Part shown: piece after piece, positions 1 through 64,000 of the stretch
Layout of the letters: each line of letters opens with the position of its first letter
How positions within the stretch are numbered: the stretch's first letter is position 1
From: Desulfobacterales bacterium
GTDB lineage: Bacteria > Desulfobacterota > Desulfobacteria > Desulfobacterales > UBA11574
NCBI GenBank assembly: GCA_030145345.1
Contig: JAQYVT010000002.1
Coordinates: forward strand, 11,095-75,094
Direction of reading: 5' to 3'
DNA length: 64,000 bases
Program-made: the position numbers and the translations under genes
The notes under the pieces: generated by a model
Database searches by the model: none
The model's input: only the letters and a program-made list of their open reading frames with translations
What the model was told of the DNA's origin: nothing

Positions 1-358
1 TATAGTCGGGCACCCTCTTGCGTATGGAATCTTTATCCACCTCCCGGATCATCGTATTGCATCGAACGCATCGTGAAAACGGCCGTGCATCCTTTGGTGC
101 GATGCCCAGTGTTTCGATGACCTCCCGGAGCTGTTCAAAGGGGTTGTCCGACGTAATAAAGACAAGTTTTGGAGACGTATTTACGTCCCGAATCCGCGCG
201 GTGCGAGTGAGCAAGATGCGCCCTGGTCCCATATCCATCAATTTTTCAGCTGAAAGATCGGGCTTATAAAATGTGTCAAAACCCAAAATGCGCAGCCATT
301 TTGCCAGCTTCCCCAGTGTATTCTCTACAGCAAAACGCATTTCATTTGCGCGGTCCAT
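1..358 (-). CDS. Mut7-C / DUF82 PIN-like RNase domain protein (3' end lies outside the window)
   Basis: Absent from the ORF track because it runs off the window edge. My translation from ATG 358-356 reads MDRANEMRFAVENTLGKLAKWLRILGFDTFYKPDLSAEKL...ARPFSRCVRCNTMIREV. This fits the LGKLARWLRxLGxD start and the later RCxxCN zinc-ribbon pattern typical of DUF82/Mut7-C proteins. Confidence 0.6.
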   Translation of the reverse strand, partial: MDRANEMRFAVENTLGKLAKWLRILGFDTFYKPDLSAEKLMDMGPGRILLTRTARIRDVNTSPKLVFITSDNPFEQLREVIETLGIAPKDARPFSRCVRCNTMIREVDKDSIRKRVPDY

Positions 359-381
359 TGAATTACATTTTCAAATATTTT

Positions 382-414
382 AAAAACCGGATGAATTCTT
401 CGTGAAAAATCCGG
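382..414 (-). terminator. Weak intrinsic-terminator candidate downstream of the lipoprotein gene
   Basis: On the minus strand: CCGGAT, a 16-nt loop, ATCCGG, then TTTTT. The stem is only 6 bp and the loop is large. Confidence 0.3.
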
Positions 415-423
415 GCCAAACCG

Positions 424-1275
424 CTATTCCGGCGGTGTCAGAACAAACACGGACGGAGAGACAGACGCGTCGGCCCAGTATCGGTCCACATCCAGATGAA
501 AACCCGAGCCATCGCTGTTTGAAATCAGCAATCGAGATGGAACCCGATACCCGTTTATCGCCTGCATTCTATCAAATTCAACCCGATATGCAAGGGTGCC
601 GGTTGCGTCAAACATTTCGACCTTATGAACATTTTTTTTCTTTTCATCAAGGTATATCTTCTCGAGAATGTCCCCCCATTTTTTTTTAAGGACAAGAACA
701 TACCCGTTTTGACCCGAACCGTCACCGCCATTTCGTGTCGAAACCGTATGACCTTCAGTGCTGTAAACTTGAGATCTATGGTCCGTTAAAACCGCAGAAT
801 CATATGAATGGATCGGAACACGGCCGGCCAAAATATCGACCATATCTTCAGTTTTTACGGGAATTGTAAAAAGTCTTCTCATCGAAGAAGTTGTCGCAGG
901 TTTTTTATAAAAATCACCCCTGGAATGGGAAATAAGATAGAGCCATTGACCATCACTGGCAACACTGATCATGGGGTGTCCTGAAACGCTGCTCAAAGCG
1001 ATCCGGATTTTGTCCGGCGATGACGCGACCCATGCGATACGGCCGGCAACGTCTTTTTTTTTGCGTCCCCGGAATTTGATGTTGCCCACACCTTTGAAGG
1101 TCTTGAGTTTAAGATTTTGATTCTTTAGCGTCGAAATGGTCTTTTCCACTTCGAGTGAAATAGGGTCTTTGGGTCTTTCGGAAACTCTTGGGGCAAGGAT
1201 GGTGCAGGCTGAGAAAAAAAAAGTGAAGATAAAAAGAATCGATGGAAGCTGAATGTATCGGGTCGTGTATTTCAT
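424..1275 (-). CDS. Lipoprotein, LolB-like / DUF4292-type
   Basis: 283 aa with an N-terminal signal and lipobox (FTFFFSAC). The rest looks like a beta-rich soluble domain. Its start overlaps the stop of the upstream TPR gene by 4 nt, suggesting an operon. The family assignment is from memory of TPR+DUF4292 gene pairs. Confidence 0.5.
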   Translation of the reverse strand: MKYTTRYIQLPSILFIFTFFFSACTILAPRVSERPKDPISLEVEKTISTLKNQNLKLKTFKGVGNIKFRGRKKKDVAGRIAWVASSPDKIRIALSSVSGHPMISVASDGQWLYLISHSRGDFYKKPATTSSMRRLFTIPVKTEDMVDILAGRVPIHSYDSAVLTDHRSQVYSTEGHTVSTRNGGDGSGQNGYVLVLKKKWGDILEKIYLDEKKKNVHKVEMFDATGTLAYRVEFDRMQAINGYRVPSRLLISNSDGSGFHLDVDRYWADASVSPSVFVLTPPE

Positions 1276-2990
1276 TTTCCGGTCAATTCCTGGATCTTTT
1301 TTTCGATATTCTCCTTGTCTTTGTTTTTGTTCAACAACGAACGTTTGTAGAATTCCAGCGCTTTTTCCCTATTGCTTATTTCAAGGTATGCATCTCCCAT
1401 ATGTTCGAGGATAATCGGGTCATCGGGAACCAGGCGGACAGCCTTCTGCAAATATTTCACCGCTTTCTCGAAGAGTCCTTTTTTAAAATATACCCAGCCC
1501 AGGCTGTCTGTAATATACCCGTCATCGGGCTTTTCTTCTAATGCCGCTTTAATGAGACGTTCAGCCTCATCCAGTTTTTCTCCAAGATCTGCATAGGTAT
1601 AACCGAGATAGTTCAATGCATTGGCGTCCTTTGGATCCAGCCTGATCACCGTTTTCATCGCTTCGATTGAATCCGCTTTCCGATCCCATTTATCATATAC
1701 AACACCCAGACGAAAATAAAAGCGGGTATTTTCGGGCGCCATTTTGAGTCCCTGTTTCAGAACATTTTCAGCTTTTGAAAACTCTTTGTTTTCTTCATAA
1801 AGGGAACCCAGATAAAGCAACAGCTCCGGATTGTCGGGGGCTATTTTAATGACACGGTTTAAATGCTCGATGGCAAGTTCAGTTTTTTTCTGTTCCTGGT
1901 ATAAAAATGCAATACGAATCGCGGCTTCCTGATAAAAGTTGGAATCCGGAGCCACTTTTTTAAACTGGTCGATGGCCTTGTCCCAATCTTTTTTCCCATC
2001 CAGTGCAACACCGGCCACATAATGAAGATCCGAGCTGTCCGGAGACCCCTTTAGCATGCCTTCAAGAATGACCGCTGCCGCCGCATATTTCTTGGGTTCC
2101 AAATAGTGCCGAACAACCGTTCGGATCACGTCCTTTTCAGTGTCGCTTCTGGCCCCCAGATCCTGAAAAATTTTTTCTGCATGGGACAACCTTCCCTTCT
2201 GGTGGTAATAATGCCCCAATTCCATAGCCGCTCTTATATTTTGTGGATCTTTTTCTATAATTTCCTGGTACAGCCGTATAATTTCCCGGTCTTTGCCCAT
2301 AGTTTTATACAGATCCAGCAGCTCAAAACGCGGTTCCTCAAGATCGGAATTTAATTTTATGGATTGTCTGAATTCTTTTTCCGCCCTTTTCAGATTCCCT
2401 TTGGCGGCATAAATTTTTCCAATGAAGAAATGTCCCGCATAAGATCCCGGAAAGTTCTGGACAAGTTGTTGGTAGACCCTTAATGCTTCATCCGGTTTGT
2501 TTTCCTGCATATACAGACCGCCCAAAATTAAATAGACATCCTTCTGTTTCGGATCCAGGGAAATCAATTTTTCATACGTTTTTTCAGCAGTATCAATCTG
2601 TTTAAGCGTCTGATTCAACCTTCCGAATATAAACAGCGCACGAACGTTGTCGGGCTCTTTTGCCATCACCGTTTCGACAATTTTGAGGGCGTTTTCATTG
2701 TCCTTGAGGCGGAGATGCAACAATGCCAGCTCTAATTGCAAATAGGATGATTCCGGGTCTTCCTGAATCGCTTTGTTCAGATAGTCAATCGCCTTTTCCA
2801 GGTTGCCTTGTTTTTGGTGAAACTGTGATTCTGTAAAATAATAATAGGGGCTTTCATGTTCAACGGAATCTATGGCCGCCTCGCCTTGATCTTGATCGAA
2901 GGTTTCTGCGGGCTTCATATAATGCATACAACCGGAAAAAATTAAAATGACCATACCAACGATGGTCAATTTTAAAAAACTATCCTTCAT
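1272..2990 (-). CDS. Tetratricopeptide-repeat (TPR) lipoprotein
   Basis: 572 aa with a lipobox (ILIFSGC). There are many 34-aa repeats with the A..Y/F..A...P pattern, for example AIDYLNKAIQEDPES, ALKIVETVMAKEPDN and ALEFYKRSL. Confidence 0.85.
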   Translation of the reverse strand: MKDSFLKLTIVGMVILIFSGCMHYMKPAETFDQDQGEAAIDSVEHESPYYYFTESQFHQKQGNLEKAIDYLNKAIQEDPESSYLQLELALLHLRLKDNENALKIVETVMAKEPDNVRALFIFGRLNQTLKQIDTAEKTYEKLISLDPKQKDVYLILGGLYMQENKPDEALRVYQQLVQNFPGSYAGHFFIGKIYAAKGNLKRAEKEFRQSIKLNSDLEEPRFELLDLYKTMGKDREIIRLYQEIIEKDPQNIRAAMELGHYYHQKGRLSHAEKIFQDLGARSDTEKDVIRTVVRHYLEPKKYAAAAVILEGMLKGSPDSSDLHYVAGVALDGKKDWDKAIDQFKKVAPDSNFYQEAAIRIAFLYQEQKKTELAIEHLNRVIKIAPDNPELLLYLGSLYEENKEFSKAENVLKQGLKMAPENTRFYFRLGVVYDKWDRKADSIEAMKTVIRLDPKDANALNYLGYTYADLGEKLDEAERLIKAALEEKPDDGYITDSLGWVYFKKGLFEKAVKYLQKAVRLVPDDPIILEHMGDAYLEISNREKALEFYKRSLLNKNKDKENIEKKIQELTGK

Positions 2991-3007
2991 TTTTTTATAC
3001 TTCCTCT

Positions 3008-3988
3008 TTAATCAGAGACATTGACATTATCGTAAGAATCAAAATCGGGGATTTCCCGCTTAAAAAAGTCTCTCAGCTTCTTGATAATGTTTTTTTCAAC
3101 CTGACGTACACGTTCCCTGGATATATTGTAGCGGTCACCGATCTGCTGCAACGTTGCAGGCGTGTCGGCAAAAATTCGATGCTCGAATATTGCAAGCTCC
3201 CTTGAGGTCATGGTTTTTTTGAACTCTTCAATTTTATTATGAAGAAGGGCCTCAATCTCCTTCTTGGCCACCTGATCTTCTGTGGATTCGGCGTCTGTAT
3301 TTATAAAATCGATTCGTTCCGTATCTGAATCATCTTTCAACGGCGCATCCAGAGAGACGTCCCAGCCGTCCAGCCGCTGGTCCATATCAATGATTTCGCG
3401 TTCGGATACGCCCAGTCTCTCGGAAAGAAGCTTCGGTTTCGGATCAAATCCCTGGTCAATCAGTTTCTGTTTTTCTTTTTTTAGCTTAAAGAACAGTTTC
3501 CGCTGCCCCTGGGTCGTTCCGATTTTCACGAGACGCCAGTTGTCCATAATGAATTTGAGGATATAGGCTTTTATCCAAAATGAAGCGTAATACGAAAACT
3601 TGACATTTTTGTAAGGATCGAATTTTTGAACCGCCTGCATGAGTCCGATATTTCCTTCCTGAATCAAATCCAATAGATTCTGCATCCAGACCCGCTGAAA
3701 TTCCAAGGCGATCTTTACCACCAGTCTAAGGTTGGCGGTCACCAGAACGTATGCAGCCTCGCTGTCTCCCTCTTCCTGAACTTTTTTGCCGAGTTCGATC
3801 TCCTGCTCTCGGGTAAGGAGCTTGTATCTACTGATTTCCGATAGATATCTTTGGAGGGGGTCAAATTTAACCAGGGCTGTATCGGAGGAAGGGTGTTTCG
3901 CCTTCTCGCCATCGCCGGTATATTTGTTAGCCTTGATGAGATCCGTTTTTTTCTTGGGGCCTTTTTTTCTTGTTGTGGTTTTTTTCAT
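3008..3988 (-). CDS. rpoH: RNA polymerase sigma factor, sigma-32 (RpoH) type
   Basis: 326 aa. Region 2 reads LIQEGNIGLMQAVQKFDPYKNVKFSYYASFWIKAYI. An RpoH-box-like TTQGQRKLFFKLKKEK follows, and region 4.2 reads TLQQIGDRYNISRERVRQVEKNIIKKLR. Confidence 0.85.
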   Translation of the reverse strand: MKKTTTRKKGPKKKTDLIKANKYTGDGEKAKHPSSDTALVKFDPLQRYLSEISRYKLLTREQEIELGKKVQEEGDSEAAYVLVTANLRLVVKIALEFQRVWMQNLLDLIQEGNIGLMQAVQKFDPYKNVKFSYYASFWIKAYILKFIMDNWRLVKIGTTQGQRKLFFKLKKEKQKLIDQGFDPKPKLLSERLGVSEREIIDMDQRLDGWDVSLDAPLKDDSDTERIDFINTDAESTEDQVAKKEIEALLHNKIEEFKKTMTSRELAIFEHRIFADTPATLQQIGDRYNISRERVRQVEKNIIKKLRDFFKREIPDFDSYDNVNVSD

Positions 3989-4071
3989 ATTAATATTTCA
4001 ATGGGTCATCCCCATATTTTTTATGGACATAACGACGGGCATGTGTTAGTTTTGGGTTTTTAATTTTTCGG

Positions 4072-4148
<77 letters not shown>

Positions 4149-4647
4149 ATTTTTTCAGGGGGTTATGATCTATATCGTAATCCTTTTTCTGTTTCTGCTT
4201 CAATTCCGCCATTGTTTGTCCCAAAACGATGTTTTCAAGCCTCAGGGTTCTCTATGGTATGTATCGGATGTTTCCCCCTGCTCGATAAAAACTCACACCG
4301 GCGTGTCCGAGGTTTTGAATTCTTATTTTTCCGAATCTATTTTTTTATAGGGTAAAAAAGTGTCTTTTCAACATATTTGATGATCGCTGAATTTATTAGT
4401 GTATCATGAGTTCATTAAAAAGGGCAAGTCTTCCTTTAAGCTTTCCCGCTATTTATCCTTAAGCCCACCGGCGAGCACCCATCCGCAAAAACGCCACCGG
4501 GGACTTGGATCCGACCTGGGTGGAAGCCCCGGCCCATTCAAATCAAAGACTCCGTTTTAACGGGCTGGATGAAATTTCCATTCTTTTCAATGAATTCAAC
4601 ATACTAAAGAATCTGTTGAAAATTGCCAACAAACGCTATATGGTTTC

Positions 4648-6015
4648 ATGTTTTGGACCCCCATGGTTAATTTCTGTTCTTTTCGGGGCAAAAAGTCGGT
4701 TAACAGTCCTAAAACGTTAAAACCTTTTAATTTCGAATTTCGTATTTACCCTTGGAGATGCCCCACGCGCTTTTCCAGTGGATCCGGGTTGGGAATAAAA
4801 ATATTGAATACTGCTGAAACAAGCCCGGTCGGCAACGACCCTAGGGCCGGGGGGAGGACTTTTCGCTCTCAACTTACACCACTTTTGCTGGTAACCTCCA
4901 TTTTTTTGTTAAACTTTACGTCCCGACTCATCTTGGCGCCATTACTGCCGAACATCGAAAAAGATTTGGGGTTGAGCCATGGTAATGCCGGTTCGCTTTT
5001 TCTGTTCCTTTCCATGGGGTACTTCATATCTTTGTTAGGGTCCGGGCACATATCTTCTCGGATTACCCACAGAAAAACCATCATTGTCTCGGCGATAGCC
5101 GTCGGTGCTGCCCTTTCATTAATCTCTTTCAGCAGAAGTCTCTTTGCCATGCGAGTGTCCATATTCCTGCTGGGGATTTCAGCCGGAACGTATCTTCCAT
5201 CAGGGCTTACAACCGTGACATCTTTGGTCAATCCCAGGCACTGGGGTAAAGCAATCGCCATTCATGAACTTGCCCCAAATTTGAGCTTTGTCTTAACACC
5301 GCTACTGGCTGAATTACTTCTCCATTGGTTCGTCTGGCGCAATATTTTATTTTGGGTCGGAATCGGTTCGGTTATTATCGGAATTGTCTATGTCCGATTT
5401 GGAAACGGCGGAAATTTCTCAGGAGAAGCACCCAATTTTTCATCGATCCAGACGATTCTCAAGATCCCGGCTTTCTGGATTTTGATTTTTCTATTCAGTT
5501 TGGCCATTACCAGTACGTTGGGAATCTATAACATGCTTCCGTTATACCTGGTTACCGAACACGGCGTAAGTCGAGATTGGGCCAACACCCTGTTGGGTAT
5601 TTCCCGCATTTCGACCTTAGGGACGGCGTTTATCGGCGGATGGGCAACAGACCGGCTTGGAGCGAAAAGCGTTATGGTAAGCGTGTTTTTTGTTACCGGA
5701 ATTCTCATACTGCTGCTGGGAATTGTATCAACGCGCTGGGTTGCCATTTTAGTATTTCTTCAACCCATGCTGGCGGTATGCTTTTTCCCCTCCGGGTTTG
5801 CCGCCCTGTCATCGATAAGTACACCTGAAAACCGAAATGTGGCCATCTCTTTAGCCATACCCATTGCGTTTGTTTTAGGTGCCGGTGTGGTTCCGACTTT
5901 GATCGGCGTTATTGCGGACCAGGGGTATTTTTCCTGGGGCATCCGTCTCTCCGGGGTACTGGTCATGACGGGTTTCTTTTTATCATTCTTTCTTAAATTA
6001 TCAGACGGGCGGTAA
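4648..6015 (+). CDS. MFS transporter (start uncertain, probably downstream of 4648)
   Basis: About 12 hydrophobic helices begin at LTPLLLVTSIFLLNF. MFS-like loop motifs are present (GHISSRITHRKT, GGWATDRLGAKS). The first ~70 codons of the tracked ORF look non-coding; TTG at 4804 is one alternative start. Confidence 0.75.
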   Translation: MFWTPMVNFCSFRGKKSVNSPKTLKPFNFEFRIYPWRCPTRFSSGSGLGIKILNTAETSPVGNDPRAGGRTFRSQLTPLLLVTSIFLLNFTSRLILAPLLPNIEKDLGLSHGNAGSLFLFLSMGYFISLLGSGHISSRITHRKTIIVSAIAVGAALSLISFSRSLFAMRVSIFLLGISAGTYLPSGLTTVTSLVNPRHWGKAIAIHELAPNLSFVLTPLLAELLLHWFVWRNILFWVGIGSVIIGIVYVRFGNGGNFSGEAPNFSSIQTILKIPAFWILIFLFSLAITSTLGIYNMLPLYLVTEHGVSRDWANTLLGISRISTLGTAFIGGWATDRLGAKSVMVSVFFVTGILILLLGIVSTRWVAILVFLQPMLAVCFFPSGFAALSSISTPENRNVAISLAIPIAFVLGAGVVPTLIGVIADQGYFSWGIRLSGVLVMTGFFLSFFLKLSDGR

Positions 6016-6150
6016 TCTTACCCCCAAAGTTTAAAAATTCGAAAGTGAAGCAGACGGCGACGGCCGCCAAACCCTGAGCAGGACTTCGGCAATCTCTGGA
6101 GCGCCGGCCCTGATTTGCACGGCCTATTCCACAGGGCCCCCTGTTCCAGT

Positions 6151-7392
6151 TCATCCAATTATTCCAACCACTGCGCCGGTCATACACGTGGCCAAAGTTC
6201 CCGCAATAACAGAGCGGAATCCCAAGGAGACGATCTCATCCTGTTTTCCCGGCGCCATTGTAGCCATTCCTCCGATCATGATCCCCAGACTGCCGGGGTT
6301 GGCGAATCCGCACATGGCATACGTCATAATCACCATGCTTTTAGGGTTCAGCGCTCCCGGCGCCAGCCGGCTCATGTCCAGATACGCCAAAAACTCGTTC
6401 AGAATGGTCTTGGTACCCATCAGCGCGCCGGCGGTGAACGCCTCTGCCCAGGGAATACCCATGAGCCAGACCACCGGCGCCATGACCACCCCCAGAACCC
6501 GCTGCAGAGTCACCGGACGGCCCCCGAAATCAGGGAAAAGACCGAGCATTAAATTGACAAGGTGAACCAGGGCGACGAGAACAATGAGCATTGCAATGAT
6601 ATTGATTAAAAGCTGAACGCCTTGAAGGGTTCCTTTGGTAACGGCATCCATCGCGCTCGATGCCGGTTCGGCAGGTGTTAATTCTCCGGATGTAAGTTCA
6701 CCGGTTTCGGGTATCATGATTTTTGAAATCGTTATGGCGGCAGGGATACTGATAATGGAAGCTGTCAGAATGTGTCCCATAATATCGGGAATGGTCTTGC
6801 TCAAAATACTGGCATACAGAACCATGACAGTACCGGCGATGGTGGCCATGCCGGTGGTCATCAGGGTAAATATTTCGCTCCGGGTCATCGCCTTCAAATA
6901 CGGACGTATAAAGAGCGGGGATTCCACCATCCCCACAAATATGTTGGCTGAAACACCGAGCCCTTCCGCCCCTCCCAACCCCATGGTTTTCCGCAGCGCC
7001 CAAGAAAAGGCCCTCACCACCAGAGGCAAGATTTTCCAGTAAAATAAAAGTGATGAAAGGGCACTTATGATAAGAATCAGCGGAAGGGCCTGGAAGGCTA
7101 AAATAAAACTGGCGCCCGGAAATTTTTCAGCAAACGGCAAACTCCCGCCCCCGAGATAACCGAATACCATGGATGTTCCGGCTTTCGTCGATTCTTCAAG
7201 TGACAGGACAAGGCGATTCAAAGATATAAAAAAACTTCTGAAAACCGGTAATTTCAATAAAATGATTCCAATGGCCAGTTGGATTCCAATACCTGCGATT
7301 GCCCGTTTAACGTTGACCTTTGTGCGGTTTTCGCTGATCAACCAGGCAATGCCTGAAAAAACAAAGAGTCCGGCCGCACTTTGGATGATCAT
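6151..7392 (-). CDS. NupC-family (CNT) nucleoside:cation symporter
   Basis: 413 aa polytopic membrane protein. The core GGAEGLGVSANIFVGMVESPLFIRPYL and the C-terminal CGFANPGSLGIMIGG are typical of NupC/CNT transporters. Confidence 0.85.
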   Translation of the reverse strand: MIIQSAAGLFVFSGIAWLISENRTKVNVKRAIAGIGIQLAIGIILLKLPVFRSFFISLNRLVLSLEESTKAGTSMVFGYLGGGSLPFAEKFPGASFILAFQALPLILIISALSSLLFYWKILPLVVRAFSWALRKTMGLGGAEGLGVSANIFVGMVESPLFIRPYLKAMTRSEIFTLMTTGMATIAGTVMVLYASILSKTIPDIMGHILTASIISIPAAITISKIMIPETGELTSGELTPAEPASSAMDAVTKGTLQGVQLLINIIAMLIVLVALVHLVNLMLGLFPDFGGRPVTLQRVLGVVMAPVVWLMGIPWAEAFTAGALMGTKTILNEFLAYLDMSRLAPGALNPKSMVIMTYAMCGFANPGSLGIMIGGMATMAPGKQDEIVSLGFRSVIAGTLATCMTGAVVGIIG

Positions 7393-7858
7393 GGGTTGGA
7401 CCTTTACTATCGTTGAATGTCATGGTTTGAAGTAGACCGGCCAACCATAACATATTCCCCTAAAAATAAAAAATTATTCCTCAGATTTTGCCGTCTTGCT
7501 TTTGGGGGTGCTTTAATGACTGCGAAACGGATACGAAACTTGGTTTATAAGATATAAAAATTTGACAGGATCATTTTTTTTATATTATAAAAATTAATAC
7601 CCTTAAGGAAATGCCTGCTGTTCTCTAATTCATCACGTTTCAGGTTACATCGATATTCTCCTTTGCCGGATATTCTTACTCGGTTTTCTCAACTGCCAAC
7701 CCTGTTCGTTTAGATTTGATACCGGACCATTTGCCATCAGAAACTGAAAACATATGCCACTTTTCGATATCTAATGATTTCTTTGGGTTTTGCTTTAATT
7801 TCATATGTGTTACTTTATATTTTTAAAGTGTTTACCAACCTAACAAAAGGAGGTCATT

Positions 7859-8155
7859 ATGGCCGTCAAAATTTTCATCAAGAGAAAAATAAAAGACGGG
7901 AAGTTGAATGAGGCTTCAAAGCTTCTTATCAAGGCCCGGTACAATGCCATGGATCAGGAGGGTTACATTTCATCGGAAACATTGAGCGGGTGCGATGGTC
8001 CAAACCACGTGATGGTGATATCCATGTGGCAGAGAATCGCGCATTGGAACCAATGGAAAAATAGTGATCTCAGAACGGAAAACGAGGCAGCGTTTGCAGC
8101 GTTGCTGGATGGACCGACCGAATACGAAACCTACAATTTGGGGTTGCAGCTTTAA
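7859..8155 (+). CDS. Antibiotic-biosynthesis-monooxygenase (ABM) domain protein
   Basis: 98 aa of ferredoxin-like ABM size, with a VISMWQRIAHWNQWKNS motif. A strong SD (AAAGGAGG) lies 7 nt upstream of the ATG. Confidence 0.7.
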   Translation: MAVKIFIKRKIKDGKLNEASKLLIKARYNAMDQEGYISSETLSGCDGPNHVMVISMWQRIAHWNQWKNSDLRTENEAAFAALLDGPTEYETYNLGLQL

Positions 8156-8299
8156 GGCGGTTTAATTGCAACAGCGCCCCCGGTCGAATTGCGCTTTTCG
8201 CACCCTTCGGGGATTGAAGCTCCCTGGACCCCGCCAAGGCGGGATTTCCGCCCCGGTTAAACAGAAAAGGCAGATAGGTTTCACCCCCGTACGATGGTA

Positions 8300-8491
8300 A
8301 ACTACCTAGTGTCCATCCACAATTGTTAAATGGGCACGGTGCGTTTCCAATTCATAAATGAGCATTTTTTGTTCGGATCAAGGCCGCACAAGGGTTTTCG
8401 GTGAGGCATACTCCCTGTATGCCGCAGCCGGAAACCCGCGGAGAACGCAGATCCGGGCAAAAAGGGCCATTTATGGATGGAAACTACCTAG
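8300..8491 (+). repeat. Family-A MITE-like element, copy 1 (short form)
   Basis: Imperfect terminal inverted repeats GTGTCCATCCACAATTG (8309-8325) and CATTTATGGATGGAAAC (8468-8484) match 14/17. Each is flanked by TA and by a direct AACTACCTAG. The element is about 85 percent identical to 52488-52770 outside an indel. Confidence 0.75.
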
Positions 8492-8555
8492 GGGGCGGAC
8501 GGGGTAAACTGCGCTTCAACACGCTCCAGGGATCGTCATTGCGGGATAGGTCGAG

Positions 8556-9284
8556 CTATGTTTTATTTTTGCCGTCAATGCGCTCCACATAAAAAAGTGT
8601 GGCCCCCACCGGGGCAAACGATAAAAAAATGATGTTCAGTCCCGGAATCAGAAACCACAGTCCGAAACCGAGGTGAAAGTTAAAGTTTCTGAGCAAAAAT
8701 TTAAACCGGCTCCCAAAGGGTTCAAGTCTTCTTGCCGGAACCAGATCTGTATTGTCCCAGGCCAGGAAAATTCCCGCCGCAAGGGATGAAATGATGGTCA
8801 GCACAGGAGACAGCGGTGTGAGCCAGCCAACGATCATGAGCAGCAGCAAAATCATCACCGGAATAACAGCCCTGGGGATTTCCTGTCTGAGCAGATAGAA
8901 AAAATACTTAAACCATGGCACATGTCGGGACTCTTTTTGCCCACCGGTTAACTGCTGTTCGGTGATTCTGGACATGGCATCCATGATGATCACGCTGAAC
9001 AGAAACTGGGAGATGAGAAAGGAAACCACTGCCGAAAGCCCCACGAGCAGCAACGCCACGAGCCATGAAACAAGACGCCACAACCAGACAATCCATGCGC
9101 TCTCGGGTCGGGCCCATATTAAATTCAGAATTTCTTGATGGTACTCGAGGATAAGGGCCGCCGTGACAAGGGTAATCACCACAATTATCAGGATCCGGAC
9201 CAGTCCCAGAACCAGCAGCCCCGGCGTTTTCACCCCAAGTTTGAGTCCCCTGTAATTGTATGCAATGCCGCTGAACAGATTCAT
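8556..9284 (-). CDS. CysZ / EI24-family membrane protein
   Basis: The layout resembles CysZ. It has an N-terminal G..L..G...PGL, a central amphipathic SRITEQQLTG, then RQEIPRAVIPV and a C-terminal IPGLNIIFLSFAPVGATLFYVE. I prefer ATG 9284 (GAGGA SD 9 nt upstream) over the tracked 9347 start, which overlaps the upstream gene. Confidence 0.65.
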   Translation of the reverse strand: MNLFSGIAYNYRGLKLGVKTPGLLVLGLVRILIIVVITLVTAALILEYHQEILNLIWARPESAWIVWLWRLVSWLVALLLVGLSAVVSFLISQFLFSVIIMDAMSRITEQQLTGGQKESRHVPWFKYFFYLLRQEIPRAVIPVMILLLLMIVGWLTPLSPVLTIISSLAAGIFLAWDNTDLVPARRLEPFGSRFKFLLRNFNFHLGFGLWFLIPGLNIIFLSFAPVGATLFYVERIDGKNKT

Positions 9285-9309
9285 GGTTTTTTCCTCGAGT
9301 CTTACGGAT

Positions 9310-10623
9310 TTATTTTCCACAGCGCTGGAGATCGGTCTGAAACCCATGATACTCGCGTGTTGCTTCCTTTTGGGCCGTGTCGCGCATTTGGTTCATCGTT
9401 TCATAATGGTTAAAAATCAAATCCACCAGGTTTTTATCCAATTCGTCAGCATCCACCATCGCTTGTAAAACCGCTGTGGTGCTTTCCGGGGTCATCCCTT
9501 TCCGATAGGGTCGATCTTCCGTCAAGGCCGTAAACACATCGGCCACGGCCATGATTCTGGAGCCCAGGGGCAGATCGTCCGCCATAAGCCCGAAAGGATA
9601 CCCCGTACCATTGAGCCGCTCTTGATGTAAGGACCCCCAGGAACTTACGGCCCTGAGCATTTCAAACGGTTCAAGAACTTGAAATGTATAATAAACATGG
9701 GAACGCATGATAAACCATTCATCCTCGGTCAGCGTGTCCCGTTTCTCGAGAATTTCAGAAGGGATGGCAAGCTTGCCGAGGTCGTGAAGATACGCGGCGA
9801 TCTCGATAAGCCTGCGTTCGTACCTTGAAAAACCCGCCAATTTGGCCAGTTGAACCGCAACGGCCGCGACGCCACTGGAATGTGACGCCGTAAATTCGCT
9901 TTTGAAATCGATCAGCCGGCATATCAATCGAGAAAAATCCACCAGTTCTTCGATGGTAAGTTCCCTTCTCTGATGCACAACAGTTCGCCTTAAAATCACC
10001 TCGATGGAATCAGATACGGCATCCAGCCAGATATACTCTCGTTTGGCAATTTTTAACAGTGCGTCAACATGTTCAGGAACGAATATCTCGCCGCTTCGCG
10101 CTGAAATTGCATTACAAATTCCGCGAACTTGACCCAGGACCGGCGTCCTCCTCGATATTTGGACCGCCACACGATCCGCCAGATGGATAATATGACTTCC
10201 CATGGGGACGGATTCACCCCCTTGGGTCGCTCCACGTCCATTTTTCCAGGGTACATGATGGAACTTTATCAGTTGGGCCATGGGCGAAAACGGTTTAAAC
10301 GTGTCAAGGATGAGGCTCCCGGCAATGGAATGCTCGCCGGGTTTTGTATCCTCAAATTCCAGCAGGTCGAGTCGATCCTGCAGGGAAAATGCGCCGATAT
10401 CATGCAACGCACCGGCGATATACAGCTCGAACCGGTCGTCATCCGACAAATTTAATTCTTCACTCAATCGATCCGCCAAATAGGCAACCTGCATATGATG
10501 ACTGCCCACGGCCGGGCTCATCATATCGACAATCCTGGCAATCGAAGACACCAGATCGAACATATCCACGCGAAGTTTATGTGAAGACATGATTGTTTTT
10601 CCTTTAAAAAACCGCCGCATCAA
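9310..10623 (-). CDS. Tandem HD-GYP protein (degenerate N-terminal HD domain plus canonical C-terminal HD-GYP phosphodiesterase)
   Basis: The C-terminal half has AAYLHDLGKLAIP ... HQERLNGTGYPFGL ... AVADVFTALTEDRPYRKG. The N-terminal half keeps GALHDIG and KFHH but has no GYP (HHVPWKNGRG). Confidence 0.85.
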   Translation of the reverse strand: MMRRFFKGKTIMSSHKLRVDMFDLVSSIARIVDMMSPAVGSHHMQVAYLADRLSEELNLSDDDRFELYIAGALHDIGAFSLQDRLDLLEFEDTKPGEHSIAGSLILDTFKPFSPMAQLIKFHHVPWKNGRGATQGGESVPMGSHIIHLADRVAVQISRRTPVLGQVRGICNAISARSGEIFVPEHVDALLKIAKREYIWLDAVSDSIEVILRRTVVHQRRELTIEELVDFSRLICRLIDFKSEFTASHSSGVAAVAVQLAKLAGFSRYERRLIEIAAYLHDLGKLAIPSEILEKRDTLTEDEWFIMRSHVYYTFQVLEPFEMLRAVSSWGSLHQERLNGTGYPFGLMADDLPLGSRIMAVADVFTALTEDRPYRKGMTPESTTAVLQAMVDADELDKNLVDLIFNHYETMNQMRDTAQKEATREYHGFQTDLQRCGK

Positions 10624-10644
10624 CCGTTGATGAGGATTGTGCGT

Positions 10645-11469
10645 TCACTTTAAAATTCTCAACCGATGGGTTTCTTTTAATTTCTCCCAGAGTTTTTCTA
10701 TGATCACCCAAATCGCATCGGTCTCATTGAGCGTGTCGTTTCCCGAAACCGTCATGCAAGATTCAAACAACCGTCTATTAACGCCGTTTCGCAACAACCG
10801 GTCTTTTATATATGGACCTAAAGATACATCGAGTCGGACCAATTCCTCTCTTTTTAAATTTGCCAATTGCACGCTATCTTGCAAGTGCATTTCTGATATT
10901 AATTTTACGACGGCTTCATCAACGGTGCTGGGCGGGATAAGGCCTTTGTCATAATAATCCGATGGGTCGTCATCACTCCCAGGTTCACCGGGTTTAGTTT
11001 GGACCAGCCCCAGCAATATTGCACCTTCGACAATGTCCATGGTGTCTTTGTAAATGGTAGAATCTTCGCTGACCCGTGAACCCGTCACATTCAAAACTTC
11101 GATGTTGTTTTCCAAGACCCAAGTGTTTATTTTGGATGCGATGACAAACGTCGAGTTTTCTTTTAAATCCATGTGCAGGCACGGACGGTGATGTTTATCC
11201 GCCATTTTCCGGCTGTATTCAGCACCGCCGGTCGCTTCTCCATGGGAGATGATCACCGTCCCGTCGGAATCGATAACATTCTGTTCAATCCGTTGTTTAT
11301 AGCCGGCGGTGGGCAATTCTTTCAGTTGATATTTTGCAGGCACTATCCCGCTTTGGGTTTTACGGCCTTTCTGAATCCACCCGCCATGGGAAAATCCCAG
11401 TTTTATGGCAACATCCAATGCAGCCTGGTCTGCACCGATTTGACCGCCTGAAATGATTTTTCTAATCAC
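10645..11469 (-). CDS. YpsA-type SLOG-superfamily protein ('putative molybdenum carrier' family) with a ~130-aa C-terminal extension
   Basis: The N terminus IISGGQIGADQAALDVAIKLGFSHGGWIQKGRKTQSGIVPAKYQLKELPTAGYKQRIEQNVIDSDGTVIISHG is the signature of the YpsA/MoCo_carrier SLOG family. It has a GTG start. Confidence 0.8.
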   Translation of the reverse strand: MIRKIISGGQIGADQAALDVAIKLGFSHGGWIQKGRKTQSGIVPAKYQLKELPTAGYKQRIEQNVIDSDGTVIISHGEATGGAEYSRKMADKHHRPCLHMDLKENSTFVIASKINTWVLENNIEVLNVTGSRVSEDSTIYKDTMDIVEGAILLGLVQTKPGEPGSDDDPSDYYDKGLIPPSTVDEAVVKLISEMHLQDSVQLANLKREELVRLDVSLGPYIKDRLLRNGVNRRLFESCMTVSGNDTLNETDAIWVIIEKLWEKLKETHRLRILK

Positions 11470-11641
11470 GCGTTTCCTCCATTACCCGGATCTTCATCCC
11501 CGGCTTAAGTGGAATGTACGTTCCATTTTGGGCGGTAATCCCTAGTTCATGATGCCCGCAGGCATCACATTTGCGTGCGGTTACGATACCTTCAACATAT
11601 TCTGTGCGAGTAGGTTTCTCATTGAAACATTTTTTGTTCAT
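11462..11641 (-). CDS. Small hypothetical protein (59 aa) with a Cys/His cluster
   Basis: Below the track cutoff. My translation is MNKKCFNEKPTRTEYVEGIVTARKCDACGHHELGITAQNGTYIPLKPGMKIRVMEETRD. Its TAG overlaps the GTG start of the SLOG gene (GTGATTAG), suggesting translational coupling. The SD is weak (GGAT). Confidence 0.35.
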   Translation of the reverse strand: MNKKCFNEKPTRTEYVEGIVTARKCDACGHHELGITAQNGTYIPLKPGMKIRVMEETRD

Positions 11642-11820
11642 TGGATATGGATCCTTTTAACTCGAAAATGCCCGAATTACGCCATACAAAATAACGATAC
11701 ACGGTAAAATGCGGATATTCGGGGTTTGTCTGAACATGACGTTGGGTTCAGGGAGTCAGTGGACATTTTTTGAAGATTCTCGATCGAAAGGAATTGAACT
11801 CCATACAGAACAATAAAGAA

Positions 11821-12098
11821 TCCTGGCCCAGAGGACCAGGCTTTGGTTTCACCCCACAGGGGTGTAGTATAAACTTCAACTCAAACAGTTGGAGTGTTGG
11901 AATAATGGGGTGTTGGAGTGTTGGGTCTAAAAACGTAATTTTTCTGAATAAGAATCACAGAAATACTCATGGTACTGATAAAATTGATCATGTTTCTCAA
12001 GCCCATCATCCCATTACTCCATCACTCCATTATTCCGGCAACAAGATTCTCAGGCAGAACCGGAGAACTCTGACCTGGCCCAAAGGACCAGGTTTTTC
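11821..12098 (+). repeat. Structured intergenic element (family C): two near-identical hairpins bracketing a long inverted repeat
   Basis: The first hairpin is CCTGGCCCAGAGGACCAGG (11822-11840). The second is CCTGGCCCAAAGGACCAGG followed by TTTTT (12074-12098). An internal inverted repeat pairs GGAATAATGGGGTGTTGGAGTGTTGGG (11899-11925) with CCCATCATCCCATTACTCCATCACTCCATTATTCC (12001-12035). Confidence 0.55.
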
Positions 12099-12119
12099 AG
12101 GGCAAAATAAATTTTAAAT

Positions 12120-13643
12120 CTACTGTGTGCCGCCATACAACGCTTTTATTTTTTCCCGGTCCGGCGAACCGTCTTCGAGGGTCGGCATATCGGCGACAAA
12201 CTCCACGTATTGGGGCTTTTTATAACTGGCGATACGCCCGCCGACAAACTGTATAAGATCCTGAGGCTCCAATCTTTCATCAGCTTTTACCCGGCAGACG
12301 GCCTTGATCCCCTCTTTCCATTTGGGATCGGGAACCCCGAAGACAACCGCTTTTTCAACGGCCGGATGCTGTAGAATCACTTTTTCGACTTCTGCAGGAT
12401 AGACGTTTTCTCCGCCCGGCTTTATAAGCTCTTTCTCCGCCTTACGGCCTGAATACCAAAGAAAACCATCCGCATCAAAGCGGCCCAAATCTCCGGTGTG
12501 GTGCCACCCTTCTCGGAATGTGTAGGCGGTATCTTCCGGAAGATTCCAGTATCCTTTAAAAACCAAAGGCCCCTTCAGGGTGATTTCACCCACCTGTCCG
12601 TTTGGAACCGGACGATCATACGCATCCACAAGTCTCACATTTCCAAGGGGTATGGTTTTCCCGGCCGATCCCGGTCTGTCGTTGTAACGCCCCAGGGTGG
12701 CCAAACCGGTGGTCTCCGTTTGTCCGTAAATGGTATAAAACGTGCCGCCGGTAAGGTGTTGATATTTCTCGATGGTCTCCGGAGCATCCAGCCCCATAAC
12801 CGCTCTGAGGCTGTTGATATCTTTACCGGTTTTTTCGTGCGCCTCGAGAATGGAAGCGAGTATCGGCGAAAAATCGAAAAAAATGGAAACCTTTTTATCT
12901 TCGATGAGTTCAACCGCCTTTTCAGCTTCAAATTTGCTCATGTTTACGTTCAGAGCACCGGCTTGAAAGCTGTTCAAGGCCATAAAAAGACCGCCAACAT
13001 GGAACATGGGCAGAAGATTTAAATGAACGTCTTCCGGTGTCAGATTAAAGCAATGGTTCAAATGCAGACCGGCACACATGAGATTGCCGTGGCTCAGCAA
13101 GGCACCCCTGGGATTTCCTGCCACAGCGGCGGTATGAATCAGAACCAGACCGTCATCACCGGAAATATCTATTGCTTCAAAGTCGCCCGGATTATCGAAT
13201 AAAGAATCAACCGCGATAAAATCTCCGCTTTTGGGTTGGAGATTATAGTAATTTTTTATCGAAGAAAGACGGTCTTTCAAATCCTCGATCAGTGTCTGGA
13301 ACTCTGCATCGACAAACAGCGCTTCGGGCGCACAATCATTCAGGTTAAAATGGATCTCATCGGCTGAAAGTCGCCAGTTAATGGGCAAAACGATTGCCCC
13401 CAACGCAGCCGCCGCGCCATAAAGGAGAAAATACTCACGACTGTTTTTCCCCAGAACCCCGATACGATCGCCTTTTTTAATATTGGATCTTTGCAGACCG
13501 CAGGCCATGCGATCGACCATCTCTTTAACCTGAATGAATGTCATGGTCCGGTTGTCGTCAACCTCGAACCATGCGGCCCTGTCACCAAAACATACGGCGT
13601 TTCTATCGATAAGATCATAAAAAGTAAAATCGTACAGCCCCAT
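12120..13643 (-). CDS. AMP-dependent acyl-CoA synthetase/ligase
   Basis: 507 aa with ANL-superfamily motifs: LIHTAAVAGNPRGALLSH (degenerate A3), YGQTETTG (A5), GDLGRFDADGFLWYSGRK (A8) and a C-terminal YKKPQYVEF. Confidence 0.85.
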   Translation of the reverse strand: MGLYDFTFYDLIDRNAVCFGDRAAWFEVDDNRTMTFIQVKEMVDRMACGLQRSNIKKGDRIGVLGKNSREYFLLYGAAAALGAIVLPINWRLSADEIHFNLNDCAPEALFVDAEFQTLIEDLKDRLSSIKNYYNLQPKSGDFIAVDSLFDNPGDFEAIDISGDDGLVLIHTAAVAGNPRGALLSHGNLMCAGLHLNHCFNLTPEDVHLNLLPMFHVGGLFMALNSFQAGALNVNMSKFEAEKAVELIEDKKVSIFFDFSPILASILEAHEKTGKDINSLRAVMGLDAPETIEKYQHLTGGTFYTIYGQTETTGLATLGRYNDRPGSAGKTIPLGNVRLVDAYDRPVPNGQVGEITLKGPLVFKGYWNLPEDTAYTFREGWHHTGDLGRFDADGFLWYSGRKAEKELIKPGGENVYPAEVEKVILQHPAVEKAVVFGVPDPKWKEGIKAVCRVKADERLEPQDLIQFVGGRIASYKKPQYVEFVADMPTLEDGSPDREKIKALYGGTQ

Positions 13644-13731
13644 AAAAGACCTCGGATATTTTCGCTATTGAACTAAAACAGGTTACCCACGCCAACCGCT
13701 ATGTGGCTGGAATGCGTAACCTGTTGTATGA

Positions 13732-14328
13732 TTAAGGGAACGACGCCTTGAAAGTGGTCACCTGGGTCAGACCGTCTGCTTTGAAAACTGCAGAACCGGC
13801 TTTTACATGAACCGGAACCGCGTATTCCGGAATTCCGGCCCACCATTTTTCAAGCTGATCCCAAGCGTTGGTTCCTTTGGCTTTCAACTGAAAGCCGCCG
13901 GTGACCAGAAGGCTCAACAAAGACTGTCTCACATCAAAGTGAGCATGCACCCGGACTTGGTTTGTCTTGCCGGACGGGATCCACATGGTGTCTGTGGAGG
14001 CCACCGTATTTAGATCGAACTCTTCAAAGGCTATGGTGAATTTTAAGTTCTCCATTTTTACAGCATATTCATTGGGATTTTCAATGTTAAAGATAAACGC
14101 AAGGTCAAGAGGTGCACCAACGTCGTCCGGTTTCCCCTTGGTGGGTTGGACCTTTTTTGAAAAATACCAGTATCCAAAAGCATGGGCGACTTCCATCGAG
14201 TCGAGGGTAACCACCGGCACCTTAAAATTCTCTTGCGTGGGCGTTACCATCGTTCCAGCGCAACCCGACAGCATGGCAGCGATGACGACAACACTCAAAC
14301 ATGTAAGTATAAATGATCTTTTATGCAT
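13732..14328 (-). CDS. Lipoprotein with LEA_2 / WHy-like domain
   Basis: Lipobox MLSGC. The stretch FNIENPNEYAVKMENLKFTIAFEEFDLNT...WIPSGKTNQVRVH matches the v.NPN...l..l.y.l pattern of LEA type-2 domains. Confidence 0.5.
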   Translation of the reverse strand: MHKRSFILTCLSVVVIAAMLSGCAGTMVTPTQENFKVPVVTLDSMEVAHAFGYWYFSKKVQPTKGKPDDVGAPLDLAFIFNIENPNEYAVKMENLKFTIAFEEFDLNTVASTDTMWIPSGKTNQVRVHAHFDVRQSLLSLLVTGGFQLKAKGTNAWDQLEKWWAGIPEYAVPVHVKAGSAVFKADGLTQVTTFKASFP

Positions 14329-14357
14329 TTTATTCCTCCCTTATTCTATATAAAGGG

Positions 14358-15170
14358 TTAGGTGAGCCATCGTTTTCTTCGTTTGTAGTGTTTTACATCC
14401 CGAAAACTTTTACGGCCCCCAACATCGGTCAGCCCCAGATAGAAATCTTTGATATCTGGATTCTCTCGGAGTTTTTCGGCGGTGTCGTCCATGACTATGC
14501 GGCCGTTCTCCATCACATAGGCATACGGGGCAACATTAAGGGCAAGTTTGGCATTCTGTTCCACCAGAAGAATCGATATCTCCTCGTCCTGGTTGAGTTT
14601 TTGTATAATATTGAAAATTTCATGGATAAGAAGCGGCGCAAGGCCCATGGAGGGCTCATCCAGCAGTATCAGTTTGGGGCTGGTCATCAGGGCCCTCCCC
14701 ACCACCGTCATCTGCTGCTCTCCGCCGCTGATAAACCCGGCAGTCTCATTACGTTTTTCCTTAAGACGCGGGAAATAATGGTACACCATGTCGAGTCCAT
14801 CCTTAATGGATCGACCGTATTTTCTCATATGGGCGCCCACTTTCAGGTTCTGCTCCACGGTGAGGTGCTCAAATACCCGTCGTCCCTCGATGACCTGGAC
14901 GATGCCCATCTTGGCGATCTTTTCAGCGCCTGTTTTATCGATCCGCTGTCCCATGAATTCAATCGACCCGTCGGTGACCTCGCCGTCCTCATGTCGCAAG
15001 AGTCCGGAGATGGCCTTTAGGGTCGTACTCTTACCGGCCCCATTGGCGCCCAGAAGGGCCACAATGGCCCCTTTGGGGATTTCAATGGAGACCCCCTTTA
15101 TAACCAGAATGACCTCGTGATACTTGACTTCAATGTTGTTGATCTTTAAGATCATCTCTTCGTTCGACAA
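14358..15170 (-). CDS. Branched-chain-type (HAAT) ABC transporter ATP-binding protein, LivF-like
   Basis: Walker A GANGAGKST, signature ISGGEQQM and Walker B LILLDEPS. Confidence 0.85.
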   Translation of the reverse strand: MSNEEMILKINNIEVKYHEVILVIKGVSIEIPKGAIVALLGANGAGKSTTLKAISGLLRHEDGEVTDGSIEFMGQRIDKTGAEKIAKMGIVQVIEGRRVFEHLTVEQNLKVGAHMRKYGRSIKDGLDMVYHYFPRLKEKRNETAGFISGGEQQMTVVGRALMTSPKLILLDEPSMGLAPLLIHEIFNIIQKLNQDEEISILLVEQNAKLALNVAPYAYVMENGRIVMDDTAEKLRENPDIKDFYLGLTDVGGRKSFRDVKHYKRRKRWLT

Positions 15171-15185
15171 AGCCTTAAAACCTCC

Positions 15186-16433
15186 TTACCATCCGAGCCA
15201 CTCGTCGGCCCATTTCTTCGGCCAGCGACTTTTCAAATCGACTTTTTCAACGATTTGGAATTTGCCGTCTTTGACTTCATAAATCGGCACAATTCCGGCG
15301 ACACGATGATCTGTTGCCGTAAAGTTAACCGGTGCTGCACCCAGACCGATGTCAAAATTTTTCATGGTTTCAAAACCGTTTTTTAGAATGTTCTCACCGC
15401 TCAAGCCTCCGGCTTTATCCGCTCGCTTTAATGCTTCCCATAAGATGAGCACATCACCCCATCCCTGAACCGTATGGACGGAACGCTTCTCCAGAGGAAT
15501 GCCCGGGTTATATTTTTTGGCATACTCCACCACTTTATCCATCATGGGCACATTTTCACCGAAAAATGCACAAACTGACGCCCCCATAACGCCTTCGGCT
15601 GCCTCACCTGCCAATTTCGGAAGATTTTCATCAAATCCCCAGTTATTGGCAATGTGATCCGCTCCAAGACCTAAAGCATAGGCATCACGAACCGTCGCTG
15701 CCACCGACATCACAGTGTTGCCGTGCCAGACGAGATCCGGTTTGAAATCTTTCATGGCCAGAACCTGGCTTTTGGTATCAATGGCAAACAACGAAACAGA
15801 TTGATCCGGGCCGATGTCAAAACCGAGCAGTGTGGCCTGATCCTTGATGGCCTTTATCGGCGCACTGCTATAAGGAGAAGCAAACATATAAGAACAGACA
15901 AGGCGCGGTTTTCTTTTTCCGAAATCTTTGTGTTTGGGCCACTTTTTGTCAAACCAGGCCGTGATAGCCGCTCTGGCGTTGGTTGAATAATCCGTTGCAA
16001 AGAAAAGATTGTACGGGGTTTTTTTCGGATCCGTCAGGTGCGCTGAGTAGGAAGCGGACACATACGGTATTTTATCCTTGGTGATGGTCGGTGACAGTGC
16101 CTCGGTATCACCGGTTCCCCAGCCCAAAACCGCCACGCATTTGAGTCTTTTGAAGAGTTTGTATTTGGTCAGAGCTTCGGGGACACGATAGCCGTAATCA
16201 AACTGATACAGCTTGATCTCCTTGCCGTTGACCCCCCCATTATCATTGACATAATGAATGGCTTCTGCAATGCCCAGGGCATAATCTTTGCCCACATCCG
16301 AGGTCGCGCCGGTCATGTCATTGAGTGCGCCCACGTTAATTTTTGCAGCTCCGGCCATAGAAGAAAATCCAACAAACAAGGCCACAGTAAATATGACTAC
16401 GAAAATCTTTGAACACATATTTTTCCCAAACAT
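15186..16433 (-). CDS. HAAT-family ABC substrate-binding protein (LivK/Peripla_BP_6-like)
   Basis: 415 aa with a signal peptide (FSSMAGA). It has the size and position of a type-I periplasmic binding fold within a Liv-type operon. Confidence 0.8.
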   Translation of the reverse strand: MFGKNMCSKIFVVIFTVALFVGFSSMAGAAKINVGALNDMTGATSDVGKDYALGIAEAIHYVNDNGGVNGKEIKLYQFDYGYRVPEALTKYKLFKRLKCVAVLGWGTGDTEALSPTITKDKIPYVSASYSAHLTDPKKTPYNLFFATDYSTNARAAITAWFDKKWPKHKDFGKRKPRLVCSYMFASPYSSAPIKAIKDQATLLGFDIGPDQSVSLFAIDTKSQVLAMKDFKPDLVWHGNTVMSVAATVRDAYALGLGADHIANNWGFDENLPKLAGEAAEGVMGASVCAFFGENVPMMDKVVEYAKKYNPGIPLEKRSVHTVQGWGDVLILWEALKRADKAGGLSGENILKNGFETMKNFDIGLGAAPVNFTATDHRVAGIVPIYEVKDGKFQIVEKVDLKSRWPKKWADEWLGW

Positions 16434-16642
16434 AATTTCTTTCCCCCTTTTAAGAGAGTAAAATTTCCATCGGGTTCCTTACCAATTCGCGGTCTACCTT
16501 GTTTACCACCTCCTTTTCTTCTTTCATCCAATTCGATCGTTTCAAATGGTGACACACTCATATAAAATCGCTCAAATAAGGTGCCCATATCGTTAAACAG
16601 TTGGATGTAAGGTGCTCGAACACCCAACGTACCTTCTCGATT

Positions 16643-17743
16643 TTAATATGAAAACGGCCACAGGTTGAAATAGTTCTTCATTTGCCACCACCGATAGGCC
16701 AAACCGTTGGGTTCAAAGATCATAAACACACAGATGGCCAAACCAAAAACGGCCTCTTTGATAAACAGAAAGTCAACCAAAAGCTTGGGATAGATATCGG
16801 CCAGCGGTATGACGGCCAGCTGCAACATCTCCATGACGACGACCATGAACACCGACCCGAATATGGTTCCGTGTATGGAACCGACCCCGCCGATGAGGAT
16901 CACGCCCACCAGCCACAGAGACCAAAACCAGGGAAAGTGCTCGGGGCTTATGGCAGCAAGGTTGCTGATCCAGAATGCCCCCGCAACGCCCCCAATAAAC
17001 CCTGCCACGTAAAAGGCCAGAAGTTTATACTTGATAACATTTATTCCCATGACCTCCGCAGAAATGTCATTGTCCCTTATGGCAATCCAGGCCCGGCCCA
17101 CCCTGGACCTGATCAGATTGAGCACACCGATGACACAAACAATCACCAAGACTAGCATCACGAAATAGACCTTAAGGTCACTGTCGATCACCCACGGTCC
17201 GATTTTGATGGTCCCCGGAGGCAAAGAAAAGGCCTGTCCGCGTCCGCCGATCTGACTCACATATCCCGTAATAATAAAATCTACGGTGATGAACTGAGCG
17301 GCCATGGTGGTTAAAATCAGATAAAATCCTTTGACCCTGGCGCAAGGGAGTCCAAAGAGTACACTCCATGCGCCGGATACAATTGCCGCAATGAGGATGC
17401 TGATAGGATAGGCAAGACCCCAGTCCATCAATATTTTCGGCCAGGGAAACTCAAGGATCAGCAGGGTGCTGGTATATGCGCCCACGGCAATAAATGCTGC
17501 ATGACCCAGGGTTATCTGCCCGCAGAAGCCGATCAAAAGCTGTACGCCGATGGCACCGAGAATGGTATATCCAACCAAATTTAGGATGCTGAGTCCATAA
17601 GAATCGGCCACCAGAGGAATGATGACAAACAGGATGATTAAGAGCAGTATCATTTTGGCTTTGATAAATTTCGTCTGCCACCAGGCATGATCGTGAACAT
17701 AATTCTGGTGGTAGGTACCGCATGGAAGCCAGGTTGTTGACAT
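16643..17743 (-). CDS. HAAT-family ABC permease, LivM-like
   Basis: 366 aa polytopic protein. GQITLGHAAFIAVGAY is typical of LivM-type permeases. Confidence 0.85.
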   Translation of the reverse strand: MSTTWLPCGTYHQNYVHDHAWWQTKFIKAKMILLLIILFVIIPLVADSYGLSILNLVGYTILGAIGVQLLIGFCGQITLGHAAFIAVGAYTSTLLILEFPWPKILMDWGLAYPISILIAAIVSGAWSVLFGLPCARVKGFYLILTTMAAQFITVDFIITGYVSQIGGRGQAFSLPPGTIKIGPWVIDSDLKVYFVMLVLVIVCVIGVLNLIRSRVGRAWIAIRDNDISAEVMGINVIKYKLLAFYVAGFIGGVAGAFWISNLAAISPEHFPWFWSLWLVGVILIGGVGSIHGTIFGSVFMVVVMEMLQLAVIPLADIYPKLLVDFLFIKEAVFGLAICVFMIFEPNGLAYRWWQMKNYFNLWPFSY

Positions 17744-17847
17744 AAAAACTCTCTCCGTTCGTTGGTCATTGGCCCCGTGTCATTGGTCACCGGGGAGGAT
17801 TAATGACGTTTTTATCCAATAACAAATGTCAAATGACGAATGACCCG

Positions 17848-18732
17848 TTATACGCGTTCAATCCGCTCCCATCCCCATAATCCATGGGGTTTGAAGAGCA
17901 AAAAGATCGCCATGAAAGCAAAAGGAGCGACCTCTTTTACACCGCCGGGAAAATATCTATCCAGATATGCCCCACAGAGGTTCTGTAATACACCGATGGT
18001 AATGCCGCCCACAATGGCGCCGGGTACGGAATTTAGCCCCCCCAGCACCACCGCAGGGAGAACCAACAGACCGAGGTACCCCACGGATATGTTGAGCCCG
18101 TTGATGTTGCCCAAAAGGGTCCCGCCGACACCGGCGGCCATGAAAGCGATGGCCCAGGCTGCCGCATAGACGAATCTGGCACTCACGCCAAGGGAGAGCG
18201 CAGCCATCTCATCGTCGGCTGTGGCCTGCATGGCAAGGCCCCACCGGGTATATTTAAAAAAACAGACGAAAATGATTAAAAGAATGATGGCGGCCACAAA
18301 ACTCCATAGATAAACCTGACCGATAACGATCTGCCCGATGTGAATCGGCTCAATTGAAAAAACCGGTGGGGTGAATACGCGGGTATCCGTACCCCATATA
18401 AATTCCACGGTTCCCTTAAAGAAAAATGAAAGACCTACGGTGACCATAATCACCGTTAGAACGGGTTCGCCGATGAGCTTGTCCAGAAAAATCCTTTCGG
18501 TGAGTATCCCCAGAACCAGTCCGATAATCAGGGAGCATAAAAGTGCCAGCAAAAAGGGCATGCCCATTGAATAAAAGCTTAAGGAAACATACGCCCCGAT
18601 GAGCGTCAGTTCGCCCATGGCCAGATTCAGCACACCGGAACATTTATATATCAACACCCATCCAAGGGCGACCAGAGCATAAATGCCGCCAACCATAATG
18701 CCCGTGGTAACGGTCATTAAAAAAAGTTCCAT
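17848..18732 (-). CDS. HAAT-family ABC permease, LivH-like
   Basis: 294 aa. The N-terminal GGIYALVALGWVLIYKCSGVLNLAMGE is characteristic of LivH. Confidence 0.85.
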   Translation of the reverse strand: MELFLMTVTTGIMVGGIYALVALGWVLIYKCSGVLNLAMGELTLIGAYVSLSFYSMGMPFLLALLCSLIIGLVLGILTERIFLDKLIGEPVLTVIMVTVGLSFFFKGTVEFIWGTDTRVFTPPVFSIEPIHIGQIVIGQVYLWSFVAAIILLIIFVCFFKYTRWGLAMQATADDEMAALSLGVSARFVYAAAWAIAFMAAGVGGTLLGNINGLNISVGYLGLLVLPAVVLGGLNSVPGAIVGGITIGVLQNLCGAYLDRYFPGGVKEVAPFAFMAIFLLFKPHGLWGWERIERV

Positions 18733-18819
18733 CTTGTCTTCTACCTTTCCATCATGTTATGGGTTGTGATCCATCGGTTGCGGAAAATATTTTTTTGTCA
18801 TCCAGCGATATCCCGCCAT

Positions 18820-20787
18820 CTATTCTTTTACCTTTCTAATGTGAAGATCGATGTTAATGTGTGCCTGTCTCCCGTCTTCGTACTTGACCGTGGTATCGAT
18901 ATGCACATTATCATCGTCAGAATAGAGGGCGTCCACAATTTCCTGATACCTTTTCTCCACAAACGACCGCCGAAGTTTGCGCGTTCGTGTAAGTTCATCA
19001 TCATCTGCATCGAATTCCTTGTACAGGTTGATGAACTTTTCGACTCTGGCGGCTTCCGGGAGATCCTTGTTGGCCTGACGTATCTGCGCTTCCACCAGGT
19101 TGTAGACCTCGGGAATCTGTGATAGTTCCTGATAGCTCGTATAATTGATCTTTTTTTCATCCGCCCATTTGCCCGCCACGGCGTAATCGATACAGATGAC
19201 TGCGGTGACATATTCCCGCTGGTCTCCGATGACCCAGGAATCTCTCACATATGGGCTGAATTTCATGCGGGTTTCCAGATACTGGGGAGAGAAAGGTTTT
19301 CCGTCTCTAAGGGTAAAGACGTCCTTGGTACGGTCAAAGACAACCAGGTGACCGTCATCATCGATAAACCCTTTGTCACCGGAGTACAACCACCCGTCCT
19401 TCAGCGTCTCTTTGTCCGCTTCCGGGTTTTTATAATATCCCAGAAAAACCGAAGGGCTTCGGGTAAGAATCTCTCCTTCTTCGGTGATCTTTATTTCCGT
19501 TTCCGGAATCGGATGGCCCACGGTATCAAATTTTATGTCTCCGCTGCGATGCACCACCGAAATGCCGGCGACTTCGGTCTGGCCGTAAATCTGTTTGAGA
19601 TTGACCCCAAGGGCATGAAAAAAACGAAAGTGGTCCGGCCCCATGGCCGCCCCGCCGGTATAGGCATTTCGGACACGAGACAGACCGAGATGATCCTTAA
19701 CTTTATTCTGGACCGTAATCGATGCCAACCACCCCAAAAATGCCCAGTACCAAGGTATGGTTTTTTTCTGAAACTTAAGATCTGCCACATGATAACCGAT
19801 CTTGGTGGAGTACTCATAGCATTTCCGCTTGATCCAGGTGGAATCCAAATACTTGACCTGGACCGTTCGGGTCATCTGCTCGTACATCCGCGGAGGGGCG
19901 AACATCACATGGGGGCCGATTTCTCTGATATTATCCTGAGCGGTTTCAGGGGCCTCGGGGAAATTGATGGTGTATCCCACCTGTAACCCGCAGGAGATCG
20001 ACATCATCTGTTCTCCGATCCAGGCAAAGGGGAGATAAGAGACATAATCATCCGTAGGCTTGCACGGATCCACCGCCATAAGGTGCTGGCCCATGGTCAA
20101 CATGTTATTGTGGGAAAGCAGTGCGCCTTTGGGAAGTGAGGTTGTTCCGGAAGTATAAAACAGTAAGGCGACCTCGTCTCCGTGGCCTTTATCGATCATC
20201 TCTTTGAATAACTGTGGCTGTTGTCGATCCAGTTCCCGGCCCAGCTCTTGAACTTCCCTGAGGCTGATCAGATAATCTTCATTATAGTTTCGCAACCCTT
20301 TTGGATCATCCCAGACAATCTTTTCCAACCTGGGACATTCATTAAAAATAGAGATGGCTTTGTCGACTTCCTCTTGACCTTCACCGAATATAAATTTAGT
20401 GTCTGAATGGTCAATGATATACTTGACTTCCTCGATCAAGGAGTCCTGGAACAGCCATACGCCCACACCCCTGGCACAGAGCGCGGCCATTTCTGCCCAA
20501 AGACCTTCCGGGCGATTGTCCCCGATCATGGCGACCTTGTCCCCTTCTTCGAGGCCTAAACGAACGAGACCCAGTGCCAAATATTTGACATTTTCCAAAT
20601 AATCATGCCAGGTAATCGGCCGCCATATGCCAAACTCCTTTTCCCGCATGACCACCCTGCCCTTTCCGTATTCGGTGGCTTTTTCATAAAATAATTTGGG
20701 AATGGTCAGATCTTTTGTAACTTCAACATTGTATTTGCTGTTATTCTGAACTGTTTTATCTCCGTGTTGCATAGAGGTCCTCTTCAC
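18820..20787 (-). CDS. Long AMP-binding acyl-CoA ligase embedded in the ABC operon
   Basis: 655 aa with FYTSGTTSLPKGALLSH (A3), YGQTEVAG (A5), SGDKGFIDDDGHLVVFDRTKD (A8) and a C-terminal extension. It overlaps the stop of the LivG-like gene. Confidence 0.85.
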   Translation of the reverse strand: MKRTSMQHGDKTVQNNSKYNVEVTKDLTIPKLFYEKATEYGKGRVVMREKEFGIWRPITWHDYLENVKYLALGLVRLGLEEGDKVAMIGDNRPEGLWAEMAALCARGVGVWLFQDSLIEEVKYIIDHSDTKFIFGEGQEEVDKAISIFNECPRLEKIVWDDPKGLRNYNEDYLISLREVQELGRELDRQQPQLFKEMIDKGHGDEVALLFYTSGTTSLPKGALLSHNNMLTMGQHLMAVDPCKPTDDYVSYLPFAWIGEQMMSISCGLQVGYTINFPEAPETAQDNIREIGPHVMFAPPRMYEQMTRTVQVKYLDSTWIKRKCYEYSTKIGYHVADLKFQKKTIPWYWAFLGWLASITVQNKVKDHLGLSRVRNAYTGGAAMGPDHFRFFHALGVNLKQIYGQTEVAGISVVHRSGDIKFDTVGHPIPETEIKITEEGEILTRSPSVFLGYYKNPEADKETLKDGWLYSGDKGFIDDDGHLVVFDRTKDVFTLRDGKPFSPQYLETRMKFSPYVRDSWVIGDQREYVTAVICIDYAVAGKWADEKKINYTSYQELSQIPEVYNLVEAQIRQANKDLPEAARVEKFINLYKEFDADDDELTRTRKLRRSFVEKRYQEIVDALYSDDDNVHIDTTVKYEDGRQAHINIDLHIRKVKE

Positions 20788-21577
20788 CCAGGTAGGCCTT
20801 AATCACCTCAGGATGATTCTGGACTTCCCCAGGTGTACCGTCGATAATCATGTTGCCGAAATTGAGAACAAAAACATGATCGGATAGATCCATCACCACA
20901 CCCATGTCATGCTCCACCAGAATACAGGTGACTTTCCAGCGTTCTTCTTCATTAATGTCTATTACAAACCGGGCCATGTCCTCCACTTCTTCGAGATTGA
21001 GTCCGGCCAGTGGTTCATCCAGAATTAATAGTTCAGGGTCCAGGGCCAGGGCCCGGCCCAGTTCCACACGTTTTTGCAGTCCATACGGCAGCATCCCCAC
21101 AGGTTTATGCCGGATATGCTCGATCTCCAAGAGATCGATGATCTCTTCCTCGATAAAGGTTCGGTGCTCGATCTCTTCCTGGGCGGTTTTGCCGACATAT
21201 ATGGATCCGCTGATAATGCCGGATTTTAAATGGATATGCCGTCCCAGACGAATGTTATCCAATACCGTCATGCCGCCGAAAACCTCGACTTTCTGAAACG
21301 TTCTCGCAATACCCAATTCAGCACGCTGAAAAGGCCTATGCTTATTGATGTTTCTTTGTTTGTAATAGATATTCCCCTTTTGCGGGGTATAAAGGCCGTT
21401 GATAATATTCATCATCACCGTTTTGCCGGCGCCGTTGGGCCCGATTACAGAATGTATCTCACCTTTTCTTATTTTCAGGTTAACGCCGGCAAGGGCACAT
21501 ACCTTGCCAAAAAACATATGGACATCCTCGAGTTCCAACAGGACGTCATTTTCTTTTAGATCGTCTGATGCTGCCAA
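20756..21577 (-). CDS. HAAT-family ABC ATP-binding protein, LivG-like
   Basis: Walker A GPNGAGKT, signature LPYGLQKRVEL and Walker B LLILDEPLAG, plus the LivG-type insertion. Confidence 0.85.
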   Translation of the reverse strand: MAASDDLKENDVLLELEDVHMFFGKVCALAGVNLKIRKGEIHSVIGPNGAGKTVMMNIINGLYTPQKGNIYYKQRNINKHRPFQRAELGIARTFQKVEVFGGMTVLDNIRLGRHIHLKSGIISGSIYVGKTAQEEIEHRTFIEEEIIDLLEIEHIRHKPVGMLPYGLQKRVELGRALALDPELLILDEPLAGLNLEEVEDMARFVIDINEEERWKVTCILVEHDMGVVMDLSDHVFVLNFGNMIIDGTPGEVQNHPEVIKAYLGEEDLYATRR

Positions 21578-21884
21578 TATTTTTCACCTTCACTGATACA
21601 ATCGCGTTGGGATTCCAACCACGTCCGCTTTCGGGGGACTCGAAAAAAGAAATTCCGATTCGGTGGCGCTCGTTCTGCTCCGTCCACAGCGGAATAGAAA
21701 TTTTGAAAAATTTAACAGGTGTTCATTCTTAAAAAAGAATTTCGAAAACCTATTTCCTGAATATCATTCATTTTCGATCAAGAGATAATATAAATATTTT
21801 CAATTAATCAAGTAAAAATGCGTTAAATCGACGAATTCGAAAATTAATTTTTCAATTCATGATTCCGATCTGCCGAAGTTTGGA

Positions 21885-21916
21885 TAAAAAATGGGGATGT
21901 ATTTTTGCACATCCCC
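21885..21916 (-). terminator. Intrinsic terminator downstream of the LOG gene
   Basis: On the minus strand: GGGGATGT, an 8-nt loop, ACATCCCC, then TTTTTT. Confidence 0.6.
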
Positions 21917-22129
21917 AAACGGAGCCGTCTTAGGGTGATCACCGGGCGCCAGGTCAAAACCTTCCGGCCAGTGATTTTTGGCGCTTCTGGCAAAAAGGGT
22001 TTAGCGAAGCGTCGTAAAAAAATTTTGTACTGTATGAGGGGGATCGCCCGAGTTCTAAGAATTTATCACAGCGAGCTTAGTGCTTTGCAAAAGGCTCAAA
22101 CCAACGAATGGGAGGTTTTGAAATTGCCC

Positions 22130-22780
22130 TTACAAAATAATCACTTTCTGTACAGCTTTGACAATTTCTTCAGGATCATCCATGATCTGTAGAATTTCAA
22201 GGTCTTCCGGAGATATCCGTTTTTCACCCAGCAACTTGTCTTTTATCCAGTCGATAAGCCCTGCCCAGTATTCCGAGCCCACCAGAATCAACGGAAACGG
22301 CTTTATGCGACGGGTCTGAACCAGCGTGACCGCTTCAAACAGTTCATCCAGGGTGCCGAAACCACCCGGAAGAATAATATAGGCACTGGCATATTTGATG
22401 AACATAACTTTGCGAATAAAAAAGTATTTAAAGTCGAGTTTAACATTTGAAAAGGAATTCGGTTCCTGCTCGAAGGGAAGAATAATATTCAGCCCAACCG
22501 ATGTGCCCCCTGCATCTGCGGCACCCCTGTTGGCGGCTTCCATAACACCTCCGCCCCCGCCGGTGATAACAGAAAAGCCGTTTTTTACAAAAAGTTCCGA
22601 TAGTTTTTCAGCTTTTTTATAAACCGCATCATTCGATTTAATTCTTGCCGAACCGAAGATGCTCACGGCAGGCCCTAAATCATGGAGGGTATCCACCCCT
22701 TCAACAAACTCTCCCATGATTTTAAAAAGTCGCCAGGGTTCCCCGAGCGTTAAATCGTCAACTACAAACTGTTTTTCCAT
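22130..22780 (-). CDS. LOG-family protein (TIGR00730 type; cytokinin-riboside-5'-monophosphate phosphoribohydrolase-like)
   Basis: GGGGGVMEAANRGA and PGGFGTLDELFE motifs are present. I prefer the ATG at 22780 (MEKQFVV) over the tracked GTG at 22837, which would overlap the upstream UGA-containing gene. Confidence 0.85.
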   Translation of the reverse strand: MEKQFVVDDLTLGEPWRLFKIMGEFVEGVDTLHDLGPAVSIFGSARIKSNDAVYKKAEKLSELFVKNGFSVITGGGGGVMEAANRGAADAGGTSVGLNIILPFEQEPNSFSNVKLDFKYFFIRKVMFIKYASAYIILPGGFGTLDELFEAVTLVQTRRIKPFPLILVGSEYWAGLIDWIKDKLLGEKRISPEDLEILQIMDDPEEIVKAVQKVIIL

Positions 22781-22833
22781 TTTTATCCGCGACTCACTTT
22801 GATATCGACATACAGCCGACATGCCTAAACGTT

Positions 22834-23052
22834 TCACGTCCCCCCGTTGAATCCGATGGTAACATCATCCTGATCCACAATGACCGGAACCTTGCGTATA
22901 CCGTCGGAATATTTCAGCATGGTCTTCATTTGACCGGGATCCGTCTTAACGCTAAAGTAGTCGACCGCCCGGCCCTGCTTGGCAAAAGCTTCACGAGCTT
23001 GATTGGTATAGGGTCAAGTGTCTTTGCCGAAAATCAATATTTTATCAGCCAT
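22834..23052 (-). CDS. Glutaredoxin-like (YruB-type) small redox protein with in-frame TGA at the active-site position; candidate selenoprotein
   Basis: Not in the ORF track. The ATG at 23052 is preceded by GGAGG 8 nt upstream. The translation is MADKILIFGKDT-U-PYTNQAREAFAKQGRAVDYFSVKTDPGQMKTMLKYSDGIRKVPVIVDQDDVTIGFNGGT. The TGA (23016-23014) sits where Grx proteins have the first Cys of CPYC. The frame then stays open for 59 more codons that keep the Grx fold signature (VPVIxxDD..IGF). Confidence 0.65.
22986..23000 (-). promoter_or_regulatory. Possible bacterial SECIS apical hairpin
   Basis: AAGCU-CGUGA-AGCUU begins 13 nt 3' of the UGA, and the loop contains GU. The stem is only 5 bp by eye, so it needs a proper fold. 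Confidence 0.3.
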
Positions 23053-23260
23053 GGGTCTTCCCTCCCTAAGCTATAACTCCAATTGATACCTGAGTACAAT
23101 AAAAAATGATTCCTTGCAATTTCAGACTTTTGCAATTAATAGTCAGAAAATCACTAACAGCTATTTAATCTTTTGTCAATGATTACAGATTGACAAATAC
23201 CATGGTGGTTGATAAAAATTTTTATGAATCTTAAAGGGGCGTTATTTTCTAATTTGTACG

Positions 23261-23542
23261 ATGAACAAATCTGATAACAGGCTTTCAAAGAGTGTTACCA
23301 TTACAAACGATCTTGGCCTTCACGCAAGATCCGCAGCTCAGATAGCAAAACTCGCCCAAAACGTAAAATCAAAAGTGTGGATCATAAAGGACCGAGAAAA
23401 GGTGGATGCCGCCAGCATCATCGACATTCTTACGCTGGCCTGCGCCAAAGGATCAAAACTTACTTTAAAAATTGACGATCAATCGGATCTTGATATTTTA
23501 AACGATATCGCCCAGCTGATTGAAAGCGGCTTTGGAGAATAA
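23261..23542 (+). CDS. ptsH: Phosphocarrier protein HPr
   Basis: 93 aa. The active-site region is NDLGLHARSAAQIAKLA (His15 context), and a Ser is retained at the Ser46-like position (VDAASIIDIL). Confidence 0.85.
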   Translation: MNKSDNRLSKSVTITNDLGLHARSAAQIAKLAQNVKSKVWIIKDREKVDAASIIDILTLACAKGSKLTLKIDDQSDLDILNDIAQLIESGFGE

Positions 23543-23548
23543 CCGGGC

Positions 23549-25321
23549 ATGTTTGATACCAACGAAATGGAAATACACCTTCAGGGTATTGGTGTTTCTC
23601 CGGGCATTTGCATCGGCAAGGCATACCTGGTGGGCAAGGAAGGCGTTGATATTGTCGATAAATACTTAATCGCTGACGATGATTTGCAAAACGAAATCAA
23701 ACGGTTCAAATCTGCCGTAAAAAATGCCAAGGATAAACTGCAAGAAATCATTGAGTCAATGCCTGAAGGATTAGGCGAACACGTCTATATTCTTGAAACC
23801 CACAAGGTTATGTTTAAGGACAAGATGCTCTATGGCAAGACCATAAAAACCATAGAAAAAGAACGGGTAAACGCTGAATGGGCGCTCAAGAAAGTCGTAT
23901 CGAATGTCAAATCCATGTTTAACAATATGACGGACGCTTATTTACAGGGGCGGGTGGCCGACTTTGTACATGTATCTGAGAGCATCATGCAGAACCTTGT
24001 CGGGGCAAAAACGGTAGATATCGCCGCCATCGACAAACGGGTCATACTGGTTGCCAAGGACATCTCCCCTGCAGAAACCAGCCAGATACAACTGGAAAAG
24101 ATAAAGGGGCTTGTAACCGATCTCGGCGGCAAGACATCGCATACGGGAATCATTGCCCGGACCTTTGAAATTCCCGCTGTTCAGGGCCTTGACAATGCCA
24201 CCCGGACAATCAAAAACGACAATATCATCATCGTAGACGGCAATTCCGGCATTGTCATCGTCAACCCCACGGATCAGACCCTGATAGAGTTCGAAGAACG
24301 TCAATCCAGATACGAAGAATATCGATCAGTTATTACCAGAGACAGCCATCTTCCGGCTGAAACAACCGATGGGTTCAAACTTGAGGTTATGGGAAATATT
24401 GAACTCCCTGAAGAGGTTGTTTCCGTAATCAACTATGGTGGAGACGGTATCGGACTTTTCCGAACTGAATTTCAATATTTAAGCCAATTTCATTTCCCCG
24501 GTGAGGATGAGCTGTTTGACCAATACAAGGATGTCATTGAAGTCATGACGCCACAACCCGTGACGATTCGAACCCTCGACATCAGCGGCGATAAAACAGT
24601 GTCTTATGCCACTAATTCCGAAGAAAAGAACCCTGTTCTAGGACTTCGTGGAATACGGTACTGTTTAAAAAAACCGGAAGTTTTCAAAACCCAGCTACGT
24701 GCCATACTCAGGGCCTCTGCATTCGGTAAAATCAGAATTCTGTTTCCGATGATATCACGCCAAGAAGAAATCTTGGCGGCCAAAAAGATGTTGGCTGAGG
24801 CTGCCGATTCTCTGGATAAAGAAGGGACACCGTTTGACGAGAACATAGAGATCGGCATAATGATAGAAGTCCCTTCGGCCGCGATCATGGCGGATGTAAT
24901 GGCAAAGGAAGTCGATTTCTTCAGTATCGGAACCAACGACCTTATACAGTATACCTTGGCAGTGGACAGAGTCAACACACAGGTTGCCCACCTGTATCAG
25001 CCGCTCAACCCAGCCATTATCCGGATGATCAAACATGTTGCCGATGTCGCAAAGAACAGCGACGTGAAAGTTTTCATGTGCGGAGAGATGGCAAGTGACC
25101 CGGTTAACATACCGATGCTTTTAGGATTGGGAATTAAAAGATTGAGCATGAATCCTCAGTCAATACCGGCAATTAAAAAAATTATTCGATCCCTCAATGT
25201 CGAAGATGCCAAACGCTTTACCAAAGAGGTTCTAAAAGAGACATCCGAGACGGGCGTGTTGGAACTGCTCAGTAAAACTTACAACAGCAAACTGTTCGAA
25301 ATAGGCTATACCGAATCATAA
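23549..25321 (+). CDS. ptsI: Phosphoenolpyruvate-protein phosphotransferase (PTS Enzyme I)
   Basis: 590 aa with GGKTSHTGIIARTFEIPAV (phospho-His loop), GLFRTEF and FFSIGTNDLIQYTLAVDR motifs. Confidence 0.9.
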   Translation: MFDTNEMEIHLQGIGVSPGICIGKAYLVGKEGVDIVDKYLIADDDLQNEIKRFKSAVKNAKDKLQEIIESMPEGLGEHVYILETHKVMFKDKMLYGKTIKTIEKERVNAEWALKKVVSNVKSMFNNMTDAYLQGRVADFVHVSESIMQNLVGAKTVDIAAIDKRVILVAKDISPAETSQIQLEKIKGLVTDLGGKTSHTGIIARTFEIPAVQGLDNATRTIKNDNIIIVDGNSGIVIVNPTDQTLIEFEERQSRYEEYRSVITRDSHLPAETTDGFKLEVMGNIELPEEVVSVINYGGDGIGLFRTEFQYLSQFHFPGEDELFDQYKDVIEVMTPQPVTIRTLDISGDKTVSYATNSEEKNPVLGLRGIRYCLKKPEVFKTQLRAILRASAFGKIRILFPMISRQEEILAAKKMLAEAADSLDKEGTPFDENIEIGIMIEVPSAAIMADVMAKEVDFFSIGTNDLIQYTLAVDRVNTQVAHLYQPLNPAIIRMIKHVADVAKNSDVKVFMCGEMASDPVNIPMLLGLGIKRLSMNPQSIPAIKKIIRSLNVEDAKRFTKEVLKETSETGVLELLSKTYNSKLFEIGYTES

Positions 25322-25435
25322 TCGCTTCCTTTTATTCCTTTGGTATCATGATGGTTTTCATGAATTTTCCAGGGCATCCTCGACCTTCGCTCGATGGGGG
25401 TATAAGATCGATTTTTCACCAAGGAGAAAAAACGT

Positions 25436-25894
25436 TTGAGCTCAAATCACATAAAAATTATAACTGAAAACAGAAAAGCCAGACACAACTATTTTATTGA
25501 AGATACGTACGAGGCTGGGATGGTCCTTCTGGGAACCGAAGTTAAATCACTTCGGCTGGGCCGCGTTAATTTGAAAGATTCATATGCCAGAATAAAAAAA
25601 GGGGAAGTGTTTGTTCACCAGATACATATCGGTGCGTATCCCTTCGCTTTTTATGGGAATCACGATCCTTTAAGAAAAAGAAAACTCCTTTTGCACAAGG
25701 GTGAAATAAAAAAGCTATACGGCAAAGTCAATGAAAAGGGGCTTTCCCTCATCCCCTTGAAGATTTATTTCCAGAACGGGAAGGCCAAATTGACCCTGGC
25801 CTTGGCCAAAGGCAAGCGCAAGTATGATAAACGGGAGACCATCCGACGGCGTGACGAACAAAGGGATCTCGAAAGGTCCAAAAAGGGCTATTAG
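25436..25894 (+). CDS. smpB: SsrA-binding protein SmpB
   Basis: 152 aa with NRKARHNYFIEDTYEAGMVLLGTEVKSLR ... RKRKLLLHKGEI ... the basic C-terminal tail KRKYDKRETIRRRD. Confidence 0.9.
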   Translation: MSSNHIKIITENRKARHNYFIEDTYEAGMVLLGTEVKSLRLGRVNLKDSYARIKKGEVFVHQIHIGAYPFAFYGNHDPLRKRKLLLHKGEIKKLYGKVNEKGLSLIPLKIYFQNGKAKLTLALAKGKRKYDKRETIRRRDEQRDLERSKKGY

Positions 25895-26232
25895 GGCCTG
25901 CTGCAAAAACCCGGTGCCTCGGAATTGTAGACCCCAAAAAATCGATATTCCACCCAGGCGATTCCAAAACTCTACCTTCGGGCTCAAACAGTTGGAATCG
26001 CATTTCTTTCACTTCGCCAAGGGCGAATTTCAGTGATACAGATACGGTGTTGTCAGACCGTCACAACAACCTAGCATGACGTCCCTGCCGACCCCTGGGT
26101 CCCGGGCGCTCAAACTCCCAAGAAACCCGGGATTCCCACCAAACCATTTCCACCTTGCATTTTCCATGAGGCGTGATTATATTTTTACCCATCGAGGGTA
26201 TTTAAAGGCTCGAGAAAAAAACAACTTTTCAA

Positions 26233-27999
26233 GTGGACATACTATCGAAGATGAAAGAACATAGCGAAAAAATTCCAGATCCTAAAGAAATCGAAAAGGA
26301 GATCGGCGATTTTCTGGCGAAAAAATTCGGCGGCAACGTTAAAATGATAACCCCAGTAGTTTTACCCCAGAAAGTCAATGCCGAAACGACCGAAAAAAAA
26401 GAAAAAAAAGAAAAAAAGATTAATTTTAATTTAAAACCCGAAGAACTCATCTCCTATCTCGACCAGTATATCGTTAAGCAGGATAACGCCAAAGCGATTC
26501 TGGCAACCAAAATATGTACCCATTTCAACCGAATAAAACGAGCGGAAAGCGGTTCTGAAGAGACCAATGACATGGTCGGCCACATCAAAAACAATATACT
26601 GATGTTCGGCCCCACCGGTGTCGGCAAAACGTACATCATCAAGCTGATCGCCAAAAAAATCAATGTCCCTTTTGTCAAGGGTGACGCCACCAAATTTAGC
26701 GAAACCGGTTATGTGGGCGGTGATGTTGAAGATCTTGTCCGTGACCTCGTAAGGGAAGCAGACGATGATATTGAACTTGCTCAATACGGTATCGTCTACA
26801 TCGATGAAATCGACAAAATTGCATCCGGCCGAAACATCATCGGTGTCGATGTATCCCGATCCGGCGTCCAGCGCGCGCTGCTCAAACCCATGGAAGAGAC
26901 CGAGGTCGATTTAAAGGTACCCCATGATCCTATTTCCATGATTCAAGAGATCGAACGGTTTCGTAAAACAGGCAAGCGGGATAAAAGAGCCGTCAATACG
27001 AGCAAAATACTGTTTATTATGAGCGGAGCCTTTGGCGATTTGCCCCGGATTGTTAAAAAACGGGTTGCCACCCAGGAAATCGGCTTTGGCGCACACATTA
27101 AAAACCTTCAGGATGATGTGGACATCCTTAAACAGGCAAAGGCGGAAGACCTCATTGAATTCGGATTTGAATCTGAATTTGTGGGACGGCTTCCGGTGAG
27201 GGCTGTCTTTGAAAAATTGACCGAAGATGACCTTTTCGAAATCCTGAAAAACCCCAGCAACCCGATAATTCTCGGCAAAAAACTCGATTTTGCGGCGTAT
27301 GATATCGATATAAAATTTGAAGACAAGGCCCTTAATTTTTTAGCAAAAAAGGCCTTTCAAGAAAATACCGGTGCAAGGGGTCTCGTCAGTGCAGTTGAAG
27401 GGGCACTGCTGGTGTTCGAAAAGAAATTTCCGTCATGCAACATCAAAAAATTTCCGGTGACCCGCGCTGTGGTTGAAGATCCCGAAAGGTCACTTAAAAA
27501 AATACTCGCAGTGTCAGATCCCGGCCAATTAAATGAAACGTATGAGAAACTGCTTCTTGAAGAAAAGGAATATCTTAAACAGTATTTAAACCTAAACAAG
27601 AAAAATCTATCCGAAAAATATGCGTTGACGCTTACACCTTCGCGCATTGAAGTGGTGGCTTCATATTACGCAAATCACATCATGGATATTGAAAGGGTCA
27701 TCAAAAAGATCAAATCCTTTTATGATGACATTAAGAAAATAGAATTATACTTTTATAAAAATCATGACATCAACATTGTCATGGAAGATGATGCCATTGA
27801 TTACATTATTGAACAGTTTGAAAATTTCGCCTACGATCATGAAGCATTTTACGACCATCTGACAACAGATTTTGAATATGGACTCAAACTGGTTCAAGAA
27901 AAAACAGGTAAAAATCGTTTCTTCATTACCAAGAATGCGCTATTGAATCCTGAATCTTTTATAAGCAGTCTCATTCAGAACGAGTTAAGTGCCCCCTAA
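26233..27999 (+). CDS. ClpX-family AAA+ unfoldase paralogue with no N-terminal zinc-binding domain and a ~160-aa C-terminal extension
   Basis: 588 aa with Walker A GPTGVGKTY, pore-1 loop ETGYVGGDVE, Walker B IVYIDEIDKI, sensor/arg-finger SGAF..L and an IGF-type ClpP-docking loop (QEIGFGAHIK). The N terminus is K/E-rich with no CxxC pairs. The start is either GTG 26233 or ATG 26251. Confidence 0.8.
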   Translation: MDILSKMKEHSEKIPDPKEIEKEIGDFLAKKFGGNVKMITPVVLPQKVNAETTEKKEKKEKKINFNLKPEELISYLDQYIVKQDNAKAILATKICTHFNRIKRAESGSEETNDMVGHIKNNILMFGPTGVGKTYIIKLIAKKINVPFVKGDATKFSETGYVGGDVEDLVRDLVREADDDIELAQYGIVYIDEIDKIASGRNIIGVDVSRSGVQRALLKPMEETEVDLKVPHDPISMIQEIERFRKTGKRDKRAVNTSKILFIMSGAFGDLPRIVKKRVATQEIGFGAHIKNLQDDVDILKQAKAEDLIEFGFESEFVGRLPVRAVFEKLTEDDLFEILKNPSNPIILGKKLDFAAYDIDIKFEDKALNFLAKKAFQENTGARGLVSAVEGALLVFEKKFPSCNIKKFPVTRAVVEDPERSLKKILAVSDPGQLNETYEKLLLEEKEYLKQYLNLNKKNLSEKYALTLTPSRIEVVASYYANHIMDIERVIKKIKSFYDDIKKIELYFYKNHDINIVMEDDAIDYIIEQFENFAYDHEAFYDHLTTDFEYGLKLVQEKTGKNRFFITKNALLNPESFISSLIQNELSAP

Positions 28000-28028
28000 T
28001 CTTCAATTCTTGAACTGGAAATATCGAT

Positions 28029-29207
28029 ATGATCGGAATATCAAAATTGTACTGCGGAACTGTCGAGCCATCGGATGCCCTTCGTTATGGAAGATTGTCA
28101 TCTAAATTACCGTCTCATCTTCTACAGTTTTCCAGCGATAAACGACCTGTGGTCGTCTGGAACATCACCCGGCGATGCAACTTAAAATGCGTACATTGCT
28201 ATGCCCATGCCAAAAACATCCCATTTGACAACGAGCTTTCAACCACCGAAGGAAAAAATTTAATCGACGATCTCGCAGAATTCGGCGTTCCGGTAATATT
28301 GTTTTCCGGCGGTGAACCTCTGGTCCGAAAAGACCTACCGGAACTTGCAGACTATGCCGTCAAAAAGGGCATGAGAGCTGTTATATCGACCAACGGAACA
28401 CTGATAACGCCTCAAACAGCTCGGACACTCAAAGACATCGGCCTTTCCTATATCGGCATCAGTCTTGACGGAATGGAAGAGATCAATGATCGGTTCAGGG
28501 GGGTCAAAGGGGCTTTCAGATCTGCTTTAGAAGGCATTGAAAACTGTAAAAAGGCCGGCATAAAAGTTGGGCTCCGCTTTACCATCAACAAATCGAATGT
28601 CGAACAGATTTCGGAGATATTCAATCTCCTTGAAGAGATGGATATTCCAAGGGTATGCTTTTATCATCTGGTATATGCCGGTCGGGGATCAGAACTTGTA
28701 AAAGAAGATCTTTCCCACAAGGAATCCCGAAAAGCCGTCGATCTTATCCTGGATCTTACGAAACAGTTCCATGACAAGGGAGATCTCAAAGAGGTTCTAA
28801 CCGTTGACAATCATGCGGATGGACCCTATCTATATTTACGGCTGCTCAGAGAAAATCCCGAACGTGCGCGGGAAGTTCTCGAACTTCTCGAAATGAATCA
28901 GGGCAACAGTTCCGGAATAGGAATCGGCTGTGTAAGCTGGGACGGCGAAGTCTATGCCGACCAGTTCTGGCGCCATTACAGTTTCGGCAATGTCAGGAAT
29001 CGGCCCTTTTCCGAAATCTGGACCGACACCTCTGATCCGCTGATGAAAAAACTCAAAGAGAAGAAAAAATACGCCAAAGGACGGTGCAAGTCATGCCGAT
29101 GGCTGGACATTTGCGCCGGCAATTTCAGGGTTAGATCCGAGGCTGTGAGCGGTGATGTGTGGGCACCGGATCCGGCCTGTTATCTGACCGACGAAGAAAT
29201 AAGTTGA
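28029..29207 (+). CDS. Radical SAM/SPASM enzyme of the NirJ / AhbC-AhbD (alternative haem biosynthesis) type
   Basis: 392 aa with radical-SAM cluster CNLKCVHCY and a C-terminal Cys-rich SPASM-like GRCKSCRWLDICAGNFRVRS...PDPACY. It lies directly upstream of hemB. I cannot tell AhbC from AhbD by eye. Confidence 0.75.
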   Translation: MIGISKLYCGTVEPSDALRYGRLSSKLPSHLLQFSSDKRPVVVWNITRRCNLKCVHCYAHAKNIPFDNELSTTEGKNLIDDLAEFGVPVILFSGGEPLVRKDLPELADYAVKKGMRAVISTNGTLITPQTARTLKDIGLSYIGISLDGMEEINDRFRGVKGAFRSALEGIENCKKAGIKVGLRFTINKSNVEQISEIFNLLEEMDIPRVCFYHLVYAGRGSELVKEDLSHKESRKAVDLILDLTKQFHDKGDLKEVLTVDNHADGPYLYLRLLRENPERAREVLELLEMNQGNSSGIGIGCVSWDGEVYADQFWRHYSFGNVRNRPFSEIWTDTSDPLMKKLKEKKKYAKGRCKSCRWLDICAGNFRVRSEAVSGDVWAPDPACYLTDEEIS

Positions 29208-29321
29208 AATCTATGCAAAGCTTCCCCTTTTCCCGAGTTCTGCACGTGCCCTGCCTGCCCCGTAGGTGGGGTCAGACTCAGTTTTTAACCTCAAAACACC
29301 TAAGATGAAATAGGAGTTGTT

Positions 29322-30299
29322 ATGCTTTTTCCAGATTACAGGCCCAGGCGTTTACGGCAGAGTGATGCGTTCCGCCGTATGATTCGTGAAACGAAACTTT
29401 CGGTAGACGACCTTATACTTCCACTTTTTGCCGTTCACGGTAAAGGGATCAAAAACCCTATCGATTCGATGCCCGGCCACTATCAGTTGTCCATAGATCA
29501 TCTTGTGAAAACATCCAAAAAAGCATACGAACTCGGCATCCCTGCCATAATGCTTTTCGGACTTCCCGACAAGAAAGATCCCCTGGCAACCCGGGCTTAC
29601 GCCAAAGACGGCATTGTTCAAAAAGCGACACGCGCCGTAAAAGATAAGATACCCGACCTCGCCGTTATCACCGATGTCTGTCTGTGTCAGTACACGGATC
29701 ACGGCCACTGTGGCGTTGTGGAAGGCCGGGTCATCGACAACGACGCCACCCTCGATCTTCTTGCCAGAACCGCCCTGTCCCATGCTCAGGCCGGTGCAGA
29801 CATGGTGGCACCTTCGGATATGATGGACGGCCGTGTGGCTGAAATTCGGAATATCCTGGATGAAAACGTTTTCAGCAGCGTACCCATAATGTCTTATGCA
29901 GCCAAATACTGTTCCGGATTCTACGGACCGTTTCGGGATGCTGCCGACTCGCCGCCTCAGTTTGGAGATCGTCAGACATATCAGATGGATCCTGCCAATG
30001 CGCTGGAAGCTATCCGGGAAGTGACCATGGACATTGAAGAAGGGGCCGATATCATCATGGTAAAGCCCGCGCTTCCTTATCTTGACATTATCTGCCGGGT
30101 CCGGGAAGAGATAGATCTTCCCTTGGCCGCTTATAATGTCAGCGGTGAGTTTGCAATGATAAAGGCCGCCGACAAAATGGGATGGATAGACGGCCATCGA
30201 GTGATGATGGAAGTCCTTACGGCAATTAAGCGCGCCGGAGCCGATATGATTCTGACCTATTTTGCCATTGAGGCTGCACAAGCATTATCTAAACAATAA
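29322..30299 (+). CDS. hemB: Porphobilinogen synthase (delta-aminolevulinic acid dehydratase), Zn type
   Basis: 325 aa starting RPRRLR. It has the Cys-rich metal site [14 protein letters not shown], the active-site Lys contexts [10 protein letters not shown] and [10 protein letters not shown], and the C-terminal ILTYFA. Confidence 0.92.
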
Positions 30300-30301
30300 T
30301 G

Positions 30302-30408
30302 CCCGAATTGAGCGAAAGTATAGGATGCCCCAGATCCAATGTATCTGCAAAAATTACAAAAACTAAACTCTTATAATATTTTTCCCAGTTTGTTTACGAT
30401 CAATTAGG
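30302..30408 (+). repeat. Family-B MITE-like palindromic element, short copy (B1)
   Basis: The left end CCCGAATTGAGCGAAAGTATAGGATGCCCCAGAT and right end TTTTCCCAGTTTGTTTACGATCAATTAGG have termini that are inverted repeats of each other (CCnAATTGAnCG). It fills almost the entire hemB/radical-SAM intergenic gap. Confidence 0.7.
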
Positions 30409-30415
30409 TAATACC

Positions 30416-31522
30416 ATGACAAACACGCACAACACTTCTCCTTCTCGATCTCACCCCCCCGGTGAAAAAAAAGGGAATGCACTGCGCCTTGTGGCCTGGG
30501 AAACCACGCGAAACTGCAACCTTGCCTGTATGCACTGCCGCGCATCGGCCACACACGGCCCGTTCAGCGGGGAACTCGACACCGATGCATCGTTCCGTCT
30601 CCTGGATCAGATCTCAGACGTCGGAAAGCCGATCATTATTCTGACCGGCGGAGAACCCCTTTTGCGGCCGGATATTTTCGATATCGCAAGGTACGGCACA
30701 AAAAAAGGGCTCAGGATGGTCATGGCGCCCAACGGCACGCTGATTACTGAAAAATTTGCCAAACAAATGGCGGATGCCGGCATTCAAAGGATCAGCGTCA
30801 GCCTCGATGGTGCCACCAGAGAAAGCCATGACAAATTCAGAGGGGTAGACGGTGCATTTGAAGGGGCACTTCGGGGCATCAAACTGGCAAAAGAAGCCGG
30901 GGTAGAATTTCAAATCAACACGACCATAACAAAAACAAATCTTAAGGAAATCCCTGAAATTCAGGAACTGGCCATAAAATTGGGCGCCGTTGCCCACCAT
31001 ATTTTTCTGTTGGTTCCAACCGGCCGCGGAAAATATATTGTGGATCAGGAAATAACCGCCGCAGAATATGAACACACATTAAACTGGTTCTATGACCAGC
31101 GGGAGAAGTCCCCTTTGCAGCTCAAGGCCACCTGCGCGCCCCATTACTACCGCATCCTCAGGCAACGGGCAAAGGAGGAAGGAAAGGCCGTTACGTTCAA
31201 AACACACGGAATGGATGCCTTCACCCGAGGATGTCTGGGCGGCACAGGATTTTGTTTCATTTCTCACCGGGGAATTGTTCAGCCGTGCGGATTCCTCGAT
31301 GTCAATTGCGGGGATATTACGAAAACATCTTTTGCAGACATCTGGAACGGTTCGGACACCTTTTTATCGTTGCGCAATTTCAATCATCTAAAAGGAAAAT
31401 GCGGAAAATGTGAATTCAGAAAAGTGTGCGGCGGCTGCCGGGCAAGGGCGTATGAAGCGACCGGTGATTTTCTGGCTGAAGAACCCCTCTGCAATTACCA
31501 ACCAGCCTCCGGCAACCCATAA
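30416..31522 (+). CDS. Radical SAM/SPASM enzyme of the NirJ / AhbC-AhbD type (second copy)
   Basis: 368 aa with CNLACMHCR and a C-terminal GKCGKCEFRKVCGGCRARAY...EPLCNY. Confidence 0.75.
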   Translation: MTNTHNTSPSRSHPPGEKKGNALRLVAWETTRNCNLACMHCRASATHGPFSGELDTDASFRLLDQISDVGKPIIILTGGEPLLRPDIFDIARYGTKKGLRMVMAPNGTLITEKFAKQMADAGIQRISVSLDGATRESHDKFRGVDGAFEGALRGIKLAKEAGVEFQINTTITKTNLKEIPEIQELAIKLGAVAHHIFLLVPTGRGKYIVDQEITAAEYEHTLNWFYDQREKSPLQLKATCAPHYYRILRQRAKEEGKAVTFKTHGMDAFTRGCLGGTGFCFISHRGIVQPCGFLDVNCGDITKTSFADIWNGSDTFLSLRNFNHLKGKCGKCEFRKVCGGCRARAYEATGDFLAEEPLCNYQPASGNP

Positions 31523-31887
31523 AACCCTCCGGTTTCCCCCACTAAAACCACGGATAGAGCCGTTCCCCAAAATATGTTCCGATGGAATCGCTTTGGGTCA
31601 AAATTTCTATAAGCCGGAGGGCAGTTCCGTTTCGATCGGGAAGCTGTCTGAGCAAACTAAAGCGCGTTAAAGCGAACAGCAATGAGGTTTTCAAAATTGT
31701 TGATGATTATCAAATTCCCCCAGCGTAATCTTAACACCTAAAACCTGTTCGCTTTTACGGGGTTTTATTGGCGAGTTCTTGCCGATGGAAACGGAATTGT
31801 CCTCCGGCTGAAACGGGATGTTATTCCGACATAAGTCGAGCAATCAGGTTGATAAAACCCGTTTTGTCGTTCAGAAAACCTTATGGT

Positions 31888-32493
31888 TTAATCCGTAATA
31901 TCCAAAACCTGATATCCACCTTTTTCCAAAGCTTTCCGGATGACCTTTGTATTGCAGGGTGAAAGGCGGAAGTAATAGACTCTTTTGCTGGCCTCCTGGG
32001 CCGTCATACCGACATTGATGATATCTCCGCCGTTGTCGTTGATGATCTGCAAAACGTTTTTAAAGCCGCCCGGCTCATCCCCAACCACCAAATCGATCCG
32101 TGAACTTGCGGTCAGAAAGCCCATCATATCTATAAATGTCCGGAGAATATCCGTTGCTGTTATGATGCCCACCAGTTTGTCGTTTTGCACCACCGGCATC
32201 CCGCCGATTTTATGTTTGTAAATCAGTTGGGCCGCAATCTCGATATCATCATCCGGCCTCACGACAATCGGATTCTTTATGATCAAATCTTTAAGGGAAA
32301 GGTCCCCGAGCATGGAGGGTATGAGGCCCTGTTTTAAATCAGCAAGCGTAATAAACCCTTTCAGTTTGTCTCCCTTTGCAACCACAGGAAGGTGCCGGAT
32401 AGAGTTAATCTTCATAAGCTCGATGGCCTCCTGTATGGAGGCGTTTTCGGTGATCGTAATCGGATCATGAATCATTAAAGAATTAATTTTCAT
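31888..32493 (-). CDS. CBS-pair plus ACT-like domain protein (AcuB-like)
   Basis: 201 aa. Two CBS motifs are present (IRHLPVV...GFITLADL; IGGMPVV...GIITATDIL), followed by an ACT-like SSRIDLVVGDEPGGFKNVLQIINDNGGDIINV. Confidence 0.75.
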   Translation of the reverse strand: MKINSLMIHDPITITENASIQEAIELMKINSIRHLPVVAKGDKLKGFITLADLKQGLIPSMLGDLSLKDLIIKNPIVVRPDDDIEIAAQLIYKHKIGGMPVVQNDKLVGIITATDILRTFIDMMGFLTASSRIDLVVGDEPGGFKNVLQIINDNGGDIINVGMTAQEASKRVYYFRLSPCNTKVIRKALEKGGYQVLDITD

Positions 32494-32539
32494 CGAATCT
32501 TCCTTTGGTCAATTTTGAACGTCGACGGCTTTATAAAAT

Positions 32540-32600
32540 CCCCAAATGAGCAAGTCGAGGATTCCGATTTGTGGAAGGCACGGCGTATCATCGGCTTGCC
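32540..32600 (+). repeat. Family-B element, partial copy (B2)
   Basis: CCCCAAATGAGCAAGTCGAGGATTCCGAT...GTATCATCGGCTTGCC matches the left arm and inner arm of the B4/B5 copies. The outer right terminus is missing. Confidence 0.45.
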
Positions 32601-32655
32601 CGCCTCCGGAGGGTTTGTCCGCCTCTGGCGGGCTTTCCGGAACGGTAAAAGCCAT

Positions 32656-34758
32656 TTACTGACTGGATTTATCCAGTGAATTCAATACCAGTGTAATCGG
32701 CCGGTCCTCTTCACTTTTGCCGGCAAACCGTATGGGGCCGGGCCTTCTATAGTTATCGTCGCCCGGTAATGCAGCGAGCCAATTCTCTCTTAACCGCTTG
32801 ACAACTCTGAAAGAAGCGGAATTGACATCAACGATACTTTTTTCCAAAACAAGGGCGAGCTTCCCCTTCCTCTCTTCAAGGTGCATCAATGGCGCAATGG
32901 GAATTCCAAGGGGTTCCCATGCCGAAAAATCCTTCTCCAGATTTCTTATGGCCGCCATCTGACCCGTTGCGCCGTTGGCGATAAGACTGAAAACCGTCAT
33001 CCCCAAGTTGTACGTATAATTACAGTCAAAACGGGTGGGATCATTTCCTCTCCCGTCATAACCATAAAAATGAATCTGGGTTTTGAACTTTGGTACGGAT
33101 GTGTGAAAAATTTTTTCAATCGGAACAGGAACCGCTTCTTCTTCCGAGATCACCTCCGCCTGTTCAAGCACCTGTTTGAGTGTTTTAACGGAAATTATGG
33201 AAGGTCTGATCAACAGGAATTCGGCATCATTGTAATTCTTGAAAAGAATCGGACCAAAGTAATTCGGATCGAGTCCGCCTTTCTCCAGAATCTTCCGGTA
33301 ATAGGATTTTTTTATTCCGATCTTATACGTCCCGTTCTCCTTTAAAATATTAAGATAGTCTTTGACCAGCCCCATGAGGACGGCCTCTGTCTTGACCTGT
33401 GAAAACTGAAAATTTCCGTGACTGTCTCTTTCCATGAGAAGCCCTTCCTGGAAAAAATCAGGAACATCGTTGAACAGATCATCATCCCGGGTATTCCATA
33501 TGGAAAAAGAACTGTCTTCCCTTGAAAGCCTGGCAAGTCTCCGCAAATATTCCAGCTTGTCCTCAAGGGTGGGGAAATCCGTATGGAAATCGGTGTCGTG
33601 GGTTTCGTTATACTCGGCGATGATGGTATTTAGCTTTATGATAAAAATCTGTATTTCATTGATAAATTCCAGAATCCCTTCTGGAATGACGACGACACCA
33701 TAGTTTTTACCCACCGCAGCCCTTTGAACAATGCCGTCACAAATCACACGAGACAAATGTCTTAGGGTCATGCCATATGCATTATAATCGACATCCCCCG
33801 CTTCTATGGCGTTCTCTATTCTCTTCGTGTCGATATAATCGCAAAGGTCCTCACCGATAAGCGTCATGTTGGCATGGGTCTGCAGCGCAACTTCAAGGGC
33901 CAGGTGGCTGGCGACTCTGCCCATAACTTTGCAGATATGCCAATATTTTACATCTGAACTGCTGTCTGTGCAGAGATTGCTGATAGAACCGGCAAATGCC
34001 CTGGCGGCGGTATGAAATCCAAACGACATGGCGCATAAAACATTACCGTCCGCGTCTCTGACCTGTATATCCCCGTCAATGGTTTTGGGAACACCGATAA
34101 CCTGGATATTATCTTCGATCATTTCCTGTGCAAGAAATGCCGCATTGGTGTTCGAATCATCCCCCCCGACAATGACAAGGGCGTCCAGCCCCAGATTTTT
34201 GCAGGTCTCTTTTGAAAGGGCCATCTTCCGTGGAGAGTCTATTTTTGTTCGGCCCGTTTTGATCATGGTAAAACCGCCAAGATTTCGGTAGGCATCCACC
34301 CGGCTGCCGGTGATCTCGATGGCCTCATTTTCAATGATACCGTCCGGACCGAGAAGGAAACCGTAGAGGATCGTCTCGGGGTTGGCCTTTTTGGCAGCAT
34401 CAAATAGCCCTGCGATGACGTTATGCCCTCCGGGCGCAGGTCCCCCTGAAAATACAATACCGATGTTGCGCTTTTTGCAGTATCTTTCTTTGAAAGATTC
34501 TCCAGGGGCGTCCTGCCCCGATATGGTCTGTACCTTATTGTTTATGATCCCCTGCAACTGTTTTCTTGCTTCCCGATCGATGGTGAATTTAAAACGATCG
34601 TTATCCTCCAAAATAGTATGGGTATTTTCAAATACCTTGCATTTGGGTGGATCGTATTGTCTTCTTTCAATCAGCTCCGGATTGATGCTGCTGATCGCTC
34701 TTTGAACCTCGGGAATTTCAAGTAGGTCTTCAGTGCTGATGGGATCTATATCTTTCAT
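32656..34758 (-). CDS. Pyrophosphate-dependent phosphofructokinase (long type)
   Basis: 700 aa with GGPAPGGHNVIAG, and with GGDDS (Asp rather than Gly) and PKTIDGD (Lys) at the positions that discriminate PPi-PFK from ATP-PFK. A large internal insertion accounts for the length. Confidence 0.85.
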   Translation of the reverse strand: MKDIDPISTEDLLEIPEVQRAISSINPELIERRQYDPPKCKVFENTHTILEDNDRFKFTIDREARKQLQGIINNKVQTISGQDAPGESFKERYCKKRNIGIVFSGGPAPGGHNVIAGLFDAAKKANPETILYGFLLGPDGIIENEAIEITGSRVDAYRNLGGFTMIKTGRTKIDSPRKMALSKETCKNLGLDALVIVGGDDSNTNAAFLAQEMIEDNIQVIGVPKTIDGDIQVRDADGNVLCAMSFGFHTAARAFAGSISNLCTDSSSDVKYWHICKVMGRVASHLALEVALQTHANMTLIGEDLCDYIDTKRIENAIEAGDVDYNAYGMTLRHLSRVICDGIVQRAAVGKNYGVVVIPEGILEFINEIQIFIIKLNTIIAEYNETHDTDFHTDFPTLEDKLEYLRRLARLSREDSSFSIWNTRDDDLFNDVPDFFQEGLLMERDSHGNFQFSQVKTEAVLMGLVKDYLNILKENGTYKIGIKKSYYRKILEKGGLDPNYFGPILFKNYNDAEFLLIRPSIISVKTLKQVLEQAEVISEEEAVPVPIEKIFHTSVPKFKTQIHFYGYDGRGNDPTRFDCNYTYNLGMTVFSLIANGATGQMAAIRNLEKDFSAWEPLGIPIAPLMHLEERKGKLALVLEKSIVDVNSASFRVVKRLRENWLAALPGDDNYRRPGPIRFAGKSEEDRPITLVLNSLDKSSQ

Positions 34759-34884
34759 TGTACCTCTTAATCATTGAACTCAAACAGTCGCTTCGAGATT
34801 CCATCTACAGCGGTTTTACCGCTTTAAAAAAATCTCTGCTATGGCGTTTTCGCATTCTATAGTAAGGATAACACTTTTTTTTAC

Positions 34885-34916
34885 AGGCTGATAGGCTGAT
34901 AGGCTGATAGGCTGAT
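34885..34916. repeat. Perfect tandem repeat (AGGCTGAT) x4
   Basis: Read directly from the sequence. It lies 127-158 nt upstream of the PPi-PFK start and about 215 nt upstream of the divergent SBP gene. Confidence 0.95.
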
Positions 34917-35129
34917 AATATCTATTCTAAAATGGTTGTGTCAAGATTATTCGGCTTGCCCCTCGGTGCTCTCGTGAAAAACGGTTTTTTAAAAAATCTT
35001 GATTTCTCCACGCCCCCTTGTTATTAAAAATATCATCGAAAGAATCAGCAAAGCATTGTTGACACATCCAACCATCATGCCCTCAATTGGGGTTTCAAGA
35101 TACGGTCAGAAATTAGAGAACGACTGAAA

Positions 35130-35966
35130 ATGAAAAAAGGGTTACCCAGGATATCCGTGGTAATTGTTCTGTTATCCTGCTGGATCTGTGCATCCGCCAT
35201 TGGAGCGGATATTGACCTGGCCAAAAAATCGACCCTTGAAACCATCCTCAAAAGAGGTGAGCTCTGGGTCGGATTCGACTCGGGCTACATGCCCTTTGAA
35301 ATGACCGATCAAAAGGGACGATATGTCGGATTTGATATCGATATGGCCAAAGAAATGGCCAAGGCTTTGGGCGTCAAATTCGTTCCGATTAATACGGCAT
35401 GGGATGATATCATTCCGTCTCTTACAACGGGAAAATTTGACATCATCATCAGCGGAATGACCATAACCCAGGAAAGAAACCTCAAGATTAATTTTGCCGA
35501 TCCGTATATTATTGTCGGTCAGACGATCCTCTTAAATAAAAAACACGCGGGTAAAATAAACTCCTACAAGGACCTGAACCATTCCCGATACATTGTAACC
35601 TCCCAATCCAGGACTACCGGTGAAGGGGCTGTAAAAATCCTGATTCCAAAAAGTACTTACAAATCCTTTAAAACTGAAAATGAAGCCGTGAACGAGGTTT
35701 TGAACGGCAAAGCAGATGCTTTTGTATATGACCTGCCCTTCTGTGCGGTTGTTATGGCCATGCAGGGGAACGGCAAACTCTTTTTTCTTGACACGCCGTT
35801 TACCTATGAACCCCTCGCATGGGCGGTCAGAAAAACCGACCCTGATTTCCTGAACTGGCTCAACAACTTTTTAAGACAGGTCAAAAACGATGGCCGGTAT
35901 GACAGAATTTACAACAAGTGGATAAAAAGTACGGACTGGATTAAAAATGTTCAACGATTCGACTGA
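35130..35966 (+). CDS. Polar amino-acid ABC substrate-binding protein (SBP_bac_3 type), paralogue 1
   Basis: 278 aa with a signal peptide. The motifs GFDSGYMPFEM, GFDIDMAKEMAKALG and DIIISGMTITQERN are typical of GlnH/HisJ-like SBPs. Confidence 0.9.
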   Translation: MKKGLPRISVVIVLLSCWICASAIGADIDLAKKSTLETILKRGELWVGFDSGYMPFEMTDQKGRYVGFDIDMAKEMAKALGVKFVPINTAWDDIIPSLTTGKFDIIISGMTITQERNLKINFADPYIIVGQTILLNKKHAGKINSYKDLNHSRYIVTSQSRTTGEGAVKILIPKSTYKSFKTENEAVNEVLNGKADAFVYDLPFCAVVMAMQGNGKLFFLDTPFTYEPLAWAVRKTDPDFLNWLNNFLRQVKNDGRYDRIYNKWIKSTDWIKNVQRFD

Positions 35967-36044
35967 AGGTGTCCAGTTCAAACCGACCGCCGCCGTTTTT
36001 TTAAAAGGTGTCTGACATTTTCCCCTTAAAAAAGGAATATACCC

Positions 36045-36245
36045 ATGAATGTTAAAAAGAAGGCGAAGGGGATCCGAGAAAAAACAAAACGGAAATCCCA
36101 TGAAATGGGCGCGGTTGAACTGATATGCCTCAAGTGCAAGCGCACCGAGATCCATTATCTGTCCACCGAAGAAATCCCCAAATGTTCGGACTGTGATGTC
36201 CGTATGGTGATCAGAGAAGTTTTGAGAGAAGGAAAGTCATACTGA
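36045..36245 (+). CDS. Small zinc-ribbon protein (66 aa)
   Basis: A basic N terminus is followed by CLKC...17 aa...CSDC. An AAGGAA SD is present. It sits between the two SBP paralogues. Confidence 0.5.
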   Translation: MNVKKKAKGIREKTKRKSHEMGAVELICLKCKRTEIHYLSTEEIPKCSDCDVRMVIREVLREGKSY

Positions 36246-36316
36246 CCAAAACTTGAAAAAATTATCCATCTTGGCCGCCAAACTGACAGCCAAAAAGACC
36301 CAAGGAGGAATGCGTT

Positions 36317-37144
36317 ATGAAAAAAAATTTTATTTTTGGAATTGCTGCGATCTTTGTCATGTTTTTTTGTCTCTCCACATCTGCCTTGGGCGCCGATATC
36401 GATCTTGCCAAAAAATCGACGCTGGAATCGATCCTCAAGAAAGGTGAGCTGCGGGTCGGTTTTGAAGCCGGGTACATGCCCTTTGAAATGACGAACAAGA
36501 AAGGAAAATTCGTCGGCTTTGACATCGATATGGCCAAAGAAATGGCCAAGGCCATGGGCGTCAAATTCGTTCCCGTCAATACAGCATGGGACGGCATCAT
36601 TCCTTCCCTCATCACAAACAAATTTGATATTATCATGAGCGGTATGACCGTAACCCAGGAAAGGAACCTCAAGATTAATTTTGCCGATCCGTATATTATT
36701 GTCGGACAGACCCTCTTGTTAAACAAAAAACATGCGGGCAAGGTAACATCTTACAAAGACCTGAACGATTCCAAATACATCGTAACATCAAAACTCGGCA
36801 CCACCGGAGAACAGGCTGTCAAAAGACTGATTCCAAAATGTACGTACAAATCCTTTGAAACCGAACCGGAAGCAGCCCTTGAAGTAGTTAACGGAAAAGC
36901 CGATGCGTTTGCGTATGACCTCCCCTATTGTGTTGTATTTATGGGCCAGCAGGGAGCCGGCAAGCTGGTCTTCCTCGACCAGCCGTTTACGTTTGAGCCC
37001 CTTGCATGGGCAGTTAAAAAAGGGGATCCCGATTTTATGAACTGGCTGAACAACTTTTTAAAACAGATCAAAAACGATGGGCGGTATGACAGAATTTACA
37101 ACAAGTGGATTAAGAGTACGGGCTGGATCAAAAATGTTCAGTAG
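36317..37144 (+). CDS. Polar amino-acid ABC substrate-binding protein, paralogue 2
   Basis: 275 aa and collinear with 35130..35966, with long identical peptide runs (GADIDLAKKSTLE, GFDIDMAKEMAKA, NLKINFADPYIIVGQT, DGRYDRIYNKWIKST). Confidence 0.9.
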   Translation: MKKNFIFGIAAIFVMFFCLSTSALGADIDLAKKSTLESILKKGELRVGFEAGYMPFEMTNKKGKFVGFDIDMAKEMAKAMGVKFVPVNTAWDGIIPSLITNKFDIIMSGMTVTQERNLKINFADPYIIVGQTLLLNKKHAGKVTSYKDLNDSKYIVTSKLGTTGEQAVKRLIPKCTYKSFETEPEAALEVVNGKADAFAYDLPYCVVFMGQQGAGKLVFLDQPFTFEPLAWAVKKGDPDFMNWLNNFLKQIKNDGRYDRIYNKWIKSTGWIKNVQ

Positions 37145-37311
37145 ACTCAAGCGATAACAACCGATTCTAAAACAGGCCGGTTGAACCTTATGTTACAGGT
37201 CCTGCCGGCCTGTTTTCAAGTACACCCATAAAATTCGTACCGAATAAATGGGGTTTTACAAATTGAATCGACGCGCCTTAACCATTAAATACGGACACGT
37301 GAGGTTGACTG

Positions 37312-38322
37312 ATGGGTTCACGGTTACTTATAAATCGCCTAAAAGATAGAAACTACTATTACGTCTGGGTCGGCGTTTTTTTTCTCATCATAATATCTAT
37401 CATCCTATCCCTTTATTTTTCTGCGCGACAGATCGACTATACATGGCGATGGTATCGAATTCCCAAATACTTTGCCTATCAGGAACAGGTGGAAATAGCA
37501 TCGGAAATAGATGGTGAAGTTGAAAGCATCTCAAAGAAAGGCAAAGAAGCTGTTGTCCGGATAAAAGGCCTCGAAGGGGTTGAATCGCATGCCGTCCCGG
37601 CAAGCGCTTTAGCGGTAGAAGAAGGGGATCAAATATATTACGGTGACCGACTGGCCGCTTATAAAAAGTGGCGGGTCGGCATCCTAATACAAGGTCTGTG
37701 GCTGACGTTAAAGGTCAGTATCATCGCCATTGTTTTCGGAATCCTCATCGGTCTGTTCACCGGCATTGCACGCATATCCTCCAACCCCGCATTAAAATGG
37801 TCCGCAATAACGTATATCGAGATAATTCGCGGATCGCCCCTGCTGGTACAAATTTTTATCTGGTATTTTGTTCTTGGAACATTACTGAATAATCTCCTTG
37901 CCACCCATGGGATTGACCAGATTCCTCCACTCTGGTTCGGCGTTGCAGCCCTTGCCTGTTTTACCGGCGCATACGTGGCGGAAATGGTAAGGGCCGGTAT
38001 ACAGTCCATCCATCGGGGGCAGACCGAAGCGGCGCGATCCCTGGGCATGACCTACGTTAAGTCCATGCGGCATGTTATTCTTCCACAGGCCCTGCGAAGA
38101 ATTCTGCCGCCCCTGGCCGGTCAGTTTATCAGCCTCATCAAAGATTCTTCACTGCTGGGCATCATCGCAATTCGAGAGTTGACAAAAGCGACCCGTGAAG
38201 TGGTTACAACCAGCCTGCAACCCTTTGAACTCTGGTTTATTTGTGCACTGTTATATCTTGTTTTGACATTTTCACTTTCAATGGTATTACAGTATCTGGA
38301 AAGGAGGCAACTTGCGGTATGA
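37312..38322 (+). CDS. Polar amino-acid ABC permease with ~110-aa N-terminal extension, paralogue 1
   Basis: 336 aa. The C-terminal 220 aa has the His/Glu/Gln/Arg-type permease core ([18 protein letters not shown] and the EAA-like loop [13 protein letters not shown]...[13 protein letters not shown]). Confidence 0.9.
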
Positions 38323-39053
38323 TTGATGTCAAAAATATTTCCAAAACCTTCCAAAGTCGTTCAACGGAGGTTAAGGCGCTGGTTAATGTAACCGCCAAAG
38401 TCGATAAAGGAGAAGTCGTCGTGGTGCTGGGTCCATCCGGGTCCGGCAAAAGTACCTTTATCAGATGTCTGAACTATCTGAACGTGGCAGATGAGGGGAG
38501 TATCGTTATTGACGGTATCGATATCCTCGACCCCAAAACCGACATCAACAAGGTTCGTGCCGAAGTCGGCATGGTGTTTCAATCCTTCAACCTGTTTCCG
38601 CATAAAACTGTCCTTGAAAATGTAACTCTGGCGCCGATGGTTGTACGGAAAAAATCTAAAGAAGACGCCAAGAAGAAAGGAATGGGGCTGCTGGAAAAAG
38701 TCGGCATTCTGGACAAAGCCGATGTTTATCCGGACCAGCTGTCCGGTGGACAGCAGCAGCGTGTGGCCATCGCCCGTGCCCTGGCCATGGAGCCTAAAGT
38801 GATGCTCTTTGACGAGCCGACCTCGGCACTCGACCCTGAAATGGTCGGTGAAGTTCTCGATGTAATGAAAAATCTGGCCCGGGAAGGTATGACCATGGTG
38901 GTTGTTTCCCATGAAATGGGATTCGCCAGAGAAGTGGCGGATAGAGTTATTTTCATGGATGAAGGCGCCGTTGTAGAAGTCGGAACACCCGAGCATTTCT
39001 TCACAAATCCCACCCATGAAAGGACCAAGCTTTTTTTAAGCCAGATTCTATAA
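38319..39053 (+). CDS. Polar amino-acid ABC ATP-binding protein (GlnQ-like)
   Basis: I prefer ATG 38319 ([11 protein letters not shown]), which has an AAGGAGG SD at 38301 and an ATGA overlap with the permease stop. Motifs: Walker [25 protein letters not shown] and [10 protein letters not shown]. Confidence 0.9.
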
Positions 39054-39154
39054 ATTACAGTTACCTGTGATCCTAAATTCTCAGATGGAGTTTACAGGCT
39101 CGTAGTATATGTGATAATCTCTCGCCATACTGGGCATCTCGCGTAATTCCAATA

Positions 39155-39325
39155 CCCTAATTGATCGTAAACAAACTGGGAGAAATTTTATAACGGTTTG
39201 GTTTTTTGCATATTTTGTAGATAGAATTGTATCTTCATAATGCTTCTATAGATGAGATATAAATCTTTGAATACAATCCCATTATGTTTACCCTTCGGGA
39301 AAGCTGATGATCCCAAAATTGCTTG
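39155..39325 (-). repeat. Family-B element, long variant, inverted orientation (B3)
   Basis: It starts CCCTAATTGATCGTAAACAAACTGGGAGAAA, the reverse complement of the B1/B5 right end. The interior (CATAATGCTTCTATAGATGAGATATAAATCT...CCATTATGTTTACCCTTCGGGAAAGCTGATGATCCCA) aligns with the reverse complement of 59330-59475. The distal terminus is decayed. Confidence 0.6.
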
Positions 39326-39398
39326 CGGAGCGAGCAAAATCAGACTTTTTACCAGTTCATAAAACCTTAACACCACCCAAAATTCATGAGGTGAACCG

Positions 39399-40409
39399 AT
39401 GATTTTTTCGTCAATTCCGAGACTGTTTAAAAAAAGCAACGCCTATTATTTCTGGGTATCTGTCTTTATTCTAATCGTCTTGGGAATTACGTCGTCCCTT
39501 TATTATTCTGCGCTTAAAATCGACTATGTATGGAGATGGTTTAGAATTCCCCAATATTTTGCATATCATGATACCGTTGAAATCAAAGCGGAAATAACAG
39601 GAGAAATAGAATCTATCCAATTAAAAGACGAAAAAGCGGTGATCCGCGTAACCGGCGATGATGAAACCGAATCTCATACCGTTCCGACTTCGGATATTCG
39701 TGTATTTGAAGGCGATCTTATCTCTCCGGGGGATATACTGGCCACGTATAAAAAATGGCGTATTGGTATTTTAATGGAAGGGCTGTGGCTCACCTTAAAG
39801 GTCAGCATCATAGCGATTGTTTTTGGAATTTTCATTGGTCTGTTCACCGGCATTGCACGCATATCCTCCAACCCTGCATTAAAATGGTCTGCAATTACCT
39901 ATATTGAGTTTATCCGAGGTTCTCCTCTGCTGGTACAAATCTTTATCTGGTATTTTGTTTTGGGGACCCTGATCAATAATATCCTCGCCATACAGGGAAT
40001 CGCTCAGATTCCTCCACTGTGGTTCGGCGTCGCGGCCCTTGCCTTTTTTACAGGGGCGTATGTTGCGGAAATGGTGCGGGCCGGCATCCAATCCATACAT
40101 TTCGGTCAAACTGAAGCCGCCCAATCTTTGGGCATGACCTATATTCAGTCTATGCGGTATATTATTCTGCCCCAGGCTCTGCGAAGAATCCTTCCCCCCC
40201 TTGCCGGTCAATTCATCAGCCTCATAAAAGATTCATCTTTGCTTGGCATTATCGCGATCCGGGAACTGACCAAGGCAACCCGGGAAGTTATTACCACCAG
40301 CCTTCAACCGTTTGAACTCTGGTTTGTTTGTGCAATTTTATATCTTATTTTGACCTTTTCCCTCTCCATGTTTGTACAATACCTGGAACGGAGAACAGAG
40401 GTTACCTGA
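39399..40409 (+). CDS. Polar amino-acid ABC permease with N-terminal extension, paralogue 2
   Basis: 336 aa and collinear with 37312..38322. Stretches of identical DNA occur, for example GGTCTGTTCACCGGCATTGCACGCATATCCTCCAACCC. Confidence 0.9.
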   Translation: MIFSSIPRLFKKSNAYYFWVSVFILIVLGITSSLYYSALKIDYVWRWFRIPQYFAYHDTVEIKAEITGEIESIQLKDEKAVIRVTGDDETESHTVPTSDIRVFEGDLISPGDILATYKKWRIGILMEGLWLTLKVSIIAIVFGIFIGLFTGIARISSNPALKWSAITYIEFIRGSPLLVQIFIWYFVLGTLINNILAIQGIAQIPPLWFGVAALAFFTGAYVAEMVRAGIQSIHFGQTEAAQSLGMTYIQSMRYIILPQALRRILPPLAGQFISLIKDSSLLGIIAIRELTKATREVITTSLQPFELWFVCAILYLILTFSLSMFVQYLERRTEVT

Positions 40410-40444
40410 TCGTTTGTTTCCATTGAGTCTATCTGCAGATTCTA

Positions 40445-42556
40445 CTACCGGATAGCGGCGTTGTTCACCACCCACGACCCCCATGTATTCATATGGGTGA
40501 TCGGGGAATTAGATTCCGGTAGATTCCGGGACGATAAATATTTCTCCCCTGAATTTTTCCCATATAACACTTCCGGAGACGTCGTTTTCTCGTTGAACGC
40601 AACGTTCAACTGGCGGTCTCTCCCATATATATCCTCTCTAAAGTGGGTAATGCCGTCTTTATCAACCCAGGCTGTCCAGTAAAGGATATGAATATTGATC
40701 GGGTCCGGCAACGATATTGCCTTGGTTTTTTTGCTGTTGACCACAGCGATTAATTTTTGGAGATTCCATGTTGGGCTCTCTGACAAAAGATACGCTGCGA
40801 GTTCCACCGGCTTTTCAACGCGAATACAACCGGAACTAAAAGCGCGTTTTGTGCGGTTAAATAATTCCCGCGCCGGCGTATCGTGTAAATATATGCTGAA
40901 CTCATTTGGAAACATAAATTTTATCCGGCCCAGGGCATTCGACGATTTCGGGTCCTGACGGAGTTTATAGATAAAGTTGTTTTTTCCCATTCCGTCCCAG
41001 TCTATGGATTCAGGATTTAATTCCTTTGCATCTGCCGTCCAGTTTTCAAAAATCCTGATACTTTTATCCGTCAAATAGTCCGGGTCTTTTTTAATACAAG
41101 GCAATATATCATTTAAGGCGATTTTGTGAGGAATATTCCAATAGGGATTCAGTTCCAGATAGGTTATTTTTCGGCTTAAAATCGGAGTGGGACGCTTCTT
41201 TTTTCCCACAATTGCCCGGATTGATTTTACCGTCTGTTCATTTTCAATGACGTTCAGTTGGAAATTGGCCGTATTGACCAGAATATAGCGCGCCCCTAAA
41301 TCTTGAGGAAGCCAGCGCCATCGTTCCATATTCAATTTTAGTTGTTGAATCCGATCTTCCAGCGAAACATTTAACGCTGCAAGTGTATTGGATCCGGCAA
41401 TTCCATCCACCTCGAGTCCGTGTCTGGCCTGGAATCTTTTAACGCTGTTTTCCAAACCTTCATCAAAATATTCCGGATTCCCGTTTTGGAGATCTTTCAG
41501 ATCTTTGGAAGCGATTAGGCGCAAACGCAGAGCGGCAATTCCTTTTCCAGCATCACCTTTGCGCATTTTTGAGCCGGCAGGAACTTTTTGCCAAGCACCT
41601 GACTTTTTAATATTTTGATATTTCAATAGCGCCGACTTCAGTCTTAAATACCCTGAATGACGGGGTTGTAATCTATCGACCAACTCTTCGAGTCTGTCAT
41701 CGTTCAGTGCACCTTGAAGAATTTTGGGAATATCTTTTTTGGGCTTTTCTATATACCAATCAAAATTGCTCGAATTCGGTTCAACGATCCCTTCTGATAA
41801 ATTGAACCCGTATGAAAACAGCGCATCGGTTAAAAGCAGTTCGAGTTCAGCAAACCTTGCCGGTTCAAACATATCCATGGCGCTGCTGTGTTCAATATCT
41901 GTCAGCAATGTGAAGATATCGTCTCGATGATAGGTTTTGGAATCGAGTCCTTCCAGGTCTGCTTTGCGAATCGTCTCGATGAGAACTTCAGCCTTGGCGT
42001 TCAACCCTTCTTCGGTCACCCATACGGGCTCAAATTCCCGGTAAAGATAGAAGTTAAGAAGTAATGCCGGATTGCAAATCAGGTGGGTTTTAAGTTCTAT
42101 TTTATTTCTCAGGGTCAGAGATGCCAGTCGAGATCTCAAACGTTCACGGACCGGGTCTGTAAAATTTGAACCCTTATGGGTTTCACGATGTTTCACAAGG
42201 GCATTTGTCGGGTTCTGAGTATAATTGTCGAATGATCCAAAGGAATGGTTCGGCTGGGTCAAAAAAGGCGGGGTATGAATCATGCCGGTGACGGCAAGAT
42301 TGCCATGACCATCGAGTTGATTTGTCACCAACGGAAACAGACAACAGGATAAAGAATATTTTTCAACCGGATCATTAAAAACCAAGGCATAACCCGTTGA
42401 GGATAATAGAAAAATGCTTTCCAATAAAATGAATAAAATTACCACGATCCTCATATTTTTCCCACCTTGCCCGGAAATCTCACCCGATAAGACATCGATA
42501 ACGTTTTTTTGCCATTCTGGTTGACGTTCTTTATGAGAAGTTGCGGCTAAATACAT
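40445..42556 (-). CDS. L,D-transpeptidase, YcbB/LdtD-like (PG-binding plus YkuD domains)
   Basis: 703 aa with a peptidoglycan-binding repeat (VKRFQARHGLEVDGIAGSNTLAALN) and the YkuD catalytic motif YLHDTPARELFNRTKRAFSSGCIRVEKP. The true start may be the internal MRIVVILFIL at about 42454. Confidence 0.85.
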   Translation of the reverse strand: MYLAATSHKERQPEWQKNVIDVLSGEISGQGGKNMRIVVILFILLESIFLLSSTGYALVFNDPVEKYSLSCCLFPLVTNQLDGHGNLAVTGMIHTPPFLTQPNHSFGSFDNYTQNPTNALVKHRETHKGSNFTDPVRERLRSRLASLTLRNKIELKTHLICNPALLLNFYLYREFEPVWVTEEGLNAKAEVLIETIRKADLEGLDSKTYHRDDIFTLLTDIEHSSAMDMFEPARFAELELLLTDALFSYGFNLSEGIVEPNSSNFDWYIEKPKKDIPKILQGALNDDRLEELVDRLQPRHSGYLRLKSALLKYQNIKKSGAWQKVPAGSKMRKGDAGKGIAALRLRLIASKDLKDLQNGNPEYFDEGLENSVKRFQARHGLEVDGIAGSNTLAALNVSLEDRIQQLKLNMERWRWLPQDLGARYILVNTANFQLNVIENEQTVKSIRAIVGKKKRPTPILSRKITYLELNPYWNIPHKIALNDILPCIKKDPDYLTDKSIRIFENWTADAKELNPESIDWDGMGKNNFIYKLRQDPKSSNALGRIKFMFPNEFSIYLHDTPARELFNRTKRAFSSGCIRVEKPVELAAYLLSESPTWNLQKLIAVVNSKKTKAISLPDPINIHILYWTAWVDKDGITHFREDIYGRDRQLNVAFNEKTTSPEVLYGKNSGEKYLSSRNLPESNSPITHMNTWGSWVVNNAAIR

Positions 42557-42925
42557 GGTGCAAAAGAACGCAGCAAATATAATGCCAGAAAATATATTAG
42601 ACGAATAATGTTATGGAACCACTTGATTTGTTTAAATTTTATTAGGAAAAGACGGCGGGGTGTTTTTGAGACTGAATTGATTTTGGGAAATAAACTACAC
42701 GGTTGTTGGGCAATAAACGTAATACCCCAATGGCGTCAAAACTCCATTGGAGGTTATCTGTTTTCGGTGATCGTTCGAACCATCAACTCCAGGAAAGCTG
42801 CCGGAAAGTATACGCCGCAAGAAACAGTGCAAAAAGGATTAAAACGATCCATTTTACAACAAACGGTATGATTGAGGGTTTTCTTTTTTCTTTTGGCATT
42901 TGAACATTTTATTTTTATTGTCTTT

Positions 42926-43105
42926 TTAAGATTTTTCCGATTTTTTCATGGGATATTCGGGCAACGCCGATGCCTTCTTCCTCGACTTCGGAAATTTCCT
43001 AAGACATTTTTTGTCTCTCCGGATAATTGCACAGACTTTCCGGTTATGAAGCTCTTTACAGTTATCGTGATTGTACAACGGGCATTCTGGATATTGCTTA
43101 GACAT
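42926..43105 (-). CDS. Small basic Cys-containing hypothetical protein (59 aa)
   Basis: Below the track cutoff. My translation is MSKQYPECPLYNHDNCKELHNRKVCAIIRRDKKCLRKFPKSRKKASALPEYPMKKSEKS. It has four Cys, a weak SD and no recognisable family. Confidence 0.3.
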   Translation of the reverse strand: MSKQYPECPLYNHDNCKELHNRKVCAIIRRDKKCLRKFPKSRKKASALPEYPMKKSEKS

Positions 43106-43249
43106 TTCTATTCTCTTTGTCCATAAACCGGGTATTTATCCTAACATCGCATAGACAACAGGGCCGGTATTAAAAAAACATTAGTATTGGGTGGTTCTCC
43201 ATATAACGGGCCATACGGAAAGGCACGGGAAGTTGCATCCAAAGATGAT

Positions 43250-43284
43250 GACAAAATCCCTTGATTGTTTACGATCAATTCGGG
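43250..43284 (+). repeat. Family-B right-end fragment (B6)
   Basis: AAAATCCCTTGATTGTTTACGATCAATTCGGG resembles the B1 right end TTTTCCCAGTTTGTTTACGATCAATTAGG. No matching left end is nearby. Confidence 0.4.
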
Positions 43285-44562
43285 TTAAACATTCGGGTGT
43301 ATTGTCTTTAAAAATTCTCGAATCATCAACGCCGCACTTGCCCCCTCCCCTGCAGCACTTGCCACTTGTTTGGTGCTCTTGTCTCGCACGTCCCCTGCAG
43401 CAAAAATCCCGGGTATACTGGTCTCCAATATGTGAGGGTCTCGATCATCATAACCCTTTGGTCGCTGACCACCATGCAGCAGGTCGTGGCCGGTAACCAC
43501 AAAGCCCCATCGATCCAGCCGAACCCCGCTTCTTTTAAGAAATCCGGTATTTGGGGTCAACCCGATAAAGATAAAGGCACCGTTTACCGGCAATTCGTCT
43601 TCTGAGCCGGTCTGATTGTTTATCAGCCGAAGCTTTTTAAGTTTAGAATCCTCCCCCATGAATGCTTTGACTTCCGTATTCCATCGCACGTCAATTTTTG
43701 GGGTGCTGAAAACGCTGTCCTGGATGATCTTGGTGGCTTTGAATCGATCACTTCGCACCAGTATGGTCACATGTTCTGCAAACTTGGTTAACAGCAAACT
43801 CTCTTCGGCAGCACTGTTGCCGCCGCCGATGACCGCCACCCGTTCGCCGGTGTAAAAAGGGCCGTCACACGTGGCACAAAAATGCACCCCGGCGCCAAGA
43901 TATTCATTTTCGCCGGGCACGTTCAGGCGCATATAACGACTTCCTGTTGTAATCAACACCGCCCGGGCGCTATACGTTTGGCCGTCTCCGGTTTTTACAC
44001 AGTGATAATTGTGATGCTGGTAGAGTTCTACGACATCTTGGGCCTGCAACAACTCGACGCCGAATCGTTCGGCTTGCAGACGTAATCGTCGGGAGAATTC
44101 GATACCGGCCACGCCGTCCGGAAATCCGGGCATGTTATCCAGCTTTTCCGTGCCGGCAGCTTGTCCGCCAAAGGCTGCACGTTCAATAACCAGCGTCTCG
44201 ATGTATTCACGGCCCGTGTACAGCGCTGCGGTTAAACCCGCAGGTCCGCCTCCCAGAACGATCAAATCATAATGACTGCGGCTGGCGGTGGTCTTTAATC
44301 CCAGTTTGGCCGCAAGTTCCGCGTTGCTGGGTTCCACCAGAAAAGACCCGTCGGCAAAGACAATGGTGGGGATGATGCGCTTTCCCTTGTTGGTCTCTGT
44401 CACGAATTCTTCGGCGGCTTTGTCCGTTTCAATATCGATCCAGCTGTAGGGGATCTGGTGTTCGCCCAGAAACTGTTTGCTCTGCCGGCAATCCGGACAC
44501 CAGTGGGCGCCGTAAACCGTAATCTCGGATTTTGGCATGATAGACCTCTTTGATTTCTTCAC
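43285..44562 (-). CDS. Glutaredoxin-like domain fused to thioredoxin-disulfide reductase
   Basis: 425 aa. The N-terminal ~90 aa carries a Grx/NrdH-like WCPDC motif. The remainder has FAD site GGGPAGLTAALY, redox-active CATCDGPFY, NADPH site GGGNSAAEE and a C-terminal GIFAAGDV. Confidence 0.85.
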   Translation of the reverse strand: MKKSKRSIMPKSEITVYGAHWCPDCRQSKQFLGEHQIPYSWIDIETDKAAEEFVTETNKGKRIIPTIVFADGSFLVEPSNAELAAKLGLKTTASRSHYDLIVLGGGPAGLTAALYTGREYIETLVIERAAFGGQAAGTEKLDNMPGFPDGVAGIEFSRRLRLQAERFGVELLQAQDVVELYQHHNYHCVKTGDGQTYSARAVLITTGSRYMRLNVPGENEYLGAGVHFCATCDGPFYTGERVAVIGGGNSAAEESLLLTKFAEHVTILVRSDRFKATKIIQDSVFSTPKIDVRWNTEVKAFMGEDSKLKKLRLINNQTGSEDELPVNGAFIFIGLTPNTGFLKRSGVRLDRWGFVVTGHDLLHGGQRPKGYDDRDPHILETSIPGIFAAGDVRDKSTKQVASAAGEGASAALMIREFLKTIHPNV

Positions 44563-44763
44563 GTATCCTTCTATTTTTTTCTATTGAAGCGTCCCGAAGT
44601 CCCCCAAGGGGGAATTTCCACTGCGCTCCAACACGGTGTCTGCCTTGCGGCAGTGCTTCGCAGCACCTGTAAGGGATTTAATTCATTTTAATATACCCAC
44701 GCACGGTTAAATGCCCCTTTGCGGCCCTCCTCCGAAAAATTTAACCGGACCGGCTGTTCCAGT

Positions 44764-47700
44764 TCAAACCTTGACGTCGGGCACGGATTCCACTCGGACC
44801 AACTGTTTGATATCATCGACAATAAGATAAAAGGACGGCACCAGAACCAGTGTAATCAACGTCGCGAACAGTATACCATACCCTAAAGAAAGCGCCATGG
44901 GAATCAAAAACCGGGCCTGTCGAGATGTTTCAAAAATCATCGGCGACAGGCCGCCGAAAGTGGTCAAGGTGGTTAGAATAATCGGCCTGAAACGATGAAT
45001 GCCCGCTTGATGAATAGCGTCGCGCCGAGGCATTCCGCTCCGTTCCTTGCGATTGGCAAAATCGACCAGGACCAGCGAATCATTGACCACCACCCCGCTC
45101 AGGGCCACCACGCCGAACATGCTGAGCACACTCAGACTGTAGCCCATAATCAAATGACCGATGACAGCCCCCACCATGCCGAAGGGAATGGCCGCCATAA
45201 TGATCAGGGGCTGGATATAGCTGTTCAGCGGGATGGCCAGCATGGCGAAAATGACCACAAGGGCCGCCAAAAGCCCTCGCACCAGGCTCTGCATGCTTTC
45301 CCGCCGGTCGGCCTGCCGCCCCTCAAAACCGATGGTCAAACCCGGATATTCTTTTTGCAATGCCGACAGGGTTTCAGATTTAAGCGACGCCAACACCTGA
45401 TCGGCCTTGCTTCGGGGACGAACGTCGGCTTCCACCGTCACAATTCGGCGGCCGTCTCGACGATTAATGTCGGTATAGGCCCGACCCCGGTTTACGGTAA
45501 CGGCGGATCGCAACGGAATTTCATTGCCGGCCGGGGTCCGTAAGATCATTTCTTCGAGATTATACTCGGAAATCCGTTCGTTCCTGGGCAGTCTCACCAT
45601 GACTTTGACTTCATTCCGTCCCCGCTGCTGCCGGAGGGCCTCGGCACCGTAGTAGGCATGCCGGACCTGTCTGGCCACTTCCTTAGATCTTAATCCAAGA
45701 CTTCGGGCTTCGGGTTTGATCTGAAAATCGAGCTGCTGTTTGCCGGGTGCAAAACCGTCATCGATATCTTTTACATTCGGATAATATCCCAGGGCTTCAG
45801 CGACATCGGCAGCACCCTTTTCCAACAGGCCAATATCTTTGTGGCTGAGTTCTATTGAAATTACCGGTCCGCGGCCGGGTCCGCCGGCATCCGATTCAAA
45901 CAGAATCGATTCCAATCCCGGAATAACCCCGACCCGTTCCCGCCAGCGTTCGGTGACCTTGGCCGTCGACATGGGACGTTTATCCGGCGGCGTCAGGTAG
46001 ATTCGAACATCGGCCTGGTTGTCGCTGATCCTGGCGAAAATGCCTTCCGAGAGTCTTTCTCCGCCGTTTTCTGCGACAACCTCCTGGGCCGCCCGGACCA
46101 GAATCTGCTGTACTTTTTCAGTTTTTTGAAAAGCAGTTCCAAAAGGCAGGGTCGCCGTCACCTTGGCATAATCGGATTCGATCTTGGGAAAAAGTTCGAA
46201 TCCCATGCGCCCGCTCTTCACATAGCCGACCGTAATCAGTAAAATAGCGATACCCAAAGACATGGTTACATATCGCCAGCGAAGGGCCAACCCCAGAAAG
46301 GGGCCGTATCGATTGTGAACCATACGGACGAAAGCTTCGCTGAATCGTTGTTGCCAGGCGTGCATCCAACCGAAAAATCCTCTGTGCGGGCGCTTCTGGT
46401 GGCCCACATGGGCAGGGAGAATCCAAAAGCATTCCACCAGGGAGATGGCAAACACGCTGATCACCACCACCGGAATCTGTTTGAAAACCTTTCCCATGAT
46501 GCCGGAAATAAAAAACATGGGCACGAAAGCGATCATGTTGGTCATTACGCTGAACGTTACCGGCATGGCAATCTCTCGGGTCCCTGAAATGGCGGCGTTG
46601 AACCAGGAATCACCGCACTGGTGATGATAGTAGATGTTTTCCCCGACCACGATGGCATCGTCCACCACGATCCCGAGGGTGACAATAAACGCGAACATGG
46701 AAACCATATTAATGCTGACATCCACCGTCGGTAAAAATAAAAGGGACCCCAGAAAAGAGATGGGAATGCCCAGGGCGACCCAGAAAGCGAGTCGGATTTC
46801 CAAAAACAATGCCAGCAAAAGAAACACCAGTCCCAGTCCCAAACATCCGTTTCGGACCAAAAGCCCCATACGCTGCCGGTAAATTTCCGACCGGTCATTG
46901 CGAAGAACCACCGTCAGGCCGGGGGGCAGTTCCTGGTTTACCACTGCCACCGTTCGTTTGACGGCATCAGATACCGAAACCGGTGTTTGATCGCCGATTC
47001 GGTAAACCTCGACCATCACCGCGGATTTGCCGTTAAAGGTGGCGGCATTGTCGGTTTCTTCAAATCCGTCCTCAATATCGGCGATATCTTCCAGCAGGAC
47101 CTGGGTTCCGTCGTTGGACGTAATAATCGGAATCTGTCCGAATTCATGCCCGTAATCCTTGCGTTCCTTAACGCGCACCAGGATATCGCCTCCGGAAGTT
47201 TTGACGGCGCCGCCGGGAAGCTCTACGGAGGTCCTGGCGATCCGTTGGGCAACTTCCTCGAGGGTCAGGTTATACGCCCGGAGCGCATTCTGGGGGATTT
47301 CGACGCTGATCTCATAATTTCGAATCCCCACCAGCTCAACCTGGGTGATATCCGAATCCTGAAGCAACCGATCCCGCAAATACTCGGCATATTCACGCAA
47401 AACCCGCTCGCTTTGATCGCCGTAAAGCGCCAGTGACACCACATAACGCTTTCTGGAAACAATCACCACCCTTGGCTCTTCGGCTTCTTCGGGGAAAGAA
47501 GTGATCCGATCCACTTCGCTCTGGATGTCCTGGCCCAGCTTTTGCAGATTTTCGCCTTCGATCATCTCTACGGTGACCGTTCCGACCCCTTCTCTGGCAG
47601 ATGATAGAACTTCATTGACACCTTCCAGCCCCTGAACGGCTTCCTCTATGGCCAAAATAATGCCTTTTTCCACTTCCTGGGGGCTGGCACCGGGATAGGG

Positions 47701-47880
47701 AACGGTGATTTGGACGAGATCCAGTTCAAAGTAAGGAAAAACTTCTTTCTTGATTAGGTAACCCGAAAAAAATCCTCCCACCAGAAGTACCAGCATAATC
47801 AGGTTGGCCGTTACGGGATGTGCGGTCATCCAGGCGATGACCCCTTTTTTTTCGGACTCTTTTTGCAGCGGGCTGTTCAT
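44764..47880 (-). CDS. RND efflux transporter, inner-membrane permease subunit
   Basis: 1038 aa with 12-TM AcrB/CzcA architecture, two large periplasmic loops and an N-terminal VFPYFELDLVQITVPYPGASPQEVE. Its start overlaps the adaptor-gene stop by 4 nt. Confidence 0.9.
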   Translation of the reverse strand: MNSPLQKESEKKGVIAWMTAHPVTANLIMLVLLVGGFFSGYLIKKEVFPYFELDLVQITVPYPGASPQEVEKGIILAIEEAVQGLEGVNEVLSSAREGVGTVTVEMIEGENLQKLGQDIQSEVDRITSFPEEAEEPRVVIVSRKRYVVSLALYGDQSERVLREYAEYLRDRLLQDSDITQVELVGIRNYEISVEIPQNALRAYNLTLEEVAQRIARTSVELPGGAVKTSGGDILVRVKERKDYGHEFGQIPIITSNDGTQVLLEDIADIEDGFEETDNAATFNGKSAVMVEVYRIGDQTPVSVSDAVKRTVAVVNQELPPGLTVVLRNDRSEIYRQRMGLLVRNGCLGLGLVFLLLALFLEIRLAFWVALGIPISFLGSLLFLPTVDVSINMVSMFAFIVTLGIVVDDAIVVGENIYYHHQCGDSWFNAAISGTREIAMPVTFSVMTNMIAFVPMFFISGIMGKVFKQIPVVVISVFAISLVECFWILPAHVGHQKRPHRGFFGWMHAWQQRFSEAFVRMVHNRYGPFLGLALRWRYVTMSLGIAILLITVGYVKSGRMGFELFPKIESDYAKVTATLPFGTAFQKTEKVQQILVRAAQEVVAENGGERLSEGIFARISDNQADVRIYLTPPDKRPMSTAKVTERWRERVGVIPGLESILFESDAGGPGRGPVISIELSHKDIGLLEKGAADVAEALGYYPNVKDIDDGFAPGKQQLDFQIKPEARSLGLRSKEVARQVRHAYYGAEALRQQRGRNEVKVMVRLPRNERISEYNLEEMILRTPAGNEIPLRSAVTVNRGRAYTDINRRDGRRIVTVEADVRPRSKADQVLASLKSETLSALQKEYPGLTIGFEGRQADRRESMQSLVRGLLAALVVIFAMLAIPLNSYIQPLIIMAAIPFGMVGAVIGHLIMGYSLSVLSMFGVVALSGVVVNDSLVLVDFANRKERSGMPRRDAIHQAGIHRFRPIILTTLTTFGGLSPMIFETSRQARFLIPMALSLGYGILFATLITLVLVPSFYLIVDDIKQLVRVESVPDVKV

Positions 47881-49166
47881 TCTTTAGGAACTCCTGTCCC
47901 TTGGGGATTTATCTTTGCAGGGGGCGCACGCTTTATTTCGGATTTCGACGCATCGACACGCAAATTCATACCTTCTATCGGTGCAGCCAAATCTGAGACG
48001 ATCAAGTGTTCACCGGTTTTCAGGGCGTCTTTTAAGAGAACGATCTCCGGGTCGCGCCAGATCGGCCGCACCTTCCGGATTTCCAATGTTTGATTTTCAC
48101 CGACCAGCCAGACACTCGAATGATCTTTCAATGCCGTGCGCGGAATTTCAAATACGCCGTCAAGTTTACGCCCTTGGATTTCTACCCGGACGTACTCGCC
48201 GATGATTAGGGGTGTGCGATCCTGGGTGGCAGCATTCAACCCCAGCGGATCGGCAACTTCCACGAGAATTCGGGCCATGCGTCCTTCGGTTGCCAGATCC
48301 CCCATCAGCCGGATGACCCGGCCGCTGCGTTCATGACCCTGGCCGTAAATGATCCGGGCTTTGGAACCCGGATCACCGGCTTGACTGGGCGTTTGGATCC
48401 ATTCAAGGCGATCCACCGGTATGGACACCTGAATTCTGTAAGTATCGGTTCCCACCAGTTCGGCCAGGGACTCCTGGGGCGTCACCTGAGACCCGAGATC
48501 CACGGACTTGGAACGCACCATGGCATTGAAAGGCGCCCTGATTTGGGTTCGCTCAAGATCGAGCATTGCCGTCTTAAGTTCGGCCTCGGCTGCTGTAAGA
48601 TCTGCCTTGACTTTATTTAGGTGGGGTTGGCGCAGCGCCAGTTCCTTCTCCATATCTTGGGCCGGTTTGCCCTCGTTTAACAGCTCCCATTCGCGCTTGG
48701 CCACCGCCTGATACCCCAACTCCAGCTTCAGGGCATACTCGGCATCGGTCACCGTACTCCGCCTGCGGGCCAGGGCCAGCTCGTAGTCCACCGGGTCGAT
48801 CTGGAGAACTTTTGTGTGTTTTTTTAAAAACCCGCCTTCCGTGAACTCGGGATGGATCTCTTCGACTTCTCCGGACACACGAGATTTCAGCAGTACTTCC
48901 CGGGCAGGAATAACGGTTCCCATTGCCGTTACAACAATCTGATAGTCGGAAAGTTTTACCGTTAGGACTTGAACCGTGGGACTCAATTTAACCGGGGGCC
49001 GCTTCTGGGTTCGGGGCGCACTGTTTTTCAGGTAAGATGCCCCACCCACACCGCCGGCGAGTATGAGCAGCGATAGGATAATCCTGACAATGGGTCGCCG
49101 CCTTCGGGCAGGGTTCGGCGATTCTTCCGGAAACTGATTGTTTTGCGTATCATCCACTATTTTCAT
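47877..49166 (-). CDS. RND efflux periplasmic adaptor (membrane-fusion protein, HlyD family)
   Basis: 429 aa with an N-terminal TM, a coiled-coil hairpin (LNKVKADLTAAEAELKTAMLDLERTQIRAPF) and beta-barrel domains. Confidence 0.85.
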   Translation of the reverse strand: MKIVDDTQNNQFPEESPNPARRRRPIVRIILSLLILAGGVGGASYLKNSAPRTQKRPPVKLSPTVQVLTVKLSDYQIVVTAMGTVIPAREVLLKSRVSGEVEEIHPEFTEGGFLKKHTKVLQIDPVDYELALARRRSTVTDAEYALKLELGYQAVAKREWELLNEGKPAQDMEKELALRQPHLNKVKADLTAAEAELKTAMLDLERTQIRAPFNAMVRSKSVDLGSQVTPQESLAELVGTDTYRIQVSIPVDRLEWIQTPSQAGDPGSKARIIYGQGHERSGRVIRLMGDLATEGRMARILVEVADPLGLNAATQDRTPLIIGEYVRVEIQGRKLDGVFEIPRTALKDHSSVWLVGENQTLEIRKVRPIWRDPEIVLLKDALKTGEHLIVSDLAAPIEGMNLRVDASKSEIKRAPPAKINPQGTGVPKE

Positions 49167-49301
49167 TCCTGTTTGATATGGGTCTCATATTACCGGTTAG
49201 GTTTAAACCCCAACCCTGCGAAATCCGGTCATGGGGATCGTTATCGTCTTGAAACCCATTTTGTCATGTTATTCATACAACCATAAGGCAAGCCTTGTTC
49301 C

Positions 49302-50699
49302 TTAAGGGGTCAGCGATTCCGTCCAGGTTCCGCCCAGGGCTCGATAGAGACCGATGCGTGCATTCAGAAGGTTGGCCCGCTGCCGGATTAAATTCCTCTC
49401 GAGCCCCTGAACCGCCAATAATTGGGTCAGTACCGGCAGGTAATCGGTAAGCCCGTTACGATAGCGAAGCCCCGCCTCCTCGAGGGCCCTGCGCGCTGCA
49501 GCCTCGACCTTTTCGAGCCCTCTGATGTGTTCCCGTTGCTTGGACTCGTTGACGAGCGAATTTTCGACTTCTTTTATGGCCGTTAAAACCGCTTGTCGGT
49601 ATGCAGACAAATTTTCATCCACAAGCGCCTGTCTGCGGTCGACTTCCGCTGCCCGGCGATTTCCATCGAATATCGGTGCCGTCAAATTGCCCGCCAGGCT
49701 GAGGATCCAGTTGTCGAAAAGCACGTCCATATCCCCTTGCCCGTATTGGGCTTGGGCAGTCAGGCGGATTGCCGGCAGACGATTTGCCCGGGCGGCGGCC
49801 ACTTGCCATTCTGCCGCCTGCAGACGCATTCCGGCCCTTCGCAAATCCGGACGTAATGAGAGGAGATCGCCGGGCAGTCCGGTTGCCGGGATTTCGGTCG
49901 GTTCAGGCAAACCGACCCGGCCGATTTTCAATTCAGCCTGTGGCGGTTTTCCCAGCAAAAGCGCCAGTTCATGTCTCAGCACCTGTTCTTCGGCCTCAAC
50001 CAAAGGAATTTCAGCCCGGATGTCTTCAACAACTTGTTTTTGTTGATACACATCAAGGGCCGACACCATAGACATTCGAAATCTGAGCTCAATAAGCTCC
50101 AGGTATGTCCGGTTGACTTGAAGCTGATGTTCCAAAAGCCGTTTTTGCATCTGCTGGGAAATAATGAATGTCCAGCGCCGGGCAACCTCGGCCGCCAGTG
50201 TCATGGCGGCCGTATTCACTTCCTCCCGGGCGGCGGTCACATCCAGCAAGGCGGCTTCCCGATCGGAACGGATACGTCCCCAGAGATCCAGTTCATAGCT
50301 GCTGATAAGCCCCAGGGAATAGTCATCGTTCGATTCGGTTTTCGGCGATCCGTTGTCTGATCTTCGGCGCTCATAAAAAGCACCGGCAGTGCCGGTCAGG
50401 TCCGGATAAAGTGCCGCACCGACCTGAACGGCCAATGACCGCGCTTGATTGAGGCGGGACCAGGCTTCTTTCAGGGTCAAATTGTCGGCCAGGGCTTCTT
50501 CGATCAGTCCGGTGAGTTCGGAATCATGAAATTCTTCCCACCACCGTCCCAACGGCTCGGTTTCCTTGGAATAAAGCGAAAAAGTTTCCGGAAGTTCACC
50601 GGCCGGCGACTGTCTTATCTGAGGTTTGAACGGATTGCAGGCTGTAAACAAAAGCAAGATGACCGTCAAACCGATAAATTCATTTACCCGATTCTTCAT
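49302..50699 (-). CDS. Outer-membrane efflux lipoprotein, NodT/TolC family
   Basis: 465 aa with lipobox LLFTAC and two OEP repeats (LTLKEAWSRLNQARS...; LRPDLRRAGMRLQAAEWQVAAARANRLP). Confidence 0.85.
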   Translation of the reverse strand: MKNRVNEFIGLTVILLLFTACNPFKPQIRQSPAGELPETFSLYSKETEPLGRWWEEFHDSELTGLIEEALADNLTLKEAWSRLNQARSLAVQVGAALYPDLTGTAGAFYERRRSDNGSPKTESNDDYSLGLISSYELDLWGRIRSDREAALLDVTAAREEVNTAAMTLAAEVARRWTFIISQQMQKRLLEHQLQVNRTYLELIELRFRMSMVSALDVYQQKQVVEDIRAEIPLVEAEEQVLRHELALLLGKPPQAELKIGRVGLPEPTEIPATGLPGDLLSLRPDLRRAGMRLQAAEWQVAAARANRLPAIRLTAQAQYGQGDMDVLFDNWILSLAGNLTAPIFDGNRRAAEVDRRQALVDENLSAYRQAVLTAIKEVENSLVNESKQREHIRGLEKVEAAARRALEEAGLRYRNGLTDYLPVLTQLLAVQGLERNLIRQRANLLNARIGLYRALGGTWTESLTP

Positions 50700-50842
50700 A
50701 AGTCCTTACCGGCAGCATCTATTCGATTTGCGTCAGGTATTAATTACGATGTGTTTGTAAAAATATCAACAAATTAAATGATTCATGTGCTAATTTGGGA
50801 TGGTGGTGCACACGAGAAATTCGGATTGGCTGTTTTCACGAA

Positions 50843-52165
50843 CTATTCGGATTGGCTTTCTTCCGATTTGATATAGTCATCGATTCCCTTTCCGAGTGTG
50901 TCGATCATCGTGTGAAAGCGCTCCTCATTCGGTTCTAAAAGGGTGACCCGAAAGCCCTGCAAGTTCGTGTTAAAGGAGGTCAGGGGAACCAAACAAATTC
51001 CAGTGGCAGCCAGCAAGTAATATACAAACCGTTTATCCGGATGTATCTGCGAATCGGAAGTCAGTGTTTCAACCAGTTCCGCAACGGATGGGTTGGAAAT
51101 GGGCAGGGTTTGCCGATGGTTCAGGAGGCCGTCTTCAAAAGTCACGCTCATATACAGCGCGCCGTTGGTCCGGTTTGCCAACACACCGGGGATATCTTTG
51201 AGCCGATCGTAGGCGATCTGTGAGAACCTTTCGTAACGCAGGCGACGTTTTTCCAGGTACCCCGGATATTCGGGGTGCTGGAGGATGTGCGGAAAGGCCT
51301 TCTGGGGCAGGGTTGTTGAACAGACCTCAACCATTTTGGCGTTGAGAATGCTCTTGATGTAGGTTTCAAACTGGGGTTTTCTTTGGGCATTGTACACTTC
51401 GATCCAGCCGCAGCGAGAACCGGGCCAGGGGAGTTCCTTGGAAATCCCCTTCATGGAAATAGCCGGAACTTCACCGATGACCGCAGCCAGCGGTTCGGTC
51501 TTCTGGCCGTTGAAAACCAGATTTTGATAAATCTCATCGGCAATGATAAAAAGATCAAATTCTGACGCAATATCAACAATTTCCCGGAGCAGATCTTCCG
51601 GATAAACAGCACCGGTCGGATTATCGGGGTTGATCAGTAAAATACCGGCCACGGCCGGATTATACTTGACCCGTCGCCGCAGTTCGTGGACGTCCGGAAA
51701 CCAGTGGTTATGGGGATCGAGGGGATAAGAGACCGGCGGCAGACCGGCGTGAGCTGCTTCGCATGCAGAATGCGTCGTATACGTGGGTGACGGCGTTATC
51801 ACACGGGCGGTACGGCGTAAAAATCCATAAGTTTTGGTAATGGCGTCTCCGAGACCGTTAAAAAAAATGATGTCGTCCGGGGTGATGCGGCAATGGCCGT
51901 TGCCGTTGTTCATGGACACCAGAAACTCGCGTGTTTCGAGCAGTCCTTGGGTGGGACAGTAACCGTAGCTATCGTCTTCCATAACCAGCCGGGAAACAAT
52001 CTTTTTCATCCAATCGGGGATCTTTTCACCTTTTGCCACAGGATCGCCGATATTTTCCAGATAGACGGGAACTCCCAGTTCTTGGAGTTTATCGGCGACC
52101 CGCACGATATTTCTGATTTCATAATTCAGTTCTTCTGCGCCAATGTGTACAATTCCTGTCCGCAT
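50843..52165 (-). CDS. Class I PLP aminotransferase, AlaA-like (alanine/glutamate-pyruvate transaminase type)
   Basis: 440 aa. From memory it is collinear with E. coli AlaA: YEIRNIV...LENIGDP, YGYCPTQGLLETRE, WFPDVHELR, LLINPDNPTGAVY, ADEIYQNLVF and the Lys motif SKELPWPGSRCGW. A perfect AAGGAGG SD lies 10 nt upstream of the ATG. Confidence 0.8.
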   Translation of the reverse strand: MRTGIVHIGAEELNYEIRNIVRVADKLQELGVPVYLENIGDPVAKGEKIPDWMKKIVSRLVMEDDSYGYCPTQGLLETREFLVSMNNGNGHCRITPDDIIFFNGLGDAITKTYGFLRRTARVITPSPTYTTHSACEAAHAGLPPVSYPLDPHNHWFPDVHELRRRVKYNPAVAGILLINPDNPTGAVYPEDLLREIVDIASEFDLFIIADEIYQNLVFNGQKTEPLAAVIGEVPAISMKGISKELPWPGSRCGWIEVYNAQRKPQFETYIKSILNAKMVEVCSTTLPQKAFPHILQHPEYPGYLEKRRLRYERFSQIAYDRLKDIPGVLANRTNGALYMSVTFEDGLLNHRQTLPISNPSVAELVETLTSDSQIHPDKRFVYYLLAATGICLVPLTSFNTNLQGFRVTLLEPNEERFHTMIDTLGKGIDDYIKSEESQSE

Positions 52166-52190
52166 GAGAGATAATCCTCCTTATTCGTCA

Positions 52191-52223
52191 AATAAAAAGG
52201 GCTGCTGGATTACGTTGCAGCCC
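52191..52223 (-). terminator. Intrinsic terminator T2, immediately upstream of the aminotransferase SD
   Basis: On the minus strand: GGGCUGC, an 11-nt loop, GCAGCCC, then UUUUUAUUU. Confidence 0.65.
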
Positions 52224-52231
52224 TTAAAACT

Positions 52232-52261
52232 AAAAAAGGCTGCGGTCGATTGCCTACAGCC
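52232..52261 (-). terminator. Intrinsic terminator T1
   Basis: On the minus strand: GGCUGU(A)GG, a 7-nt loop, CCGCAGCC, then UUUUUU. Confidence 0.6.
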
Positions 52262-52286
52262 CCGGTTTTTTTATAGGGAAATCAGA

Positions 52287-52394
52287 TCATTTGCTCCCCT
52301 CCAGGACCGCAGGCCGACCGGCAGCGGCTGCCGCAGCAGCGCTGGTCGCTTGGCATGCATTTTGGACCCTGGAAATGGAAGTTTGCATCATCAT
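52287..52394 (-). CDS. Candidate poly-alanine leader peptide (35 aa)
   Basis: Not in the track. An AAAGGAAAT SD precedes ATGATGATG. The translation is MMMQTSISRVQNACQATSAAAAAAAGRPAVLEGSK, with seven consecutive Ala codons (GCT GCT GCG GCA GCC GCT GCC). The stop lies 25 nt upstream of terminator T1. Confidence 0.4.
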   Translation of the reverse strand: MMMQTSISRVQNACQATSAAAAAAAGRPAVLEGSK

Positions 52395-52418
52395 GGATTT
52401 CCTTTCATTCTGGATGAG

Positions 52419-52448
52419 CCTATACCATGTCTTTGGGTATATGTCACG
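52419..52448 (-). promoter_or_regulatory. Candidate sigma-70-type promoter for the leader transcript
   Basis: On the minus strand GTGACA (52448-52443), an 18-nt spacer, then TATAGG (52424-52419). This is hexamer matching by eye only. Confidence 0.3.
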
Positions 52449-52487
52449 AATTTTTTTCGCTCCAAAAAATTCTTAGGATGAACTCCG

Positions 52488-52770
52488 AACTAAACAGTGC
52501 CCAGCCACAATTGTAAAATGGGCACAGTGCGTTTCCTATTCATAAATGAGCATCTTTTGTCCGGATCAAGGCCGCCCCAGTTAAATATGCTTCGCCCCGA
52601 TGAAATCGGCGTTGCATTTCATTGGGCAAGCATTTCACGGGGCAGGCACAAGGGTTTTCAGTCCCCGCAAAGCGGTACAGGAAGGCAACCTTTCTGTACG
52701 CCGCAGCCGGAAACCCGCGGAGAACGCAGATCCGGGCAAAAAGGGCCATTTATGGATGGAAACTAAATAG
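52488..52770 (+). repeat. Family-A MITE-like element, copy 2 (long form)
   Basis: It has the same termini as copy 1: GTGCCCAGCCACAATTG on the left and CATTTATGGATGGAAAC-TA on the right. It is flanked by AACTAAACAG / AACTAAATAG and carries an extra ~85-bp hairpin module. The right terminus overlaps the LysE-family stop codon. Confidence 0.75.
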
Positions 52771-53401
52771 CCTTTCCGATAACCCCAAACAGTTCCAAAC
52801 TGTCTTTAACAAAAAGAACCGCAAACACCAGAAGTATGATCCCCAACAATCTGATGGTGTAAACGTAATTTCTGCTTTTCAGAAAGAACCGGGATTTTCC
52901 GACCACTACCGCCACCGACACTTTAGAACCCACAAGGAATACATAAAAACCCAGTATAAAAGCAGATGCCGGGAAAATACCGATGTGGAGCGCTTTGAGC
53001 ACCAGGGGCGCCCCAATGGTAAACCAGAACAAATAGGGCGCCGGGTTCAAAAAATTTGCGATGACACCTTTTCTGATCGATTGGGGCTTTGCTTGCGCCA
53101 CATCGATATCGACACCCTTGAAGGATATACCTTCGTAACCCAGATAGACCAGAAATGCGCTGCCCAGTAAAGAAACCACTCCAAGTACCGGCAACATGTC
53201 GGATAGCCGGGAAAGAACGAGTATCGTAATCATTACAATTGGGAGATCTGTCAGGATCGGTGCAATGGAAACTTTAATCCCTTCCTTTACATCGTGTTTT
53301 AGTGTTTCGGAAATGACCAATGTCAGCAAAGGTCCCGGGGACAGCCCGGCGCTGAGGCCAAAAACAACTCCCGAAAACAGGAAGGAAAATCCGAGTGCCA
53401 T
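52763..53401 (-). CDS. LysE/RhtB-family amino-acid exporter
   Basis: About 212 aa from ATG 53401 (MALGFSFLFSGVVFGLSAGLSPGPLLTLVISE). It has six TM helices and NFLNPAPYLFW, the typical LysE-family signature. The tracked upstream start at 53473 looks non-coding. Confidence 0.8.
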   Translation of the reverse strand: MALGFSFLFSGVVFGLSAGLSPGPLLTLVISETLKHDVKEGIKVSIAPILTDLPIVMITILVLSRLSDMLPVLGVVSLLGSAFLVYLGYEGISFKGVDIDVAQAKPQSIRKGVIANFLNPAPYLFWFTIGAPLVLKALHIGIFPASAFILGFYVFLVGSKVSVAVVVGKSRFFLKSRNYVYTIRLLGIILLVFAVLFVKDSLELFGVIGKAI

Positions 53402-53776
53402 GAGGTTGCTAAATTTCCTTTGCTGATGCGTTGAGCTAGTGCCAAAGCAACCGTAGGAAAAGAACCGTTCCAATGGCTATCAAAAAACCCGGCAACCGGT
53501 CGACGCGCTGAAGTTATAGGTTCATTTCGGTGTGCGGCGTTCTTTTTCGAACCTCACGAAAACACTCTGGCAGTGATCCGATTAATCACCGAATCATCCG
53601 ATTGCATGATGTACTCGTAAGTCGGCGGAGCAAAACTTGTGATGGTATTTCTGCCACAACATGTTAGACGTGTCAAGGCAGAAGCCGGCGAGGGAGAGGA
53701 AGTTCTGTCTTCCGGCAAGTCAAGCATATCCAAGAAAAAGGCTTAGAAGAAAAAAACACCATGGGCAGTTTTTAAT

Positions 53777-53926
53777 TTAAAGTGTGTAAGATAAAACTTC
53801 TATTCCGAGTATTAACGTAATTACCCCCAGCATCCGGGTTACCCGAGATTCATCTGAATAAATACTCGCCCAGGCGCCAATTCCGATCCAAACCAAGCTA
53901 ATTGTAAAAAGAATCCAATTCGGCAT
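53777..53926 (-). CDS. Small two-helix membrane protein (49 aa), hypothetical
   Basis: Below the track cutoff. An AAGGAGAAC SD sits 4 nt before the ATG. The translation is MPNWILFTISLVWIGIGAWASIYSDESRVTRMLGVITLILGIEVLSYTL. Confidence 0.35.
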   Translation of the reverse strand: MPNWILFTISLVWIGIGAWASIYSDESRVTRMLGVITLILGIEVLSYTL

Positions 53927-54175
53927 TAAAGTTCTCCTTCATTAAACATGTTGAACTAAATATATGCAAATATCATGCACGAATTAATATTTTTTTCTAT
54001 GGTGAAGCCTTTTTTAAAGGATTCCAAGTGGTTAACTTATTTAGAAAGGAAATGACAAGAAATAATATGAAATATACATCCTAATGGTTGTTACATCGTT
54101 TACCTAGCTGTCCATTGAAACTCCCCGAAGCGGTCAAAAATCCAACCGTTGCTGGATTGGATCTTAAGAATTTCA

Positions 54176-54300
54176 CCCTAATTGAGCGAAAGTCGAGGAT
54201 GCCCCAGCTTCAAGGCGTCCAAGGGTGAAGCTGTAGTATGCTACTGCGAACCCTTGGCAACGCTGAAGATGGGATGGCATCGGCTTTCGATCAATTAGGG
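54176..54300. repeat. Family-B MITE-like palindromic element, complete 125-bp copy (B4)
   Basis: CCCTAATTGAGCGAAAGTCGAGGATGCCCCA ... TGGGATGGCATCGGCTTTCGATCAATTAGGG. The arms are near-perfect inverted repeats of about 30 bp. Confidence 0.85.
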
Positions 54301-54330
54301 TTGTACATTTCGACTGCCCAGGGTCCGGAC

Positions 54331-54360
54331 AAAAAAAGCAGGGTCATTGCTGACCCTGCT
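54331..54360 (-). terminator. Intrinsic terminator
   Basis: On the minus strand: AGCAGGGTCA, a 4-nt loop (GCAA), TGACCCTGCT, then TTTTTTT. The stem is 10 bp. Confidence 0.65.
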
Positions 54361-54657
54361 CTATCCGCCTTGAAAGCCTCTTTTGTTTCAAGACATCATC
54401 CGGTTCAAAGAGCCATCAACCCGATGGGGTGTGGAGTCGTCCAAACCGGTTAAGTATGTACAACCTAAGTTGAGCGATTTTTAGGTTCAAATATAAGGCT
54501 TCCCTAAATGCCGTTATTAGTCTCGGTGCACATCATTTTTTGCATTTTTATGCAGACGACCGAAGAATAAGATGCACGTACACCAGAGAAGCCATCTTTT
54601 AAAACGTATCCATCATCGAAAGGCCGCGGATATTTTTTTGTCCTGGTTTTCGATACA

Positions 54658-55008
54658 TCACAAAGTCCCATCCTGCTCAAGAATAGACAACCCGACCAGG
54701 GAATGACCTGTAAAGCGATCGTATAAGTTTTTTGAGGTGACCCGAGTCCTCAAAAGTTTTGGAGAATCTGGCGATTCCGGCGGATTGTATCCCATGTTCA
54801 ATATATCACCGACTTCCAGTTCTTTGAGTACCGGGGAATCTTCTTTTACCAAAATACACAGCCCGTTTAAGGGAATGTCCCGCAACTTGAATAGGTATGC
54901 CGCATCCATACCATTCAAGTGAAACTGTACGCTGTAGTATTGGTTCAATATGTTTCTCGATTCAGATCCCCCTCCAGGTGAATTGTTCATGACAATCTTT
55001 TCTTCCAT
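54658..55008 (-). CDS. Hypothetical protein, possibly a non-canonical PilZ-like domain
   Basis: 116 aa and beta-rich. LRDIPLNGLCILV resembles the D.S..G half of the PilZ motif, but no RxxxR is present. Confidence 0.3.
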   Translation of the reverse strand: MEEKIVMNNSPGGGSESRNILNQYYSVQFHLNGMDAAYLFKLRDIPLNGLCILVKEDSPVLKELEVGDILNMGYNPPESPDSPKLLRTRVTSKNLYDRFTGHSLVGLSILEQDGTL

Positions 55009-55376
55009 GGTATCGACCTACGATAATAAGTACATTGACTATCGGTTTAAAGGTTCACGCCCGAACTTCGGAGCGACTCGATGGTGTTTGCCGTAGTCTT
55101 GCTGAAGGTTCGCCGCATACACGGTTGCAGTTAAATATGATATCCAACCCTTCAAAATTTATATTTATTCATAATTTTGCAATTTTATAATGTCAAGTAA
55201 AATTATATGTAATTTATATATAATTCTATTGAATTAGAATATATTGTAGTTTATTAATTCAAATTACTACATATTGTGCATTTACAAACTAAGAAAACGA
55301 GTAAATTCCAATGGTTCTATTAGTTCCCCCGTTTACGTACCCCTAAACAGCAAGGTCGAACGCCCCCAATGACGTA

Positions 55377-56411
55377 TTATACCCACTGTATGGATTCAGC
55401 CACCCATACCCCTGCACCCATCATTTCACGAACAGCCGATTCAACAGCGGACGAGCCGTCATATAAGACAGACGGTATGAAGTTGCTTGTACGCGCTCCA
55501 GACATACTCAAATCCACGACAACTTGAAGCTTACGGTCCTTGAAATATCTTTGTGTCTCGATGGAAGATTTTCGGACGCAGCTGTTTAAAGTACATCCTG
55601 CCATCACCAAAGTTTTCTTACCCTTGTCCATAAATCCCTTGACCCATTCACGGAAACCGTTGGTGATTGGGTATAATACACTGTTTCCGGGTTTAATAAA
55701 GTAAAGCTGTGTCACATCGATTGCCCCGCTGAACACATCGTCCCAGTCGTAGCTACACGGCGGAAACGGGCATCTCGTAAACATCGTTTCAATGCGTCCG
55801 GAATTTTTACGTATCCATTGAGCACAGGTATCAAATGCCAATTGTATCGGTTTAACTTCAACCTCGGCTTCAGGGCCGATGGATTTCATCCAAACTCCGT
55901 GGGTAAAGGATCTTTGAGGATCGATGACCAACAATACGGCACCATCGGTTTCAATCTTAAGTTTTTTGACCCCCTCAGTTTCAAGAAACTTCTGGTAGGT
56001 ATTCGCGACTTCAAGATGGGCGATACGTTTTAAAAGTGACATCATTTCAGTGGGTGGCGGGTCGGCCAATTTAGACCCCTGCTTTTTTGAATTCTCGTTA
56101 CCGACAACGCCTATTTTTGGTTCTGAAATGTCAGTCCTTTTGGAAGCCGTGGAAAATGAAAAATGGGGGGCATTGAGGAGCACTTTGCCAAACGGCCCCT
56201 GGGGGTCTTCAAAAATTTGCGTCATATAGGAAATGAAATTATTCTTGGAGATGGGCTGCCGTACTGCCAGGAGGTCGAGCACCGCTAGAAGCGGTGCTTG
56301 TTTCCAGTGCCACCCCATACGTCGGGCGGACACATGGAGTTCGGATCTGGAAAGTTCACCGTTTTTATTTAGATCCAATATATTGAAAAGTTCACCGATG
56401 GAATTTATCAA
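55377..56411 (-). CDS. EF-hand domain fused to an isochorismatase-family cysteine hydrolase
   Basis: 344 aa. The N-terminal LDLNKNGELSRSEL is a canonical 12-residue EF-hand loop (D.N.NGE...E). The C-terminal half has the isochorismatase triad contexts LLVIDPQRSF (Asp), FIKPGNSVL (Lys) and VMAGCTLNSCVRKS (Cys). Confidence 0.7.
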   Translation of the reverse strand: MINSIGELFNILDLNKNGELSRSELHVSARRMGWHWKQAPLLAVLDLLAVRQPISKNNFISYMTQIFEDPQGPFGKVLLNAPHFSFSTASKRTDISEPKIGVVGNENSKKQGSKLADPPPTEMMSLLKRIAHLEVANTYQKFLETEGVKKLKIETDGAVLLVIDPQRSFTHGVWMKSIGPEAEVEVKPIQLAFDTCAQWIRKNSGRIETMFTRCPFPPCSYDWDDVFSGAIDVTQLYFIKPGNSVLYPITNGFREWVKGFMDKGKKTLVMAGCTLNSCVRKSSIETQRYFKDRKLQVVVDLSMSGARTSNFIPSVLYDGSSAVESAVREMMGAGVWVAESIQWV

Positions 56412-56602
56412 TTTTATTTCCCCTCGATTGGGGTTTAAATTTAATGTATACCGGAACCGAACCCATTTGACAGGCCCTGAAACGAAGTGTCGCGGATTTG
56501 AAACGCAAAATAGGTGAAAAAGGCGTCGATTTTGATTGTATGGGCGAGTGGATGGTCGATTTGAAGTTCATCGATGCAGAGCTGTCCAAGGTCACATTCA
56601 TT

Positions 56603-57070
56603 TTATATACTTTTGCTGGAACCCAGAACCTTTAACTTGGCATCGATCAGTTGTTCGTGGGAAAGACGCAGTAACGTTGCGAGTTTGTTCATCAGGTAAT
56701 GTTCGTACTTGTCCATTTTTCCGTCGACATAGACGATCCGCCACAGAATTTCAATGATCTCAATTTTTTCTTCGTTGGAATAATTCTCGTTGATCCGTCT
56801 GGCAAACTGCCACAGGTCGACACTTTCATCCCGGGCTTTATCGGCCTCTGCAATCAAGGCATCGGCGTGCTCCCGGGACAACCCGTATTTCTCTTTCAGA
56901 ATCGAAAGGATGGTGTCCATCTCCGCTTGGGTAAACGTTTCATCGATACGCGCCATCTCCACAAGCAGGGCACAGGTAGCCACACGTGTGTCGTGACCCC
57001 GCTGATCTTCGATGGTCTTGGATTCGTCCTCTGTGACTTTACTGAAAAAACGCTTTACGACATTGAGCAT
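56603..57070 (-). CDS. TerB-family (tellurite-resistance TerB-like) protein
   Basis: 155 aa with CALLVEMARIDETFTQAEMDTILSIL ... IIEILWRIVYVDGKMDKYEHYLMNKLATLLRLS, which fits the two-repeat acidic helical TerB fold pattern. Confidence 0.8.
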   Translation of the reverse strand: MLNVVKRFFSKVTEDESKTIEDQRGHDTRVATCALLVEMARIDETFTQAEMDTILSILKEKYGLSREHADALIAEADKARDESVDLWQFARRINENYSNEEKIEIIEILWRIVYVDGKMDKYEHYLMNKLATLLRLSHEQLIDAKLKVLGSSKSI

Positions 57071-57136
57071 TCTTTGTTCTCCTTTTTTGGTTCTTCTCTA
57101 ATTTAGTTGGAGAAGAGGGGTCAAGGATTTGAGTTC

Positions 57137-57548
57137 TCAAGGTGGCAAGGGTTTGTTTTCTAAAGGCTTTATCAGCGCCTTTAACATTCTTTCGATTTCT
57201 GCGATGTCTTTTTTGAGTGTACCCAATTCACCTTTTTCAATTCAATCTAAATCCCTTGCTAATAATATCTGTGTTTTCAATTCGCAAACAGAACCATAAG
57301 ATATGTAAAGGCTCCGAATGTCCATGGTTGTCTTTCTTCCATATCCTTCTGTTTACCCTGTTAAATAAGATTTTAATTCAACGCACTATTTAACAGGGCA
57401 GGTACTATAGGGATAGGACAGATCTTCTTATCTGCGAAGGTAGACCGTATCTTTTTTCTTTTGGAAATTTTCCTGTTATTCTGTATATCTCCAAACAGAG
57501 TTCATATGGCTTTTGCCAGACTTTCAACTCTTTGTAATTTTTTAGCAT
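57137..57548 (-). pseudogene. Disrupted four-helix-bundle protein gene (23S rRNA intervening-sequence protein family)
   Basis: The N-terminal part is MLKNYKELKVWQKPYELCLEIYRITGKFPKEKRYGLPSQIRRS. A 43-bp palindrome replaces the expected AAVSIPSNIAEG segment. The frame resumes with EGYGRKTTMDIRSLYISYGSVCELKTQILLARDLD, then an in-frame TGA, then IEKGELGTLKKDIAEIERMLKALIKPLENK. Confidence 0.75.
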
Positions 57549-57666
57549 TTCACTCGACCCCTTGACCCCTTGAACCCTTGAACCCTCTGGGATCACACCG
57601 GCTCAATTGGAGATGATCCCCTTTTTTTAACATCCCGGTGGCGCTTCATTGGATGAAATATTCGGG

Positions 57667-58389
57667 CTATAGCACCTTGCCCAAAAAGCTTCTGGTACGC
57701 TCGTTTTGGGGATTAGAAAAAATATTTTCAGGGGTGTTCTCTTCTACGATAAGCCCCTCATCCATAAAAATCACCCGCTGTGCCACCTCACGGGCAAAGC
57801 CCATTTCATGTGAAACGACCACCATCGTCATTCCATCAACGACAAGGGCTTTCATGACTTCCAGAACCTCACCGACCAGTTCCGGATCCAGGGCGCTGGT
57901 GGGTTCGTCGAACAGCATGGCCTTGGGGGTGAGCGCCAGGGACCGGGCGATGGCGACCCGCTGTTTTTGTCCGCCGCTCAGTTGGTCGGGATAGACATGG
58001 GCCTTGTCTTCGAGGTCCACCTTCCGCAAGAGTTCAAGGCCCAGTTTTTTCGCTTTCTTCTTGGGCATTTTTCTTACTTTAATAGGGCCCAGCGTAACGT
58101 TCTCCATGGCGGTCATGTGCGGAAAAAGATTGAACTGCTGGAAGACCATTCCGACTTCCGTGCGGATGAAGTTGATATCCGTATCTTTGTCTTTAAGATT
58201 CAGACCGTCCACGATGACCGTCCCCGACGATATGTCTTCCAGAAGGTTGATGCATCTGAGAAGCGTGCTCTTGCCGGAGCCGCTCGGACCGATGATGACC
58301 ACCACTTCCCCCGATCTGATGTGAAGATCGATTCCTTTTAACACCTCCAACGGTCCGAAGCTTTTATGCAACCCCTCAATTCTGATCAT
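57667..58389 (-). CDS. Polar amino-acid ABC ATP-binding protein (GlnQ-like)
   Basis: 240 aa with [24 protein letters not shown] and [10 protein letters not shown]. Confidence 0.9.
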
Positions 58390-59066
58390 GCGGCGATCTC
58401 CAGCTTTTTCTCTAGGGTGTTCAGCATTCTTGAAATAACCATGGTCATCGCCAGATAAATGACGGCCACGGTCAACCAGACCTCGAAGGCCCGAAAATTA
58501 ACCGCGATGATCTCTTGGCCTTGTCGTGTCAATTCACCGACACCGATAACCACCAGCAAAGACGTATCCTTGAGGCTGATGATGAATTGGTTCCCGAGGG
58601 GCGGAATCATCCGTTTGAACGCCTGGGGCCAGATGATGTATATCAGCGCCTGAAAATGGGTCAATCCGATGGAACGCCCCGCTTCCACCTGTCCCTTGTC
58701 GATGGACTGGATGGCTCCGCGGACGATCTCCGCAATATAGGCTCCGGCATTAACCGCAATGGCCGTCACGCCTGCAGTCAGGGGGGGAACCCGCATACCG
58801 AGGGCCAGCGGCAGCCCAAAATAAAGGAACATAACTTGAACCATCAGCGGAGTGCCTCTGACACTCTCGATATAGACTCCGGCGAGTTTGTTGATGAAAA
58901 TATTCCTGGAGGTTTTCCCCAGGCCGGCTGCACTTCCCAGAAGGAACCCGAAAATCAGTCCGAAAAAAGTGATCAGGATCGTTAGCTTGACGCCGGTCAT
59001 CAAAACCGGAATCGATTCCCACATTACGCTGTATTTGAATTGAAAATTTCCGCCCATTGAATCCAT
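58386..59066 (-). CDS. Polar amino-acid ABC permease (GlnP/HisM-like)
   Basis: 226 aa with [19 protein letters not shown] and the EAA loop [35 protein letters not shown]. It overlaps the ATPase start by 4 nt. Confidence 0.9.
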
Positions 59067-59185
59067 CCGATCGATCCGGCAAATTCATGCAGGATTCTTG
59101 CTTTAAGCGTTAAAACCGGCGTACACCCGAAAGAGAAAAAACGGGTCTTGCGGCCCACTCATCGTGTCTTGCCGGTTGTTTGGAA

Positions 59186-59475
59186 CCCTAAATGAGCGAA
59201 AGTCGAGGATGCCCCAGATTTGAGGCATCAAGGGCGAAGCCGTGGTCGTCTACTGCGAGCCCTTGACCCGCCTGCCAAAGTCTTGTACGGCGGGCAGGTA
59301 ACAAAGAAGATGGGGTATCATCGGCTTTTCTGAAAGGCAAACAAAATGGAATTTTTTTAAATAAATTTATATCTCATTTATAGAAACGTTATGAAAATGC
59401 ATCTAAATTCACTAAAATGCATGACAAATCGAACACATATAATATTTTTCCCATTTTGTTAACGATCAATCAGGG
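59186..59475 (+). repeat. Family-B element, long 290-bp variant (B5)
   Basis: The left end is CCCTAAATGAGCGAAAGTCGAGGATGCCCCAGAT. An inner arm is GGGGTATCATCGGCTTTTC. An AT-rich module follows, then the right end TTTTCCCATTTTGTTAACGATCAATCAGGG. It sits between the permease and SBP genes of one ABC operon. Confidence 0.75.
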
Positions 59476-59540
59476 TAGAAATCAAATGCCCCCCTTCTGG
59501 ATTCTTACTTCAAAATAGGGGGATAAATAGCGATCAATTT

Positions 59541-60281
59541 TTACTTGGGCTCGGTTCCGAACCATTTCTTGTAAATTTTGTTGTAGGTTCCGTCTTCCAT
59601 GAATTTGAGGATGGTAATGGTGACCTTCTCTCGCAATTGGCTTCCCTGTGGAAAGGCGATTCCGTAAGACTGCCCCTGGTACAGCGGCCCCACCGTTTTT
59701 ACCATGCCCTTGCCTTCAGTTTTGATATACCATAAAATAGCCGGCGAATCGAAAATGACCGCATCGGCACCGCCGGTTCGCAGCTCCATGTAGGCACCGA
59801 CGATATTGGGGAAAAGCTTCACCTCTTTGGATTTGAACTTCTTGGCAAAGTCGGCGCTGGTGGTGCCCAACTTGGTGGCAACCACTTTATCGCCGAGGTC
59901 TTCAATACCGCTGATTTTTTGTTCCTTGGATCGCACCATTAAAAACAGCCCGGCATCATAATACGGGTAGGCGAAATCGACGACCTCTTCCCGTTTCGAT
60001 TTGACGGTCATCCCGGCGATGGCAGCATCGATGTTTCCTGTCTGCAAGGCCGGGATCAAGCCGTTGAAATCCATCGGCTGAAGCTTATACGTCAGATTGA
60101 GATCCTTGGCAATGGCATCCCAGAAATCGATATCGAACCCGACATATTTCCCCTCCTGTTTGAATTCAAAGGGCATAAAATTGGTGTCGCAGCCCACAAC
60201 CAGGGTCTTTGCATGGCCCATTCCGGTAACCGTCAACAATATCAGTGCGGTAATGAAAAAAAATTTCGCTGTCTTCATCAT
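59541..60281 (-). CDS. Polar amino-acid ABC substrate-binding protein (GlnH-like)
   Basis: 246 aa with a signal peptide, GCDTNFMPFEF, GFDIDFWDAIAKDL and DAAIAGMTVKSKREE. Confidence 0.9.
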   Translation of the reverse strand: MMKTAKFFFITALILLTVTGMGHAKTLVVGCDTNFMPFEFKQEGKYVGFDIDFWDAIAKDLNLTYKLQPMDFNGLIPALQTGNIDAAIAGMTVKSKREEVVDFAYPYYDAGLFLMVRSKEQKISGIEDLGDKVVATKLGTTSADFAKKFKSKEVKLFPNIVGAYMELRTGGADAVIFDSPAILWYIKTEGKGMVKTVGPLYQGQSYGIAFPQGSQLREKVTITILKFMEDGTYNKIYKKWFGTEPK

Positions 60282-60609
60282 TTTTACCTCCTTTTGGGTG
60301 TGTCAAGGTTGCAATCCGCCCGCTCAGTCTCAATGGTCCATGTATGAAAAAAGGAAATGCCGCTGCACGATCTGCCCGGGGAAACTTAACAACGATGGTT
60401 TGTGAACAGGCTTATTGACAAGCGTTCAATTAAACTGAGCATTCAAGGCGAATAATTTATGGTATAGAAGCCATTTACATTTAAGTAATTGAAGTCGGAA
60501 TTGTTTGTCAAGAGTCATATTTTTCCAGGTTTTCAATTTTTCAGAAATTTTGAGCAGCCCCGTCTCTCCCACCAGAGCCGGTTTTCATTGAAACCCAAAT
60601 TATCGAACC

Positions 60610-62550
60610 CTATTTACTACCCCCTTGAATCAAGCCATTTTTTTTAAGATCTTGCACCAAATCGGACATCCCGAGTCTCTCAAGGGTTTCAGCCTTCTGG
60701 AGACCCGACTCGGCATCCCAGCCTCTCAGTTCGTAAAATTCCCTTCGCATCGTATCGAATACCTTCCGGTCCAGGGTTTGGCCTTTTCTGCTGATCACGT
60801 CCTCCCCGGGTCCGGGGACGATCACATCCGGATTCATAAAAACCGTTTCAACCGGTTCCGTATAATTGAATTCTTCGAGAACATCATCCTGTTTGGGATG
60901 CCGGCCTTCTCTCAAAAGAATCCCCCGCTGGAGATTGAATATTCGTTCGCCGAATCGATTCAGCCGGGCTTCATCCGTCTCAACGCCGGTAACAGCGGAA
61001 AATATTTGCCGTTCCAGATCTGAATCGCCGACCCGATCCGGCGTATTCCAGGAAACCATCATCGGCCAACAGGAATCGCACAGCAAAAGACTGTCTTTGA
61101 CGTAGGTACGATCCATTATTTTAACCGCCGCCGCGGCTTTTCCTTCATGGGTATTTAGATCCCACGCCTTGTCATGGCCCCAGAATTTTTTCGCAGCCGC
61201 CCGAAACACCTCGGATGTCACCGGTGAGGATTTGGGATCGGCCCGATTCATGACCCACAATCCGGTTATCCAGCTTATTTCGTGAAGCATCGCTATGGGC
61301 TGTCGGGGTTCAAAAGCGTACAACAAACCGTTCATCAGGTATTCCCGGGCGGAATATGTGGCGCCGTCCCCCACGCCGGACACCTCGTTTGAAAAATGCG
61401 CTTTGGCGTCATCGCCGAGCTTTTCCCCGGTTCGAAGAAGACCTTCGGCCAAAATATTGCCGAATCCTTCTCGACGCGCGATCCTATTGGCGAAGTTTTC
61501 AAAAAATTCATGGGTACCCAGTTTTGAAATATCGAGCCCGGTCTCTTTGTCTGTCAGGTATCCTGACTGATAACACGCATCCATCCATTGAAGGATATTC
61601 TGCATTTCCATGGTACAGATGGACAGATCATTGCATATGCCGGTGGCATCCACAGCGGTCTCCGTCGACTCTCCCGGCCTTCTAAAAACCCAAGGCAGAT
61701 AAACGAACATGGATTGGCATTTTCTGACAACATCTTTCCCGGAGGCCGTTCGATAAGCATTTCTATATTTACAATCCAAACCGCATTGATAACAGGACGA
61801 TTTTCCGGTTCGACGAACCTGTTCTTCAGGAAACGGGACCGACAGCGGGTCACGCTGGTTCAAACGGACGGCCAGGTGATTGAGCGCTTTCAATTCTTCG
61901 GGCTTTGCCACCAACGGACGTCCCGAACCCAATACCGCAACGGCCTTAAGGTTTTTTGATCCCATTACCCCACCGAACCCACCAGTGGCGCTCCCTTCAT
62001 TATCTGTCATCAGGTTGGCGTTCCGGCACATATTTTCACCGGCGACCCCCGTGGTAACAAATCGAACATTTTTCCCATGGGTCTGTTTTAAGATATCTCG
62101 AACATCATACACACCCTTTCCCCAAAGCAAAGACGCATCTAAAATTTGGGGTTTCCCGTCATGGATCCAGATATAAACCGGCTTTTCAGATCGTCCTGAG
62201 ATGACAATACCGTCGTAGCCGGCCCTTTTTAAGTCGGGCCCGAAAAATCCGCCAAGGTTCCCGTAACAGAACCCTTCGGGCATCCGCATGGGGGATTTTC
62301 CCACCACCTCAAACCGGGAGGCACCTTGTACGCCGGTGGCACCCAGAGGACCCGTCATGAGAATCAGGCGATTTTCCGGATCGAACGCACCCACCTCAGG
62401 TCCGACGTCCTCCCAATAAATCCGTGTGGCAATTCCGCGTCCGCCGAGAAAACGGTCTGCATAGTCCAGGGTGTTCAGTTCGCTGATTCCCAGATCGGAA
62501 AGGTCTATTTTAAGTATTTTCCCGCACCAGCCAAATAAGTCAGCATTCAT
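60610..62550 (-). CDS. Aldehyde:ferredoxin oxidoreductase family (tungsten/molybdopterin) enzyme
   Basis: 646 aa. The AOR N-domain starts GKILKIDLS...LGGRGIATRIYW. The text also shows GATGVQGASRFEV, a Cys cluster CYQCGLDC and the large C-terminal AOR domains. Confidence 0.88.
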   Translation of the reverse strand: MNADLFGWCGKILKIDLSDLGISELNTLDYADRFLGGRGIATRIYWEDVGPEVGAFDPENRLILMTGPLGATGVQGASRFEVVGKSPMRMPEGFCYGNLGGFFGPDLKRAGYDGIVISGRSEKPVYIWIHDGKPQILDASLLWGKGVYDVRDILKQTHGKNVRFVTTGVAGENMCRNANLMTDNEGSATGGFGGVMGSKNLKAVAVLGSGRPLVAKPEELKALNHLAVRLNQRDPLSVPFPEEQVRRTGKSSCYQCGLDCKYRNAYRTASGKDVVRKCQSMFVYLPWVFRRPGESTETAVDATGICNDLSICTMEMQNILQWMDACYQSGYLTDKETGLDISKLGTHEFFENFANRIARREGFGNILAEGLLRTGEKLGDDAKAHFSNEVSGVGDGATYSAREYLMNGLLYAFEPRQPIAMLHEISWITGLWVMNRADPKSSPVTSEVFRAAAKKFWGHDKAWDLNTHEGKAAAAVKIMDRTYVKDSLLLCDSCWPMMVSWNTPDRVGDSDLERQIFSAVTGVETDEARLNRFGERIFNLQRGILLREGRHPKQDDVLEEFNYTEPVETVFMNPDVIVPGPGEDVISRKGQTLDRKVFDTMRREFYELRGWDAESGLQKAETLERLGMSDLVQDLKKNGLIQGGSK

Positions 62551-62612
62551 TGTTTCCTCCGCTTGGTTCAGTTACGCTTAATACAGAGTGAACCCATTTG
62601 ATTTCGGTACAG

Positions 62613-62952
62613 CGAAGCGACGGCGTGTTTCTCTTGGAAACCGAGTGGCTGTTTGAAGGGCTTTAGCACCCGTTGGACCGAGCCGTGTCAACGACCACCC
62701 GTAAAACGGGTGGCTTGAATTTGTCCGCTTTTTTTGGCGGACAAAAGCAAAAGCACGTCAGTGCTTTAATCGTTGCCTTTGCTACCGGGTGCAACGCACC
62801 CGGTTTTTGGCAAAAATGAAATAATAGTTAAAAATATCCATCTATCTTTTTATTGACGAATGGTTCTTTATAACCCTGGCACGGCTCGGGCTTACGGGTG
62901 CTTAAGCACAAGTTCCAGTCGGTTGGAAAGAGATATGCGCCGTCGTGGAGCG
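62613..62952. repeat. Large imperfect inverted repeat (two ~80-bp arms) enclosing a hairpin-rich 180-bp core (family D)
   Basis: The arm at 62613-62690 is about 75 percent identical by eye to the reverse complement of the arm at 62878-62952. Examples are CTTTAGCACCCGTTGGACCGAGCCGTG versus the reverse complement of CACGGCTCGGGCTTACGGGTGCTTAAG. Confidence 0.55.
62784..62808 (+). terminator. Strong terminator-like hairpin on the plus strand inside the family-D core
   Basis: ACCGGGTGC-AAC-GCACCCGGT followed by TTTTT. No plus-strand gene lies upstream of it. Confidence 0.45.
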
Positions 62953-63130
62953 TTCTCTACTGGGATTCAAATTCGTTTGCCCTGCACAAAAGAACAGCCC
63001 TCTTTTATTGTACCAATGGTTATGTTAAGATATTTATTACCTGAATTTTGAACGATTCGGGTATTGTATCGTTTAGCAGAATATTTCACAACGATATTAT
63101 TCAAACATCACCACCCTGCCCCGGCAAAAC

Positions 63131-63697
63131 TTGAGGAAGCTTTCGCAGTTTAAACAAGCGGGGAAATATGAAATGAAAAACATTCTCTTCACCGGCCCGC
63201 CAAGATGCGGGAAATCGACCCTCATCGAAAAAATCGTTCAAAAAATCGATATCCCTGCATCCGGTTTTTTTACCCGGGAAATTCGGGAAAAGGGCCGGCG
63301 GGTGGGATTTTCCATCAACACATTGGATCAGAAGCAAGGCGTCCTGGCGCATCTGCGGGTCAAGAGCCCCTGGCGGGTCGGGAAATACGGCGTTAATCTG
63401 GCAGATATCGATCAAATCGCAGTTCCCTCCATGATGCCCGCGACATCTAACAGCCTGATCGTGATCGATGAGATCGGTAAGATGGAATGCTTCTCGGAAC
63501 TGTTCAAAAAAACCCTGGTAAGGGCTCTCGATTCGGATCACCCGGTGATGGGATCCATTGCCGTGAAAGGGAATCGGTTTATCCAAAAAATCAAAGAACG
63601 GCCGGACGTTCTGCTGGTAACGGTGACCCTAAAAAATCGCGACCAATTGGCCCATCGGTATCAGACCGCCGTCGATCGGAAGATAGGGGCGCTGTGA
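63131..63697 (+). CDS. THEP1-type nucleoside-triphosphatase (NTPase_1 family)
   Basis: MKNILFTGPPRCGKSTLIEKIV (P-loop), GFFTREIREKGRRVGF and Walker B LIVIDEIGKME. The likely true start is ATG 63173. Confidence 0.8.
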   Translation: MRKLSQFKQAGKYEMKNILFTGPPRCGKSTLIEKIVQKIDIPASGFFTREIREKGRRVGFSINTLDQKQGVLAHLRVKSPWRVGKYGVNLADIDQIAVPSMMPATSNSLIVIDEIGKMECFSELFKKTLVRALDSDHPVMGSIAVKGNRFIQKIKERPDVLLVTVTLKNRDQLAHRYQTAVDRKIGAL

Positions 63698-63745
63698 CCG
63701 GGATCGGAAAATGACAACCTAACGTTTAAAAGGAGTCATGTTGCC

Positions 63746-63940
63746 ATGGATTCGCTGGAGATACTCGAGAACAGGCTTAAAAAACTCGAAAGGAAAATCG
63801 AGGAAGCCAAACTGCACCTGCCGGCGCACTCCATAAAACCGCCGGTGATGATGACACTCCTCGACCTTGAAGATGAGCGGGATGCTATCATGGAAGAAAT
63901 CGATTCCATCCGAAGAAAAATGCATAAACAGGGTGATTGA
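63746..63940 (+). CDS. Small coiled-coil hypothetical protein (64 aa)
   Basis: An AAAGGAG SD lies 10 nt upstream, and the gene starts 49 nt after the NTPase gene. The content is helical and charged. The opposite-strand ORF 63719..63949 is a less plausible alternative. Confidence 0.45.
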   Translation: MDSLEILENRLKKLERKIEEAKLHLPAHSIKPPVMMTLLDLEDERDAIMEEIDSIRRKMHKQGD

Positions 63941-64000
63941 AAGTTTCAATTATGGCCACTCACCTTTTGTGATTTGGGTATCGAAATGAAGGTGACCTGA

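Follow-up and report, generated by a model that had tools for sequence, protein, structure and literature searches.

The 64,000-nt stretch of DNA analysed here (Desulfobacterales bacterium, contig JAQYVT010000002.1; hereafter the window) holds a minus-strand frame that opens with a strong Shine-Dalgarno sequence and an ATG and meets TGA at codon 13, after which a glutaredoxin-like reading continues. The question that this locus raises is what the frame encodes and how its TGA codons are read. A preliminary description had proposed a new candidate selenoprotein with selenocysteine (Sec) in place of the nucleophilic Cys, and had let the gene end at a TGA at the 73rd codon. We propose that the gene encodes a 75-residue glutaredoxin-fold selenoprotein of the family NF041114 with two predicted Sec residues, at positions 13 and 73, and we consider this joint assignment of identity and two-Sec model very probable from the sequence.

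The start of the gene was read directly: GGAGG occupies 23065..23061 and the ATG 23052..23050, 8 nt further on, just as first described. Codon 13 lies in the context KILIFGKDT-U-PYT, and it is followed by 59 more sense codons (PYTNQAREAFAKQGRAVDYFSVKTDPGQMKTMLKYSDGIRKVPVIVDQDDVTIGFNGGT), ending KVPVIVDQDDVTIGFNGGT, up to the next TGA. Translation with TGA read as U carries the frame beyond this second TGA, where TGA-AAC-GTT-TAG (22836..22825) gives ...GGT-U-N-V-stop. Since the TGA that had been taken as the stop is the predicted second Sec codon, the gene would contain two Sec codons, end at the TAG and encode 75 aa instead of 72. The mechanical ORF listing gives at this locus a 31-aa fragment and, overlapping the 3′ end, a 235-aa ORF that belongs to the next gene and starts with GTG; it misses the selenoprotein gene, as had been noted.

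Table 1. Features of the predicted selenoprotein gene and its downstream neighbour (positions in the window).
Feature	Position	Strand	Remarks
Shine-Dalgarno GGAGG	23061..23065	-	8 nt 5′ of ATG; direct sequence reading
Full CDS, predicted UXX-star family 1 selenoprotein	22825..23052	-	75 residues + TAG: MADKILIFGKDT-U-PYTNQ...GFNGGT-U-NV*; translation with TGA=U and NF041114
First predicted Sec codon, UGA, codon 13	23014..23016	-	takes the place of the nucleophile in the Grx CxxC motif (U-P-Y-T in this gene)
Second predicted Sec codon, UGA, codon 73	22834..22836	-	third residue from the C-terminus, the "UXX-star" feature
Stop codon TAG (true stop in the two-Sec model)	22825..22827	-	sequence reading and translation with TGA=U
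SECIS-like hairpin 1, AAGCU-CGUGA-AGCUU	22986..23000	-	13 nt after UGA1, within the Q-A-R-E-A-F codons
Candidate SECIS hairpin 2, AUGUCGGC-UGUAU-GUCGAUAU	22802..22822	-	8 bp, 11 nt after UGA2, 3′ untranslated region
LOG / "possible lysine decarboxylase" family gene, downstream neighbour	22130..22780	-	Pfam PF03641, 116 bits

The 73-residue read-through product matched the NCBIfam family NF041114, "UXX-star selenoprotein family 1", with 105.5 bits (E 1.2e-30; curated cut-off 72 bits) over positions 1-68 of the 70 in the profile, and a six-frame search of the genome with the same profile recovered the locus at 94.6 bits over profile positions 1-70, with two TGA codons inside the match. Since the profile extends two positions beyond the second TGA, the gene would read on to U-N-V-TAG and comprise 75 residues. 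When U was read as C, the product also matched the Pfam Glutaredoxin domain (PF00462) with 41.3 bits (cut-off 22.9, E 1.8e-10). Because of these two E-values the frame is far beyond chance, which bears out the glutaredoxin-like reading that had been suggested for the 59 codons after the first TGA. The product scored far below the cut-offs of the models for GRX_bact (Grx3), YruB and NrdH. UXX-star families are reportedly discussed in a 2025 paper by Haft and Tolstoy.

The family is already known. A 2026 review (PMC13188914) describes NF041114 as "Distant Grx-like protein 1", with the motif UxxT and two Sec, and attributes it to Zhang and Gladyshev 2008, although the term "Distant Grx" is absent from the main text of that paper; the review also cites Haft and Tolstoy 2025 for sister families and Kim et al. 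2011 for a Sec-containing Grx. The locus is thus a correct catch and an annotation fix and not a discovery, and the claim of a new candidate selenoprotein does not hold. In the literature we found neither direct evidence of Sec insertion nor a biochemical characterisation for any member of the family, the present gene included. It resembles the other members in exceeding the cut-off across the full profile, in the N-terminal U-P-Y-T and C-terminal U-x-x-stop, in the length of about 75 residues and in the glutaredoxin-like fold. The differences are minor: an extra residue before the tail (GFNGGT vs GFGGT), which is common to the close relatives P0003-P0037, an Asn after Sec73 where most members have Gly, and the loop of the second hairpin, which is described below.

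The AF2 model obtained from the alignment of 31 sequences (mean pLDDT 89.9; about 89 in the tail) shows a minimal thioredoxin fold, beta-alpha-beta-alpha-beta-beta, with beta1 (residues 4-9), alpha1 (14-25), beta2 (29-34), alpha2 (39-48), beta3 (57-60) and beta4 (63-66), and it ends with beta4 and the tail, without a C-terminal helix. The best PDB matches found by Foldseek are glutaredoxins (3ic4 and 7c10/7c12), NrdH and BC3987, with a TM of about 0.75. The chains 7c12 and 7c10, named cGrx1 by their depositors, are the closest solved structures by sequence (E 4.5e-5) and stand among the top three by fold (TM about 0.76); we take cGrx1 to be from Clostridium (Alkaliphilus) oremlandii. However, cGrx1 is of the CxxC type (7c10 reads CPHC) and has both the resolving Cys and a helix at the C-terminus, whereas the gene studied here has Thr at the resolving position, lacks the C-terminal helix and would carry a second Sec in a short tail. 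Compared with the classical dithiol glutaredoxin (PF00462, CPYC type), the Glutaredoxin domain and the fold are the same, but the resolving position is an invariant Thr and there is no third (C-terminal) helix after the GG motif. The absence of the resolving Cys and of the third helix, together with the below-threshold scores for Grx3, YruB and NrdH, sets the gene apart from the classical dithiol glutaredoxins.

In the model, the predicted Sec13 is placed at the N-terminus of helix 1, which is the position of the glutaredoxin nucleophile, and the invariant Thr replaces the resolving Cys. Sec73 is carried on the Gly-rich tail GGT-U-N-V; the GG motif of glutaredoxins adjoins the active site. We infer that Sec73 would take over the role of the missing resolving residue, that Sec13 and Sec73 would form a reversible diselenide (in relatives with Cys13, a Cys13-Sec73 selenenylsulfide), and that the tail could then pass reducing equivalents to a partner, like the C-terminal Sec tail of mammalian thioredoxin reductase. 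The tail of that enzyme is Gly-Cys-Sec-Gly. The likeness is a functional analogy only: in both proteins a flexible tail rich in Gly holds Sec close to the very C-terminus, and therefore the SECIS lies outside the coding region. Mammalian thioredoxin reductase differs in its unrelated fold and its eukaryotic SECIS, and the redox partner of its Sec is the adjacent tail Cys and not the active-site Sec of a thioredoxin fold. The intramolecular Sec13-Sec73 diselenide, for which fold homology is the basis, is put forward tentatively, at somewhat less than an even chance.

The two selenols could instead be a ligand pair for a metal or metalloid (Hg, As, Cu or similar) in the same two-Sec protein and not a redox couple. 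Such a role was suggested as an alternative in PMC13188914, where several newly described bacterial selenoproteins are linked to metal handling. Against it, the 31 neighbourhoods have no conserved metal-resistance or transport gene, and the protein matches thiol-disulfide oxidoreductases in its fold, in where Sec13 is placed and in its invariant cis-Pro VP motif. We therefore regard metal binding as unlikely, while keeping it in view beside the diselenide couple.

How the two TGA codons are read was addressed by comparison with relatives. In 95 of 401 genomes of the same phylum a match exceeded the NF041114 cut-off, and most of these matches have two in-frame TGA codons. The comparative set consisted of 30 loci from this phylum, or 31 sequences with the window. 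At site 1, 25 of the 30 relatives have TGA and five have Cys (TGC or TGT), so that the column including the window reads TGA in 26 of 31, and the Pro at +1 and Thr at +3 of this site (Pro14 and Thr16) are invariant in the 31 sequences. This alternation is the classic pattern of Sec/Cys pairing, and with the NF041114 match it supports the original proposal of a glutaredoxin-like selenoprotein gene with a predicted Sec at the position of the nucleophilic Cys in a UxxT motif; both Cys- and UGA-containing homologues are thus found at codon 13. At site 2, all 31 sequences have TGA, and in each of them the stop (TGA in 15, TAA in 10 and TAG in 6) comes after exactly two more codons. The two codons encode G/A/R/N and then V/I, and all four Gly and all four Val codons are used, a synonymous spread that is the signature expected of translated sequence. 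The occurrence of TGA-x-(V/I)-stop in all sequences together with this synonymous variation would therefore rule out the second TGA as a stop.

A side observation concerns the 15 of 31 sequences in which the stop after U-x-x is itself UGA (L027, L030, L031, L033, L038, L040-L042, L044-L046 and L048-L051). Such members have, ahead of a single SECIS, a pair of UGAs separated by 6 nt that would be read in opposite ways, first as Sec and then as stop. The spacing to the hairpin is an obvious candidate for what tells the one from the other.

In Escherichia coli, the fdhF-type SECIS is a stem-loop whose apical loop contains G and U and which begins some 11 nt past the UGA. The hairpins found here share the spacing and the G/U apical loop, and the relatives L027 and L042 have GCAGGUCUGC-type loops. 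They differ from the fdhF type in that SECIS 1 of the window has only a 5-bp stem and in that SECIS 2, because it is placed after the stop codon, is untranslated. In the proposed course of translation, which would start at the ATG at 23052, SelB-Sec-tRNA(Sec) would read the UGA at codon 13 as Sec, guided by the in-frame hairpin 1, and the UGA at codon 73 would be read as Sec with the second, stronger hairpin 2, past the TAG that stands two codons after this UGA. A permissive scan of 22700-23150 with Rfam 15 gave no SECIS match; its one hit, to a lncRNA model on the opposite strand, is put down to chance.

Hairpin 2 has a folding energy of -8.8 kcal/mol in the window, which places it in the best 7.4% of segments of the surrounding 3.2 kb. 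It is weaker here than in most relatives, with two G-U pairs and the loop UGUAU in place of the GGU or GGUC of the family; the UGUAU loop is also present in L047, a relative from the same order. Apart from one or two exceptions (L043 and L049 are doubtful), the relatives have a stem-loop that begins 8-17 nt after UGA2, with spacers mostly of 10-13 nt, loops that are mostly GGU, GGUC or GUG, and stem sequences that differ widely. In an unadjusted MAFFT alignment, changes on both sides were seen in all seven pairs tested, and 74.5% of the cells were paired compared to 61.2% in shuffles. The covariation was 0.385 compared to 0.193, a value reached by none of the 500 shuffles, and slid controls were clearly lower. 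In addition, hairpin 2 is among the best 5% of folds of its own locus in 20 of the 31 sequences. The candidate SECIS after the second UGA is therefore better supported than hairpin 1, which had been presented as the SECIS element; the preliminary description missed the element past the stop codon.

These data also bear on a simpler model, with a single Sec at codon 13, a real stop at the TGA at 22836..22834, a product of 72 aa, and a downstream hairpin with some unrelated role, for instance as a terminator or as a 5′ element belonging to the gene that follows. In this genome TGA does serve as an ordinary stop, and the public calls of the Cys-form relatives end at ...GGT, both as this model would have it. 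However, it leaves unaccounted for the stop exactly two codons past the TGA in 31 of 31 sequences with synonymous codons at both positions, the post-TGA positions taken in by the NF041114 profile, and a hairpin at SECIS spacing with G/U-rich loops and covariation; for the terminator in particular, no U-run follows hairpin 2 in the window. We consider the single-Sec model very unlikely and retain the two-Sec model.

Hairpin 1 was evaluated in the same way. In the window it has 5 bp and -3.1 kcal/mol, and 28% of the other 24-mers in the 3.2 kb around the gene fold as well or better; a 61-nt fold of 22960-23020 gave z = 0.22. Since the energy of the single sequence does not support this hairpin, comparative tests were used. 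In the codon-aligned family, 72% of the cells were paired compared to 65.9% in shuffles, and the covariation was 0.283 compared to 0.147, with none of 500 shuffles reaching this value, and the covarying changes fall on synonymous positions of the codons. Columns 21-27, where two wobble positions pair, read CG in 17, UA in six, UG in four and GC in one; this pair is broken only in L024 and L034, both of them Cys forms, and is retained in all Sec forms. The broken pair in these two relatives would fit the loss of a SECIS once Sec has been replaced. The other Cys forms (L023, L027 and L035) retain the pair. Hairpin 1 is a likely candidate for the SECIS of UGA1: its position 13 nt after the UGA and its covariation in relatives speak for the earlier proposal, whereas its energy, including the fold that takes in the region suggested as a check, is no better than chance.

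The weak thermodynamics of hairpin 1 in the window would also suit a decaying gene, in which TGA arose by mutation from a Cys codon and the full-length protein is not produced. However, 25 of the 30 relatives, spread over many families within the phylum, have TGA at this codon, and both TGAs occur in the database proteins nearest to this one (up to 93% identity). The frame downstream of the first TGA is intact, with its 105 bits against NF041114, and is kept in relatives, so that the check on the conservation of these codons also favours the first proposal. Decay is extremely unlikely, and we retain the two-Sec gene model.

The machinery for such a gene is present. The genome has a tRNA-Sec (75.4 bits; called SeC with anticodon TCA by ARAGORN), selB (384 bits), selA (610.9 bits) and selD (371 bits), all above their family cut-offs, so that the check for Sec genes that had been recommended was positive. 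The selD gene itself (L021, G000:C53:13941-14861, minus strand) has an in-frame UGA (...SKTCG-U-AAKIDP...) followed 12 nt later by the hairpin GACCC-GGUC-GGGCUC with a GGUC loop, and this same-genome control agrees with the model. In the window, 11 of the 44 long ORFs end in TGA, and therefore TGA is not reassigned. Among the long TGA-ended ORFs of the window, a search for frames that stay open past the stop gave no second selenoprotein; the sole long extension (444 codons) proved to be the neighbouring gene, which shares the frame.

A genetic code (4 or 25) in which TGA would stand for Trp or Gly was accordingly rejected as virtually impossible: public entries do have W at both sites (all seven of the 75-aa entries examined and one 98-aa call), but these entries come mostly from very short contigs, the Sec system of the genome is complete, and the site-1 column alternates with Cys and not with Trp or Gly. 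The Sec forms in public collections (P0003-P0037 and P0066-P0101) are 75-aa proteins with Trp at both Sec positions, dozens of them among the matches listed, and are probably code-4 gene calls made by a metagenome gene caller on short contigs. The entries for Cys forms stop short at ...GGT under the name "glutaredoxin 3" or "glutaredoxin family protein"; the UXX-star name is borne by one NCBI entry.

The downstream neighbour of the selenoprotein gene is a LOG-family gene. Its mechanical ORF (22130-22837, minus strand) has a GTG start that overlaps the second Sec codon, and it spans the selenoprotein tail and SECIS 2. The alignment with the LOG homologue of L047 (74% identity) starts at residue 19 of this ORF, one before Met 20 (ATG 22780), and the true start is likely to be the ATG at 22780 and not the GTG at 22837. 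A LOG-family gene is found downstream only in the window and in one relative. When the ORFs nearest to the gene on either side were tallied in the 30 relatives, no conserved partner emerged: the nearest downstream ORF encodes nucleoside diphosphate kinase (NDK) in six of 30, the rest are scattered and varied housekeeping genes, and other neighbours recur at most two or three times.

Elsewhere in the window, a 425-aa ORF (43285-44562, minus strand) combines an N-terminal glutaredoxin domain (PF00462, 38.6 bits) with a pyridine nucleotide-disulfide oxidoreductase domain (PF07992, 159.9 bits), and its product could serve to reduce small Grx-like proteins. Among the structural matches of the selenoprotein, Foldseek also listed 7pwe, a glutaredoxin/ferredoxin disulfide reductase fusion protein.

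For annotation, the predicted two-Sec CDS (22825..23052) occupies what looked like a gap of 200 bp, and the start of the following gene should be moved from 22837 to 22780. Public collections handle the NF041114 family badly, with W at the Sec sites and with Cys forms that are shortened and renamed. The family would combine two Sec in 75 residues with one SECIS in frame and one past the stop, and in about half of its members a UGA stop stands only two codons beyond a UGA predicted to be read as Sec; on this biology the locus itself adds nothing new. If the proposed diselenide is true, the family would be a natural, very low-potential diselenide redox carrier with its C-terminal tail as a swinging arm, and this would hold for the family as a whole and not for this locus in particular.

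Follow-up and report, generated by a model that had tools for sequence, protein, structure and literature searches.

Directly upstream of the gene for an AlaA-like aminotransferase, in the stretch of DNA analyzed here (64,000 nucleotides; hereafter, the window), we identified an element that, as judged from its sequence, is very probably a ribosome-mediated leader-peptide attenuator tying the expression of an alanine-forming aminotransferase to how much charged tRNA-Ala is available. The region presents, in order on the minus strand, a promoter, a Shine-Dalgarno sequence (SD), a 35-codon open reading frame (ORF), two hairpin/U-tract terminators, and the SD and ATG of the aminotransferase gene. 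An earlier note on this DNA had listed these elements, including an ORF with 10 Ala codons, seven of them consecutive, and the AAGGAGG SD, and had read them as ribosome-mediated attenuation. All are present, and the comparison of orthologous loci supports this reading: the short Ala-rich ORF and the terminator are kept in related Desulfobacterota, and the Ala run shows synonymous variation and in-frame changes of length.

The leader promoter comprises a -35-like hexamer, GTGACA (52442-52447, minus strand, as all features described here), read from the sequence, and an extended -10 element, TGgTATAGG (52419-52427; TATAGG at 52424-52419, TG at 52427-52426). The -35 is kept in close relatives as GTGACA (ATGACA in D. 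toluolica), 17 nt upstream of the -10. Both hexamers had been named in the earlier note, with a spacer of 18 nt; the hexamers stand, the spacer is 17 nt, and the TG of an extended -10 is present in addition. A standard promoter scan missed this promoter, whose -10 is without the final T, and promoter conservation was used instead: the pattern TGnTAnAnn occurs at equal spacing in L001, L002 and L005, and in the metagenome loci L095, L086, L097, L103, L084 and L090. Transcription of the leader would start near position 52412, ~18 nt upstream of the leader ATG. The leader ORF (52287-52394; 35 codons plus UGA, MMMQTSISRVQNACQATSAAAAAAAGRPAVLEGSK) has its own SD, AAAGGAAA (52398-52405, read from the sequence), so that a short ORF with an SD and a start codon of its own lies between the promoter and the gene; its translation is predicted. 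The run of seven consecutive Ala codons, GCU GCU GCG GCA GCC GCU GCC, occupies positions 52320-52340.

The gene downstream (50843-52165, ATG at 52165) encodes a PLP-dependent aminotransferase of 440 aa, recognized as AlaA-like by family and structure matches. It matches NCBIfam PRK06855 (714.6 bits), a family without substrate assignment, and its nearest solved structure is the E. coli glutamate-pyruvate aminotransferase AlaA (4cvq, E = 9.5e-43). Homologues are named automatically “alanine-synthesizing transaminase” or “alanine transaminase”. Homology and these automated names together suggest that the enzyme is an alanine-type aminotransferase.

The Ala run behaves as a coding sequence. Within the run, alignment A1 is nearly invariant at codon positions 1 and 2, with an entropy of 1.3-2.0 bits at position 3, a pattern that gives the conservation a 3-nt periodicity. 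Among relatives the run is 4 to 10 codons long, its length changing by in-frame (3n) indels, and all four GCN codons are in use across the leaders (114, 107, 105 and 77 times). The codons of the presumably sensed amino acid are thus clustered, and conserved as codons and not as nucleotides. Ala accounts for 28.7% of the 1406 leader codons, and apart from the run no coding feature of the peptide is conserved across the two clades, whose terminators differ in sequence. A start codon is found in 38 of 38 leaders, and a purine-rich SD of at least 4 nt precedes the chosen start in 36 of them. In the Ala frame, a stop codon falls at most 60 nt upstream of the first terminator in all 38 loci, as compared with 19-20 of the 38 in the other two frames. 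The earlier note had cautioned that GC-rich Ala runs arise easily by chance. The caveat does not hold here: neither strand of the window (64 kb, 47% GC) has another run of at least five GCN codons, the leader region folds with z = -3.9, and the arrangement is conserved.

Two predicted intrinsic terminators lie between the leader and the structural gene. Terminator 1 (T1, 52232-52263) consists of a GGGGCUGUAGG...CCGCAGCC stem followed by UUUUUU, and terminator 2 (T2, 52190-52225) of a AAGGGCUGC...GCAGCCCUU stem followed by UUUUUAUUU; in folds of the window their energies are -12.5 and -15.5 kcal/mol, respectively. A standard terminator scan missed both, since it allows loops of up to 8 nt and theirs measured 12 and 11 nt as scanned; our own scan, together with folds, recovered the two stem-loop/U-tract terminators that the earlier note had described. 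The T1 helix is 91.8% paired (alignment A1) and the T2 helix 98.4%; taken together they are 94.6% paired across 24 loci, with predicted G+C-rich stems and U-tracts. The T1 3’ arm and the T2 5’ arm are complementary, and the helix that they can form is 97.8% paired across loci; a single switch could thereby turn off both terminators. Only ~25 nt separate T2 from the ATG in the window, including the aminotransferase SD (AAGGAGG, 52176-52182, read from the sequence), and there is therefore no room for a separate promoter.

T1 competes with an antiterminator. The 5’ strand of the latter, region 2 (GCCUGCGGUCCUGG, 52301-52314, codons Pro-Ala-Val-Leu-Glu), lies just 3’ of the Ala run and was absent from the account of the earlier note; its 3’ strand, region 3 (CCGGGGCUGUAGGC, 52252-52265), overlaps the 5’ arm of T1. 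Positions 52314-52301 pair with 52265-52252 in the MFE folds of the window, and the antiterminator was also recovered by RNAalifold. Its helix is 97.1% paired across 24 sequences, versus 36-48% when slid; slid controls for the antiterminator, T1 and T2, and T1 3’ arm/T2 5’ arm helices range from 36 to 66% paired. True compensatory changes are few in all of these helices, since there is high conservation on both strands. In region 2, conservation extends to all three codon positions. In the window and in group 1, it begins 3-11 nt 3’ of the Ala core and is complete before the stop codon. The antiterminator is capped by an apical hairpin (52275-52300 in the folds), whose loop holds the leader stop UGA (52289-52287). 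An apical hairpin of varying sequence is predicted in nearly all 24 loci, with the stop codon usually in or beside the loop, and is better than shuffles at |z| ~2 or more in only about two-thirds of them.

In group 1, the cognate pairing of region 2 with the terminator is stronger than after swapping between clades (-21.7 versus -17.0 kcal/mol, p = 5e-4). The terminator of Desulfuromonadales differs (GGCCAUGGGC...CCAUGGCC), and most of these loci have a matching strand between the Ala run and the stop codon; in the cross-clade swap test, their antiterminator pairing was not significantly above swapped controls. An antiterminator that excludes the terminator is thus found in the window and in group 1, with weaker evidence for Desulfuromonadales. 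Folding the 5’ part of the window leader also yielded a candidate region 1 (CCAGGGUCC...GCAUGCC, 52353-52372), able to pair with region 2 while region 3 is still to be transcribed. RNAalifold found no conserved 1:2 helix across the alignment, and we regard region 1 as tentative.

We also folded the leader with a ribosome in place. In the window, equilibrium folding with a ribosome mask has the predicted probability of T1 jump from 0 to 0.9 midway through the Ala run. This simulation was informative for the window and for L012, L020, L025 and L032; in most loci, T1 wins at equilibrium at any ribosome position, so that the switch would have to be kinetic, as in trp. More informative, although still an equilibrium calculation, was the pairing of region 3 in the transcript folded ahead of the synthesis of region 4: for group 1, region 3 is ~90% paired upstream with the ribosome at or before the Ala run, and less once the ribosome is past it. 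A further result counts against the model: a ribosome with a 27-nt footprint at the stop codon of the window leader leaves most of region 2 uncovered.

Across Desulfobacterota, we found an Ala-rich leader ORF and a terminator upstream of the orthologous aminotransferase gene in 38 of 80 genomes. In these loci (63-94% protein identity), the ORF follows an SD, spans 28-57 codons with 7-15 Ala, and has a terminator downstream; the carriers belong to Desulfobacterales, Syntrophobacteria, Desulfatiglandales and Desulfuromonadales. Desulfobacula toluolica Tol2, a cultured species, carries the element in full at about 900.25-900.47 kb of FO203503.1, beside a divergent upstream gene. We did not find the element at about half of the 80 orthologous loci, including L004, L006 and L007 (80% identity) and all of the Desulfobulbia-type loci. 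A scan of metagenomes with the antiterminator pattern gave 37 matches, 31 of them directly upstream of the same aminotransferase; the others comprised four with too little downstream contig, one chance match and one degraded locus. No second target gene appeared among these 37 matches. The chance match, L081, lies within a GC-rich coding region.

We propose that the element would work as follows. Transcription would begin at the conserved extended -10 promoter, and a ribosome would then translate the 35-codon leader. With Ala-tRNA plentiful, it would pass the seven Ala codons and region 2 toward the stop codon; once the ribosome is past region 2, region 3 would pair with region 4, T1 would form and transcription would stop, with T2 as a backstop. 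With Ala-tRNA scarce, the ribosome would stall in the Ala run, just 5’ of region 2, allowing regions 2 and 3 to form the 14-bp antiterminator with its small hairpin cap, which would block T1. The freed 3’ arm of T1 could then pair with the 5’ arm of T2, turning T2 off as well. With both terminators off, RNA polymerase would enter the aminotransferase gene, presumably leading to more alanine synthesis.

The Ala run could also be given other roles. The earlier note had taken the run itself as the strand that competes with the terminators, with GCUGCGG pairing with CCGCAGC and GCAGCC with GGCUGY. These complementarities exist, but the run is most likely not the operative pairing strand, because a stalled ribosome would cover it; we rejected it as the main antiterminator also in view of the better conserved partner, a strand of 13-14 nt just downstream. 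The same complementarity of the run to the terminator arms would allow an inverse, catabolic logic, in which the run pairs with these arms, a stall favours termination, and plentiful alanine induces the enzyme. Transaminases are reversible, and in L001 and L023 the best partner of the T1 5’ arm does fall within the run. We nevertheless consider the inverse logic very unlikely, given that in 19 of 21 correctly tested group-1 loci (at L026 and L027, the hairpin of T1 3’ arm and T2 5’ arm had been mistaken for the first terminator by the automated scan) the strongest partner of this arm is the strand 3-11 nt 3’ of the run. Moreover, region 2 is conserved as nucleotides where the run varies at third positions, and the geometry is that of the biosynthetic trp/his layout. 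The proposed mechanism would answer any stall 5’ of region 2, and the whiB7 uORF does answer many amino acids and antibiotics (PMC10274678); the leader may accordingly be imagined as a general sensor of translation stress, like whiB7 and erm leaders, in which any slowing leads to read-through and the Ala run is incidental or structural. This we hold to be unlikely: the run is the sole peptide feature conserved across two clades with differing terminators, the high share of Ala among the leader codons points the same way, and in all informative cases the gene under control is, by homology, a transaminase of the alanine type.

Two further explanations would detach the peptide, or the whole leader, from control of the aminotransferase. 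If region 2, T1 and T2, which are conserved as RNA, belonged to an RNA-only cis-regulator (a riboswitch, or a protein- or tRNA-binding leader), the ORF could be a by-product of GC-rich helices, and poly-Ala is indeed also read on the opposite strand. Such a by-product would hardly account for a run that is 3-nt periodic with indels in frame, for a conserved SD and start codon, or for a stop constrained to just before T1 in the Ala frame only. RNAalifold showed no conserved aptamer-like fold 5’ of region 2, and a scan of positions 51900-53000 against Rfam 15 (E up to 10) gave only chance-level matches and no T-box; on this basis we rejected the known leaders, T-boxes and riboswitches, and we regard an RNA-only regulator as extremely unlikely. 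The leader could also be an independent unit, either a small-protein or sRNA gene or, as the earlier note had allowed, hairpins that only end the upstream LysE-like gene. In six loci, T2 and the aminotransferase gene are 160-280 nt apart, which could accommodate a second promoter, and the element is dispensable in many orthologous loci. Yet the linkage to the aminotransferase is kept where the upstream neighbour differs or is even divergent, as in most loci, and in the window a ~265-nt repeat insertion parts the stop of the LysE-like gene from the leader promoter; for these reasons we rejected the hairpins as terminators of that gene. The short distance from T2 to the ATG in the window, and a conserved antiterminator that would have no role in a simple terminator, likewise speak against an independent unit, which we find scarcely credible.

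Leader-peptide attenuation is textbook knowledge for Trp, His, Leu, Thr, Ile/Val and Phe; alanine is not listed. The element that we interpret as an alanine attenuator resembles the his leader (hisL) of Enterobacteria: both have a short ORF with seven consecutive codons of the (here presumably) sensed amino acid, and alternative hairpins in series, every pairing of which would move by one register upon a stall, with an intrinsic terminator at the end. The his genes make the sensed amino acid, and the aminotransferase, as judged by homology, would do likewise. In contrast to hisL, which senses His and controls a pathway operon through one terminator, the element would sense Ala and control a single transaminase gene through two tandem terminators with near-identical stems. 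It also has no conserved first (1:2 or A:B) helix that we could find, no sequence similarity to hisL and no Rfam match. With the trp leader (trpL) it shares a 2:3 antiterminator opposed to a 3:4 terminator, between which the position of the ribosome would decide here as it does there, and a terminator that is thermodynamically stronger than the antiterminator. Region 2 lies within the coding region, 5’ of the stop codon, and not 3’ of it as in trpL, and there are seven regulatory codons as compared with two. T-box riboswitches, such as those of Firmicutes alaS leaders, sense tRNA charging and control an intrinsic terminator before an amino-acid-related gene, as the element presumably does; they bind uncharged tRNA directly and need no translation, whereas the element bears a coding signature and no T-box match.

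The nearest published parallel is the mycobacterial whiB7 uORF, which controls a terminator/antiterminator and is specifically enriched in Ala (25-40%), within a circuit that raises the alanine aminotransferase aspC upon alanine starvation (Poulton et al., PMC10274678). The target of the whiB7 leader is a transcription factor, which in turn regulates aspC and resistance genes in trans (PMC10274678). The earlier note was not aware of an alanine leader peptide; the whiB7 uORF is a leader tuned to alanine (PMC10274678), although it does not control the enzyme gene directly. The whiB7 uORF is also longer, more diverse and responsive to many amino acids and antibiotics, as opposed to the tight homopolymeric Ala run reported here, and works in mycobacteria through its trans factor, whereas the Desulfobacterota element stands in cis to the aminotransferase gene. 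The gene downstream is the aminotransferase, and not a regulator of the whiB7 type, in the window, in the 38 genome loci and in the 31 metagenome loci. In the searchable literature, which excludes subscription-only papers, we found no published description of the element, and only the whiB7 uORF as an “Ala leader”.

Our data suggest that this is probably the first dedicated alanine-specific leader-peptide attenuator, widespread in Desulfobacterota and acting in cis on the main alanine-synthesizing transaminase gene, with two look-alike terminators co-switched by a one-register shift (2:3 plus 4:5 versus 3:4 plus 5:6). The control of bacterial alanine synthesis is poorly understood. If confirmed, our proposal would add alanine to the amino acids sensed through ribosome stalling, would supply regulatory evidence for PRK06855-type aminotransferases as the source of alanine in many sulfate- and metal-reducing bacteria, and would provide a compact, portable genetic switch responsive to alanine; the tandem terminators with interchangeable arms would be a natural example of one antiterminator silencing two terminators. 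Since one carrier, Desulfobacula toluolica Tol2, is cultured and fully sequenced, the prediction is directly testable. If it is true, these anaerobes monitor alanine via the charging of tRNA-Ala, and the uncharacterized PRK06855 family would gain a physiological role.

Read on the minus strand, the region upstream of the aminotransferase gene carries, in this order, a -35-like hexamer GTGACA (52447-52442), an extended -10 element TGgTATAGG (52427-52419), the Shine-Dalgarno (SD) sequence AAAGGAAA (52405-52398) of a leader ORF of 35 codons (52394-52287; peptide MMMQTSISRVQNACQATSAAAAAAAGRPAVLEGSK) with seven consecutive Ala codons (52340-52320), two terminators, T1 (52263-52232; hairpin plus U6, -12.5 kcal/mol) and T2 (52225-52190; hairpin plus U5AU3, -15.5 kcal/mol), and the SD AAGGAGG (52182-52176) and start ATG (52165) of the aminotransferase (440 aa). 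The promoter elements were read from the sequence; their spacer, counted as 18 nt in an earlier note on this DNA, is 17 nt, and close relatives keep GTGACA, 17 nt and TGnTAnAnn. Both terminators were missed by a standard scan because their loops exceed its limit, and were recovered by a purpose-made scan. The leader region folds more stably than 200 of 200 shuffles (z = -3.9), and an Rfam scan of it matched no family. The Ala run is the only run of at least five GCN codons on either strand of the window, whose G+C content is 47%; the caution that such runs arise easily by chance is thus inapplicable here.

The aminotransferase scores 714.6 bits against NCBIfam PRK06855, a family that carries no substrate assignment. 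Among solved structures the nearest is that of AlaA, the glutamate-pyruvate aminotransferase of E. coli (4cvq, E = 9.5e-43), and homologues are named “alanine-synthesizing transaminase” or “alanine transaminase” in the sources. Directly 3’ of the gene lie two long minus-strand ORFs (47877-50699), one of 465 aa (49302-50699) and one of 429 aa (47877-49166), whose sequences suggest an outer-membrane efflux protein and a membrane-fusion (HlyD-like) protein.

Scanning genomes with the aminotransferase as query gave 80 orthologous loci (63-94% identity), almost all of which bear Desulfobacterota or deltaproteobacterial labels. In 38 of them, an intrinsic terminator is preceded by an ORF of 28-57 codons that has an SD before it and includes 7-15 Ala codons. 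Group 1 (23 loci; Desulfobacterales, Syntrophobacteria, Desulfatiglandales) has the peptide pattern ...RAISAAAAAAAGQPVVLxG and two terminators with near-identical stems, AGGGCUGCGGGC...CCGCAGCCCUUUU and then AGGGCUGC...GCAGCCCUUUUU. Group 2 (15 loci, mostly Desulfuromonadales) has the pattern ...AARASSAAAAAAAAM... and a single terminator of a sequence unlike that of group 1, AGGCCAUGGGC...GUCCAUGGCCUUUUU. At the other 42 loci, including every Desulfobulbia-type locus and three at 80% identity, ORF and terminator were both absent or the upstream sequence was too short to judge. Two loci look like decayed copies: L008, an exception among these 42, has a single GGGCUGC...GCAGCCC terminator in its upstream 65 nt and no leader ORF, and L093 (1283-1740) has lost most of the Ala run in frame, its aminotransferase carrying a large internal deletion. 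L080 (2775-2940), with a 63%-identical aminotransferase on a 1.76-Mb contig labelled as a Pedobacter sp. MAG, has a Desulfuromonadales-type terminator and a weakly Ala-enriched leader (MTYHWDPLPVPAEAARAMGTAAKNRREARCLAV); possible explanations are a wrongly labelled bin, transfer of the gene, or decay of the element. In six loci (L003, L009, L010, L011, L015 and L019), T2 and the aminotransferase ATG are 160-280 nt apart; the DNA in between is non-coding and partly AT-rich or palindromic, and may represent an inserted element or a second promoter.

In an alignment of 24 leaders, conservation along the Ala run strictly follows a 3-nt period: the first and second codon positions hardly vary (entropy 0-0.4 bit at most run codons), whereas the third mostly reaches 1.3-2.0 bits. 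The leaders draw on all four Ala codons (GCA 114, GCC 107, GCG 105, GCU 77), and Ala accounts for 28.7% of 1406 leader codons. Gaps within the ORF measure 3 or 6 nt, the run spans 4-10 codons across loci, and the peptide outside it is poorly conserved. The Ala frame reaches a stop no more than 60 nt before T1 at all 38 loci, as against 19-20 of 38 for the other two frames. All three codon positions are conserved in the 13-14 nt after the run (GCCUGYGGUCCUG, “PxVL” when translated), where the only changes are between C and U and preserve pairing; so far as the peptide is conserved here, the constraint is on the RNA. Just 5’ of the run (52341-52352; L034-L077 leaders), both clades share C(G/A)AGCnA... 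(...GCA CGA GCU AGC AGC, then GCN GCN...; “A-R/Q-A-x-S/N” when translated). Its Arg codon is almost always CGA, with CAA in the window. The pairings tried leave this motif unexplained; a role as a pause element or slow codon is conceivable.

The antiterminator pairs region 2 (52314-52301), the conserved strand that follows the Ala run, with region 3 (52265-52252), which overlaps the T1 5’ arm. This pairing is present in minimum free energy folds of the window RNA, and RNAalifold recovers it even with the T1 3’ arm included; its helix is 97.1% paired in the alignment, against 36-48% in slid controls. The two strands enclose a small apical hairpin of constant position and lineage-specific sequence, with the leader stop codon usually in or adjoining its loop and an A-rich linker after it. 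The T1 and T2 helices are 94.6% paired. Since T1 and T2 have their stems in common, the T1 3’ arm (region 4) can also pair with the T2 5’ arm (region 5), and this helix is 97.8% paired. The four supported pairings therefore suggest a register shift, in which 3:4 and 5:6 (region 6 being the T2 3’ arm) would give termination, and 2:3 and 4:5 read-through. Compensatory double changes are few, since both strands are so conserved, and the structural evidence is thus mainly conserved complementarity and the change of terminator and partner between clades. When partners were swapped across clades, cognate pairing was stronger in group 1 (-21.7 versus -17.0 kcal/mol, p = 5e-4) and no better than swaps in group 2, most loci of which have a mimic of the terminator 3’ arm between Ala run and stop codon (e.g., ACGCCCGUCGCCUU or UUGUCCAUUGCCUUGA). 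No conserved 1:2 helix was found; in the window RNA alone, 52372-52353 (candidate region 1) can pair with region 2.

Ribosome position was simulated by masking a 27-nt footprint at every codon before folding. In the window, T1 is predicted with a probability of about 0 as long as the A site has not moved past the fourth Ala codon, and of about 0.9 from the fifth through the last sense codon. At most other loci T1 dominates thermodynamically whatever the ribosome state, so the choice would have to be kinetic, as in the trp attenuator. In group 1 transcripts ending before region 4, region 3 is about 90% paired upstream as long as the ribosome has come no further than the Ala run, and this share falls once it has passed. 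These simulations are consistent with attenuation and do not prove it.

The gene upstream of the element varies from locus to locus and is divergent in some; the LysE-like gene is found there only in the window and L001. In the window, about 265 nt (52497-52762) separate the end of this gene from the leader promoter. This stretch is missing at the 94%-identical locus L001 and partly repeated at 8300-8486 (88-94% identity), and is apparently a small MITE-like insertion. Searching metagenomes for the antiterminator pattern yielded 37 matches: 31 immediately 5’ of this aminotransferase, four on contigs ending too early to judge, one by chance in a GC-rich coding region and one at a degraded locus. 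The alternatives are that the element is a switch of inverse logic, a sensor of translation stress in general, an element acting purely as RNA, or else a small gene of its own or the terminator of the gene upstream; even taken together, we consider these unlikely.

The feature is genuine and conserved and makes mechanistic sense; very probably it is a classic leader-peptide attenuator in which alanine is sensed and an alanine-forming transaminase regulated. The earlier note’s attenuator reading is thus supported, except that the operative antiterminator strand is most likely region 2 and not the Ala run, and that an alanine-tuned leader was already known: the Ala-enriched uORF of mycobacterial whiB7, which ultimately induces the alanine aminotransferase AspC (PMC10274678). 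That uORF acts through a transcription factor and responds broadly, whereas the present element lies directly upstream of its aminotransferase. Literature searches outside subscription-only papers turned up no account of a poly-Ala leader immediately 5’ of an aminotransferase gene, nor of any in Desulfobacterota. The cultured Desulfobacula toluolica Tol2, whose genome is complete, carries the full element (L118 1283-1470; FO203503.1, about 900.25-900.47 kb), with leader MINDLNSSIFIAYCAAAAAAAEWPAVLEGI, seven Ala codons, antiterminator, T1 and T2, next to a divergent LMW phosphatase gene upstream, and offers a ready experimental system. The kind of regulator is well known; its amino-acid specificity and its target would be new, with a modest architectural twist in the tandem terminator pair, whose two members would be switched together.
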